DNA of 64,000 nucleotides, from the NCBI GenBank assembly GCA_963514005.1, contig OY740788.1:38192001-38256000 (forward strand), in the 5' to 3' direction. This document shows, in pieces, positions 1 through 64,000 of this stretch. A program made the translations under genes and the position numbers. A model generated the notes under the pieces. That model did not search any database. It was given only the letters and a program-made list of their open reading frames with translations, and was not told the origin of the DNA. Within the stretch, counting starts at the first letter, position 1. Every line of letters starts with the position of its first letter. Source of the DNA: Raja brachyura. Its lineage: Eukaryota.

Positions 1-1856
1 GTGACTGAATGACTACTCCACTGCTGAAGGCCGGGAAGCAAGTGTCTAGAATGTTGTTGTGAATTACAATAGACGGGAACGCAACATAAATGCATGCAAG
101 GTAGTTGTGATTAAACAAGGGAAGTGGAAAAATGATTTGATCTATGACTGACCAGTGTAAAATAAGTAACCTCAATCTTGTGGGGTGCCACCGGCTGGTT
201 ATCAGAGTGTGAATTCAATACTCAAGGTAAATTTGATTCTTAGCCGGATTATACTTTTGCAAAGTAGTTGTTGTAAATACATTAATAAAAGTCATGGAAA
301 CTTGGCACCTACAACAGCATCTTCCCGGCATGCAGTAACATAACACTTGTTCTTTTCTTTGCTTGCTGGGTAGTTTGCAGTCCTGGTAAATGACGGGTGC
401 GGCGCTCCAGAGTCAAGAGTGGTCTGTTTTGCCCGCCATGTGAAGGGTGCACGGTTGTAGTCAACTTCAGTCTAACTAGGTAATCATATTTCGTAATAAG
501 GCCACGGTTTAAATATAACTGTTTGGCGAAAGCACTCCACATTTAAAAAGCGTTTAAAACTTTTAGCATCATGGTTACTAAAGATACATAGGAGGCCTTT
601 CGGTAGGGTCAATGTATCTCCGAGATTAATTCAGTCGATGAGAGAGTGGTAAATGCGATCCGTGAACAGCAGACAGCAATATAAGACAACGTATATAGGA
701 TTTTTTTTTTTTTTTTTCCTGCTTGCCCCCTCTGGGAGATTGAAAACTGTCAACGTTCTTGTACAAATGTTGAATGACCCCTAACATGATCAGTTGTAAA
801 AAGTTTGTTTTCGTTGTAGTGAGGAAGTCGAAGTTAAAACAGCCCAAATGAGGAGCTACTTTCGGAAGATATAATGAATGGCTATTTTAAACATTAAAAA
901 TAAATTGCCATCATCCCAATGATGCCGATCTGTTTATTTAATGGTCTAACTGGTCGCAGCTTTAACCGCCGACTATTAGATTGTAAAGTGAAATTCAAGC
1001 TGCAGCTACAAAGCGGAAAGCTGCATTTCTCGAGAGGATCCCCCTCTTTCCGGAAAGCAGGAAAGACCATACTGTTCACGACAGAAGAGGGAAAACCTAC
1101 CAGCCTTCGGGGGAATCTCAATCAAATATATTATTTTCCCACAGCCTGGATCGGACAGCCTTTTATGGCTTCAGTCTTAATGTCGAATAAATCATATTTT
1201 AATTTACGTCCTGCAATCCGGATCGATTGAAATAACATGTATGGGGCCTGTAAATAATAATTTCACCTGGAGATCGGCAGACGTCTGGCTGAATTCTGCA
1301 CCCCCATTCTCCCGCCCATCCACTCCCCCGCCGTCCCCTCATCCCCACCAACCCACCACCAGCACCCAACACACACATGGACATCAAAAGCCACGTTCCT
1401 CCTGTAACGGGCTGACACCAAACAGTTGCATTCATTTCCTTCCCCATCCATTAAAAACAAGAGTCAGGGAGATGTTTTATGGTCTCTGTGCTACAAAATA
1501 AAATGACGTGGCTGACAAACACTGATTGATTTAACAGACTTCTTTCTGTCCCTAATAAGTTAAATTCCAGATTGCTCTCTGTATCGTCGGCTTATTTCAG
1601 CGACAGATGATTTACCGGCTGAAACCAACTTTGCAATTTGTCCTATCAAACGGTCAAATGGGCTAATTTGTCCCTAGATCCGAAACGCAGAGATTAATGT
1701 ACCTTTAAATTATATTAAACCATTCGTCTCTATCTAAAACATGTATTTGTATATTGTATGAGCGCGTTCCCCAGGCGGGGGAGGGTGTGGGTCGGATGAT
1801 GAACACTGTGTTAAAGCATTTATTAAAATCGAAATGTAGGTATTGTACGAAAGTGT

Positions 1857-2022
1857 AAACATAGAAAAATAGGTGCAGGAGTAGGCCATTCGGCCCTTCG
1901 AGCCTTCACCGTCATTCAATATGATCACAGTTGATCATCTAAAATCAGTACCCCATCCTGCTGTCTCCCCATATCCATTGATTCCTTTAGCCCAAAGAGC
2001 TAAATCTAACCCTCTCTTGAAA
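1857..2022 (-). mobile_element. CR1 LINE 3' end
   Basis: Reverse complement of the ...GAAGGGCCGAATGGCCTACTCCTGCACCTATTTTCTATGTT tail. Confidence 0.8.
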
Positions 2023-4897
2023 AGCATTAAGACACAGTCCTAAATGTATATCTAAAACAAAACGGATTACAACTTTCGATAGTAATTGTTGACAGCTCAC
2101 TATAGTAATTCATTTCACACGTAACTCTACCAGTGGAGTGAAACTATAGCTTTATAAATGTAATTCTTCAACTTGCCAATGCCGTCCACTCAGTGGATGT
2201 AAGTGTTGTCAATGTCCAGTATATTAATTTGCTTGTAGTAATGGATATTATCATATTCATTTACAAAAAAATTAGAATAGATGCATTTATTTGTTCGACC
2301 ACGCATTTTGGTACAAATTATAGAGGAGAATGCTGCATTGTCTTAAGTTAATCTTAGCAGGATAAACAATGGTCAAATGCATTCAGCTTCTCAAACATTA
2401 AATGTGATTTTCTTTTATTTTAGATTTGCGTGATGCGTAGAATTTAATGGTATCATACATTTTACTCAGAATTCGGGTAGTTTAAATTAGCAGTAGAAAA
2501 TTAGTTTCAAAGTGAAGCTGCCTTTTGAAACGATATGAGTAATAGCAAGCGTGGTATAACTTACAATCTTTATTTTATTGTGCTGCAATCATTAAATTGA
2601 TATTAAGTGCGCTCTCTGATTTTTAAGCTACTATTAAATGGCTAGTCGATTCCCTGCAGGCTGCACTGCCTCTACCAGAAGTTAAAGGATCAGAATAAAT
2701 ATAGTCTGTGCTTAAATTATGATCCACACAGATGACTTTTCAAGGATTCCCAAAACCGCGGTTTGTAAGGTTGCGGTTATTTCTCATCCCTTCAATTTCA
2801 GTAATGGAAAATACCAAGCAAGAAATCTCAATCCATTATCCAGAGTGAATATGTGTGCTAACAGGAGTATTTGTCAAACTACTTCCGCAATGCGCTTGTT
2901 TGCGTGAAACTTTAGACTGGCATGAATGTGGCTTTTAATTGCAGATATACGTTCGCGTTTTACCTTGTTATTATAACCATTCCAGCTGTTGAATGGTTTC
3001 GTTGAACATACATTTTGAAAACGGCTCAGTACATTATTAGTTATGTTAAAGCGATAGGGGTGATCCCCCCCCCCCACACACACACACACACACACACGCA
3101 CATTTCCTGAATTAATTGTGGCCGGACATTAGTTTATTTTGTTGTGAAATATCCTTTGAGTGGTAAAAGTTATTTATCATAAGAAAGTTTTCACCCAGCC
3201 AAAAAACATTCTCGATCGAACTGCTGTAATGCCCAATGAAGCATCCGCGACTGGGCGTTCGTTATGGAACCGATGCATCATCTGGACAGTATAACGATGT
3301 CACCTTGTTGGGTCATGGTTCTTTACAGGACCCATTTGTTGAATATCAGAGTCATATCCGTGTGATGAATTACAGCGCGAAACTCTCTAGCTCAACATCT
3401 TCTTTCATTGGCATTCTAATTTAATCCTTTTAGCCGTTTATATAAAGAATGTTAGCAGTTGAGATGTAATGCCTTTAAGTACTGTACTGCAGAGCTAGTG
3501 AAATTTATAGTTTGTGTATATACTCTGGCTCCAGATATCAGCAGTGTAATGGATGGCAGTATTTCATGAATCCAAGTATATCTTCCCGGCTGCTAGGAAT
3601 CAAAAGTCATTCCATTTATGGTGCACTAATGTCTCTTAGTTAATCCACAAGACGGGCAATAAAATTTAGTAGTAAATGCGTTGTTTGAAAACAAAGAATT
3701 TATATTGATTACAGAAACGATCTAAACTAAATAAACCACCTTTTTATTATTATATCTTCGGGAAAACTTTACAGCAATGATTAGGCCAGCAAAAGGGAGA
3801 GTAACAATCTGTACAAATAAACTATGAACCTGATTTAAAGCAAACGTAGATAGGATGCAAAGCAGAGCAGGCACGGATACTTATGTTTCGTAGAATTAAA
3901 TAGATTCATTATTGATACTGTGAACCAAACGATTCCAGAATACATTGTTCATTTTCCCACTGTGGCATATGCTCTGCTAAAATATTACTTAAAAAAACAA
4001 TAAAGTAAGTGCTTATGAACACTTAAATATAATGTGTATTTGGCAGGCTACATCACCCAGCTACATTTTGGCACATTGGATTACCAAAGATTGCAGCCGC
4101 CACGCAAACCTACCTGTCTTCTCCAGACATTGTGTCTTGCCAACAACCCAGTTTTATTTGGAGAGTGTCACCAATGACATATTTATTTTTGGAATTAGGA
4201 GATTGGAATTTTTGCATTTTCATACGTTTAAATTAATAAATAGACGCGTCGTTATACACATTAACATTAAGCTCCTTTACAAAATAATGGACAGCTCGGT
4301 TGAAATTAAATGTTATCTGTAACTTTTAACACAGTAGAGAGAGGTTAGGCCCGTTATTCCCCCATACCTGCCTGCTAATGCTGACTACACATACATACGG
4401 GGACAATCAATGAAAGGTAATGGCATAATATGTCAATGCCAGAAAGCGTGAAAGTTCGAAATGCCTAGAAAGTTGCAATATATCAGAGAGCAATATACTT
4501 CGGAGCGGGCGGCGGAGAACTGAAACGGCTATCAGAAATGTAATATGCTTTCTACAGCTTTTAAACTCCAGGCTGCCAGGTAAAACACTTGTTTTAATAT
4601 GAAAGAACTGCAGATGCTGGCTTAAACTGAAGATAGACACAAAAAGCTGGAGTAACTCAACGGGGCAGGCAGCATCTCTGGAGAGAAGGAATAGGTGACG
4701 TTTCGGGTCCTTTTTGTATCTATCACCTGTTTTAATATTGCTTCCTCACGACTCTGGAAGAGTTGCATCGCAGTTTCCAAGATGATGACGAGTTAATACT
4801 ATGGCAGATTGCCTTTAATTCCCATCTGGCCAACCAATACACCGTCCATGTTTCAGTTTGAAAGATCCTTCTTCAGGAACGATCTGAAACATCGACT

Positions 4898-5370
4898 ATA
4901 GACAGACACAAACATTTGGTGTAACTCGGTGGGTCAGGCAGCATCCTGGAGAAAAGGAATATGTGACGTTTCGGGTCGGAACCCTTCTTCAGTCAGGGTC
5001 AGGGGAGAGGGAAACGAGAGGCATGAAAAGGTACAAATAAACAAATGAAAGATGAGCAAAAGGACAAATCAAAGCCAGCAATAACGATCAAGGAAATGTA
5101 GAGCCCACAATGTTCCATTGTTGGCTTTGAGGAAGGTGACAATGAGTGATATAAACTGTGAAAATAAACAGGATGACAGTGAAACTAATACGACGGCTCG
5201 AGTGGGGGAGGGACGGAGAGAGAGGGGGTGCATGGGTTACTTGAAGTTAGAGAAATCAATATTCGTACCGCTGGGTTATAAGATGCCCAAGCGGAATATG
5301 AGGTGCTGTTCCTCCAATTTGCGTTTGGCCTCACTTCGTCAGTGGAGGAGGCCCAGGACAGAAAGGTCAG
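4898..5370 (-). mobile_element. Penelope-like element 3' fragment with intact hammerhead core
   Basis: Minus strand DLSVLGLLH*RSEAKRKLEEQHLIFRLGIL*PSGTNIDFSNFK; core CTGAAGA-AGGGTTCCGACCC-GAAACGTC at 4992-4965. Confidence 0.85.
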
Positions 5371-5614
5371 AAAAAAATTGACCCCTGTTTCTCTTCCCAT
5401 AGATGCGGTCTGACCTGATGTGTATTTCCGGCATCTTTTGTTTTAATTTTAGATTTCCAGCATCTGCAGATTTTTGTTTATTTTCAACTCTCTGAATCAG
5501 CGACCTGATAAGATATTCGTTTTTCCGAGAAGGCGAAGCCGAATATCCTCCAATATCATTTTTGCATTACAATTAAGCTATAGTTGTTATATTATGAATT
5601 CTATTTCGATATGA

Positions 5615-5857
5615 TGAGAGTGGTGAGTCTCTGGAATTCTCTGCCACAGAAGGTAGTTGAGGCCAGTTCATTGGCTATATTTAAGAGGGCGTTAGATGTG
5701 GCACTTGTGGCTAAAGGGATCAGGGGGTATGGAGAGAAGGCAGGTACGGGATACTGAGTTGGATGATCAGCCATGATCACATTGAATGGCGGTGCAGGCT
5801 CGAAGGGCCGAATGGCCTACTCCTGCACCTATTTTTCTATGTTTCTATGTTTCTATG
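5615..5857 (+). mobile_element. CR1 LINE 3' end
   Basis: RVVSLWNSLPQ motif and (TTCTATGT)n tail. Confidence 0.85.
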
Positions 5858-8349
5858 ATCAAATGCCGAGTACATATCCAGATTCGCCTGTTCTGTATGA
5901 AATCAGAATAATTACAATGTTTAATACCCTGTGTGCATTTATGTACAAAGTATTCCTACTGGAGGATCCGATTAAAATGGAATATTGTCAGAACTTTCAT
6001 GTTGCGTCCTTAACTAGTGCATACTATCTAGCTTACTTACATATGTTGCTATTTCTTTAAAAGAATGGATAAAATCGTGGTCTAATTCCACCATTTGACT
6101 CATGAAATCCTAATTAGTAGACTTGAGTCAACGATGTGTATTCGGACCACAGGTGGCTGGACTCACTGTCATCCCACATGAGATCCTCCCGCCCCCTTTA
6201 ACCGGACCTCACGGAAAGACTGGAGATCAATAATCGGCTTAATGGAGCTCATTAGGATGATAGCCAGCCACCAGCTTGTGAAATTCCCCAGCTCTTTTGC
6301 GCCCAGCGCTTGGAGATGTTTAAGGAAGAGACCACTTTCCTCTGGGCCTGAGGGCTACGGTTTGTTTGTGTCCGATGCGAGGGCGGGTGATACATCAATC
6401 AGACAAGAACCTTTCTCCAACAATGACAATTTGTTTATAGCACGATGCCAAGAAAAACGCAGCAAGGTAATTGCATGTTTATGGCTCGATCTGAATACCT
6501 ACGCATCATCCCAGAACACTGCCAGGCACTCTGTTGTGCCGTGATCTATGTCGGTACCACCAAAAGGTCAAAATGCCCCAGCTGCCTTAAAAACCACATC
6601 AGCCCATCAAGTAGTAATAATGTCCATTAGTTTACAATAAACTATTTGAGTGATCGAGTAAACTTATTCATAGTTACCATATGTGATCTATTCTTTAATA
6701 TTATTTGTCTGTTCGCTTTAATTAAAGCATCGAAATCCATTCCTTAGATATGGTTCTACACTTGTAACATTTCCATTTGAATGTACACCGTTTCAACAGT
6801 TGCCCTGTTGTATTTCTCATCCACCGAATAAATTAATTCATGTACGATAGACACAAAATGCTGGAGTAACTCAGCGGGACAGGCAACACCTTTGGAGAGA
6901 AGGAATGGGTGACGTTTCGGGTTACCCAGCATTTGGTGTCTCTCTTCGGTATAAACCAGCATCTGCAGTTCCTTCCTGCACAGATTAATTCGTGTACCCA
7001 TCTGATGCTATTCCCGTACCTGACCCCCCTCCCCCCCCCCCACCCCCATTCAATAGACTGGAGATGTTAATGTTCAAACTGCAGCGATAGTAGTTCAGCT
7101 GGATTCTTCTTTGGGCTTTTTATATTAATATTTACTTTGGTACGTCGTGTTATGTCAAAGTGTCTTTTTTTTAGAAGAGCTAATGCCCCTCAATTCTTCA
7201 GTTCCTTTTATCCACCTCTACGCTGTCCAGGAAGGCGAGATGTATGTACGAGGTTATCTGTTCGACGTTTCATCTCTAAAGGGCATTATAAAATTTTATA
7301 CGGCATTTTAATTTCAACAATGATGGACAATTTTAAAACAATAAAGCCAACTAATTGTACGGCTTGGCAGACTATTATGCAAGCAGAAACGATTGCACGT
7401 TAGACGTCCACTATAACTGCGGCTTTCATATTAACTTGAAGTTGCCTTTATGATGGTCTTTGTTTCAGATCTAATCCGACACTCTACCCATATTTGTGCT
7501 ACTTTTATAGAAAAAAATGTTCTCCAGTCTCTGGAAGGCCTCAGTTGTTTATGCCATATTCCATAAAAATCACAAAAGACGTGTTAGTTTGAAGATCGGT
7601 TTAAATTTGATCTTTTTTCCCCTCCTCACAGCTACTCATACTTAAATTAAAAAGCAAAATCTTGGTAACTGAATTGCCTTGCCAAAACATTTACTGTGGG
7701 ATTATTTGATATTAATAAACGGGTGTTTATTTTAAAAAGTGAATAAAGGTTTAATGTAAACGGTCGTTAGTTCTGATGAGCATTGAACAGCAATAATAAG
7801 GTCGTTTATTTACTGAGAGAAGCAAAAGTTGACATTACAGATGTAACAATCTGTTTCAGTGGACGCCAGCCAGTCCAAAGGGGTTTAGCAGGGGCAGTCT
7901 TCTGTGGAAAGAATTCCTTCTGTTACTGAGTAGATTTACCCTGTCCCTTTCGTTTCTGCTGCCAGATATCGCAGCTCCCAGATGCAAAACTAGTTTTTAT
8001 CCCAATGCCTTGTAGCAACACATGCCTCCACTTTGGCAACGGCCATGATAGCTGACCATCTTCAACTACAGTCTTATTCTGCGCGGCTGATGGATGCGGA
8101 GACCATGACTGCAATTGTTGGGGAGACAAGCAACCAGGGTGGGGGTGGGGAGGAGAACGTGTTACATTCTCGTTTCATAAACATGTATTACAACTTATAT
8201 TGCGAACGGAAGCTCCGTGCGAAGTGATGTTACCGCTGGAACGCAGAGACATAACAAGAGAGAAACACAATGACTAATACCTCCTCAGACCAAAATGAGT
8301 CACATCAACACATTTGGACAACGAGCAGCTTTTCCAGACCAATAGAATA

Positions 8350-8700
8350 GTAGCTTGTGTAGGAAGGAACTGTAGATACTGGTTTAAACCGCAGGAACGG
8401 GGTACTGATTGTGGATGATCAGCCATTATCGCTGTGAATGGCGGTGTTGGCTCGAAGGGTCGACTGGCCTACTCCTGCACTGAAGAAGCGTCTCGACCCG
8501 AAACGTCGCCTATCTCCTTCACTCCTTAGATGCTGCTGCACCCGCTGAGTTTCTCCAGCTTTTTGTGTAACCCCCTACTCCTGCACCTATTGTTTATTGT
8601 CTATTAACATAGACACAAAAAGCTGGAGTAACTCAGCGAGACAGGCAGCATCTCTGGAGAGAAGGAATTGTTGTCGTTTCGGATCAAGACCCTTCTTCAG
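8350..8700. mobile_element. Nested Penelope pLTR and CR1 3' fragments
   Basis: A minus-strand pLTR is interrupted by a CR1 tail, which is itself interrupted by a + strand pLTR (8481-8573) with 13-bp TSD CCTACTCCTGCAC. Confidence 0.75.
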
Positions 8701-11238
8701 CCTAGATTACATGCTTGTCGCAGTTACAACGAATGCATGAAAGAGTACCTGTTTAACTGCTAAACTTGTCGCTGAGAGCTCACGTTATCCTTTCCGACGT
8801 ACCAATTATGCAAAGATTGTTTTTTAAAGCAAAACGCTGGCAGAAATGATTTGAACTCTTGCGTTACCATAACAAAAGTCGGTGAAATTCAGGAAGAGTA
8901 ATTCTGAGAGTATTGTGTTGACGTTTGCTATGGTGAATTGGAGGTCATGCATATGTTCTAAGTATGCCTTGTTTCCAGTTGCATTTAATATCGATATCGT
9001 ATGATTTTTTGGAAAGCTATGCATATTTGAATGAGAGAAATTGTTTTAAAATTATTTTCGTGTAAGAAAAGTCAACTTCGAGCCAATTTTAAAACCAGTT
9101 CAAAATAATATAAAACAATTATAATTTTTCACTTTCCAATCCCTCAAAGTTCAGTGCAGTGAATAAACAGTCAATAGTAGACACAAAATGCTGGATAGGC
9201 ACCATCTCTGGATAACATTTCGGGTCGAGACCCTTCTTCAGACCCGCTGAGTTACTCCAGCATTTTGTGTCTACCTTCGATTTAAACCAGCATCTGCAGT
9301 TCTTTCCTAAACCGTCAAAAGTGCTGAGCTATGACCGAAAGATCATTACTCTTCTTCTTACAACCTACATCCTCACCGTGTCACTCTATTAAGGTTACAG
9401 TAGTTTTTAATAAACAGTTGTGCCTAGCACCAGTCATCTGGATCACGACTCACTCGACCCGCGTAACATACATTGCAACAATTCTCCTCATTAAAATGAG
9501 AACGATCCGTTTAAGACATGTTTGTGGTTTGCCTCACTCTTTAGTTTAAAAAAAAATCGTAAATCGTACTCCTAGTATTTCGCTAATGTTGACAGATCCC
9601 AGTAGCAGACATGTGGTCCAGGAATCAAGCGAGGTCGCAGGATACAACCTGACTCCAGAGAGGATTCAGGATGTATATTATTTTCAGACTGTTAAAAAAC
9701 TAAACTACAGGCACCAATATCACTTCTGTAAATTTAATTATAAAATTGCGAAAAGTCAAGAAAGTGGAAATAAGACGATTTTTTAACAAACGGTTTTTTT
9801 TCTGTCTTCTGTCAACGATTCCTCCAAAGAAGCCCAATGATTTACATTGGCGCGGTTCCAAAATGCCAATTAATTTATTATATTCATGGAAAATTGACTT
9901 TCCAGAAGTGTTTTCTTTATTATTCGAGTTATGTACAAAGATAAGTGCAATTAAGACATAACTAGCATCTTATGGGTTTATTTACTCCTAACCTGTGATT
10001 TAACCCCTCGTTAAACTTATTTCCAATCATTGTGAAGCAACCGGAATGGTTAATAAGAGAATGTAAATGGTTAATAAGAGAATGGTTAATAAAGTGTAAC
10101 TATTGCACTGCGCTGGACCATCGTTAGTAATCGCAAACGATACCATAGTCTTCACAAGGAAGAGGAGGAGAGCAAGATACTACGCCTCATTTTGAGGTAT
10201 TACGAACTGTCGAAATAACTCGTTTTAAATCCATGTAATTTCTGGATACTTATTTCACTCCCCACGATTGAGCGTGAATCTACTGGAGTTGCAGGCTATT
10301 GACTTGAAATATGAAGCTACGAATAGTCACCGTGCTGTTGGAATACTTTGAGTGTGGCGAGGTGAAGGATCCAATAGGTCGGTGCGGAGATCGGATACTT
10401 TGAACCCGATGGAGCGGTGCAGCAACCCAGCGCACCCAGTCTCCAGCGCCTACCTGGCACGGACCAGTAAAATAAACAGCACTCTGATGACAACACTGTC
10501 AGAGATGGGTTAAAGATAAGGCGCCTTCAGATCTCACATGATTTAAAAGAGAATGAAATGTTTGTTAAAATAGAGGGGGGGAGGGGTCCAATTGATTTAA
10601 AGTGTGTAAAAAAAAGGACACAAAGTGTTGGGGTAACTCAGTAAGTCAGGCAGCATCTCTGGAGAACATGGATAGGTGACGTTTTCGGTCGAGACCCTTC
10701 TACATTTTGAGTTAGAGTGTACCTGTATGTAGTTATGTCGACTACACCAACGGAAATGATGTGGAGATTTCTTTAAAAGAGGATAATTTAATAGTTAATC
10801 CAAATTGCTACTCACGTGGATGTTATTAAATAATTTAGAAAATACAAGTTAGCAAAGTAGAAATCCCAACGCAAACTCTGCCGCCTTTACTGTTGGTATG
10901 ATGAATGGGGATAGAACGATCTACGTGCAAGTTACTTGTCTAAAGCCAAATACAAAAAGGAGAACGTTGAACTGTCAACATAATTAAAGCGTTAGCAATT
11001 TAAAATTCACCTATAGCTAATGCATATTCTTTAAAGCTAGATTATATTTTATAGCACGGGAGGTGTGATCCATAAAGAAAGGCAAAGATAATCCAGAGGA
11101 AGTCCGAGGTACGACTGTACATTGGAAAACGTTTAATAATAGATTTGGCGGTCAGGTAACAGGTATATTTGAGGGAAATCATAAGATGGCAAAAGGCCAA
11201 CTAGTACAACGAAACGTTCTTTAAACCAGTATACCCAT

Positions 11239-11244
11239 TTTATT
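11239..11244 (-). promoter_or_regulatory. Candidate HLX polyadenylation signal AATAAA
   Basis: TTTATT on the + strand about 470 nt past the stop, after an AT-rich 3' UTR-like stretch. Other sites are possible. Confidence 0.35.
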
Positions 11245-11713
11245 AGATGTATTTACGATCAGTGCAATATTTTGAATCAGCCGGCATTGAAAGGAAATAT
11301 CGGACATCACTGGGTAAACAGACCTTGAAAAAGCAAATACTCGTTATTCGGAATATTAATACATAGTGATAGCTCGAACGAGGTGGTGGGTGTTTATAAA
11401 TCCTGGGCCTCTAAAAATCCAGCTATGAAAATCAATATCAAATGAAATTTGATGAAAATCACATGAAAAATCAATATCAAAACATTAAAACTTATAATAC
11501 AAGAACATTCACTTTCCAAGGAGATATTTTTTTAAACAAATATGATTTCAAGTGTCAAACAATATTTACATATTTGCAATTTACACGTAGGAAGTTGAGT
11601 GTGATCTCTTTTCGACTTCCTTTCGCAATAATATAACTTATTATTTTCTTCTGAAATGTCCTTTACCTCGTGGCAATCCCTTTGGGGAGGGGGTGGTAAA
11701 ATAATGTTCACAT

Positions 11714-12037
11714 TTATAGCAAGATTTGCGTTGGAGACGCCGGGGCACTTGGTTCGGGCGTGAGGCTTTGCTGTGGTACTGCAGTACTTAAGGGACCGAG
11801 ACCCGATCTAATGACTGTGGTCTTGAGATCTGCTGCGTCCTTCACATCGATGTCTTTCTCGTTCAGGTCAATGGATTCAGAGTCACTTTTCTCACTGTCG
11901 CTCTGATTCTCCCTCACTCGCTGTTCCCCCTCCACAGAGGCTGGCTTCTGCACTGCTTCCTTCTCCTTATCCTTCTGCGCCTGAGCTTCCTTCGAGTGCC
12001 TCCACTTCATCCGCCGGTTTTGGAACCACACCTTCAC
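11714..12037 (-). CDS. HLX: HLX coding exon 4 (helix 3 and C-terminus)
   Basis: TAG|GTG acceptor; VKVWFQNRRMKWRHSKEAQAQKDKEKE...; TAA stop at 11714. Spliced CDS 466+165+185+324 = 1140 nt = 379 aa plus stop. Confidence 0.97.
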   Translation of the reverse strand: MKVWFQNRRMKWRHSKEAQAQKDKEKEAVQKPASVEGEQRVRENQSDSEKSDSESIDLNEKDIDVKDAADLKTTVIRSGLGPLSTAVPQQSLTPEPSAPASPTQILL

Positions 12038-12596
12038 CTAACGAGAGAAGAGCAAAAAGTCAGCCACTTACAAAAGAAACGCTTCTTAATAAAAAAAAAA
12101 CAACGTTCTGCGCATAGATTCGTTGTTTCCTTCCCGTCTGCTCAGCCCGTAGCACAAGACCGGTTTCAGCTTCAGAGGAAGGCCCTTGCGTGTGCCCGCG
12201 TTACAATACACTGCCTTGGTTTTTGTATAAGTTACCACTTCCTCTATGCGAAGAGCTTTATAACTCCATAAAGCAGTGCGGTCACCCTTTAGCAATTTCA
12301 AGAGAGCTGCATTTCACCTTTATTAATAGGATATGGCACTGTCCACGCAAATAATCAAATGGTGGGACACTAACTTCAGGTCAACAGCACATATGAAAAC
12401 ACACCCCAAATTGGATTCTTCACTTTACTGCTGTGCTCACGGCGATTTACTCGCTGTTTGATTTTGAATTGCCTTCCTCCACTTTTATATTGCATTTTTG
12501 TAACATTTTTTTTGTTTCTTTCATACCGTCGCTGCTGATAAATTTCCGGGTCGATTTATTGCATTGAATTAATTTCTGCTTTAATTTAACACTAAC

Positions 12597-12781
12597 CTGT
12601 GCATCTGTCAACCCCAGCATCGCCGCCAGTTGCTTCCGGTCAGGTTTAGTCACATACTTCTGAATCTCAAATCTTTTCTCGAGACCCTTTCTCTGCAGAT
12701 TAGAGAATACGGCTCTGGACCAAGACCGCTTCCTTTTGTACGTCTGTGGCATTGTGTCCTTCGTTAGAACAGCGTAAGGCC
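12597..12781 (-). CDS. HLX: HLX coding exon 3 (homeodomain helices 1-2 and start of helix 3)
   Basis: CAG|GG acceptor, CAG|GTTAGT donor; 185 nt. Encodes [61 protein letters not shown], the HLX homeodomain. Confidence 0.97.
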
Positions 12782-13369
12782 CTGCTAGTTAAAATGAAGC
12801 GTTGCATCAGAGTTAATGTTGCCAAGTTCTGTCCTACTTCTACAACAATTCAAAGCTTTTTGTTGTGCTTAGAATACGATGCCTAATGTATTTAAAGTTT
12901 ACCGATGGCTAATAATTAGAACGAGTAATGTCTTTTGGGCTATTTTCGGGAGTCAGGAACTTAATTGTGCAGTTGGACAGTTGCGCTATTGCAAACCGAA
13001 AGAGCGCTGCTTTTAAGCGCGTGTCACTCTGCGTGTCTTTATATATAACTCATCGGTTGGAATCACCTTCAGAATATTGTTGCATTGCACTACATGCAGA
13101 GTTGCAATGGCTGGAATCATTAATTTATTGTTGTAATAAATCACAAAATAGACGTTAAATAGGCCAGAAATGGGTTAAAAGGCCTGCGGATCCCATGAAC
13201 TTATTGAGAGGTGACGTTAACCTTGTTATTCTCAGATTTATTCAGTTCGTTTTATGAGATTGACTGTGGAATACACACATGCCTTCTAAAGTGTAGATAT
13301 TTTAACTGGAGCGGCTGATGTAGATTTTATTTTATGTGTGGCGAAAATTGGCGAATTAAGGCTATTAAC

Positions 13370-13534
13370 CTGGAAAAGAATCCTGATAATGTTGCTGGTT
13401 CGAGCTTCTGGAGTTCAAAACAGAGGGAGGCTCACCAAGTCCAGGGTCCAGCGACGCAAAAAACTGGTTGGCAGAACTGTGCACGGAGAGGTGGATTCCA
13501 GGCCGCCGACTTGGGCCCATGAGAGAGGTGAGAT
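13370..13534 (-). CDS. HLX: HLX coding exon 2
   Basis: Acceptor ttgttgcAG|AT, donor CCAG|GTTAAT; 165 nt, phase 1-1. Translates (D)LTSLMGPSRRPGIHLSVHSSANQFFASLDPGLGEPPSVLNSRSSNQQHYQDSFP(G), matching HLX exon 2 motifs QFFASLDP and QDxFPG. This frame is not in the ORF track. Confidence 0.92.
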
Positions 13535-13971
13535 CTGCAACAATAAACGGGGAACAGGGTATGTGGGCATGCTGCTGGCAGATAGGGTCGTCTTAAGTTC
13601 AGTCCTGTTCATTCATAAAACAATAGCTATCTTAACTCTCACTGATATGGGTCGTGCTATCCGAAACATCCACTTAGCAATTAAGATGAAACTTGTAATG
13701 CAGAGACACTGACAATGGCAAAACGCACCACCGTTGTGCATTTGACTGACTCCTGTAACTTCGGTCGTTACATCCCAAGCAATCCGCCCACACGCTTAGC
13801 ACACACGCAAATTAATTGCATGAGCAACGACAAAAACTGATGGTAAACAGAGCGAGGTTTCCCATCAATTTCCCAAGCAATTATAGCAGACGTTACATGG
13901 TGAAATGAGCGTGTCATTTTGATGCAGCATTGCTGTTGATGCCGAGAGAGTTTGTTCGTAGCTTGTCTTAC

Positions 13972-14437
13972 CTCGTAAAGTGTTGCATTCCTTGATTTTA
14001 AAGTCAGTATCGGCGGACAGGATGCGGTCAATGCCGAACTTAAGGTCCTTGCTGGAGGGCGCGGGAAGCTGATGCACCGAGCCGGCTGCCAGCTGAATCC
14101 GGGGCGACGAAGTGCAGATGGCCGGCGCTCGAAGGTAGGGTGACGCCGGCGAAGGTCTCTGAGCGAAGCCGCCCATATGCTCCGGGGCGACGGGCGTGGG
14201 GCGCAGAGGGGAGCCCGACGGCTGTAAGCTGTGGTGTCCGCTCATGTGAGCTACGATGGCCGATGATCCAGCCAGAGACGGTGGGCCGGTCGGCATGTTC
14301 TCGCTGTCGCTGAGATGCAGAATGTCCGCGATGCAAAACGAAGGCTTCTTCACCGAATCCAACAAGCCATTCGAGCAGTAGGCAGACCAGAGACTGAAAT
14401 TACTGGCGTAATACGGAGCTAGTCCTGCGGTATACAT
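13972..14437 (-). CDS. HLX: HLX (H2.0-like homeobox) coding exon 1
   Basis: ATG at 14437 begins MYTAGLAPYYASNFSLWSAY, the HLX N-terminus. Two eh1-like motifs (FCIADIL, FGIDRIL). Ends at phase-1 donor G|GTAAGA; 466 nt. Confidence 0.95.
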
Positions 14438-14619
14438 TGTGCAATCACCCCCCTCGCTTTGTTTTTTTTTTAACAACGAGGATGCAAATACGAAAGATAC
14501 GATCTAAAATAGACTGTTTTGGGGGGAGGGGAAGGGAACTTGACTTTGCGAACTCGAAACTTTCCTAAAACTCATCTGCACATTTGGCAGACTTCAAGTA
14601 GGGCTTGGGAAGAACTTGC

Positions 14620-14850
14620 CACTGTTCAACCGAGATTGGCTGCGAGCGTTCCCAGCGCACCCAATGGTACAGAGAGGCCCGGAGCTGCCTGCTCCGCCCA
14701 CAGCACCGCAGCTGCAACTCAAGCCTCCTGTCAGCCTGCAAAGTCTTGATTCACTGCCAGCAGAATTAACTTCAAGTATTTTTTTGACTCACGCAATTGC
14801 AACAATGAGAGTCACGTCAGTAATTACATTTGGTCGCGGTTTCCAATGAA
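14620..14850 (-). promoter_or_regulatory. Putative HLX proximal promoter
   Basis: Directly upstream of exon 1. CCAAT boxes (ATTGG ~14635, CCAAT ~14843), GC box CCGCCC ~14694, AP-1-like TGACTCA ~14785, CRE-like GTCACGTCA ~14811. TSS not determinable. Confidence 0.5.
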
Positions 14851-17800
14851 TGATTAAACATTGTGAGGCGAATTCTCCCGATAACCCAACGAATCAAAGA
14901 CACGCAGAAACATTGATTTCAATATGTTTAATATTCTTGTGTTCTTTTTGTTTCCACTTTATAACCTTTAACCGCATTGAATGATACTCAGCATGATTTA
15001 ACAAGACAAATAAATCAATGCGACGTTTTAAAATAAGTTAACAGAATCTTTAGGAGCTTAGAGGTTATTCCCTTTCCACGGTGGGCGGCTTGATTGAAAT
15101 AATGTACAGTCTTTCCGCTGCTGAATAGCAAGGCAACGACAAAAAAATCACTGTATCTCAATACATGTAACAATACACTAAAGCAAACTAAACTAAACTA
15201 AACTAGAGAGAATACTAGTGTACTTGAAGCCGCCTCTCAACACGGAGTCTTTTAGAATCGAGAAAAACGAGGAAAAAATGTTTTTAAGTTGGGAACAAAT
15301 TACACATTAGCATGAAACATAGCATTTTAAAGTTTGGATGCAATTAATTATTTAGGACTGTTCGATACCAGGAAGCTGTCTGATATGGCTCTTCATGCTG
15401 TAAGAGCATATGTAGGTATTTTCCATATTTTAAATACAGCCCCAGTCTGCGTGTCCCCCCCTAATGCTGCCTCCTAACCCTACTCACAATGCAGCTGATC
15501 TACATTTAACCTTAACCTCCTGCAATTGACGTTGTAACAATGGTGTATTATTGAAAAGTACGCAATTGGCCTGGACTTCTCTAACCTTAAACCCCTGCAA
15601 TATGTTTAATGACAATACCATTTAAAAATAAGTTATTTTCATGGGTTTATAACAATGGAAAGCACCTTGCTTTATGTATCCTCAGTACATTCTTAAGTAT
15701 TTGTTTAAACGACAAATATATAGAGACTGTTTTCCCCTGGACCAGTCTTCACAGTAGAGGAAATGTCGAGCTCTATTAAGTTCACATCGTTGATAGCCAT
15801 CCTGTTTTGATGTGCTTAAACGCGAAGTAAATGAGCGGATATGCCTGTTAGATTTTCTTAAAATAGAGCCCGTTTAGTATTTTAGGATACAGCAAAAATC
15901 ATTATTTCTTCCGGAGAAAAACTTTATAATGACTGGTAGAACTTCCGTTTTCAATATTTGTGCAACTTTATCTCGTCTCGCAAGTTGTACTTGTGACGCA
16001 AATCCGCTCCGGTACATGAAAATGGCACAGAAAAAAAACCCCACTGAAATAAACGTGACCGGACCGATCTCAATCCTTTGAACAAAAAAAAGTCCGCTTT
16101 AAGATTAGTTCCCTGTTGACCCCAGATTGTGCATAGAATAATAGAATCCCAAATCTTAAAGAAAATGAACGATTATATGTCGTTTTTTGTAAGAAATAAG
16201 TCAACATGGTGAAAGGGAAATATTCAATTTTATCTTCACTTCGAAGTGTCTTTAAATTGCATTTCACTAAAAATGCCTCTTTTAGCGTAAACTGTTTTTT
16301 GACCTGGAAAATATCTGTTTGCAATGCATTGTCAAAGTGCAATTTGTTTCTGTGCAGTGCAGCGAAATCAGCGCAAAGTATAGTAGGGCAGGTGGTGATG
16401 TTCCTTCTCCCAGCTGTACTGGTCCAGTGCTCATCTCTAGTGCAGTGCAACAGAGCTGATCTATCCCACGCTATAAATAGCCACAGGATTTTACTTTTAA
16501 CCACCTATTATCCTAAATGTTGGGACACAATTAGAAATGATAAATTGTTTATTTTATATAATCGCAATTCTAATTCATGATTATAACTGGGCGGTTTTCG
16601 GTGAAGCATTGTTTCAAGTCATATTGTCATATTATAAGTCATGTTGTTTGGTGTATTTGGGGATGATTAGTCCCGGAAGACTCTCTTTGGCCCACGATAC
16701 ATTTAGAATATTCTAGTGACACTTTTTTCCGGGACGCAAATAGAGAAATGAATCTCTGTGCTCGTTCACACAGACACAACAATACGGGGAAAAGGATGGA
16801 GAAGTAGCTCAGCGGGCTCCGAGCTACACATTTATTTCAGGTGATGCGGTGCTGTAAACAGAAACATTTCAGTCCTGTAGAGGCCGTTATGACAGACATG
16901 GGACAATTCTATTTTTAAAAAGATGGCTATTACAGATATATATATTATTATGCGAAGTTGGAGGCAACAGCTACTTATTCTGACCTACATTCCTGGTTAA
17001 AATAGTTAATTTTAGTCTAACATAAATCAAACTCAGTCAAATAGAGCCTAGCTCCCCACCCTCTAACCTTTCCCGTTCTATCTATCCATTTACATAATAC
17101 CTGGCCATTTATTTATCTGCCCATCATCGTTTTCCTATTCACGACTCCACCAGTGTTGTTGGTTAAATCGGTCTTGTTCTTTCAAATCCTTCATTTGGTC
17201 TTGTACAGTGATAAATAATTAATATTTTAATTTGAGGTTTGGAACCGTCCTTAAGTTGAAGCAAAGATAGACATAAAATGCTGGAGTAAATCAGCGGGAC
17301 AGACCACATCTCTGGAGAGAAGGAATGGGTGACGTTTCGGGTCGAGAACCTTCCGTGCCCTTAAGTTGCAGCAACACTGGAAATCTTTAAGAAATGTAAA
17401 TTTAATTAAGTAAATCAATCAGCCAGTAAGAATTCTTGGATTTAATGTATAGTATTATCAATAATTCACAATCCACTTGTTTATATCCAAAATATCCATG
17501 GGAAAAAAATTGAACATTTACTCCTAATGTGGTAATTAATTTAGCGAAAGCCCGTAAGGCATGTCCCCTGTGAAGCAGAATGCAATGCAGCTGCAATCAG
17601 CGTTGTCTGCTGGAGTGAGAATGGGTTTTTGCTGATTTTGTTGTGTGCAAATATCTAGGTGTTTCCAGTTCTGGCAAGGTAAGGGGAGAAAGAGTGGGAC
17701 TGATTTACAGATGCACATTGCCACCTATCGGCAGCCTGGCGTCCACGCAGGTGGAACCGCACCAAAGTTGCACGGTCTCCATTCCCCCATTGGCAACATT

Positions 17801-19359
17801 TGGAACTCATTTTCTGACCAACCGTAAAGGCAAATAAGGTAGATTTATAATTTGTTTAACTTCAAGAAGAAAACCACATTTCCTTTTCAGGACTGGGTAA
17901 ACGTTTTGGAGTTGTGCAGCATAGTGATTTAACTGTCTCTTCCCGGTTAGTAATGGAGCGGCTCTTGATAATCCATCTCCCAAAAATATGGTTAAACTAT
18001 GTGCTTCGTAAATGCAGCTAACCAATGTAATGTATTCCCCCCAAAGGAATTCGTAAATGCTTCTTACATTAATATACCATACTATCAGGTGCCAAATATT
18101 CAGCGGAATTACTTCCACGAAAATGTCGGAGTGAACCATTCTACCGGAGATGAAATGTAAGGTAATTAATTATTTTCGATGTTTTGCGGGGAAAAATACA
18201 GATAACTCTCGGCTTCGGAAATACGTACAAGAATGTTGATGCATACGTGCATGTATTTTGAGGACTTTGAGATGGTTAGCGGTAAATTGGAAGCCTTACG
18301 AGTTCTTCAAATAATTTTACTAACAAGTGGTAATCGGATCTTGCGCGTGCTGTCGCCCGAGCGACCAAATAAACTGAATCGAAAAGGTGAAATGAACTGC
18401 AACCATTCTGGTGACAAGGAAGCGAGTCCCTGCGACAAGCAGCTGTTGAACTCAGCTCAACTTCATGCAAAAGATCGAAAAATCTCGGAGGTCGACTCAT
18501 TCGAAGGGAAATATTTGAAAGGTTTGCGTACACCATTCCTTCGTGTTCTGGTTACAGTCTGCAGCCAAACGGGGGCGGGCAGGATAAGTACCTTCATATA
18601 TATATTCTTATCTTATTATTGCGGTTTGCAAATCAAAACAAAGAGCTTTTTTTGCCCCTCCCTGATACAACTGATAATTCCGCTTTCATAGACGGGCCGC
18701 GGGCCAATGACTTCCAATTGCGAATCTATACAAGAGGAAAAGCTTCCACCCCCTCTTCCCATTTGGTAGGCAGCCTGGTCTTCAATCCAACGTGCATGCA
18801 CCCGAAACGTCGCCTATCTCCTTCGCTCCTTCGATGCTGCTGCACCCGCTGATTTTCCAGCTTTTTGTGTAACCCTGCATGCAATTTGTGATCATTTCAG
18901 AAACGATGGCTGTGGTGCTTGGTGATTCATTGCAAATGAGTCTTCTGTGCAATTAAAGTACGGCGAAAAAGTACGGTCTGGCAGCATCTGCGGAGGCCAA
19001 GGTACGGTAGGCGCTTCGGGTTCAAGCCCTGCATCAGGATTGGTGTTGGGTCTCCAACTGAAACATCAGCCAACTCTCTGCCTCCGCAGATGCTGCCTGA
19101 CCCGCTGAGCTCCTCCCGCAGTTTGCTTTTTTCACCCCCAGATTCTCGCATCTGTAGTCTCTTATGTCTTTTCGCACCTTGCCACACACGAGCAGGTTCC
19201 CTGCGCCTTGAGAGGCCGTATGCCTCAAGGCGCTAAGATATTTGGAGGCGCCTTGCATTGTATTCAGATTGACGACTTTCTAACAAAAGGTTGCGAATCG
19301 GAGTCTATCAGACACAATTGGAAGATTTCCCAGCCCTTTTCTGCGTTTGTGTGCACTAA

Positions 19360-19930
19360 AGGACCTGTCCTACCAGCATCCGACTCCATGCGATGAGCGC
19401 GATCAAACTAGAAGCGGGGGCCGCGCGGAGGTCGGGTGATCCCCTGTACAGGACCGTTCCCACCAGCATGCGCCTGGATGCGGCAAGAGCGACCAAACCG
19501 GCAGCGAGGGCCGCGCGGAGGTCGGGTGAGTGGCGCAACGCGGCGCAAAGTGAGGCGAACTTGGAGCGAAGTCTTAAGGTAAGTACGCCAGGACAGAGAG
19601 GGGCACACAGAGAGGGGCACAGAGGCACACACACCGAGGGCCATGGAGCCACACACATAGGGTCACGGAGGCCACCTACAGATAGGTTCACGGAGGCACG
19701 ATGTCGAGGTGGTGTGTAATGCGTCGAGGCGACTGCGAGCCGACAAGCCGTTGCCGCGCGGAATTTTTGAACATAGTTTTTCGGAGCCCCGCGCGATGTC
19801 GGGACGAACTCCTCACAATTCCGCACGGCCCGGCGATCGAAGTGGGCCCGCCCCGTGACGCCGAACGGCTCAAGCAACCACGTTAGGTCGTGCTCATCGC
19901 ATGGAGTTGTATGCTTGTAGGATAGGCCCT
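19360..19930. mobile_element. MITE with ~45-bp imperfect TIRs (Harbinger-like)
   Basis: AGGACCTGTCCTACCAGCATCCGACTCCATGCGATGAGC ... GCTCATCGCATGGAGTTGTATGCTTGTAGGATAGGCCCT; TAA/TTA flanks; GC-rich interior with an internal duplication. Confidence 0.75.
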
Positions 19931-20484
19931 TTACATTCCCCTTTCATCCAGACATCCCGGTATTATGGGGCTGGGAATAGGTCAGGTATTCCCAAATGCT
20001 TGAATCATTAGCATTCAGTCAAATAAATTTATGCAGAAATTACCAATTATTTATCAGAATAATTGTATATGCTCTGCTGCTGATTTGTTTTACATCTTAG
20101 AATCGTTTTTTCAATTTTGTGCTTCCCTCCCCTTGTGTAGCGATGAAGAAAATTGATCGATCTTGATTTTAATGTAATTTGGCAAAATAACTAGGTGTAA
20201 AACATGCAGCACGCCACCAGTCCCGATACAGGATCGCCGTCCACAACTTCGACCTGCTCATTTTGCCTCCACAGATGCTGCACGACCGCTGACTTCTTCC
20301 AGCATTCTGTTTTGTTTCAATTCCAGAATCTGCAATGTACTTTGAACTCAGTCCACCAAGCTAGTTCAGATTTATGTTATTTAAATTCTCCATAGTGCCT
20401 GAATAAAAGTAAATGTTTGCCTAGCCAGCTAATTCATGCTGGGTTTTTTTCTGATATTCAGTCAGATATCAACACATACACGCA

Positions 20485-20692
20485 TAGGAATGAACTGCAG
20501 ATGCTGGTTTACACCGAAGACAGACATAGAATGCTGGAGTAACTCAGCGGGACAGGCAGCATCACTGGAGAGGATTGGGTGATGCTTCAAGTCTGAAGTC
20601 TGAAGAAGGGCCTCGACCCAAAACGTCATCCATTCCTTCTCTCCAGAGATGCTGCCTGTCCCACTGAGTTACTCCAGCATTTTGTTTCTATC
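20485..20692. mobile_element. Inverted (palindromic) Penelope pLTR pair; representative of many
   Basis: GCTGGAGTAACTCAGCGGGACAGGCAGCATC ... GATGCTGCCTGTCCCACTGAGTTACTCCAGC. Similar arrangements or fragments at ~4600, 6848, 9178, 10615, 17266, 18800, 19040, 21762, 22255, 29177, 29488, 36967, 52740, 57880, 60600, 62105 and 63263. Confidence 0.8.
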
Positions 20693-22063
20693 AGCACATA
20701 TATGTTTTTCTCAATAATAGCAATCCATATCTGATCGAAATTTCTACAATTTGATGCAGATGGACAGTCAAATAGGGCAAAGTAGGAATAGGATGGAGAA
20801 TTAAATTGGTTGGCAATGGAGAGCTCAGATTCGCCCTATGGACAGAAAGTAGATACTTGGTATAATTTTTAATCAAAGCAAAAGAATGCAACATTTAGCA
20901 TGGACAAGTGAAAATGTGTGTAGTATAGTTTATTGTCACGTGTACCAGAATACAGTGAAAAGCTTTTTTGTTGCATGCTATCCAGTCAGTGGAAAGACTA
21001 TGCATGATTACAATTGAGCTGTCCACATTGTACAGATGCAGGATAAAGGGAATAATGTTTAGTGCAAGATAAAGACCAGTAAAGTCTGATTAAAGATAGG
21101 TCTCCAATGAGTAGATGATAAGTCAGAACCACTCTCTAGTTGGTGATAGGATGGTTCAGTTGCCTGGGAAGAATTGTGTAAGGAAAGGGAAAGGGGTGTG
21201 AAGAAGGATCCTGACCTGAAACATCATTTATCCATTTCCTCCACATGTGTTGCCTGACCCACTGAGATAGCAAGCACTTTGTGCTTTACTTTAGAAAATA
21301 TGCAAGTTACATTATTGACTATCATCATGGAACAACCATGTCAAAGCTCAGAGAGAATCCAAAGTTTTCAAAAACTCATGATGTTCAACCAATGACAAGG
21401 GCATAGCCAAATAATGCTGAACCCTTTTAGCTGAAAAAAACATGACATATTCCATCACACTTCCAAATTATGCAATATGCAAAGATGATGAGAAGAAGGT
21501 GGAGCTGTCTGGTGGCTTGGTGAGAAAGTGGGTGTTTTGGAATTAAAATCTCTCTTGGCATGATGAATTATGACAGAAAATGATCTCTCAATGTACTTTC
21601 ACAACTTTTCCACAAATATCAAATTGCATTTTATTCGCCTGACAAAGAAGGCATAACTGGGTGTTTCTATCAAATTGGGCACGACAGTAAATGGTTTGGA
21701 AAAAAGGTACCTGCAACACATTCAAATTAAGCAATGATAGTTGGTACATATATTCAAATGCTAGACACAAAGCGCTGGAGTAACTCAGCGGGTCAGACAG
21801 CATCTCAGGAGAGAAAAAAGGTTCCCTGGAGATGCTGCTTGACTCCCTAAATTACTCCAGCACTTTGTGTCCATCAGCATCTGGTGTAAAGCAGCATCTG
21901 TAGTTCTTTGTTTCTTCATTAAAATGCAAACAATGGTGGGTACAACTTCCTACAGTGTGATCTACACTTCCTATAGATTTTCAGTCCTTATAACTGTCGT
22001 GAAAATCCTGTAGCCAGTTAACAAATAATTCAAGTGGTTGAGCAGGGTATCAAGGAAAATAGT

Positions 22064-22117
22064 GGGGTGGAAGATTGCAACCTTCACGTGGTCCGCCCTG
22101 TTTCGACTAATTCAATC
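22064..22117 (+). ncRNA. Putative minimal HDV-like (double-pseudoknot) ribozyme
   Basis: P1 GGGGTGG/CCGCCCT with G1-U wobble; P2 GATTGCA/TTCAATC (TGCAATC in the other copies); P3 ACC/GGT; L3 TTCACGT; P1.1 G; tiny P4 TTTCGA; J4/2 CTAA with the catalytic-position C at 22107. Confidence 0.75.
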
Positions 22118-22206
22118 ATCTCGACGTGCACAAAATGGAAAATCAAATAGAACAAGGTGTCCTACAACTTTAGGCTCTGCACGCCACACGAAAGAAGAAG
22201 AAAAAG
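22064..22206 (+). mobile_element. Short non-autonomous retroelement with 5' HDV-like ribozyme and (GAA)n tail (copy A)
   Basis: 12-bp TSD AAGGAAAATAGT at 22052-22063 and 22207-22218; tail ACGAAAGAAGAAG; homologous copies at 28303-28428 and 44169-44261. Confidence 0.85.
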
Positions 22207-23726
22207 AAGGAAAATAGTGGAAATATTTAAAGATGGGCTGAACAGTAATAACAATGAACTGCAGATGCTGGTTATCCAAAGAAAGACACAAAATTCTGGA
22301 GTAACCCAGCAGGTCAGGCAGCATCTCTGGAGAACATGGGTAGGTGATGTTTTATGTCTGGAAAAAGAAGGGTTCTGACCCAGAACATCACCTATCCACG
22401 TTCTCCAGAGATGCTGCCTGACCCACTGAGTAACTCTGATATTTTGTGTCTTAAGCTGATATCTACCTTATCAATAAAAATGATGTGAACTTACAAGTTA
22501 CCAAAATCATCATTACAAAAGATCCACTTATAACCTCTGGTTTAAAATGCTTCATTAATAGAAACATGGTTTGCTGATATTCATTATTACCTCGTAGAAA
22601 ACACAACTTTCAGCTGATTAGTTTGTTATGAAAACATAAAGATGTTGTTTTATTTCCCCTCAGTGATAATGTTTAATTAAAAGAACTTAGAAAAATTATC
22701 GATGCCAAATAGAAAAAAAAATGTACAAGATCTTGTGCCAATTCTTAGGAAAATATTTAAAATTCAAACAAGTAATCTATTTCATGACAAGAGAGTTACA
22801 TTTTCTCAATATCTGTATAGCACCAGCAAAGATGTTAGTGTGAATTGCAGGACCTCCTCTGAATGGTTAAGCCATTTCTGAGATGAGGGAGAAATTTATT
22901 GTTCTTGGAATTCAATGTTTGAAACCCAAAATTGCCTCTGCCAAAGTCCGTGACTCAGGCATTTTCAGCTGCTCTACTGATTTTTCCTTGCATAATATAA
23001 TCAAGATTGTTGGAGCCAATTTTCACAACATTCAGATCTGTTCACACCTCCAAATATAAAGGAGCTGATGCCAAGCAAAGCAGGGCAAGTAGCATTTATG
23101 CTATGTAAATCAAATGAACGAATTAATGGTCGTTGCCTAGATAAAAATATCAAATCAGCTTTTCACTTACTCAAACTTCCCAAATTCAGTAGTACTACCA
23201 GCACCAAATCTTGTCAGTTGCTATATCTGGGAGATCACCAATGACAAGACATTTAACTGGACAGCCAGATGAACAAATGCTTACTACAACAGAGAATGGA
23301 TACTCTTAACTACTAACTACACAATGTATTTTCTTAATCTGCAAGACACAGGCCAATACTGTGACAAAATATACATCAGGTGTCTGTAAGGGTGTACAAT
23401 AATGTGGAAGAAATCCAACATCGTTCATGACAGAGCAATCTCCTTGTCGAACACACTTGTTAATTCCCCTGTGAGTCATACTCTATCCTGATTTGAAGAT
23501 TAAGAGTCAATGGTCAAGAATGTTTAATTGTCACTTGTGCCGACAAGAGAACAATTAATTTCTAATTTGCAATAGCACAACAGGCCCGTAAACAGATTAC
23601 ACATATATAAACACAAAAATTAAATAAATCATTAACCCCAATACTACTGCTTAAAGTCCCAGTGCAACTAAAGAAAGTCCATGGTTCATAGCTTATGTTA
23701 ACGTTGTGCAGCATTCAAGAGCCTAA

Positions 23727-24295
23727 ATGGACTGTCCCACTGCGGCAACCTAATTGGCGAGTTTAGAAGAGTTTAGGAGAGTTTGAAAAAGTGTCATGTT
23801 GAAGACCTCCTTCGACCTCCTTCGATTATGTTGAAGACTAGCTTCGACGAGCTTCAACTAGATTTGGGAAAATTGGACACCAAATAGTGGAGAGTGGAGA
23901 CGACCTCCTTCGATCTCCTTCGACCTCCCTTCGACCTCCCTTCGACTATGTTGAAGACTATCTACAACTACCTTCAACTACCTTCGATTACCTTCGACTA
24001 CCCTCGATTACCTACGAATAACATGCCGACCTACTACGACCTACTTCGACTAAAGCTACGAGTAAAAAAAGCATCGATTTTTTCCATGGCGACCTTTTTT
24101 TACACACAAGCATTTTTCAACATGTTGAAAAATACGGCGCGACCTAGCTGAGGCCTCGAGTACGCGGGGACTACTCTCGAGCCTGAAGGAGTTACAAAGA
24201 CCTCCTAGGACCTTGTGTCGACCATGCTGTGAGTATGAGTCGAGGGCAAACTCGTCTGAACTCGCGGATTAGGTCGCCGCAGTGGGACAGCCCCT
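23727..24295. mobile_element. Harbinger-like MITE with TAA TSD
   Basis: TIR ..CTGTCCCACTGCGGCAACCTAAT / ATTAGGTCGCCGCAGTGGGACAG..; TAA at 23724-23726 and 24296-24298; internal (CCTTCGACTA)-like 10-11-bp repeats. Confidence 0.82.
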
Positions 24296-24766
24296 TAATG
24301 CTTGTTGGGAAGAAGCTATTCTTGATCCTGTTTGTAATGGTTTTCAAACTGAAACCTTCTTCACAATGGTAGAAGTGGGAATTGTGGATCTCTGATGATG
24401 CTGTCTGCCTTTTTGAGGCAGCCCCTCTTATAGATTCCTTCGATGGTGAGGAGACTAATAACCATAATGGACCAGACATTGCCTACCACTCTTTGTAATC
24501 TCCTTTGTTCCTGTGTGTTTACGTGGCCACGATAGGCTGTAATGTAACTGGTCATTATGCTCTCTCCTGTACACCTGTAGAACTTCAGGAGAGTATTCGT
24601 TGACATACTGAATCTCCTCAATCTTCTAAAGAAGCTGAGGCATTAATGGACTTTCTTTATAATTTTATCTATATGTTGGGCTTTGGACAAATCTTCCGTG
24701 ATATTATGAACCCTGGAACTTGAAGTTGTTGAATCTCTCCATCGCCAACCCATCGATGTAGTTACA

Positions 24767-25087
24767 TTTAGTTTAGTTTTGATATACAGCGTGGAAATAG
24801 GCCCTTCGGCCCACTGAGTCCACACCGACCGGTGATCCCCACACCTTAACACTATCCTACACACACCAGGGACAATTTTCTACACATACACCAAGCCAAT
24901 TAACCTACATATCAGTACGTCTTTGGAGTGTGGGGGAAAACCGAAGATCTCGGAGAAAACCCATGCGGTCACGGGGAGAATGTACATACTCCATACTCAC
25001 AGCACCCGTAGTCGGGATCGAACCCGGGTGTCCGGCACTGCAAACGCTGTAAGGCAGCAACCCTACCGCTGCGCCACCGTGCCGCCC
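24767..25087 (-). mobile_element. HE1/V-SINE-type tRNA-derived SINE, full length
   Basis: Head GGGCGGCACGGTGGCGCAGCGG (A box) and GGTTCGATCCC (B box); V-domain-like GTTCTCCCCGTGACC..GGTTTTCTCC; (CTAAA)n tail. Confidence 0.9.
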
Positions 25088-27095
25088 AATAAATAACGAT
25101 TTATTTATAGGTTTGTGGATCCTCCAATTTCCTCTTCTAAAGTCAACAATCAGATCCTTAGTCTTGCTGATCTAGAGAACAACATTGTTATTCTGGCACC
25201 ATTTAATTAGATTTCTAATTTCCCTACTCTGATTCATCTCTAGCATTATTTGTCCGATCATACTTTATCCTTTATCCTGGAATTCTACTTCAAAGACAGT
25301 TTGGGGAAAATACATTCAGAGCAATGGTATACAGGCTGTTCAGTGTGGTTCTGATGTCGGGTGGCATGAACTAGTTTGGGAACAAAATAAAAGAGTGAAA
25401 TAAAATATAAAATTAATGAGAATAATAGAAACAGAGTCAATGGCTTAATCCCACTAAAACTATGAGCTTTCCTTACAGCTTTTGCCCCAAAGGGAAACAT
25501 ATCTTTCTGTCCATCTGTGAATTCAATTATAAATATAATTCATAGGTTGGCAAGAGGCTTCTTTGGCCAAGTTGGATATCCATTCTTGCTATCTTATGAC
25601 ACAAATGGTGTCTGACAGAGTTCAGGATTTTACAGAGCACAGTTGTTTCCTGATTTGCTTTTTCTCACCCACTGATGGCTTATGATTTTTGTTTCAAAAA
25701 GAATAGGAAGAGCTGTTTAGTTATGATCATTTGACCAAGAAAGATGAGTTCAGCTGAAATTGGAATTCAGTTGTAATCTGACTTTGTTCATTGTAAAAGG
25801 GAAAATTGAGAAAGAATCAAGATTTTTCTGTACTAACTTTCATCCAAGTAAACTGAGCAAGTGACATTATTTATGCTGAGATATTAATGGGGAATATTTA
25901 ATAACTCAAATAAATTAGTGTAACATTAGGGGTATACAGAGTAATAATATTTTGAAAGAAAAATTGGTTATCAGCGAATAATATGCACTTTTTAACTTTC
26001 TGCACTACACCTTAGTCAACCTGACCAAAAAAGTTGGCGAACAAACAATAAAATGTTACAATTTATTGGCTAGTATTAAATATGTTCTTAGTTATGAAGT
26101 AAATCCTTCACAAGCTTCAGGGCAATGCTCAGCTTTTCAACCTGTCTGTGCGAGCAATTACTGATTTAATTTTATTGGTATAAACAATGTATCTATGGAC
26201 ATATCTGGTATCCAAGCATAGCAGCTTCACCATTAAATCCATACCGCACAGACATCAGCATTCTTTGAACAAAATTTCTCATCACATATGTTTTTCACCA
26301 TTCAAACAAGGTTAAAACTAATTCAAGATGCAGGGTAATCTTTTCAAGATGACAATTATGGTTGCCAAATAACTACAAGTTTCTACAGGTTGTAACATTT
26401 ACATGTAACAATTTCAACAACTCCGAATTGAATCTCTGAGTGTATGAAAATCTGAATTGTATCAGTTGAGTGCATAGTTTCAGAAATAATAAATCAAGAA
26501 AACTGATGGACATTGGGTTAAATCTAATTATTTTCTCACTTAAATATATTTTTTAATTTTGCTTTGTATTATTCATTTTCAGCTGTTTTACAAGTTTTAC
26601 GTAATTCTCCCAATTAAGCAATTTGCTGGGGTGAAACAGCAATAGATTTCAATGGAGGTTTAGTGCCCTGTTTCCACAGTGCTGCCATTTTACCTGGAGC
26701 CAGTGTAAGTGTGCTCTGGCTAAGTCGCACACAGTACCTTTGTTAATGTGTGTATATTGGTGTCCGGTGATGTACATATGACACAGTTGCTGTTTGAACT
26801 GAACAGTGTCACCTGTCAGCATGTGGAAGAAACTTAGAAATTTATTTCTAGTATCATTTCCCAGGAGCAAAGAAAAGAGCAATCGTCAGAGATTTATCAT
26901 CTACTCAGTTCCACAATACTCTATTTGGACCAATCTACTTTCCAGGGTAATCTGTTTCTGGAGTACCTGATAATATGCTGGTCCAGAACCAGGCAACTGC
27001 ATCGGGATGCATGTTTTGATGCATATCTACCACCCAATGGAAGTGTAGGATTGCAGGCCAATGCACCCTCACTGTAATTGCAACCTACTTTTCAA

Positions 27096-27561
27096 GAATG
27101 AGTAGGTTAACCTATGATGAACGTTTGTCAGCACTGGGCATGTACTCGCTGGAGTTTAGAAGAATGAGGGGGGATCTCATTTAAACATCCATGATAGTGA
27201 AAGGCTTGGTTAGAGTGGATGTGGAGAGGATGTTTCCACTAGTGGGAGAGTCTAGGAATAGAGGTCATAGCTTCAGAATTAAAGGAGGTTCTTTTAGGAA
27301 GTAGATGAGAGGAATTTCTTTAGTCAGAGGTGGTGAATCTGTGAAATTATATACCACAGAAGGCTGCAGAGGCCAAGTCAGTGGATATTTTTAAGGCAGA
27401 GATAGATAGATTCTTGATTAGTACAGGTGACAGAGGTTATGGGGAGAAAGCAGGAGAATGGGGTTAAGAGGGGGAGATAGATTAGCCATGATTGAATGGT
27501 GGAGTAGACGTGATGGGTTGAATGGCCTAATTCTACTCCTATCACTTATGACCTTATGACC
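27096..27561 (+). mobile_element. CR1 LINE 3' fragment
   Basis: YSLEFRRMRGDL..RGHS motifs; (CTTATGAC)n tail. Confidence 0.85.
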
Positions 27562-28030
27562 TTCACTGACAGTACAAAGCAGCTGTAAAAATGGTCAAGG
27601 ACACAATGCAACAGAATGCAACTGAATTTTATAAAATAACTATGACTGATGGGGAGAAAACCACAGGAAAACAACCTAGACACAACATAGATCTATCTTA
27701 TTATGGAGTGCAATATTTAAAAATCAGTACTGACATTGGGCATTTGCTAGTAAACATTACGTTCGCTTCTGGAGCCTGTCTTTGATTCCAACCCAGACTA
27801 ATGGAATTAAAGTCTCCTGAGCTGGACTCTGTAAAATCTTCAAGCAAAATAAGTTTGGACAGTCTCAATAGAGTTCCTGGTTGGCAGGAGTCCACCAGAG
27901 AAACCTGTAGTAAATTGGCAAATTTACTCAGAGCACTCGCATGCGAATGGAAGCACCACACACAATGAAAGATCCAATGAGTTTGAGACAGTGAGACAAG
28001 ATCATATTCCTTCTCTGATCTATGGTTAAA

Positions 28031-28732
28031 CATCTGCAGTTGTACTGGGCCATGGTGAGACCACATCTGGAGTATTGTGTGCAGTTTTGGTCTCCTAATT
28101 TGAGGAAGGACATCCTTGCTATTGAGGCAGTGCAACGTAGGTTCATGAGGTTAATGCCCGGGATGGCGGGACAGTCATATGAGGAAAGATTGGAAAGAGT
28201 GGGCTTGTATTCACTGGAATTTAGAAGGATGAGAGGGAATCTTATAGAAACATATAAAATTATAACATGACTGGACAAGCTAGATGCAGGAAAAATGTTC
28301 CCTTCTTCTTCTTGCGCATGGCGTGCACTGCCTAAAGTTGTAAGACAACTTGTTCTGTTTGTGCACGCCAGGTTGATTGCACTTGTCAAAACAGGGTGGA
28401 CCACATGAAGGTTGCAATCTCCTCCACCAAAATGTTCCCAATGTTGGGGGAGTCCAGATCAGGGGCCACAGTTTAAGAATAAAGGGGAGGCCATTTAAAA
28501 CTGAGATGAGAAAAAACTTTTTCACCCAGAGAGTTGCGAATTTATGGAATTCTCTGCCACAGAAAGCAGTAAAGAGTTAGATAAAGCTCTAGGGGCTAGC
28601 GGAATCAAGGGATATGGGGAGAAGGCAGGCACGGGTTACTGATTGTGGATGATCAACCATGATCAAAATGAATGGCGGTATAGGCTCAAGGGGCCAAATG
28701 GCCGCCTTCGGCACCTATTTTCTATTTTTCTA
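28031..28732 (+). mobile_element. CR1 LINE 3' fragment, interrupted by HDV element copy B
   Basis: MVRPHLEYCVQFWSP..LEFRRMRGNLIETYKI; RGHSLRI..FFTQRVANLWNSLP. Confidence 0.9.
28303..28428 (-). mobile_element. HDV-ribozyme short element, copy B, inserted in a CR1 fragment
   Basis: 11-bp TSD AAAATGTTCCC at 28292-28302 and 28429-28439; (GAA)n tail; fold GGTGG..GATTGCA ACC TTCATGT GGT CCACCCT G TTTTGA C AAG TGCAATC. Confidence 0.85.
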
Positions 28733-29862
28733 TATCTTGCTGGTGTTAGATCAAGACCTGGGTCGGAAGAGATTTTCTATTTCCAGAATTGACATCCTAA
28801 ACCCTCCTTGCATCCCACTGTCATGTATTGAAAAGAGATATGCAAGAACTGTTTGAATTTGTTAAATGTTAATTTGGAAAGAAGGGGAAGCCATGGAGCA
28901 AGGATGACTAGATAATCCTAAAGCTGGTAATTAAACCAAATTGTCAATAGAGAGGAAGAATCAACAGGTTTTTATATTTTGTTTGTGCATTTATATATTT
29001 GACATTAGTCCAAGAAACATCATAACAGTATCTGAATATTGGAAAGCATTTTTATAGCTCCATGCTTTAGGAGACAGAAGATAAAATATATATGATGGAA
29101 ATCACTGGGAAGGAAGTAGGATGATATTTAGTAATTACAAATAAACACTGCCACACTGATCCAGGAAGAGATTATTCACACAAAAAGCTGGAGTATCTCA
29201 GCGGGTTACCCGGGGTACCTCAGAGTAACCCTTTCGGGTTTTGACCCAAAGCGGCGCCTATTCCTTTCCTCCAGAAATGCTGCCCGTCCCGTTGAGTTAC
29301 TCCAGCTTTTTGTGTCTATCTTCAGAACAAACCATGAGGCCTTGCTAATGAAGTGGGCTCAGAATGCTTCATCTTAACACCAGCTTCAATACAATTGTAA
29401 ACGGTTAAAAGAAAAGGATGAAATATGTAATTCTTTACTTATAGGTTCAATTTTCAAAAGTCTGAATACAATTTAATATAATCAGATTCTGAAGAAAAGT
29501 GTTCTGACCTGAAACGTCATCTGTCCATTCTCTCCACAGATGTTGAGATCCTCCAGCCTTTTGATTTGTGCTCAAGATTTCAGCATCTGCAGTTCCTTGT
29601 GCCTGCAATATCAAACCGATCCTGCAGTACATTTGACCATCGCATGGTTAAACAAGTTAGACCTAGAATCTGAACTAAAGCAGATCTTATTAATAATATA
29701 CCACTTTAAAATTGCTGTGTCATATTTGCTGAAAAGGAAATTGTTATTTCTTTCTCTCGTATGCACATTTGACATGTTTCTGGTGTCACATTCTATTGTG
29801 CTCATAGTAAAAGGAAAGTGCACCAATGCGTCATTTCATATCTCAGTAAAACAGTTGGGAAT

Positions 29863-32800
29863 AATAGTAAGATTAAATGAGAACTTACCAGTTTGAAGTT
29901 TGATCTTTATTTTATGAGGAGTTACGATGAGCGATTACGTGAAGAAGGCCGTCAGCCCGCATGCGCGTCAATCTTCAAAGCAGCAGTGTGAAATCACAGA
30001 TAACAGTTGGTGAACTAACATAGTAAGATTTAGCGATGACTAGAACTAACAGACGATCTTTATGATATGAGGGTTGGGAGCGGAGGGCATCGTCCATCGT
30101 AACTCCTCATAAAATAAAGATCAAACTTCAAACTGGTAAGTTCTCGTTTAATGTTCCTTTTTTTACTCCGGAGTCACGTGAGTGACTACGTGAAGATTTT
30201 GAAGCTCTGTGATTTCATGCCATGGAAAATCGAGTCCACACAAGCATGACTGCATCAGTTGACCACAGATAAGGGAAACATTCATAATGCATACATACAT
30301 GACATAGATTTAAAAACATGCTGATGCTGATAAATGAACAAATAATAATAACAGTAACTCCTCTCATCCGAGGGGACACTATAAAATAGAATCTAAAATA
30401 GAGCTGGCAAATACCCCTGGTCTGGTTAAAATAAAATGTTGGATATCTCGTTCGTTAGACCATCCAGAGGACCACACATACCCTTGCTGCTGGTATTGCA
30501 GCAGCCCTGGTGGAGTGAGATTAGAAATTAGTATCTACTCCTGTATAAGCCAAAACCTCACATAACCACCTGGAGATGGTCTGAACTGACATCTTCTTAT
30601 GAGGTTTTTTTTTGTAACTAACAAACATAGCTAATTTCAGAGCCTCTAAGGCTCTAGATGACCTTGATGTAATGTTGTAAATGTGTGACCACACGTAACC
30701 GAAGGTGCATGGGGTATGTAAACATGAATTATTATATAGCAGGTGTAACGATCCTGTCCATTCGCAATTTTTGTAATGACTGGACCCATGCGCTGAGGGC
30801 AGCGCCAGGGAATAACCTACCTATGAGAGCCGAACCAAAGATATATATATTGCTGGAGCCCCATGGTGAATAAATGTTAACACAATGTCAATATCCCATA
30901 CTTCCATGTACGTGGGTCTGGGAGAACTTGTGTTAATGATATCCTTAAAAACTGGACACCAGAGGGTGCAGCAACTATGATGAGAAGCACATTGGGCACA
31001 GTTAATGGGACTATAACTTAATTTATTGTCAAAGACCCATAGAAAATGAACTCTAAGATGTTAGTATCCATGCCATATTATATGTAACATAACATTTAAA
31101 TAGAAAACACTTCCCATCTCCTGAAGAGGCAAAGTACCGCTTTTTTGGTGCTATCCCTGCACTCTGCAGTGAGCACATACATGGATCAGTCCGACAGCCC
31201 GAGCCACAGGAGCGGTCTTCTCAGATTCTGTAAAGCAATGAATTCATTAATCATGTAGAGGCTGGTTCCCTGAATCCCAGGCTGAACCAGCGAAATTTTA
31301 TGTTTGGAACCCCATATAAGGTTCTATTATTATTCCCAACATTTGCGGGAAACCATGGCTGCGTAGGCCAGTCAGACAGTATGAGAACCCTGAATGCGGG
31401 ATCTTGCTGAATTATTGCAAGACCCGACTGATGAGGCAAAATGGAAAAACCACATAAAAGGACATTCCTCCCCCATGTCACGAGAATGAGCCTGCATGCA
31501 AACATATCGATATCGAGCCATAGATCCTAAAATACTTTGTGATCCAACTTCCATACTGTGCTGTCATTAATTTTGCATGATGATACACCAGCGCCAAAAA
31601 AGGTTGGGTAAATGATGACAGGATACTTTGACTTTATTGCATCCATGTGACTAACATATGCCACCACCACAGTGTATCAATTGGAACTGAGCATGCAGAT
31701 TTTGCATATTCGCACAATAACCCTTTAACCCATAGTATTCACCTAATGTCTATAGGTAGTTGATACCAATAACTGAAGAATTGGTGATTCATGCAAATCC
31801 CATCCACATTCATTACTAGAGATGGCTTTCGTAATTTTCCATCTTTGAGCACTAGCGTCTGTTAGTAATATAACTGAAGATTGTTTGACCAAAACTACTT
31901 GAGCAATGCTGAATATAGTTCGACCACCATTGTGACTTTGGTAGCTTCAGCTGGTAATAGCATAGGTCTGTTAACAATGACCTATATGGCACTTGAGAGG
32001 TTACTACTTGCACATTGAACGTTCTGATAATGCAAGGCCCAATTGCACAGCTGAAATACAGCTGCTATATTGCCAATTACACTTGATGAATAGAAGACTG
32101 CTTGATAACAAGGTTGTTACAGGCTTCTATTGATTCCAATCTGTTGCCCCAGGGCGGAGTCAAAGATAAATTAATAGTTAAAGGTAAATCCGATGAACAA
32201 TAACTTCCAGTTGGTATCAACTTAAATTTGACTGAATGGCTGAAACAGTTGATTTAAGCAAAAAACACAGCGTTAGAAATATCCTCCAGATCAATTTCAA
32301 ATGCCTCCGGTGATCTCCTATGAATGGGACCTAAATGGTATGCATCTTTGAGATCGATGCATGCCATAAAGATCCTAAGGAAATCAGTAGTTAGACAGTA
32401 GAGTCATTCCATATACTGAAAAGCTATGTTGCACATGGGAGTCAAATTAATTATGAACCGACATACTCCATCTATCACAATGAACAGGCCACGCCTGCCA
32501 TAATTCCATGCCTGCCTTGAATGCAACTCTGGCCATACTACTAGCCTGCCTTATAACTGCTCCCCCCGTAATTCTGAGCCTGCCTCGAAAGACAACTCTG
32601 GCCATATTACCGAGCTTGTCATGGAAGGCAATCCTGGCCATAATCCTGAGCCTGCCTCGAAAGACAACTCTGACCCCAATTCCAATATGCTTGGTACCCT
32701 TGTATGCTGTGTAATAATAACCCATCACATGTTATTATTTTCATTTGTTCAAAACAAGTGTACATATTATCACTTGTAAATGGTCCACCTACCCCATGTT

Positions 32801-34221
32801 TCGGAAGAACCAGACCCACCTACCTCCATGGTTACCGGTGGTCTTATGGTAAGCCCAAAGGCCCCTGATGTGGATTCTATTCCCATCCTTGATTTGAGAG
32901 TAGGAATGGTAGTGCATGTGATTTCCATATTCATGAGACCGGCTTGGCCCTTGGCCTGAAAGACCTGTGCCCACCTTTCAAGCAGCCATCAACTTCAGTG
33001 AACTGCTTACTGTCGATGAGGTGTGGGGGTGTCATCGCCGATACGATGGTTTCATTTGATAGCTCTGTTCACTGCCGGCACTTGTAGCGTGAGGTAAATC
33101 TGGCCCCTCCCGGGTTTTCTGCCTCTTCCCTTGCGAGTATATCCTTGCACTCCCCTCCACCGAGAGGGAGACTCATAGACAGCCCTGAAACAGGTGCTGC
33201 TGCAGGCCCCTGAGGATACCTGCGCTGACATGGCCCCTCAGACCTATATCAGGATATGACTCTGGGCCAGAGTGAAACTGACCCCGGATGCTCCCCTCCT
33301 CAGAGAGGGAGACATTGTGCAGCCCTGAGACAGGTGCCACTGCCAGCGGCTTCTCCATTATACCCGGGCTCAGATAGCTCTCCTCTGGAGCATATCTCTT
33401 TGGAGCAACCTCTCCATCAGGTGCTCCAGGTGGGTTTTAGGCATTCACAGACGCTACCCATAGAAGGAGGGGGAAACCTCCTGGCCCGACTCGAGCGAGC
33501 CCCAAGGCCTGACCGGCTTCCTCGTGGTTTAACCCCTTTCCTGGGGGAACCATAGCGGTCTGTGAGTTGCTAACCCCATAGTGAGTGACTGGGTCTCGAG
33601 ACCAGCTTACTGCCAGTTTTCCCCTAATTTGGGGAGACCTTAACGGTCTGGGAACTGCTGACCCCATTGTCTGTGACTGGAGTAGCGAGAGCAGCTAATT
33701 GCCAGTCTAACCCCTATTTCTGGGGGGACCATTGCGGTCTGGGAACTGCTGACCCCATGGTGAGTGACTGGGGTAGCTGGACCGGCTAATTGCCAGTCTA
33801 AACCCTTTCTCTGGGGGGACCATTGCAGTCTGGGAGCCCACACTGGGAGAAAACCCCCTCTCGCACTCCCCTCTTGGGTGTCGCTGACCTCTTTGTCAGC
33901 GACTTGCGAGCAAACCCGACGGCCACCGGCTACCCGCGCTTCCTAGGTCCGGACCGAGATCCCCCCGCGGTCCATAACCGGTTTCCCACGGCCCGTCCAA
34001 ATTCGCCCCGAATCCAGCAAGCAAACTCTGTGAGGAGCTTCCTGCAAAACAAAAAACAACCCTAGAAATAAGTTTAAACTTACCTTCCAGGTTTAAAACT
34101 TACCGTTGGCAGGGGCAGCGCGCCTGCCAGTCAGCCGGTGAGCAATGCGCCAGACGTAATGACACGCATGTGGGCTGATGGCCTTCTTCACGTAGTCACT
34201 CACGTAACTCCGAAGTAAAAT
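29863..34221 (-). mobile_element. Decayed DIRS1-like tyrosine-recombinase retrotransposon
   Basis: Inverted termini plus an internal complementary region at ~30095-30197. Minus-strand motif remnants: RT IDLKDAY (~32340-32358), methyltransferase-like DWPTQPWFP (ORF 31251-31505), recombinase TISRWL..GVDT..HSTRAAA and GWSNE (~30450-30585). Confidence 0.88.
33542..33835. repeat. ~90-bp tandem repeat (about 3.3 units) inside the DIRS element
   Basis: Recurring GGGGGACCATTGCGGTCTGGGAACTGCTGACCCCAT...TGCCAGTCTAA unit. Confidence 0.8.
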
Positions 34222-36263
34222 AGTAAGATTAAGCAAGAACTTACCAGTTCCTCTTTATTTTATGAGGAGTTGCGATGAGGGATTTTGTGAAGACCCCACC
34301 AGTCTTCGAGCACGGACCCTCCTGGATCACGGGTTTTCCTGACTTCCGGGTAGCGTCTTTTGAACGAAATTGAAAGGATAACAGTACTGCATTAATAAAC
34401 TTTATGGTAAAATCATGGGGTTTCTAATGCGCGACATTCTTCAAAGCAGCGGTGTGGAATCACAGATAACAACAATGACTGAAGATAGTAAGATTAAAGA
34501 CACTCGACTATACCAGTTGACCTTATGATAGAGGGTTGGGAGCCGAGGGCACGAAATCCCTGCAGTCTGGCAGCCTGACCCGGTGGTGAGCCGGTACCTC
34601 CTGCTCCTGCAGGGCTCCCCAACTTCCCAGCAGATCCATCACCGGCCCGCAATCTAGCAGGTTACCCCCGGCGGCATGTCGATGCCTTCCGCATCAGCGG
34701 GGAACGACCTGGGCGCAGCTCTCCCCCTGGTCTGCCCTCTGGTGACCTGCATAGTAGGAGAGACAGAACGTGCCGCCGAGCAGGTCACACATTTACGCAC
34801 CTTTGCTCCACTGTCCCTATGCTTAGGTGACAGTGGTAGGGAGTCAGGGTCTTGCCTACCCTGCTACCGCGCGGTGCTCCTACCACTTTGCGGCTCCATG
34901 GTCAGCTGTGGTGGAGAGACGGGTTCTGGCTGCGCAGGACTCCCCGATTTCCGCATTCTTATCCCGGTCCGCAGAGCGGGTGCTGACGGTGTTGTGGGCA
35001 GCTCCGGGAATGGTGGCCGCTGACTCCCATCCGAAGTCCCATGGCCCTTGGAGGCATGCTTCGATGCCTTCATTCTGGTCTCCATCCATCGTTTCCGTAA
35101 GCAAAGTCTAGTACAGAAGCTCAGCAACTCAAGGTTAGTATCTTACCTGAGGGTCTTTAAGAAGCATCCGGTGGAGGAGCGCACTCTCCCCCCGCCCTCC
35201 CCCCAGCTCCAATGGTGACCAGACTCTCGTGCAGGACCATAGACTGCCGCTAACGGCAAGCCTCCCGCCTGTGTAGTGAGTCGGGCCCTGGCTCTGTCTT
35301 ACTACCTCCATAGGGTAGCATAGCCATCAGTCCGCGGTATTCCTGCGGCCTGCGGCGTTGAGTCGGAGCTCTTGCTCTGCCTTCGCTACCCGCGAATGGC
35401 AGTCTTCGAGCACGGACCCTCCTGGATCACGGGTTTTCCTGACTTCCGGGTAGCGTCTTTTGAACGAAATTGAAAGGATAACAGTACTGCATTAATAAAC
35501 TTTATGGTAAAATCATGGGGTTTCTAATTTCTTTCCCACACCTATAGGAGAAAGATGAACAATTACACAATGAAAAAATCCCTTTAGCTTTGCCTCTCCT
35601 TGGCTTCCGGGCAGGCAAGAGGTTGGAACAGGTGTAAAGATGCAAAGTTCCCTTGGGCAGTTCCCAGCCAGCTGGCACACTCCCACTTTACAATGCTGCA
35701 CTCATGCCGACAGTCCGCAGTGACCCTGTGGGCTGCGGTGTAGAGTCGGACTGCTGCTCTGCCCCATTACCTGGTTAATGTAGACAGCCCGCAGTATCCC
35801 TGCAGGCTGTGGAGTAGAGTCAGGGCTGCTGCTCTGCTGTTGCTCACTCCGAACGGCAAGCCTGCAAGCCCCACTCCTTTAATAATGTCGTCAGCCCGCA
35901 GTGTCCTGTGGGCTGCGGTGTAGAGTCGTGACTGCTGCTCTGCCGTCGCTTGCTTCATACAGCGAGCCTGCAAGCCCCACTCCTTTACACATGCCATCAG
36001 CCCGCAGTGTCCTGTGGGCTGCGGTGTAAAGTCGGGCTGCCTCTGCCGTCCTCCGACCGGCGAGTGTGTGAGCCCGGACCCTCCTGGTCAATGGGCTCTT
36101 CCCGACTCCAGTCTGTTGGTGCCGCCGCTGACTGTTGCGGCAGTCAGTTTCGAGGCGGCCTGGAGACCCTGACCAGAGTCACCTGAAAATAAAAAGGACT
36201 GCAGGTTAGTTTCCTTACCTGCAGGTCCCCGCAGTAGAGGAGCACGTGACTCCGAAGTAAAAT
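34219..36263 (-). mobile_element. Second, internally deleted DIRS-like element joined head-to-tail to the first
   Basis: 34221-34560 repeats the 29863-30090 terminus. 36243-36263 (CACGTGACTCCGAAGTAAAAT) repeats the 34201-34221 terminus. GC-rich interior with no RT or recombinase motif seen. Confidence 0.75.
35712..36050. repeat. Degenerate 70-110-bp tandem repeats inside the second DIRS element
   Basis: Four recurrences of CAGCCCGCAGTGTCCTGTGGGCTGCGGTGTAGAGTCGG-like sequence. Confidence 0.75.
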
Positions 36264-37639
36264 CATATATTTTGGATGGGTGATAGCAGCAATCATTGTC
36301 CCTGAAGTTACATGAAGATTGATCTCTATCTCTATGTGGACTACCACAGGTAAGCATATTTGGTCATATGTAGAAGTTGTCACTATTGTCGATTACTTTT
36401 TGTTTGACATTTTGCCAGTTTTGCCAGTTATTTACGATGCCAGTTGTGACCGCAGTTTGTTATGGGGAATCACATGAAATGCTATTAAAAAAACAGAAAA
36501 ATTAAGATTAATGCTTCCCCCGAGGTTTTTTTGCCAATCTCTGCCTTAAGGGGCAGACAAAATTAATAATAATTTTCCGTTTAGTAAAAATATTCCCATT
36601 TATTCATTCGTTTCTCCATAGATTTAGATTTAGATGCATTTGCATTTGCTTTGGCATTGTGGACCATATAGTAACCATTGCATGATATTTTTAAAACGTG
36701 TAAGCGTACAACACAATGGGGCATGTATGCTCGGATGCAACTAATGAACAGATACCTGTATCACGCTGCCCTGGTCAATGTAGAATAAGAAATGAAGTAA
36801 CAAATCTAGCAGCTTTTCTGTGCCATGTTCGGGGTAGTGCACCTGAGTAGAGTAAGAGTAAAAAATATTTTTATTCCTCATCACCAAACAATATGCCTAA
36901 AATTCATCCTTACCCAGTACTACTAATAGCGCTCAATAAAAAACAGCAATAGATTGTACTCTGACTCTGAAAAGAAGGGGCTTGACCCGATACGTCACCC
37001 ATTCCTTCTCTACAGAGATGCTGCCCGTCCCGCTGAGTTATTCCAGATTTTTGTGTCTACCTTCTGAAAATCATACATAGAGTTCAATAACATTTAAATC
37101 CATTGACAATGGTAATTGAAGCGCTGATGCTATTCCATTGATGGGGATTAATTTCTATAGGAAGACACGCACCAACTTGACTTAGATGCACCAAAGGTAG
37201 TCAAGGTCAAATACTTTTTTGTCATATGTCCTGAAACAGAACAACAAAATTTTTATTTGCAGCTGCATTACAGGTATGTAAACATAGTACGCAGTAGATA
37301 CCACATTCAGCAACAAAATTAATTTATTAATTTTAATAAATTCAATAAATTCAATATATTCACTTTTTTTTAACAATATAATGCAAAAACATAAACAAAG
37401 CCCAAAGTCCCTATTGCAATCAAGGCAGTTGGTCGTTCTGAGTTTAGTTGGAGTTTGGAATGTCATTTAACAGAACATTCAACTTCTGGATGTAAAATTG
37501 GTGAGATCAGAAATCAGAAGTTCTGTTAATTTATGCTAAAACATTGAAGAAGTAGCCATTTGGGGGGAAATATCACAGGGTACCGATATTGCCAATCAAG
37601 AGTCAGTGGTTTCATACTCAACCTGTCCATGTATTCCAA

Positions 37640-38455
37640 AATACCCCATCTAAGCTGGTGCAAGCTGTCTGCATTTGGCCCATATCATTCGAACCTTACC
37701 TGTCTATACATGTTTCAAAGTGTCTTTTAAATATTGTTATTGTACCTTGTACTTTGTGGTCATCACTTCCGAAGAGTCCCCTAGGGACTATACTGGACCT
37801 GCCCCAACTGCCGTCTCTGGCAGCTCATTCCGTATACCCACCTCCCTCTGAGTGAAAAGGTTGTTCCTCAGGTTCCCACCTTTTCCCTCTCACCCTATGA
37901 CCTCAGGTTCTTGATTCTCCTGTCCTAGGTAAAAGACTGTGCATTCACCCTATCAATTCCCCTCCTGATTTTATAGACTCGATAAGATTACCCCTTAGAC
38001 TCCTGCGTTCCAAGGAATAAAGTCTGCCCAACCTCTCCATATAAGCTCAGGCCCTTGAGTCATGGCAGCGTATTTGTAAATCTTCTCTGCGCTACACAAT
38101 ACTACAAATGCATCCTCATCAAAACGTTGTGCAACTGTAACATAACATTACAACCTTTATACACAATACCCTGACTAATGAAGAAAAACTTACCTCTCAA
38201 CCACCCTATCTACATGTGATGCCACTTTCATGGAACTGTGACCCTGTAATCCTATATCCCTCTGCTCTACAACACTCCCTCAAGGCCCTACCACCCACAG
38301 TGAAGGTCCTGCCTGCTTGATTTCCCAATATGCATCACCTCACACTTATGTGCATTAAATTCCATTAGCCATTCTTCAGCCCACTTGCCCACCTGGTCAA
38401 GATCCTGCTGCAATGATTGACAACCATCTTCACTATCTACGATACCACCCACTTG
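37640..38455 (-). mobile_element. Decayed CR1 LINE fragment
   Basis: Similar to the other CR1 ORF2 C-terminal pieces on the reverse strand. Confidence 0.7.
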
Positions 38456-39280
38456 ACTGCACGATACGATAGAACTTTATTTATCCCAGGAGGGAAATTG
38501 ATCTTCCATCAGTCATAAAACATACCAGTCATCTGTATTATGCAGACAATCAAATGTCATGTTATGTATTTGGGTGCTTGGAGGCTCGGACACGGGAGTA
38601 AATTAACAAGCTTCTTTATTCTAAGGCGCCACCTTGATTCTCCCTTTTTCCTCCCCTTTTAAGTCAATTTGACCTGCATGGTATATGCTCTTTATTTAAC
38701 ATATCATTGGTTAATACACTGTTGCACCATTGTATTATTACAGTCATCTCACAATACATCCTCATAACTGTAATAATCATATCTAGACCACAGTAATATG
38801 CTCTTTACCTAAAATATAATTAATTAATACACTGTTGCAAAATGGTATTATTACATTCATCTTACAATACATCCTCCTAACTGTAATAATCCTATCTAAA
38901 CCAGCACATACTTTCTTCATTCCACCCATCTACCGTAAACCAAATACATTACCCCTTGCTTTATGTATTATCATTTTCCGTTCCTTTATGTGTAAATTAT
39001 GAACACTTTCTAATCGCTCTAGCTCTGCCTGTATCTCTGCTTCTTCCCTTTTAAATGTCCTAATTAAATTTGCAAATTTCTTCCTGTTCCTGATATTTTG
39101 CGTTTAATTTTCTAGTTCATGTATTTGCTTCGTTTTCCTCTTTGTAGGTGGGATCTGACCCATGGCTACAAGTTTTTGTTTTCTAGCAGCTTCCTCTGTT
39201 GTTCAATTTCCATTTGCTTCGTATTTTTCTCTTCTTGTGGTTTAATGAGATTCTGCAATGCATAATCATTCGTCCATTGC

Positions 39281-41134
39281 TCAGTGAAGTAGGCTCCATG
39301 CTGGACTATAGTGAAGTGTCCTAATTGCAATCGGTTCTGCATACTTTTGTCTTGACCGACAGGCCTTTTCCATTAGCAGCTTTTTACTCATCGTCACACA
39401 TTTATTTAACCTTTCTTTGTATAATTTAAGCCTTTTCTGTTGTTCATCTATTTGTCTACTTAAGTCACCTTTCTGGTTCTTATTCAAGAAGTAGGATTTA
39501 TATTGTCTTTGCAATGCAACACTGGCTTTGATTTGTGCTCTGTGTAGTTTTTTTGCTTCATAAGCAAGGTAGTGAGACTGCACTATAACTGCTGTATAAT
39601 TCAGTTTGAGGAAGTCTTTCCTAGATCGTTTAAGCCTTTTGTATCATTTCAGCCTTTTCTGTTGTGCCTCTGTTTGTCTTCTTAAGTCTTTCCTATACCA
39701 ACTCATACGGAGTACTGACTGCACTTTTATAGTAGCCCTCTTTTGCTTAACCCACTGCCTAACCACCATACTCTTGTAGGCGTTAAAGAAGGAACTGCAG
39801 ATGCTGGAGAATCGAGGGTTACACAAAAAAGCTGGAGAAACTCAGCGGGTGCAGCAGCATCTAAGGAGCGAAGGAGATAGGCGACGTTTCGGGTCGAGAC
39901 CCTTCTTCAGACTGGTCAGGGACCATACTCTTGTAGGCAGCCTGAATGGTAATAGTTGCATACCTCATTGACTGACATTACACAAACTGTGAATGCCCTA
40001 TTTCGCATCCTTTGTACCATCTCTCGATCGAAATGACTGCTTGTCACATAGCTCTGTAACCACGGTATGAAGCTTGCAGAGTGACTACAGCCCCCTTTTG
40101 CATCAAGAAATGTTTTCTTGTAATGCACATCATTATGAATGACTTAATATGGCATGCTGCCTTGATTTTCTCAACCAATACTCTGGCTCTGATCCCGCAG
40201 TAGAAGGCCTGAATACAAATCGCTTTTCTCAAACTATTATAATGTCTCACTTGGACATCACTTATCTGGTAAGCTCTGTATCGTTGCTGTACCGCAATAG
40301 CAGACCAGCGTAGTTTCTTGAAATACTGACGCTGTTTATACATCTGATAATAAGTCTGTATGACTTTGGCAGATTTGTGCATGCACCGCAATTGCTTTCG
40401 AACAACCATTCCTCAGTAGGCAGCCTGAAGTAGCACAACACTGCTGTGTACCTTCATGTAAGTCTTACGATCACTTTCCATTTGAAGGTGTGCCCTATAA
40501 TGGGTTTGTACTATTATAGCTACCGATCTCATTGCCTTGTATAGACGGTATACTCTGTGCATTCTAAATGCTGCTTGTATTACCGTTGTTGCCTTCTGTT
40601 TGTTCCGGATCTCTCTCCATACCTTCATACCGCTGAATGCAGCTTGAATAGTTAGGGTTGCCCTCTGGATGGCAATGTCCCTTTGCATTTGACTTTTGTC
40701 CCTTTGCCTTTTACCTTTGGCCTTTTGCACTTGATCTTCATCACTTGGCACTTGACTTTTGTCACTTTGTCCTTGACTTTTGTCACTCTCCCCTTGACTT
40801 TTGTCGCTTTGCACCTCCCGTTTGTCCTTTGAGGGATTCCCTGCCTCTTTAGTTCAGGCTCCATGCCTCTGGATGCCCTTGGAGATTTTGGTGAGAAATG
40901 AGCCATTAATGCCTCCTTACACTCCTCGTACGTTTTATCAGTGGGCTTTGCTGGCCGCAGACATGTACGTAAGGTGTGATGACTCTCTCTTCCTCAGCCT
41001 AATATGAACCATGATGTCTTCTTCTCTCCAGTGATACCATTGGAAATGAACGAAGCCTCCAAGACTTCAGTCCATTTCTCAAAATTACACCCAGTATCTA
41101 ACTGGGGCAACTTTCCTACCATTTGAAAAGCCAT
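39281..41134 (-). pseudogene. Chimeric gag / ASPM-like IQ reading frame of copy 1, disrupted
   Basis: ORF pieces 40652-40906, 40413-40814, 40044-40409, 39644-39826 and 39281-39583 are collinear with copy 2. The stops and frameshifts compared are at different positions from those in copy 2. Confidence 0.85.
39782..39921 (-). mobile_element. Penelope pLTR fragment inserted into the ASPM-like cargo
   Basis: 17-bp direct repeat ACCATACTCTTGTAGGC at 39765-39781 and 39922-39938; single copy at the empty site in copy 2; intact hammerhead core at 39883-39910. Confidence 0.88.
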
Positions 41135-44100
41135 GCTACCTGTTGCTATTCAGGTGCCCTATATTCTGTTCTCTCACTGTGTTTTCTGCCTTGGACTTAA
41201 TCCTTTTCATTCTAAGAAATTATCCAGCCCACTGACGATTACTTAATCTTATAACAATAGATTTATCCTAATAGCCAACATTTCAGGTTAATAGCCATTT
41301 AGAACATTTTAAACCATATTCCTTCTATGCACACAGATTTACTGTTAATAACTGTGACCAATGCATTACATCAAAACCAGTGCTTTTATTGTGAAGGATT
41401 TCACCGGTCCTGCTTTTACTTTGAAGGATTCCACCAGTCCAGCTTCTCGGCCTGTGAACTCTGGTGCATCCTCGACCTCTCGGATTCACCAGAGCTTCTG
41501 CCAAGGACACTGTTGCTTTTGCTGCTGGCCTCACCGGACCTCCGCTGCTATCGCTGGCTCAGCCGTTGCTGTTGCCTCCGCTGGCTTGCTGCCAAGTCGA
41601 CTCCTGCTGCTCCGCTGACTTGCCCTCCCGCTGGCTCCACAGCCCTCCCGGCTGCTACTGGACCCGCTGCTCAGCTCGTCACTGGCTCCCGTGGACGCCC
41701 TGCAGAAGGTGAGTCACTGCTCGTTACTGCTGCTTGTCCCCGCTGCTCCAAGCATCGGGACTGTGCCCCGTCATCGGGGGCTGGGTAAGTGCTGTGTCCC
41801 GCTTCTCTTGCGCGGACCCGCTTCTCTCTCGACAGGCTTTCTCCCACGACCGGGCTTTCTCGGCTCTCGGCTTCTCTCGCGGGGCCTGGTCCGCTTTTAC
41901 GCTCACAGTCGGGCTGACTCTGCTCCCGACCGAGCTTTGTCTACTTTCTCCCCCCACCGGGCTGACTGCTTCCGGCCGGGCTGAAGACTCGGCTTTTGTC
42001 GGTGGCTTTTCCGGACATGTCCGTGGCCTACACAGTACTAGGCCCTCACCCGACGTCTGTGGCTGCTACTGGGGCGGCCGTGGGCTACATGGTTCTCTTT
42101 CGTCGGTGGCTTCTTCAGACCTGCCCGTGGCCTACACGGTACTAGGCCCTCACCCGACATCTGTGGCTGCTGCTTGGGCCTGGCTGTGGGCTGCACAGCC
42201 CTGGAAAACGTTCCAGGTAAGTTGAGACCGTCGCTCCTCGCTTCCAGCTGCGCTCGGTGACCCTTACTGCCCGCTTGTCTTCCTTACGCTCTTGCTTCCC
42301 TGTGCTCTTGCTTCCCGTTCCGACCTTTTTTTTTGGTTCCAATTCAAAACCATTTGGCGCCAAATATTTTTGCTTGGTGCTGTTCCACTATGTTTCCAAA
42401 TACAACCTCTATTTTAACTCGTTATCGTTTTTCTTGGCTGTCCTTGTTCTTTTCTTCTTTGTTCTTTTATCCTCGTCACCAATTGTTATGTATTTGGGTG
42501 CTTGGAACAGACTTTAATAAGGCTCGGACACGGGAGTAAAGTAACAAGCGTCTTTATTCCAGGACGCCACCTTGAGTCTCCCACGCGCATGCGTACTTGC
42601 ACAAGACATCACATATGCTAATTATATCACATACCTAACACTCCTCCCCCTTTAACTTGGAGGCAGGTAACACCATTTTTATTACATACCTAACACGTCA
42701 CATGTTTTAAAACATAGACATTTGCTATTGGACCGAAAGACCTGAAATTTGTGTTGGGTCTATTGAGGCTAACTGCAGTTACTTGTCAGCAACTACTGGT
42801 ATGTGTACAAGCACAGTTAAAAGTGAACATTTAAAAAGTGCTATCTTCCAGTGTTTCACAGCAAACATTAATGAGATGGCAAGAAGTTCAGGTATGGATG
42901 AACTTTTCTTCTAATAAAGAAATCTGAAAAATGGTCCTTGATTGTACGAGGTATAAATCTTAACATATATTATATCATATCATATCATCATATCTATCTA
43001 TCTATATACTTTTAAAACTGTGTGTGTGTGTGTGTGTGTGTCTGTCTGATTTGTGTGTTGCGTGTGTTTATTTGTGTCAGATTTTTGACCTTTGATTTCA
43101 TGGTTCGCCAAAACCACACGCTCAAACTCCGAGAATTTTTCCATTTCGTAGGACATTACACTTTTACATTCACGGATCCACTCCTCATTACATTTAGGCA
43201 TTTTTATGTACACATTTTTGAATAAAATCCTCCCCCCCCCCCCCCCCCACACTCCCCCCCATTTTATGGCCTCCTGCTGGCCAGCCACCATAATGGCTGC
43301 TGCTGCTGTCCACCAAAAACGCCGCCATATTTCTTCTTTCGCTGGAGACTTTCGCTGCTGCCTCCAGGCTCTCCTCCTCCACCCCTCACGTTCGGGGACC
43401 AGACCCAACAGGTCTGCACTTGGTCTAGTATCAATTAAAACTGTGTGTGTGTATGTCATTTTGCCTTTGAAACTTATCTCCTCGAAAACCAGACGCAAAA
43501 ACGTGGAGATTTATACAGTTTCGGTAGGGATTAAAGGCGCAGAAAGATCAAGAAAGTTCTGCAGAACAAAGATTCTACAGCTTCGTTCCGCTATAGCGTC
43601 TTTGTTCTACAGATCTTGGGGCAGCGACTCCTCACGCGCTGAATCTTCTCCTCATAAGTTCTGCAGATCAGTGGATAGGGCGGTTATGGTGTAAAAGGAG
43701 CAAATTAAAAATATTAATATAATATCAAGGGAGGTTGTTAGCGTGTGTGCGGGGGGGTAGTTAGTGTGTGTGCCGCCACCCCCCCCCCCAGCCCCCACCC
43801 CTCCCCTCCCCCACACCCACATGCTGGGGGAACTGACCCAACGGGTCTGCACTTGCTCTAGTAACTATTAAAACTCTTGTTGGTTTGTAACGGATTCCAT
43901 TTTGCGAATATTCGTTTAAGGCGTTTGCGGATTTATTCCTCCACCCTTTGCCGTAACGGAGAAATATTTACATATTCCTGTACAGTTTTTCCTCCTCCAC
44001 ATTTTGTTTTAAAAATTGGAAAATTTGGTTATAAATTTCCCTGCTTTTTTAGTAAAAAAACATTACAAAAATTCAAAATCAAACTGCTGCATGAGTCACA

Positions 44101-44168
44101 GTGCCATCTCACAGATGTTCAATCACAATGGATCTCATTTACATATGATATGACATCACAATGGGACA

Positions 44169-44261
44169 GGGGTGGGAGATTGGAACCTTCACATGGTCCC
44201 ATGAATGCAATCAACCTGGCGTGCACAATCAAATAAAATCAAATAGAGCAAGTTGTCCTAC
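44169..44261 (+). mobile_element. HDV-ribozyme short element, copy C (internally deleted, 3' truncated), inside a Helitron-like unit
   Basis: GGGGTGGGAGATTGGAACCTTCACATGGTCC...TGCAATCAACCTGGCGTGCACAA...GTTGTCCTAC aligns to copies A and B. Confidence 0.75.
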
Positions 44262-46363
44262 CCCCCTCCCTCTCTCCACCCCCTCCCTCTCCCCCCCTAC
44301 CTCTACCCCTCCAATCTCTACCCCTCCTATCCTATCCTGCCCCTCTCCTCCACCCTCCCCTCTCCTCCATCCCCTCCTCTTCTCCCCCATCCACCTCCCC
44401 CCTCCTCTTCTCTTCCCCTCCACCTCTCCCCCTCCTCTTCTCCCCATTCTCTTCTCTCCCCCTCCACCTCTCCCCTCCTTATCTCTACCCCCTCCAACCC
44501 CCTCTTCTCTCCCCCTCCAACTCTCCCCTTCCCCACTCCACCCTCTCCCTCACTCACCCCCTCCTCTCTCTCCCCCTCCCTCCCCTCTACTCTCTCTCTC
44601 CTCTACTCTCTCTCTGTCCCACCTAATCTCTCACTCTCCCCTCTAATCTCTCTCTCCCCCTCCCTCCCACCCCCTGCCTTTCCCCCACTCCCCCTTCTCT
44701 CTCTCCCCCCTTCGCTCTCTCCCCTCCTCTCTCTCCCCCCTTCTCTCCCTCTTCCCCCTTCTCTCTCTCTCCCCCTTCTCTCTCCCCCTCCTCTCTCTCC
44801 CCTCCACTCCCTCCCTCTCTCACCCCCTCCAATCTCTCTCCACCCCTCCCCCTCTCCCCCCTCCCCCTCCTCTCTCCTCCCCTCTTCCCCTCCCCTTACC
44901 ATCTCCCCCTCCCCCTCTCTCCCCTTCCCCTCTCTCTCATCCCCCACCCCTCTCCTCTCCCCTCCCTCCTCTACCACCCCCCTTTCCCCTACCTGTCTCC
45001 CCTTCACCCTTCCCGCTCTCCTCCCCTCCCCATCCTCATCACTCTCTCTCCCATCCCCCTCCCCCTTCCAGCCCCTCTCCTCCCCCTCCCCACTCTCTCA
45101 CCCATCTCCCCCTACCCCTCCCCCCTCCCCCCTCTCCCCTCTCCTCTCCCACTCCCTCCCTCACCCCTCTCTCCTCACTCCTCTCTCCCCCTCTCTCTTC
45201 ACCCGACTCTCTTCCCCCTTCTCTCCATTCCCTATTCTCCTCACCCCTCTCTCCTCACCCATCCATCATCACCCCTCTCCGCCCCCTCTCCTCACCCCTC
45301 TCTCCAGCTCCTCCCCCTCTCCCTCCTCCACTCCCTACCACTCCTCCTACCCCCTCTCTCCCCAACCCTCCCTCCCCTTACACCCCTCCCCCACCCCTCT
45401 CCCCCTCCCTCCCCACTTCCCCTTCTCATCCCCCTCTGCCCCCTCCCCCACCCGTCTCTCCCCGCACCCCCCTCTCCTTCCCCACTACCTCCTCTCTCCC
45501 CCTTCCCCATCCCATCTCTCCACCCCTCTCCCACCACTCTCACATCCCCTCCCCCACCCATCTCTCCCCCCTCTTCCCCCTCCAACCCCCCTACCACTCT
45601 CCCCTTCCCCCTCTCCATGCTCTCCTCCCCCTCCCCATCCCCCACTCTCTCCCTTCCCCTCCCCAATCTCTCCCCATCTCCACCCTTCCTCCTCCCCCTC
45701 TCCTCCCCCTCTATCCTCCCCCCCCCTCTCCTCCTCCTTGTTCCTCACCCCTCTCCCCTCCTCCACCCACCTCTCTCCACCCACATCCACCCTCCTTCTC
45801 CCCTCCCCTCCTCCACCCACCTCCACACTCCTCCACCCCCAGCTCTCCCCTCCTCCACCCCCCTCTATCCCCCACCAAACCCCTCCCCCCTCCAACCCCC
45901 CTCTCCCCTCCTCCACCCCCTATACCCCCCACCAAACCCCCTCTCCCTCCTCCAACCCCCTCTCCCCTCCTCCAACCCCCTCTCCCCTCCTCCAACCCCC
46001 TCTCCCCTCCTCCAATCCCTTCTCCCCCCCTCCAACCCCCCATTCCCCTCCTCCACCCCCTCTACCCGCCACCAAACCCCCTCTCCCTCCTCCAACCCCC
46101 TCTCCTCCAACCCCCACTCCCCTCTACCCCCTCCCTTTCCCTCCCTCTTCCCCCTCACTTCCCCCCTCTCTCCCCACTCCCCCTCCTCCGTCTCCCCTCA
46201 TCTCTCCCCCCTCCCCCCTCCCCTCCTCTTTCCTCCTCTCTCCCCACCTCCTCTCCCCACCTCTCCGCTCCCCTCAACTCTCTCCCCCCCTCCTCCCCTC
46301 CCCTCTCTCTCTCCCCCTCCTCCTCCCCATCCCCCTCCCACATCCCCCTCCCCCCCCCCCCCC
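44262..46363. repeat. 2.1-kb C/T-rich low-complexity tract with a ~20-bp minisatellite near 45880-46110
   Basis: Almost no G on the + strand; CCTCCTCCAACCCCCTCTCC units. Confidence 0.95.
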
Positions 46364-46901
46364 CGTGTGTGTGTGAGATAGTTAGTTTGCATGTGAAGCC
46401 ACAGCACCCCCCCCCCCCCCCCCCCGCAACCGCACATTAAGGCATTGAGGGGACTGGACACAGCGGTCTCCCCTCCCTCCCCTCTCCCCACCCCATCTCC
46501 CCCTACTCCCCTCTCACCCCCCTTCTACCCCCTCCCCCCCCATGTGTGTGTGAGGGGTGGTTAGTGTGCATGTTGGTCTAGTGAGTTTTAAATGATTTAC
46601 TAAATTGTAATCAATATTTAACCTTTCTGCTCCATAACACAAATAATTTCATATATTTTGGTTGTTATTCATTCATAATTATTTAAAGCATTTGAGCTTT
46701 TAAAAATATTACTTTTACGTTTCCTCTTAACGTTTCACGTTCTTTCAATTTGGGTACAAATCCCAATCTATATTTTGTGCTCTGTAAAACGTATGGTTTA
46801 AAAACAAATTGTGCATTGGTTTATTTTTGGTTGGAGGTCAGTTACATTCTTCGGTGTGATCATCTACTGGGTCAGCTCGGTGTCCTCACTGTTATTAAAT
46901 A

Positions 46902-47360
46902 CAGTGAACCCTCGCAGTAACGGACCTCCATTTAGTGGAGGGTACACAAAATGCTGGAGAAACTCAGCGGGTGCAGCAACATCTATGGGTAGGGGTGGTG
47001 GAGTTTGGCTCTAGTGGACCGGTTCTTCCAATGCACCACCCCTACTCCACCCCTCCCCCCCCCCCCCCCACCACCACCTCCACCAGTTACCCAATAAGCT
47101 GGCATCAAGTAGTGTGCTTCCAGTTGTGGGAGTAGAGAGAGTGAGCAGCATGATAACGGAGTGATCAAACCCGTCCCCGGTGCACATCGTGTGAGGCTCT
47201 GCTGCCCCCAAACTACCGCTTGTTCAACCCCCCCGCCTACGCCATGTTCTCTCCCTCCCGGCCTTGGATTAAACTTCACCCCCCTCACTCGGTTATCGTG
47301 GACATTCGACAATAACAGAGACCATCCTCCCCCGTGATCCATTTTTGCGAGGGTTTAATG
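46902..47360. mobile_element. Tigger/pogo-like MITE
   Basis: TA|CAGTGAACCCTCG ... CGAGGGTTTAATG|TA (11/13 TIR match, TA flanks); contains a Penelope fragment at ~46940-46988. Confidence 0.65.
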
Positions 47361-47777
47361 TACTGAAATGTACTCAAGCATGATGCTTGGCGTCAAGTAA
47401 TTACATAAATGTGAAACCCACATTACAGAGATCGATAGATACAATACAATACAATAATATAATACTTTATTAACCAAGTATGTTTTGCAACATACGAGGA
47501 ATTTCATTTGCCAAGTCAGTCATACAAATAAAAAGTAACAGAACACACAAATTACATTTTAACATAAACATCCACCACAGTGACTCCTCCACATTCCTCA
47601 CTGTGATGGAAGGCGAAAAAAAAAAGTTCAATCTCTTCCCTTCTGTGTTCTCCCACGGTCGGGGGCCTCGAGCCTTCCATTGGTGGGACGATCTTGACTC
47701 CCGACTGCAAATTAGTGGTAATACCTTTATTCTTAATTATTCATATCAATCAATTTTATATGAATTTAACCCTAACA

Positions 47778-48172
47778 CTGCTATCTCTCCACATCACCGT
47801 CTATATTTCTTGTTTCCCTTATCCCTAACCAGTCTGAAGAAAGATCTCGACCCGAAACATCACCCATTCCTTCTCTCCAGAGATGCTGCCTGTCCTTCTG
47901 CATTAATGCAGCTTTTTGTGTCTATCTTCTGCTTCACTGCAAAATATCCTCAAGGTATGTCTACTTTGAAGAAGTTCTCCTCCTCTCTCCAATGAGAGTT
48001 CTGCAACATCCTCTCTCGCTGCTATCTCTCCACATCACCATCTTTATCCCTCAATTCCCTTTTCCCTAACCAGTCTGAAGAAGGGTTTCGACCCAAAACA
48101 TCACCCATTCCTTCTCTCCAGTGATGCTGCCTGTCCCGCTGAGTGTAACTCCAGCTTTTTGTGTCTATCTTT
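47778..48172 (+). mobile_element. Tandem Penelope pLTR units, 241-bp period
   Basis: Unit starts at 47778 and 48019; hammerhead-like cores at 47834 and 48075, both mutated. Confidence 0.8.
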
Positions 48173-51100
48173 GATTCATATTAAGAACTGCTTCCCCTCC
48201 CAAACTCACTTTGCAAATAGCCTTCTGGCTTTCTTTCCATTAATAAACTACTTTCAAAGTCAAATTGTAGAAACAAGGGTCTAAAGAAGGTACCCCAACA
48301 TGAAACGTCACCTATCCATGTTCTCCAGAGATGCTGCCTGACCCACTGAGTTACTCCAGCACTTTGTCTCCTTTTACTGTAAACTTCATCTTGCTTGTTC
48401 CCCCTCCCATCCCTTTCCAGGTATCTTGTTTCATTCATATTCAACAAAGCCCATGGATATCAAAATGGAGGTTTGTATATAATGCTTTCCAGATTGTCTA
48501 CTATTCTTCCCATATTGAAACTTTGTTAGAACCAAATATTTACAGTGAAACTTTTCAAGTTTTTAGTCCAGATACTAACATATTGTCTGGCTCCTGATAA
48601 TTGTGAAATGCTCATTACGAGGAAAGTGCTGAAATATTTCAAGGTAACAACATTATGTTGCAATCTAATAGATTGCCCTTATAGATGCACAATTCACAAA
48701 ATAGAAAGCCTTCCCTTCTAATGTTACTCTGAAATGCTGACATCATAATCAAAAATGGAACTATTCAATAACAACTACATCTACAGCACCATACCTTTAA
48801 TTTAGTCACAAGCCATTAAATCCAAGAAAAAGGCCGCATCTACAGTCAAATAAAAAAAGGCAATTATGTTAACATCTCATGATAATACATAAACTTCAAC
48901 ACAGCTCAGAAAATATATCAATCAAGTCAACAGGTGGCTTACATTAATGTCTCTGGTGAAACCTCGTCTAATAAAAATATTGAGCCTGCATTACATCAAG
49001 AATATGTTATATACATTGACACTGAATGCAATCCCAGTCTGCCTTTATTCTTACAATATATACAGCTTTCCAGCTACCTCCCCCCTTTTAATCTCACAGA
49101 CAGGTTTATGATTTATACGCTAAGGTTATTGACAATACGCAGAAGACTGCACAGAATCTGAGAGGCAGAATTTTCTAACGAGAAAGTTTTTGCTTACTTT
49201 GCGAGAAGGACAGAAAACTGATGGGTCTGGATGAGTCTCTCATGGAAATTGATGAAATGTAAATTCTCTGTTGACCCAGTCCTGGCAGTTTTCCACTGAA
49301 CAGATTAGGTTAAAATTCACCACAAAGTTCTATGATATTCAGTCCATTTTTCCAAATATATTAAATTGATAAAATATATTTCCAAATAACTCCAAATACA
49401 TTTATATGCATGTAATCCAAAGGGATACAGAACAAAGGGCAAATAAATCAGGTTTCCATTGTATTAACCAACAGTTCTTTGTGGTTAGGGTTGGGACAAT
49501 TAGCTGTGGAAATTATATTGGGCTTCTGCATTTTGTGTGCAATTTGAAAATTTCACAAGTTCTATCAAATCTGTGGAAAAGTTTGAAAATATGATTTTCC
49601 TTAAATAATGCTCTATTGTCCTCCCCAGAGAGAACCTGGTTTATGGTTCCAACTGAACCGAGACATTTACACAATCCTAGAAGTTGGGACAAGCATGCCC
49701 TGAGTCTTGAAGGACAACTTGCCAGATTCAGCAGGAGTGGACAGAGCAGTCTGTCTTATAAGATGTGATGAAAAGTACACACAATACTCTAGATGCAACC
49801 TAATTGGTCCATGTAGTTTGAGAACATCTTCCCTGCTCATATCATCCATGTTATATGCCTCATGGAACTACCCATTGAAATCGTCCTGGCTTCAAACATT
49901 TGACCAATTGTTCTATCATGCTTCCTATGTTTAAGACTAAAGTTATTAATATATATAATTGAAAACAAATGCAGCATAATGAGCTAACTGGAATTAGCCC
50001 TTCAAAAAAACTATAGTTAAATGAAGCAGTTGTATTTATGTTCATAAATTCATAATTTATAGGAGCAGAATTAGGCCATCATATCAAGTCTACTCCGCTA
50101 TTCAATTGTGGCTGATCTATCTTTCCCTCTCAAACACATTTCCCTGTTTTCTCGCCATAACCCCTGACATCAATACTCACCAAGTAACAATCCTTTGCTA
50201 CGTACCACTGGAACAATTTTGGATCCATCTTGTTACTTTCCCTTCAATCCCATGAACTTTTATTTCACTGACGCATCATTGATGTGGGACAATGTGAAAA
50301 GCCTTACTAAGATGTCGGAAAACATCGAATTCATCAACTTCATTGACCAAATTTGCCACCTTGGCAGTGCTATCCTGACATTTCTTAATTAATCTGTACC
50401 TTTCTAAATGATGATTAATGCTGTTTCTCTGAATCTTTTCCACCAGTGCGGACTGAACTGTAATTATCCGTAACTAATCCATGAAATGCTTGAACACTAA
50501 TAATAAAAAAATCTCTTGTCATAATAGATTATTCCTAAATAAAGCATGCATCATATCACAAAATATTTTGTTTAACTCAAACCTAAATCATATCACTACA
50601 TACAGTGCTTACATGAAACAAATCAAAATATTACATCAAATCATGTGTGCAATGCCTTAATTTTATCCCAGATGTTTTGCTTAAATACAAATATGCCATA
50701 TTTAAATTTCACCTAAATAACATCAAGATACACCTAGCTTAAACAAAACCTATTGCACGTGGGAGCCAGTGGAGGCAAATATCATAGATTCATGCACCCT
50801 GCAGGATACCAGCCCTGTTACCCATTGTTGCCATTAGATTTCTCCTAATTGAATCATATCTAGTAACCTCGACCACATTTGCAACTGTTGACAATTCTCC
50901 ACATAGAATAATGTTTCCCTTTTTGGATCAGTATTCTGCTAATATTTTTCCAACCATTTCATTACATTTGTAGACCATTTAAAGTAACCTTGGCTAAAAT
51001 CCAAATGCATATTTTCATGCTTATTGCAATTCTTAGTTCACTAACTATCAGATGACATTTGGTGCTCTATGATAGCCACGTCCCCTAAAGAATAAGAGGA

Positions 51101-51864
51101 AATGGTGAACCTGAAAATATACTTGAAATGACTTTACTTCATGAAATAACATGATTTAGGACCTGCTTTAGGTCTGATTAGTATGATCAGGTCAAAAATA
51201 ATTTTCCAAAATCCTAAATCACTTGAATGAAATGTTGTACAATTTAAATTAATTATAAGAGAGCCAGAGAAATTCATGCTCAGGGTACTTTTCATAAATG
51301 TCTATGTGTCTGTGGTTTTTGTGGAAGAGACCATACAGCCATGGAATATGGTCCTAAGCCACAGTTTGGAAGGAAATTAAATTTTGAAGAAAAACATTGG
51401 GAATGAGATATGGGAGGAGGAAAGCATGAATCAAATGTGAATACTTTTATTAAACTTTTGGAATCATGTGACCAGTGAAAGGCACCGTTATGTTATAAAA
51501 CTATTTTCCTGGCAACCGATTTGTTAAAGTGCTGATATAGCATATAATATGTAATCCCAAATTCCATTGCAATCAATTATTTCTGAAGGACACCGGATCA
51601 GATAACATCCCATTCCCTATAATTTAAGATTTAATTTTTCAACAGACATTTGTTTTCAGAAAATCTGAAGCAAACAATTGGTTAGGTTTCCTTACTCCAC
51701 TGCTGTTAATTATGACAATGATCTTTGTTTTTTTGTAATTTCCCTGAGGAAAAGCGACACAAATAAAATGTGGTGTAAATATTCCTTCATGGTCATGACT
51801 TTCTGTGCAATGACCATTGGTATAATCACTTGGCTGCTATGTAGAAATATTGAAAATAAAGATG

Positions 51865-52615
51865 ACTGAAGAAGCCCTTGACGAGTGGTGTGCCTCAGGG
51901 CTCGGTGCTGGGCCCATAATAGTTTGCCATCCATATTAACTATTTGGAATAAAAAGTACAAGATATGATTAGTAATCTTGCAGATGACACTATAATAGAT
52001 GGCATCACAAATTTGAAGCACCATCTTATTCAACTGGCTAAATGGACCGAGGAATGGCAGATGGAATTTAATTCAGTTAAGTACGAGATGTTACATTTTC
52101 CGAAGTCAGAGCAGAGTATGACCTTCGTCATGAATTGTAGGGCCCCGGGGAATGTTGTATGCCACAGCGACCCAGTAAATAGTTCTCTGAAAGTGGCATC
52201 ACAGATAGACATGTTGGGGAAGCAATCTTTTGGCATGATAGCCTTCATGACACTATGTACAGAAATTGATGTTATGCTGCAGTCGCATAAAATATTGTTG
52301 AGGTTGGACTTGGAGCATTGTATTTAGTTTTGCATTCCTTGCCATAGGAATAATGCTATTAGTCAGGGTGTCAGGGGTTATGAGGAGAAGGCAGGGCAAT
52401 GGGATTAGGAGGGAGAGATAGATCAGCCATGATTGAATGGCATTGTAGACTTGATGAGCCGAATGGCCTAATTCTGCTCCTATCACTTATGACCTTATGA
52501 CCTTAAACTGGAAAGATTGCTGAAAATAATTATGAGGAATTTGGCAGGACCCAATGGCCTGAGTTATAGGCAGAGTTGAGACAGGCTAGGACTTTGTTCC
52601 TCACTGCGTAGGAGA
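51865..52615 (+). mobile_element. Decayed CR1 RT fragment with a nested CR1 3' end
   Basis: GVPQGSVLGP-like DNA at ~51886; ADDT and WTEEWQMEFN motifs. Confidence 0.8.
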
Positions 52616-53570
52616 CAGAGAGTTCTTTCTTTAGTAGCTATGTGTAATTCTGGATTCCAGCATTAAGTGGGAATCTCAGAATTCTGTATTCAGGATTCCA
52701 CATATAGAAATTGGCAGCAATTGAATAATTTAATTTAGTTTGTGTAGGAAGCAACTGCAGATGTTGGTTTACACCGAAGATAGACACAAAAAGCTGGAGT
52801 AACTCAGAGGGACAGGCAGCATTTCTGGAGAGAAAGAATGGGTGACTGAAGAAGGGTCTCGACCCAAAACGTCGCCCATTCCTTCTCTCCAGACATGCTG
52901 CCTGTCCCGTTGAGTTAATATACTCCAGCTTTTTGTGTCTATTTTCAATTTAATTTAGTAGTTTGGGTCATGTGAGATGATTTTGTTGAATTAACTAATT
53001 TTTGAAATAAGGGGAACAGTTCGGTGAAGCTCTGGAAGTTACAAAGACTAAATGTTTTCTTATTGTGATACATACATCCTCTGCCAGCCACCCCACTCCA
53101 GACTCTTAAGAAGTGCCACACTGGATGGAGTTTGTATTTAAAACTGCGACCATAGATATTCTGGAGCCACAAGAATCAAAACACGAGGTTCACCTTCAAG
53201 AATGTAAGATTCTTCTGTACATCAAATGCCAATGTGATTTAAAGGGTTTGCCTTTAAGTGGCTTGTATTTAATACATTCAGGGTTGTTTATTACTGTCCA
53301 AAATAAGTCTTAATATAGATAAATTTACCTGAAGTCTTAGGGAATGATTGAATTTCTTTTTTTAGAAGTGCATTCTGTCTGTTTGTTGCATATAGGGGTA
53401 TAATGTTTTAATTGAAGACACAAACGGAAATTTGAAAAACTTAATCAGGATAAAATATTTAGTTTCGGATATGAAATGATAAAAAGACTTTGGTACAATT
53501 TATTTTGATATCTCTTAGATTTTGGGGGGATTTATAATAATCCATTCAAAATATAATAACAATTTGCATC

Positions 53571-53847
53571 TTAGTTTAGTTTATGTTAGAGACACAGTAC
53601 AGAAATAGACTCTTCAGCCCACCGCATCCACACCTACCAGCGATATCCACACATGAGGGACAATTTACAAATTTAACCAAAGCCAATTAACCTACAAACT
53701 TGTATGTCTTTGGAATGTAGGAGAAAATCGGAGCACCCGAGGAAAACCCACACGATCACAGGGACAACATACAAACTCCGTACAGACAGCACCCCTAGTC
53801 AGGATCAAACCCGGTTCGTTGGCACTGTATCGGGTTACCACTGCGCC
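53571..53847 (-). mobile_element. HE1-type SINE
   Basis: Collinear with 24767-25087. Confidence 0.85.
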
Positions 53848-55044
53848 TAAGGATTATGGGAATATTTGATCAACGTTTTAATGGTTTTCTGGAAATACTG
53901 TGCAGAGAATAGCATTTATTTCAGGGCTCAATCATATCTTCCCTATAACAAATAACTTACTTCACCACAGTTATCTGAAATTAGACTTGAATTGGATTAA
54001 ATTGCCTGGGTATAATTGCCTGGTGTGATGTATGTGATATAATTAGCATATGTTATGTCTTGTGTGAGGGGACGCATGCGCTGGGGGAGATTCAAGGCGG
54101 CGTCCTAGAATAAAGAAGCTTGTTAGTTTACTCCTGTATCTGAGTGTTCTTTTAAGTCAGTTCCAAGCACCCAAATACACTACAATTGGCGACGAGGATG
54201 GGATGGAGTTTGTGAACTCACCTGCAGGACTGTTTTGCAACAAGCAGGATTGTTTAACAGTTTAAACAATAGATATGGAGTTGTGTTGCAGTTGTTTGCG
54301 AGCTGGACATGAGAGGCCTGCAGATCCCTCTAAGCATGGGACTGTAGTTTAAAACATCAGCTGTACAAGTCAGCGAGTTTGTCAGGCTATCTCTATGTTG
54401 TGTCTACGTGGCAAGAGGTCGTCCTTCGGATTGTTACACATTTTAGACTGAGTTTTTTCTGTCGAATTCCTCAAGCTGAATAATCTTTGTACAGCTAAGT
54501 TTTAGGTGAATTGTTACACCAAAACACACAAGGATAACGAGGCAACGAGGATAAAAGAACAGAAAAGAACAAAGAACAAGGGCTGTCAAGAGAAAAAAAA
54601 GTTAAAAAGAAGAGGTTGTGTTTGGAAACAAAGTGGAACGGCACCAAGCAAAAAGATTTGGTGCCAAATGGTTTTGAATTGGCGCCAAAGAAAAGAAAGG
54701 TCAGAACAGGAAGCAAGGAAAACAAGTGGGGCAGTAAGTAAGTGTCACTGAAGACACTTGAATGTGAATGTAATGCGTGGGCACAGTAAAAGCAGGACTG
54801 TTTGAATGTAATGCATTGGTCACTGTTATTAATAGTAAATCTGGGTGCATAGAAGGAATATGGTTTAAAATATTCTAGTTGGCTATTAACATGAAATGTT
54901 GGTTAATAGTATAAATCCATTATTATAAGAATTAGTAATAGTCAATAGGCTGGATCACTTCTTAGCGTGTAAAAGGATTAAGTTTAGTGCAGAAAACACA
55001 GTGAGAGAACAGAACATAGTGCATCTGAATAGCAACAGGGTAAC

Positions 55045-56523
55045 ATGGCTTTTCAAATTGTAGGAAAGGTGCCCTAGTTAGATTCTGGGTGTAATTTTGA
55101 GAAATGGACCAAAGTCTTGAGGGCTTGTTTCATTTCCAATGATATCGCTGCAGAGGATAAGAAGAGAGCATGGTTCATATTAGGCTTAGGAAAAGAGGGT
55201 TATCAGACCTTACATAGGTCACTGCAGCCAGCAACTCCCACAGATAAAATGTACGAGGAGTGTCAGGAGGCATTAATGGCTAATTTCTCACCAAAACCTC
55301 CAAGGGCATCCAGAGGCAAGGAGCCTGAACTAAAGAGGGCAGGGAGTCCCTCAAAGGACAAAAGTCAAGGGCAAAGTGACAAAAGTCAAGGGCAAAGTGA
55401 CAAAAGTCAAGTGCCAAGTGACAAAGGTCAATTGGAAAAGGCCAAAGGTCAAAGGCAAAGGGACATTGCCATCCAGAGGGCAACCCTAACTATTCAAGCT
55501 GCATTCAGGGGTATGAAGGTACGGAGAGAGATCCAGAACAAACAGAAGGCAGCAACAGTAATACAAACAGCATTTAGAAGGCACAGAGTATACCATCCAT
55601 ACAGGGCAATGCGATTGGCAGCTATATTTGGTCAAAACCCATTATAGGGCACACCTTCAAATGGAAAGTGATCATAAGACTTACATGAAGGTACACAGCA
55701 GCTTTGTACTGCTTCAGGCTGCCTACCGAGGAATGCTTGTTCGAAAGCAATTGCGGGGCATGCACAAATCTGCCAAGTCATACAGACTTATTATCAGATG
55801 CATAAACAGCGTCAGTATTTCAAGAAACTACGCTGGTCTGCTATTGCGGTACAGCAACGATACAGAGCTTGCCAGATAAGTGATGTCCAAGTGAGACATT
55901 ATAATAGTTTGAGAAAAGCAGTGGTTTGTATTCAGGCCTTTTACCGTGGGATTAAAGCCAGAGGATTGGTTGAGAAAATCAAGGCAGCATGCCATATTAA
56001 GTCAGTCTTAATGATGCGCATTACAAGAAAACATTTCTTGATGCAAAAGGCGGCTGTAGTCACTCTGCAAGCTTCATACCATGGTTACCGATCAAGGGTA
56101 CGCTACAGAGCTATGCGACAAGCAGTCATTTCGATCCAGAGATGGTACAAAGCATGCAATATGGGGCATTCAAAGTTTGTGCAATATCAGTCAATGGGGT
56201 ATGCAACCATTACCATTCAGGCTGCCTACAAGGGTATGGTGGTTAGGCAGTGGATTAAGCAAAAGAGGGCTACTGTAAAAGTTCAGTCAGTACTTCGTAT
56301 GAGTTGGTATAGGAAAGACCTAAGGAGACAAACAGAGGCTCAACAGAAAAGGCTGAAACAATACAAAAGGCTTAAACGATATAGGAAAGACTTCTTCAAA
56401 CTGAAATATACAACAGTTGTAGTGCAGTCTCACTACCATGCTTATGCAGTAAGAAAACTATACAGAGTGCAAATCTGCAATACAACAGAGCAAAGCCATT
56501 GTTGTATTGCAAAGACAATATAG
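55045..56523 (+). pseudogene. Chimeric gag N-terminus / (DKSQGQS)n linker / ASPM-like IQ-repeat reading frame, disrupted
   Basis: MAFQIVGKVP*LDSG...PATPTDKMYEECQEALMANFSPKP is gag-like. From ~55465 tandem IQ motifs follow (IQAAFRGMKVR, IQTAFRRH, LQAAYRG, IQAFYRG, IQRWYK), resembling the large IQ exon of ASPM. Stop at 55075; frameshifts near 55630 and 55775. Confidence 0.85.
55355..55462 (+). repeat. 21-bp tandem repeat (GACAAAAGTCAAGGGCAAAGT) encoding a DKSQGQS linker
   Basis: About 5 degenerate units; homologous array at ~40676-40812 in copy 1. Confidence 0.85.
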
Positions 56524-57188
56524 ATCCTACTTCTTGATGAATAACCAGAAAGGTGATTTAAGAAGACAAATAGATGAAACAGAGAGAATGTTAACTTTTG
56601 CAGAATATCATGAACAGGAAGAAATCTGCAAATTAGATTAGAATATTTAAAAAGGGAAGAGCCAGAGATACAGGTAGAGTTAGAGTGATTAGAAAGAGTG
56701 CGCAATTTACACAAAGGGAACGGAAAAGGATAACACATAAAGCAAGGGGTAATGTACGTGGTTTAAGGAAGAGGAGTGGAATGAAAAATTATGTGCTAAG
56801 TTTAGATACGATTATTACAGTTATGCGGATGTAATGTAAGATGACTGTAATAATATAATTTTGCAAGTTACTCAATTATATTTAATGTAAACGGAATGGT
56901 GTTATCCGCCTCCAAGTTAAAGGGGGAGCAGTGTGGTGTGTATTATATAAATGGTGTTACCTGCCTCCAAGTTAAAGGGGGAGCAGTGTTATGTATGTGA
57001 TATAATTAGCATATGTTATGTCTTGTGCGAGGGGACGCATGCGCTGGGGGAGACTCAAGGCGGCGTCATAGAATAAAGAAGCTTGTTAGTTTACTCTTGT
57101 ATCTGAGTGTTCTTTTAAGTCAGTTCCAAGCACCCAAATACACTACACCTGGGTATAATTATGAAATATCAGTTAAAGTCAGGAAAAG

Positions 57189-57482
57189 GTGCAGCAGTAG
57201 ATTTGCTGCTTTACTGTGCTAGAGGGTTAGATCCTGACTACGGGTGCTGTCTGTACAGAGTTTGTACATTCTCCTTGTTACCACGTGGGTTTTCTTCTGG
57301 TTTCCTCCCACACTCCAAAGATATGCAGGTTTGTAAGCAAATTGGCTTTAGTAAAATTGTAAATGGTCCCTAGTGCGTGTAGATAGTGTTAATGTGCGGG
57401 GATTGTTGTTCAGCGCGGACTTGGTGGGCCTTAAGGGCCTGTTTCCACGCTGTATCCCTAAACTCAACTAAATTAAAATTAA
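57189..57482 (+). mobile_element. HE1-type SINE
   Basis: Same body on the + strand with a CTAAAC tail. Confidence 0.85.
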
Positions 57483-58296
57483 CTCGCCAGGCAAGCTGGA
57501 ACAAACTTATGCAGTCATGAGGTTGGCAGAGGCAGGAAAAAGAGCAATGGCCGCAAAACTGGTGATCTGCTAGAAAAATGGATGTGAATGATCAGCGTGA
57601 CAGAAATAATAGTAAACACTGGCCAAACTACTATGAAATGGTGACCTGGGTGGAACTAAAATGCCACACAGTGTTTATTTGTGTGGCATTTTTGATCGCT
57701 AGAGCCACATAAATTATGTGACTGATAAAGACCATATATGAACATTGATTCATATTGAGGAATAATATTAACCACGTTGAAGAAAGTTTAAGGACTGAAA
57801 TGGTAGTCAAAATGAGTACTGCGTACTGAAGATAATGTCGCCTCTGGCCACAATGCTCAAGAAGGTAACTGTAAGTTGCTTGTGTAGGAAAGAACTGCAG
57901 ATGCTGGTTTACACCAGAGATAGACACAATAAGCTGGACTAACTGAGTTACTCTAGCTGTAAGTTGCTTGCCAACTATTGCTTGTTGAATGATAACCATG
58001 TAAGAAGAATTTTCTTCCTTATAAATTCTCTCCAACTATTTTGCCTTGTCCATGATTCGGTTTTACTTTACATCATTTGCCTTGACTTTTTAAAAACTGG
58101 ATTTGAATCTCATCCAGCAGACTGTGATATCTAAAAGTTAAAGAATATCTTGACAAGAATGGGCAAGACCGGATGGATGGGCCAGCTGGTGTTTGCCCTG
58201 TTAGGATTCCAGAAATTTGTTTGCCCTTAAAATATTTAAAATTCAAATCTGCTGACGCTGGAATTTTGGAAATTATTGGTGCTGACTATAGTCTTT

Positions 58297-58610
58297 GAGT
58301 TTAGTTTAGTTTAGTTAGAGATACAGCGTGGAAACAGGCCCTTCGGCCCACCGAGTCCATGCCGACCAGCGATCCCCACACACTACACACACTAGGGACA
58401 ATTTACAATTATACCAAGCCAATTAACCTACAAACCTGTACGTCTTTGGAGAGGGGAAAGAAACCGAAGATCTCGGAGAAAACCCATGCGGTCGCAGTGA
58501 GAACGTACAAACTACGTACAGACAAGCACCCGTAGTCGGGATCAAACTTGATCAAACCCGAGTCTCCAACGCTGTAAGGGCTGTAAGGCAGCAACTCTAC
58601 CGCTGCGCAA
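58297..58610 (-). mobile_element. HE1-type SINE
   Basis: Collinear with 24767-25087. Confidence 0.88.
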
Positions 58611-58821
58611 CGATGCTGCGTTGTGGTCTTGGTCCACAATATTTCTGAACATTGGCTCAGTATTTTCAGTGGTTCCTGTTTATTTTAAATCAAATCAAAT
58701 TCACCAAGCCTCATGTGAACCGGCTGGGTGTCATTTCTTGCCCCAACTTTTTTCAACACAAGTGGGTGAGTTGGACTTAGGCTGCAGTGTTTAAGATTCT
58801 AATGTTTGTCCTGAACCCGAG

Positions 58822-59270
58822 CAACCAGCGATCTCCCGGTTGCCAAACACTTTAACTCCACGTCCCGTCCCCACACTGACCTTTCTGTCTTGGGCCTCCT
58901 CCACTGTCAGGGTGAGGCCACACACACATTGGAGGAACAACACCTCATATTGTGCTTGGGCATCTTACAACCCAGTGGTATGAACATTGAATTCTCTAAT
59001 CCCTCTCTCTACATCCCTCCCCCACCCTAGTCGTCCTGCCAGTTTCACTGTTGGTATCCCTTCATTATCAACTTCTCCGCAGCCAACAATGGACCATTGT
59101 GGGCTCCTTGGCAATCGGTGCCGGCTATGATTTGTTCTGTACCTTTTCATACCTCTAGCTTTCCTCTCCTCTGACTCTCAGTCTGAAGAAGGGTCTCAAC
59201 ATGAAACAATTAATTTTCTCCAGAGATGCTGCCAGACCTGCTGAGTTACTCCAGCATTTTCTGTCCACAT
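58822..59270 (+). mobile_element. Penelope-like element 3' fragment (GIY-YIG C-terminus plus pLTR)
   Basis: Translates DLPVAKHFNS..HTDLSVLGLLHCQGEA..LEEQHLILCLGILQPSGMNIEFSN, followed by a pLTR with a damaged CTGAAGA...GAAAC core at 59183. Confidence 0.85.
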
Positions 59271-60914
59271 CTGTTTTTAGCTGCTAACATTGATTCTATA
59301 TTGCTGAGGCACCAGAAGGGTACAGCTCTATAAACGTATTAATGGATCAGATGTAGAGCAGAATAACCAGTGATCCAGTGAGCTATGTCAATGAGTTTTC
59401 AGGATATACCACATGATTCAGGTGCTATTTTCTATTTAAAATGCTGTTAATAGGAGCTACTATTAATCAAATCAAGTATTAAATGCGGAAAGAAGTAAAA
59501 TTAATTTACAACAAGATTAAGATTAAGGGACATTGTTTAAATTGGTGAATAGTCAATTTAAAAGGATGTCAAGAAATTTATTTTGTTGAGAAAATGGTAT
59601 TCAGTGTTTCACAATATTCCCCAGACAAGGTAGTAAAGTCAAAAACATTACAAATGCTCAAACTGCAGCTGGAGGACATTGTGGGAGTATTGAAGTACAG
59701 TTAGGATGAAGTTAATGGGTCATTTGGCATTGCTTTGTCTTTAACTCGTCTAATATTCTTGCGATCATTTGAGGAGTCTTCTGTGCCATGTGGCACTGCA
59801 TCCATTTTTGAATGACTTACAAAACCATCAAACAGATTAGCAAAATCCCTCTACATAATGAATGCGCTCCTTCTGCTAACATTAATTATTACTTAAACAT
59901 AGAAAATGTATCACAACCAAAGTTTCTGAGCTTGCATTCCGACATTTATACATTTGTTTACTTTGTCTTGGGCCTTTCCCCAATCGTGAATTCCTTCTTT
60001 ACTGCCTCCCACATTTCAGCCAGCATCCTATTATAAATCTTCATTCTCCCTGGTGTTGCCTTGTAATTCTTTCCAGGTGAGCTGCGGCATAAATACAGTC
60101 GTCTATTGTCGAAATCTTGGCGCATCAGATGTTCCTGGGACAGAGCAGTGAGTTCTGCCAGTTCGATGACAAGGAAAAATCAGATGTATTGAACCTTTTC
60201 CAAAATGTGTTCCCACACCCCCATATCACATGACAATTGTACCCTCGGCATCTTGCATCTAGCTTCAGACATGTTCAAAATCACTTGTGCTTTATAAGCT
60301 ATTTTTGTTATGTCGAATGCAACCAGACAGAAAGGTTGGAGAGTCCACTTTGCTCAACAAATCTACAACAAATTATCTGCAGCTAGCTTATCATGACAGC
60401 CTCTCCACCTTTCAATCACCTGAGGAAAAAATAATGGAAAAAAGTTACAAATATCAAGGAAAGCTCTGGAGATTTTAGTTTATATATCATTCAAGCTGCC
60501 TCCATTATCCTGGGCAGCCCGAGAAGGACTGAGACCAGGGGAGTATCTCTGTCCATATCTACATGTGCAACCATTAATCACTTGTCCCAATATATATTTC
60601 TGAAGAAGATTACCGTCCCAAAACATCACCTGCTCATTTTCTCGAGAGATACTGCCTGACCCACTGAATTACTCCAACATTTTGTGAGTATCTTAGATAT
60701 TTATTCCGTTTTTATGAGAACTTATTATCTCAGTGCCATGGACCTTATTGAGAAGAATCCTGGTGATAATTTCTGCAATGTTTTCTTCAGTGCTATTGCC
60801 AGCAGTGGTACAGCAAAGAGATGTTTGAGCTTGTCCCCTTTCAGTGTAGCTGGAACCGTGCTTTTAACTGAGGGTCAGCCTTCAGACATTAAAATAGGGC
60901 GTGTATAAAAAAAC

Positions 60915-61487
60915 AGGCATAAGACGCTGATAAGGCCGCATTTGGAATATTATGAGCAATTTTGGGCATCATATCTAAGGAAGGATGAGCTGGCTCTGGA
61001 GTGGGTCAAGAGGTTTACAAGAATGGTCCCAGAAATGAGTAAGTTAACCTATAATGAGCATTTGTCGGCACTGGGCCTGTACTCGCTGTAGAAGAATGAG
61101 GGGGGACCTCATTGAAGCATACAGAATAGTGAAAGGCTTGGATAGAGTGGATGTGGATAGGGTGTTTCCACTAGTGGGAGCGTCTAGGACTAGAGGTCAT
61201 AGCCTCAGAATTAAAGGACGTTCTTTTAGGAAGGAGGTGAGAAAAAACATATTTAGCCAGAGGGTGGTGAATATGTGGAATTCTTTGCCACAGAGGGCTA
61301 TGGAGGCCAAGTTAGTGGATATATTTAAGGCAGAGATAGATAGATTTTTGATTAGTACAGGTGTTAGAAGTTATGGGGAGAAGGCAGGAGAATGGGGTTA
61401 GGTGCGAAAGATAGCTCAGCCATGATTGAATGGTGGAGTAGATTTGATGAGCCGAATGGCCTAATTCTACTCCTATCACATGACCTT
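60915..61487 (+). mobile_element. CR1 LINE 3' fragment
   Basis: RRMRGDLIEAYRI..TRGHSLRI..SQRVVNMWNSLP. Confidence 0.88.
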
Positions 61488-62377
61488 AAAGGGCTATTCT
61501 CCACTGTTTTAACTGAAGAAATGCCATCGGTCCTTCGGAGAAAAAAAAGCAGAGTTGCCTACAAGCTCAAGAAGCGTCTCGACCCGAAATGTCACCCATT
61601 CGTTCTCTCCAGCATTTTGTATCTACCTATGGTTGTCTACAAGCTGTTGCCATATCATCATGAGCAATAACATTATTTCCTAACCACAAAATTGATTTTT
61701 CATCCATGGCTCTATTTCCTACTTTCAGAGAGATTTGAACTTTAGGAGCCATCATGTGGCCAAATTTTCAATCCTCTATTTCAGCTGTATTTGCTGAATA
61801 AGCCTTTGTCAGAATGTTGGTCATGTTCTGCTTCATGTTGGCTATTTCCAAGGCATTCACTCCGCTCCTTGATTTTGAACTGAGTTGGATTTTATTTTAA
61901 AGAAAACCGCGCAGATTTTAGAACCAGCTTTCAACAGGATCCAGGGGTTAGATTGTTAAAGTTAATTTAAATATTAATTAAAAAAGCCTCACCTGAAAGT
62001 AAACGTCCAGATTTCCACTACTACCAAATAGAAAACTTGCATTCCTCAGGATTCTAGGTTAGAAGATAAATGTAGAAAATTGATCCATGTGTGATGCGAA
62101 CAAAGATAGACACAAAGCGCTGCAGTATCTCAATAGGCCAGGCAGCATTTCTGGAGAAAATGGATAGGTGATGTTTCATTCTGAAGCAAGGGTCCCAAAC
62201 CAAAACGTCACCTATCCATTTTCTCCAAGGATGCTGCCTGACCCGTTGAGTTACTCCACCATATTGTGTCTATCTTTGGTACAAACCAGCATCTGACGTT
62301 CATTTTTTATTAGAATGTGATATGAACAAGGCAGCACATCATAGATAACAGAATTTTATCTAATCTTTACGTTTTAC

Positions 62378-62850
62378 TGTGTTCAGTTTTGGTCACCTTG
62401 GCCATAGGAACAATGGCATTAAGTTGGGAGGACTGCAGAAAAGATTTGCAAAGATGTTGCCTGGACTTGACGGCCTGTACTATGAGGAGAGATCGGGCAA
62501 GCTAGGACATTATTCCTTTGAGCGTAGGAGGCTGAAGGGTGATCTTACAGAGGTGTATAAAATTATGAGGGGAATTGATAGAGTGAATGTATATAGTAAA
62601 CTGCGGGGCAACTTTTTCACTCAGAGGGTGGTGGGTATATGGAACGAGATACCAGAGGAGGTCATTGGGACAGGTACAATGACAATATTTAAAATATACT
62701 TTGACAGGTACATGAATAGAAAAGAGATATGGGCAAAATGTGGGCAAATGGACCAAGTGTGGGCAAATGGGACCATCTTAGATGGGCTATCTTTGTCGGC
62801 ATAGATGAGTTGGGCCAAACGGCTTGTTTCAATTCTCTACGGCTCCATGA
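62378..62850 (+). mobile_element. CR1 LINE 3' fragment
   Basis: RRRLKGDLTEVYKIMRG..FFTQRVVGIWN. Confidence 0.85.
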
Positions 62851-64000
62851 ATTCAAGTGTTGACAGTAAGAGGCTTATTTTCAGTAATAGATTTTACATT
62901 TGATAATGGCATTTTCTCATTCTTCTTTGCCAATGGGAACATTTGCAATGATGCATTAGAAGTATTTTTATGTTCCCTGTTGGTTTGTGTTTTTACTGAA
63001 AATAGATAAATACAAGTTGCTACATTTATATTTCAGTTACCAGAAACTGACACTGGTGTTATAATAAGCAGTGGATATGCACTACCATGTAGTAGTGGGC
63101 AGAACAATACAGGTTCAGATCTACTCATCACAGCAATAGGTTGAAAGGTGTGTAGGAAGGCTAAGTATTTCTGGAGGAGGAAAACAAAAGTGTCTCTCCC
63201 AGGATGTTGCAGGGTCTTCATTGCTAAGAAAGAATGGTTGCCTGCAAACGAGAAGTTGACCTTAGACAGACACAAAATGCTACAGTAACTCAGCGGGTCA
63301 GGCAGCATCTCTGGAGAAAAAGAATAGAAGATGTTTCAGGTCGAGAAGTCTGAAGTCTAAAGAAGGGTCTCAATCCGAAATGTCACCTATGCTTTTTCTC
63401 CAGAAATACTGCCTGCCGCTGAGTTACTTCAGCTTTTAGCATTTGTCCTCAGTTTAAACCGGCATCTGCAGTACCCCCCTCCACATGAGATTGGCCATGT
63501 TCTCTCAGGATGATTATGTTTAAACAAGGAAAGAACCAAGTTGGTGCCAACTATCAAGTACCCAGTTTACATCAATCTTACCCTAACCCACTTGATCCTT
63601 CCCACATTTTTGCCAACTCAGATTCTACCACGCCTCTACACATAAAGGTCATTTACTGTACCCAATTAGCCAACCAACCTAGCATTATTTTTGGATGTGT
63701 CAAGAGTGTTTTATTGTTGTATGTCGCAGACAGAACAATGAAATTCTTACTTGCAGCAGCACAACCGAATATAGAAACGCAGTACTCTATGAACAATATA
63801 ATAAATAAGAAAAAATGTTCAGTGCAGTATGTATATATATTGAACTTTTTTTTCCATCGAACTTCTTTTCTCATATAAAATCAACAAACAAATAATAATA
63901 GTGCAAAAAGACAAAACCAATGCCAATTGGAAACTATAGCAACTGAATAGAAACAACACATTAACACGGAGAATGTGCAAACTCCACACGGACAGTACCA

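Follow-up and report, generated by a model that had tools for sequence, protein, structure and literature searches.

Two copies of a chimeric retroelement, each broken at several places, lie in a window of 64,000 nucleotides of the Raja brachyura genome (assembly GCA_963514005.1, contig OY740788.1, positions 38,192,001 to 38,256,000 of the forward strand). They raise the question whether the element from which they descend carried an intact chimeric reading frame and whether this frame mattered to the element, as an earlier note on this DNA had proposed. All positions are given in window coordinates, and the parts of both copies are listed in Table 1.

Two insertions in the window

Copy 1 (38560-42695, minus strand) and copy 2 (54024-57147, plus strand) are spaced by 11.3 kb and show 91% identity across 1,519 aligned coding-region bases. 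The target-site duplication matches at 4 of 5 bases in copy 1 and at 5 of 5 in copy 2 (54019-54023 and 57148-57152), and the duplicated sequences differ between the copies. The description of copy 1 in the earlier note, as an inverted copy about 11 kb away with its own target site, was thus borne out. The flanks of the two copies have only dispersed repeats in common, which do not adjoin the junctions, and no collinear match was found among 129 family flanks compared. Segmental duplication of copies 1 and 2 was ruled out by the differing target sites and the non-collinear flanks, which agrees with the proposed transposition. Each of the two copies was inserted independently, and both belong to a non-autonomous Gypsy LTR element.

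All six breaks named earlier were found, and in every case the other copy lacks the break at the aligned position. They are the stops at 40996 and 40415 and a one-base frameshift near 40845 in copy 1, and the stop at 55075 and frameshifts near 55626 and 55774 in copy 2. Others had been overlooked. In copy 1 they comprise a SINE-like insertion of 157 bases (39938-39782), three stops (40046, 39980 and 39646) and, near 39360, a shifted pair of indels of 18 and 4 bases; in copy 2 they are a 16-base insertion near 56467 and the loss of about 310 bases of the TLK2 piece. Complementary lesions in two copies are weak evidence alone, because any decayed family would have non-shared lesions. The case for an open ancestral frame therefore depends on family-wide counts and not on the lesions of these two copies.

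Table 1. Parts of the two element copies in the window.
Copy	Part	Position	Strand
1	5' LTR, long form with extra unit of about 55 bases including duplicated polypurine tract	42484..42695	-
1	Primer-binding site, shortened, tRNA-Ser GCT type	42469..42481	-
1	5' untranslated region with internal repeats, homologous to that of parent element	41135..42468	-
1	gag start, about 100 codons; stop 40996, frameshift near 40845	40839..41134	-
1	Linker of 21-base repeats, amplified from first bases of ASPM piece	40699..40838	-
1	ASPM IQ-repeat piece, 88% to host exon; stops 40415, 40046, 39980	39698..40698	-
1	SINE-like insertion, private, 17-base duplication on both sides	39782..39938	
1	Short TLK2 piece and second ASPM piece (in-frame duplication remnant); stop 39646	39466..39697	-
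1	TLK2 coiled-coil piece, spliced, five host exons without introns	38975..39468	-
1	Parent-derived 3' tail, purine tract, 5'-truncated 3' LTR (about 38560-38645)	38560..38974	-
2	5' LTR, 161 bases, TG...CA, 156/161 identical to 3' LTR	54024..54184	+
2	Primer-binding site, 18 bases, complementary to 3' end of host tRNA-Ser(GCT)	54187..54204	+
2	5' untranslated region, private deletion of about 0.9 kb	54205..55044	+
2	gag start; stop 55075	55045..55344	+
2	Linker of 21-base repeats	55345..55440	+
2	ASPM IQ-repeat piece, 88% to host exon; frameshifts near 55626 and 55774	55441..56307	+
2	Short TLK2 piece and second ASPM piece; 16-base insertion near 56467	56308..56555	+
2	TLK2 piece, private deletion of about 310 bases, subfamily stop at 56686	56556..56726	+
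2	Parent-derived 3' tail, doubled polypurine tract, 3' LTR (56987-57147)	56727..57147	+

Element family and its parent

The family has at least 107 copies in this cartilaginous-fish genome. The analysis covered about 110 of some 250 candidate places, with 109 copies in the column counts. The LTRs are direct with TG...CA ends, and both were recovered in 41 of the 109 copies within the stretch examined. Five-base target duplications at the standard boundary were exact in 13 of 39 two-LTR copies and matched at 4 of 5 bases in 7 more (20/39). The tRNA-end pattern of the primer-binding site gave 21 genomic matches, and all three that were checked are tRNA-Ser(GCT). As in other LTR retrotransposons, a polypurine tract precedes the 3' LTR. 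Pol is absent between gag and the tail. With the cis signals of an autonomous-type family and no pol, the family is a non-autonomous derivative.

The parent is present in the same genome. The family retains its LTRs (72-88% identity to parent copies), tRNA-Ser primer site, gag start (71-78%) and 3' tail (72-84%), and the 5' region is also common to both. Four parent copies (L148, L151, L152 and L154) showed Pfam matches to protease, reverse transcriptase, RNase H and integrase, in that order. The parent has no envelope; an element length of about 5.6 kb leaves no space for env. By this domain order without envelope the parent is a Ty3/Gypsy element. Its nearest named proteins are 'K02A2.6-like', and it may belong to the Mag clade.

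The subfamilies are successive and differ in age, while the tree of copies is star-like. The zinc-knuckle region is kept in the six oldest copies and only in these 6 of 110. Subfamily labels of four copies with large deletions were unreliable in the LTR survey and were left out. Some copies are DNA duplicates, among them a tandem array on C1 and a near-identical trio on contig C19. None of 72 near-complete copies is intact; each has at least one break (mean 6.25). The longest frame from the start codon was 318 codons among 80 copies, and the longest open frame among 150 Gag matches was 355 aa. The median LTR distance corresponds to about 75 million years at the crocodilian rate of 3.9e-10 per year given in the accessible part of PMC4299795, and to a far older date with the shark per-generation rate (from the accessible part of PMC10587355). 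Insertion ages hinge on the borrowed rate, and the family is given no age in years.

Host-derived cargo

The cargo comes from two cell-division genes of the host. One part is about 1.05 kb of the IQ exon of ASPM, and the other, about 0.53 kb long, is spliced TLK2 mRNA that joins five exons without introns. Identity is 88% to the giant ASPM exon and 91-94% to the TLK2 exons, which abut with all four introns absent. The ASPM piece is uninformative on intron loss, because it is confined to one exon. The TLK2 cargo is a captured spliced mRNA, intron-less as in an LTR-mediated retrocopy. TLK1 was ruled out as the source (73-82% versus 88-94% for TLK2). Gag, ASPM and TLK2 form one frame of about 650 codons. 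The earlier note had envisaged an open Gag-linker-IQ frame of about 500 aa or more; its openness stood, whereas its extent had to be revised by a third part, the TLK2 coiled coils.

The ASPM to TLK2 junction is in frame in 75 of 79 copies, and the frame is kept across the internal duplication in 54 of 75. The gag to ASPM junction is in frame in 49 of 94 copies, with the commonest lengths differing by 21 bases. In the other 45 the linker is out of frame, which is above expectation from the private indel rate alone, and no single shared linker event was evident among the type-B linkers inspected. In the six oldest copies the gag/ASPM switch lies at a QQR-coding stretch common to both. Short similarities at the switch points were seen at all three junctions, as judged by eye. 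The ASPM piece is strongly basic (20% Lys+Arg, pI 11.5). The host TLK2 piece encodes a protein identical to skate and bamboo-shark TLK2, and over 99 TLK2 codons the element departs from the host by 13 non-synonymous changes.

Conservation of the open frame

The consensus of 109 copies has no majority stop in the 100 Gag codons, the 289+53 ASPM codons or the first 164 TLK2 codons, so the fixed stops that would have spoken against an ancestral frame were not seen in these parts. Changes present in at least 6 (or at least 10) copies and outside CpG were taken as shared, by frequency and not by mapping on a resolved tree. Private changes are neutral (ratio 1.00; 192 stops against 211 expected) and therefore calibrate the test of shared changes. 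Shared stops were found to be depleted, with 2 against 10.7 expected at the lower threshold (P=0.001) and 0 against 4.6 at the higher (P=0.008). Stops in at least 20 copies occupy 11 of 992 triplets of the unread frames and 0 of 531 of the read frame (P=0.011). Shared non-triplet indels number 0 in 1,613 coding bases and 11 in 1,569 untranslated and LTR bases (P=0.0008, or P=0.005 when the first TLK2 shift is counted). This non-coding control is uneven and partly repeat-rich, since the 280 bases directly upstream of the start codon also have no shared non-triplet indel.

In the 3' part of TLK2, the last third of the piece, shared frameshifts offset one another in the three large subfamilies, and reading stays open to base 487-492 of 534 or further. 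This part had been considered as a non-coding control and was dropped when the frame was found open. In the subfamily which does not read TLK2 base 389, a latent stop there persists in 26 of 29 copies, against 1 of 9 and 0 of 23 (deleted) in the subfamilies which do. Similarly, stops at bases 397 and 403 survive where they are not read (8-9 of 9 and 21-22 of 23 copies) and are deleted in the reading subfamily. Modest shortening of the frame was tolerated, as seen from copy L112, which represents an inherited state with the frame ending at base 397, and from a stop at TLK2 codon 165 common to 31 of 32 copies of two younger groups. The masters gathered 139 substitutions found in at least 10 copies across the coding part and differ by 7-9% from the host. 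The frame was retained in the active lineages, and the depletion of shared stops and frameshifts supports the earlier proposal that it mattered to the element.

Amino-acid replacement

The dN/dS-like ratio of shared changes was 0.73-0.92, not significantly different from neutrality, with 0.68-1.18 for Gag and 0.97-0.99 for ASPM. TLK2 codons 1-99 gave 0.36 at the threshold of 10 copies (P=0.016, uncorrected) and 0.56 at 6 (P=0.057), with 7 non-synonymous and 10 synonymous changes against 10.3 and 5.3 expected. This low ratio may reflect some selection at the protein level. The test was stratified, and a comparison with singletons was rejected because these are enriched for transversions. The frame was kept, and the residues lack clear purifying selection. 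Stops were purged, only those frameshifts which stayed open were tolerated, and residues drifted. The evidence supports an open frame and not a working Gag-IQ protein. Nor does the family look like a functional chimeric gene of Bs1-like or domesticated kind, with 0 of 72 near-complete copies intact and residue constraint not significant.

Possible explanations

We consider it probable that this is a non-autonomous Gypsy family in which TLK2 mRNA and part of an ASPM exon replaced most of gag and all of pol, and in which the open frame was selected. The host pieces would have been captured by template switches during reverse transcription, at short in-frame similarities, and their main role would have been to fill the frame with stop-free sequence taken from abundant mRNAs. 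The element would have been moved in trans by the Gag-Pol of the parent, with selection acting among master copies. Translation of the RNA almost to its end would have given protection or helped packaging. Escape from nonsense-mediated decay, or a need for translation in cis, is the most likely putative cause; if translation ended early, the 3' tail behind the stop could reach about 2.3 kb, compared with about 0.25-0.45 kb plus the LTR. Translation in cis has a reported precedent in mouse IAP 1-delta-1 (accessible parts of PMC6466679 and PMC7411935), and part of PMC2925335 is a further precedent for the explanation.

It is unlikely, in our judgement, that the fusion protein itself was useful, with the Gag start joining the helper particle in cis, the basic IQ stretch taking over RNA binding from the lost zinc knuckles and the TLK2 coiled coils dimerising or disturbing host TLKs. 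The basic ASPM piece and the confinement of knuckles to the oldest copies fit such a protein, as do the synonymous lean of TLK2 codons 1-99 and their freedom from shared frameshifts. The accessible parts of the literature describe dimerisation through TLK2 coiled coil 1 (PMC6023931), desilencing of repeats upon loss of TLK (PMC7408502) and action in cis of the IAP 1-delta-1 fusion protein (PMC6466679). However, the Gag and ASPM ratios are near 1, the 99 TLK2 codons departed from a host protein that is the same in skate and bamboo shark, and in all large subfamilies the third coiled-coil region has lost about 45 codons to out-of-frame residues. Moreover, alternative frames of ASPM and TLK2 1-99 are stop-dense, which suffices to explain the absent shifts there. 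A specific form of this idea, which we hold quite improbable, is that the dimerising coiled coils of a kinase-less TLK2, joined to Gag and a rod of basic ASPM sequence, acted as a dominant-negative decoy against host TLK-dependent chromatin silencing; a vertebrate retrotransposon would then have assembled an anti-silencing protein from captured parts of its host.

It is also quite improbable that the frame was merely inherited, after in-frame capture by chance in a master lineage too brief to gain stops. An in-frame state is known from 14 of 17 young LTR-mediated retrocopies of Drosophila, and the accessible part of PMC5131818 ascribes this to youth. Near-neutral amino-acid change is compatible with simple inheritance, and in-frame joins may arise without selection, as switching between coding sequences can favour them. 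Against it, the masters had time to gather their substitutions, stops did build up in the two unread frames, and latent stops were lost in each subfamily along the path read; this reading is largely refuted at P of about 0.001-0.01. That the copies are passengers from one intact host-domesticated chimeric gene, or segmental duplicates, would be very surprising. The DNA duplicates on C19 and C1 and the share of candidate places examined leave it some room, but no near-complete copy is intact, the subfamilies are successive, flanks do not match in pairs and half of the two-LTR copies have target-site matches.

Comparison with known systems

Acutely transforming retroviruses with gag-host fusions, such as E26 (gag-myb-ets), likewise combine gag and pieces of two host genes in a single frame of a defective genome that needs a helper. 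In contrast, the parent here has no envelope, and the family shows no sign of kept host-domain function.

The following comparisons refer to the accessible parts of the cited sources. In LTR-mediated retroposition (Tan et al. 2016, PMC5131818), as here, retrotransposon genes are replaced by partial mRNA, short similarities occur at the switches, several parent genes can be joined and further rounds occur as non-autonomous elements. Those cases are young or of low copy number, and the older ones mostly carry loss-of-function changes, whereas the present chimera founded more than 100 copies in several subfamilies with measurable selection on the open frame. Maize Bs1 (through the review PMC13317346) is likewise an LTR element with several unlinked host fragments in one hybrid frame. 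It is a plant element for which transcription and translation of the chimeric gene have been described, unlike this vertebrate family, in which every examined copy is broken and residues show no clear constraint. Mouse IAP 1-delta-1 (PMC6466679, PMC7411935) is a non-autonomous LTR element whose internally deleted frame is open and aids retrotransposition in cis; that frame is its own gag/pol, while here the filler is host mRNA, partly read in the wrong frame. Crocodilian ERVs with KIT-ligand and nectin3 (PMC4299795) are vertebrate LTR-type elements which also multiplied with captured host mRNA. They are retroviral, have 6-9 copies and carry the cargo as a separate frame under purifying selection, whereas here the element is Gypsy, with two cargos fused to gag and near-neutral residues.

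A search of the literature on ASPM or TLK capture by LTR elements, with most subscription journals, Repbase/Dfam and supplements outside its scope, did not find this family. Gene capture by LTR elements is known; what this genome adds is a two-gene chimera that grew into a large vertebrate family with dated subfamilies. More than 100 ASPM-like and TLK2-like matches in this genome are element cargo, which is a warning for annotation. The family offers a rare chance to tell selection on an open frame apart from selection on a protein, two effects that are usually confounded. If the favoured explanation is true, long frames in non-autonomous elements need not stand for useful proteins, and which captured host sequences spread would depend in part on RNA surveillance or translation in cis.

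Two separate insertions in the window

When the window is compared with itself, the segments at about 38.6-42.7 kb and 54.0-57.1 kb match in inverted orientation; these are the two insertions of the cargo-bearing element, with 91% identity across 1,519 aligned bases. Each copy has a separate 5-base target duplication (4/5 positions matching in copy 1, 5/5 in copy 2), in agreement with the claim of the earlier note that there was a second, inverted insertion with its own target site. Their flanks have only dispersed repeats in common. The flanking repeat of copy 2 looks longer than 5 bases because insertion took place into a pre-existing 14-base tandem duplication. All six breaks named in that note were found and none is common to both copies. 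In copy 1 the further damage consists of another three stops, a SINE-like insertion private to it and a pair of indels; copy 2 has gained 16 bases by insertion and lost about 310 by deletion. LTRs are longer in some copies, including copy 1, and start there at the upstream purine tract.

Coordinates of the two insertions and other features of the window
Feature	Position	Strand	Observation
Homeobox gene	11714-14503	minus	multi-exon; homeodomain matches
Direct repeat	34300-34428 / 35400-35528		perfect, 129 bases, within GC-rich block (33-36 kb)
Copy 1	38560-42695	minus	inverted match to copy 2 in window self-comparison
55-base duplication	42641-42695 and 56895-57005		purine tract and LTR start
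Low-complexity sequence	44250-46550		about 2.3 kb, nearly pure C/T, between the copies
Copy 2	54024-57147	plus	inverted match to copy 1 in window self-comparison
14-base tandem duplication	54005-54023 / 57148-57160		insertion site of copy 2

Both elements sit 24-43 kb upstream of the homeobox gene, a putative HLX judged by how it reads. Sequence at 29.9-30.2 kb matches the GC-rich block in inverted orientation. The feature is possibly a young split-repeat element and gave no Pfam match in the four frames tested.

Family size, age and decay

Searches of the host genome (2.7 Gb; protein matches point to a cartilaginous fish) with two parts of the element gave 251 and 238 candidate places, 40 of each being scored; a 22-base junction motif matched 107 times, its reversed control not once. 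One hundred places were taken, 97 of the 100 listed motif matches (the pair in the window and a tandem neighbour being left out) and three from other searches. Twenty more divergent Gag matches were added, eight of which joined the alignment. It holds 110 stretches including both window copies, with the ASPM piece in 109; two near-duplicates were removed from the column counts for the stop, non-synonymous/synonymous (N/S) and indel tests.

LTR pairs of at least 140 bases (39 copies) had a median K2P of 0.058 (quartiles 0.04-0.09), and the pair of copy 2 had 0.032. A test for segmental duplication, raised in the earlier note as the alternative to transposition, gave no collinear match among 129 flanks of the family. 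DNA duplicates within the family are three copies on contig C19 and a tandem array on C1. In the array (L166, G000:C1:42.70-42.71 Mb) a 6.4-kb unit stands three times head to tail, with 99% identity in the parts compared; every unit includes the coding part of the element. None of 72 near-complete copies is intact; each carries 1-14 breaks (mean 6.25).

Parent element and origin of the cargo

The cargo is absent in 12 of the 20 divergent Gag matches. Several of these cargo-less elements match the cargo element in LTR, primer site (complement of host tRNA-Ser(GCT)), 5' region, first 254 gag bases and 3' tail. Their domains (gag, zinc knuckle, protease, RT, RNase H and integrase) follow the Gypsy order and have all decayed. 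Comparison with parent copy L159, which has an open frame there, indicates that the cargo element lost about 300 bases within gag in frame; it also lacks the region from the knuckles through the end of pol. The six most divergent copies retain the zinc-knuckle region and the original gag/ASPM junction; in later subfamilies the knuckles are gone through an in-frame loss and the linker has grown. The parent RT (L155:6572-7603) shares 79% identity over 195 residues with a Lytechinus pictus (sea-urchin) protein, most other matches being 42-52%, which may hint at horizontal transfer of the parent family or at a contaminated record.

The IQ stretch matches ASPM proteins, and the host ASPM gene was located on contig C10. 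The cargo matches the final 1.05 kb of the 1,999-codon exon of this gene at 88% identity, and the 21-base linker is an amplified piece from the start of the ASPM segment, grown to many hundreds of bases in some copies (L162, L164). In the host exon itself (L035, G000:C10:10603230-10609226), units of 657 bases (219 residues) with about 85% similarity to the cargo stand in tandem, at least four in number; this suggests that the IQ repeats expanded recently in this lineage.

The frame runs on past ASPM into TLK2, with 86% identity to shark and skate TLK2. This part matches PDB 5o0y and corresponds to about residues 227-406 of the human isoform used for comparison, without the kinase domain; TLK1 matches far less well and was rejected as the source. 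Five exons of host TLK2 on C34 (91-94%) are joined at splice sites without introns, which indicates capture from spliced mRNA. Short similarities were seen by eye at the gag/ASPM, ASPM/TLK2 and TLK2/tail junctions.

Conservation of the open frame

Column-by-column counts over natural copies, answering the call of the earlier note for an ORF-continuity check, gave no majority stop in 100 Gag and 289 + 53 ASPM codons and one in 178 TLK2 codons (codon 165, 40/69 copies). The ancestral chimeric frame proposed there was thus open in Gag, ASPM and the first 164 TLK2 codons; the roughly 500 aa or more given there is short of the span from start codon to usual stop, a median of 1,962 bases or about 650 codons (46 copies). 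Other recurrent stops are scattered across the tree (clade purity at most 0.40), as expected for decay after insertion. Junction distances are in frame in 75/79 copies for ASPM-TLK2, 54/75 across the internal duplication and 49/94 for gag-ASPM.

Private changes are neutral (2,191 non-synonymous, 707 synonymous and 192 stops vs 2,176, 703 and 211 expected). Among non-CpG changes shared by at least six copies, stops are depleted (2 vs 10.7 expected, P=0.001), and among those common to at least 10 copies there are none (4.6 expected, P=0.008). The corresponding N/S ratios, 0.92 and 0.73, are not significant. Widely shared stops were gained in 11 of 992 triplets of the two unread frames vs 0 of 531 in the read frame (P=0.011). 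No shared non-triplet indel falls in the 1,613 coding bases, vs 11 in 1,569 bases of untranslated and LTR sequence (P=0.0008; P=0.005 with the first TLK2 shift counted), although one 280-base non-coding control also has none. The depletion of shared stops and indels supports the earlier suggestion that the frame mattered to the element.

Shared frameshifts do arise from TLK2 codon 100 on. The first, in 67/77 copies, leads into an alternative frame at its longest window free of stops. In the three large subfamilies the shifts cancel out by about codon 144-148, so that copies free of private damage stay open as far as base 487-492 of 534 or beyond the end. A latent stop at base 389 is present in 26/29 copies not reading it vs 1/9 and 0/23 reading it, and those at bases 397 and 403 are present in groups not reading them and deleted in the group reading them. 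Latent stops are gone along the read path of each subfamily and retained in its sister group; as a control, 45/53 latent stops in never-read upstream frames are retained by the majority. Thus about 45 codons of out-of-frame residues were tolerated and stops were not. Copy L112, whose frame ends at base 397, is as a single copy only suggestive of an intermediate state, and the order may be blurred by recombination between elements.

Possible role of the frame

On the simplest reading, the selected trait would be that ribosomes come within about 250-450 bases of the 3' LTR, rather than any function of ASPM or TLK2. Nonsense-mediated decay is predicted to target retroviral RNAs whose 3' tails are long, unless these are shielded (PMC2925335), and in the non-autonomous IAP 1-delta-1 element an open fusion frame helps transposition in cis (PMC6466679, PMC7411935). 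The frame may be kept open for escape from such decay or, by analogy with IAP 1-delta-1, for a similar aid in cis. A protein role for the fusion is possible, chiefly for TLK2 codons 1-99, which include coiled-coil sequence and have an N/S ratio of 0.36-0.56 (borderline, P uncorrected); coiled coil 1 of human TLK2 serves dimerisation (PMC6023931), and repeats are desilenced on TLK loss (PMC7408502). However, there are 13 non-synonymous differences in a TLK2 stretch whose protein is identical in this host, skate and bamboo shark.

Public runs under five organism codes contain a fraction of 0.26-0.35 of the words of copy 2, and a full-length natural copy was covered in 30/30 bins in three of four runs and 22/30 in one. 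The family thus occurs beyond one sample, although the names are coded and one may be the source of the assembly. No earlier report of the family or of ASPM/TLK2 capture was found in a search covering few subscription journals and no repeat databases. Capture of host sequence by LTR elements is already known (PMC5131818), with Bs1 (PMC13317346) and crocodilian ERVs (PMC4299795) as precedents. This family stands out for its scale and for how cleanly the conserved open frame is separated from the drifting protein.
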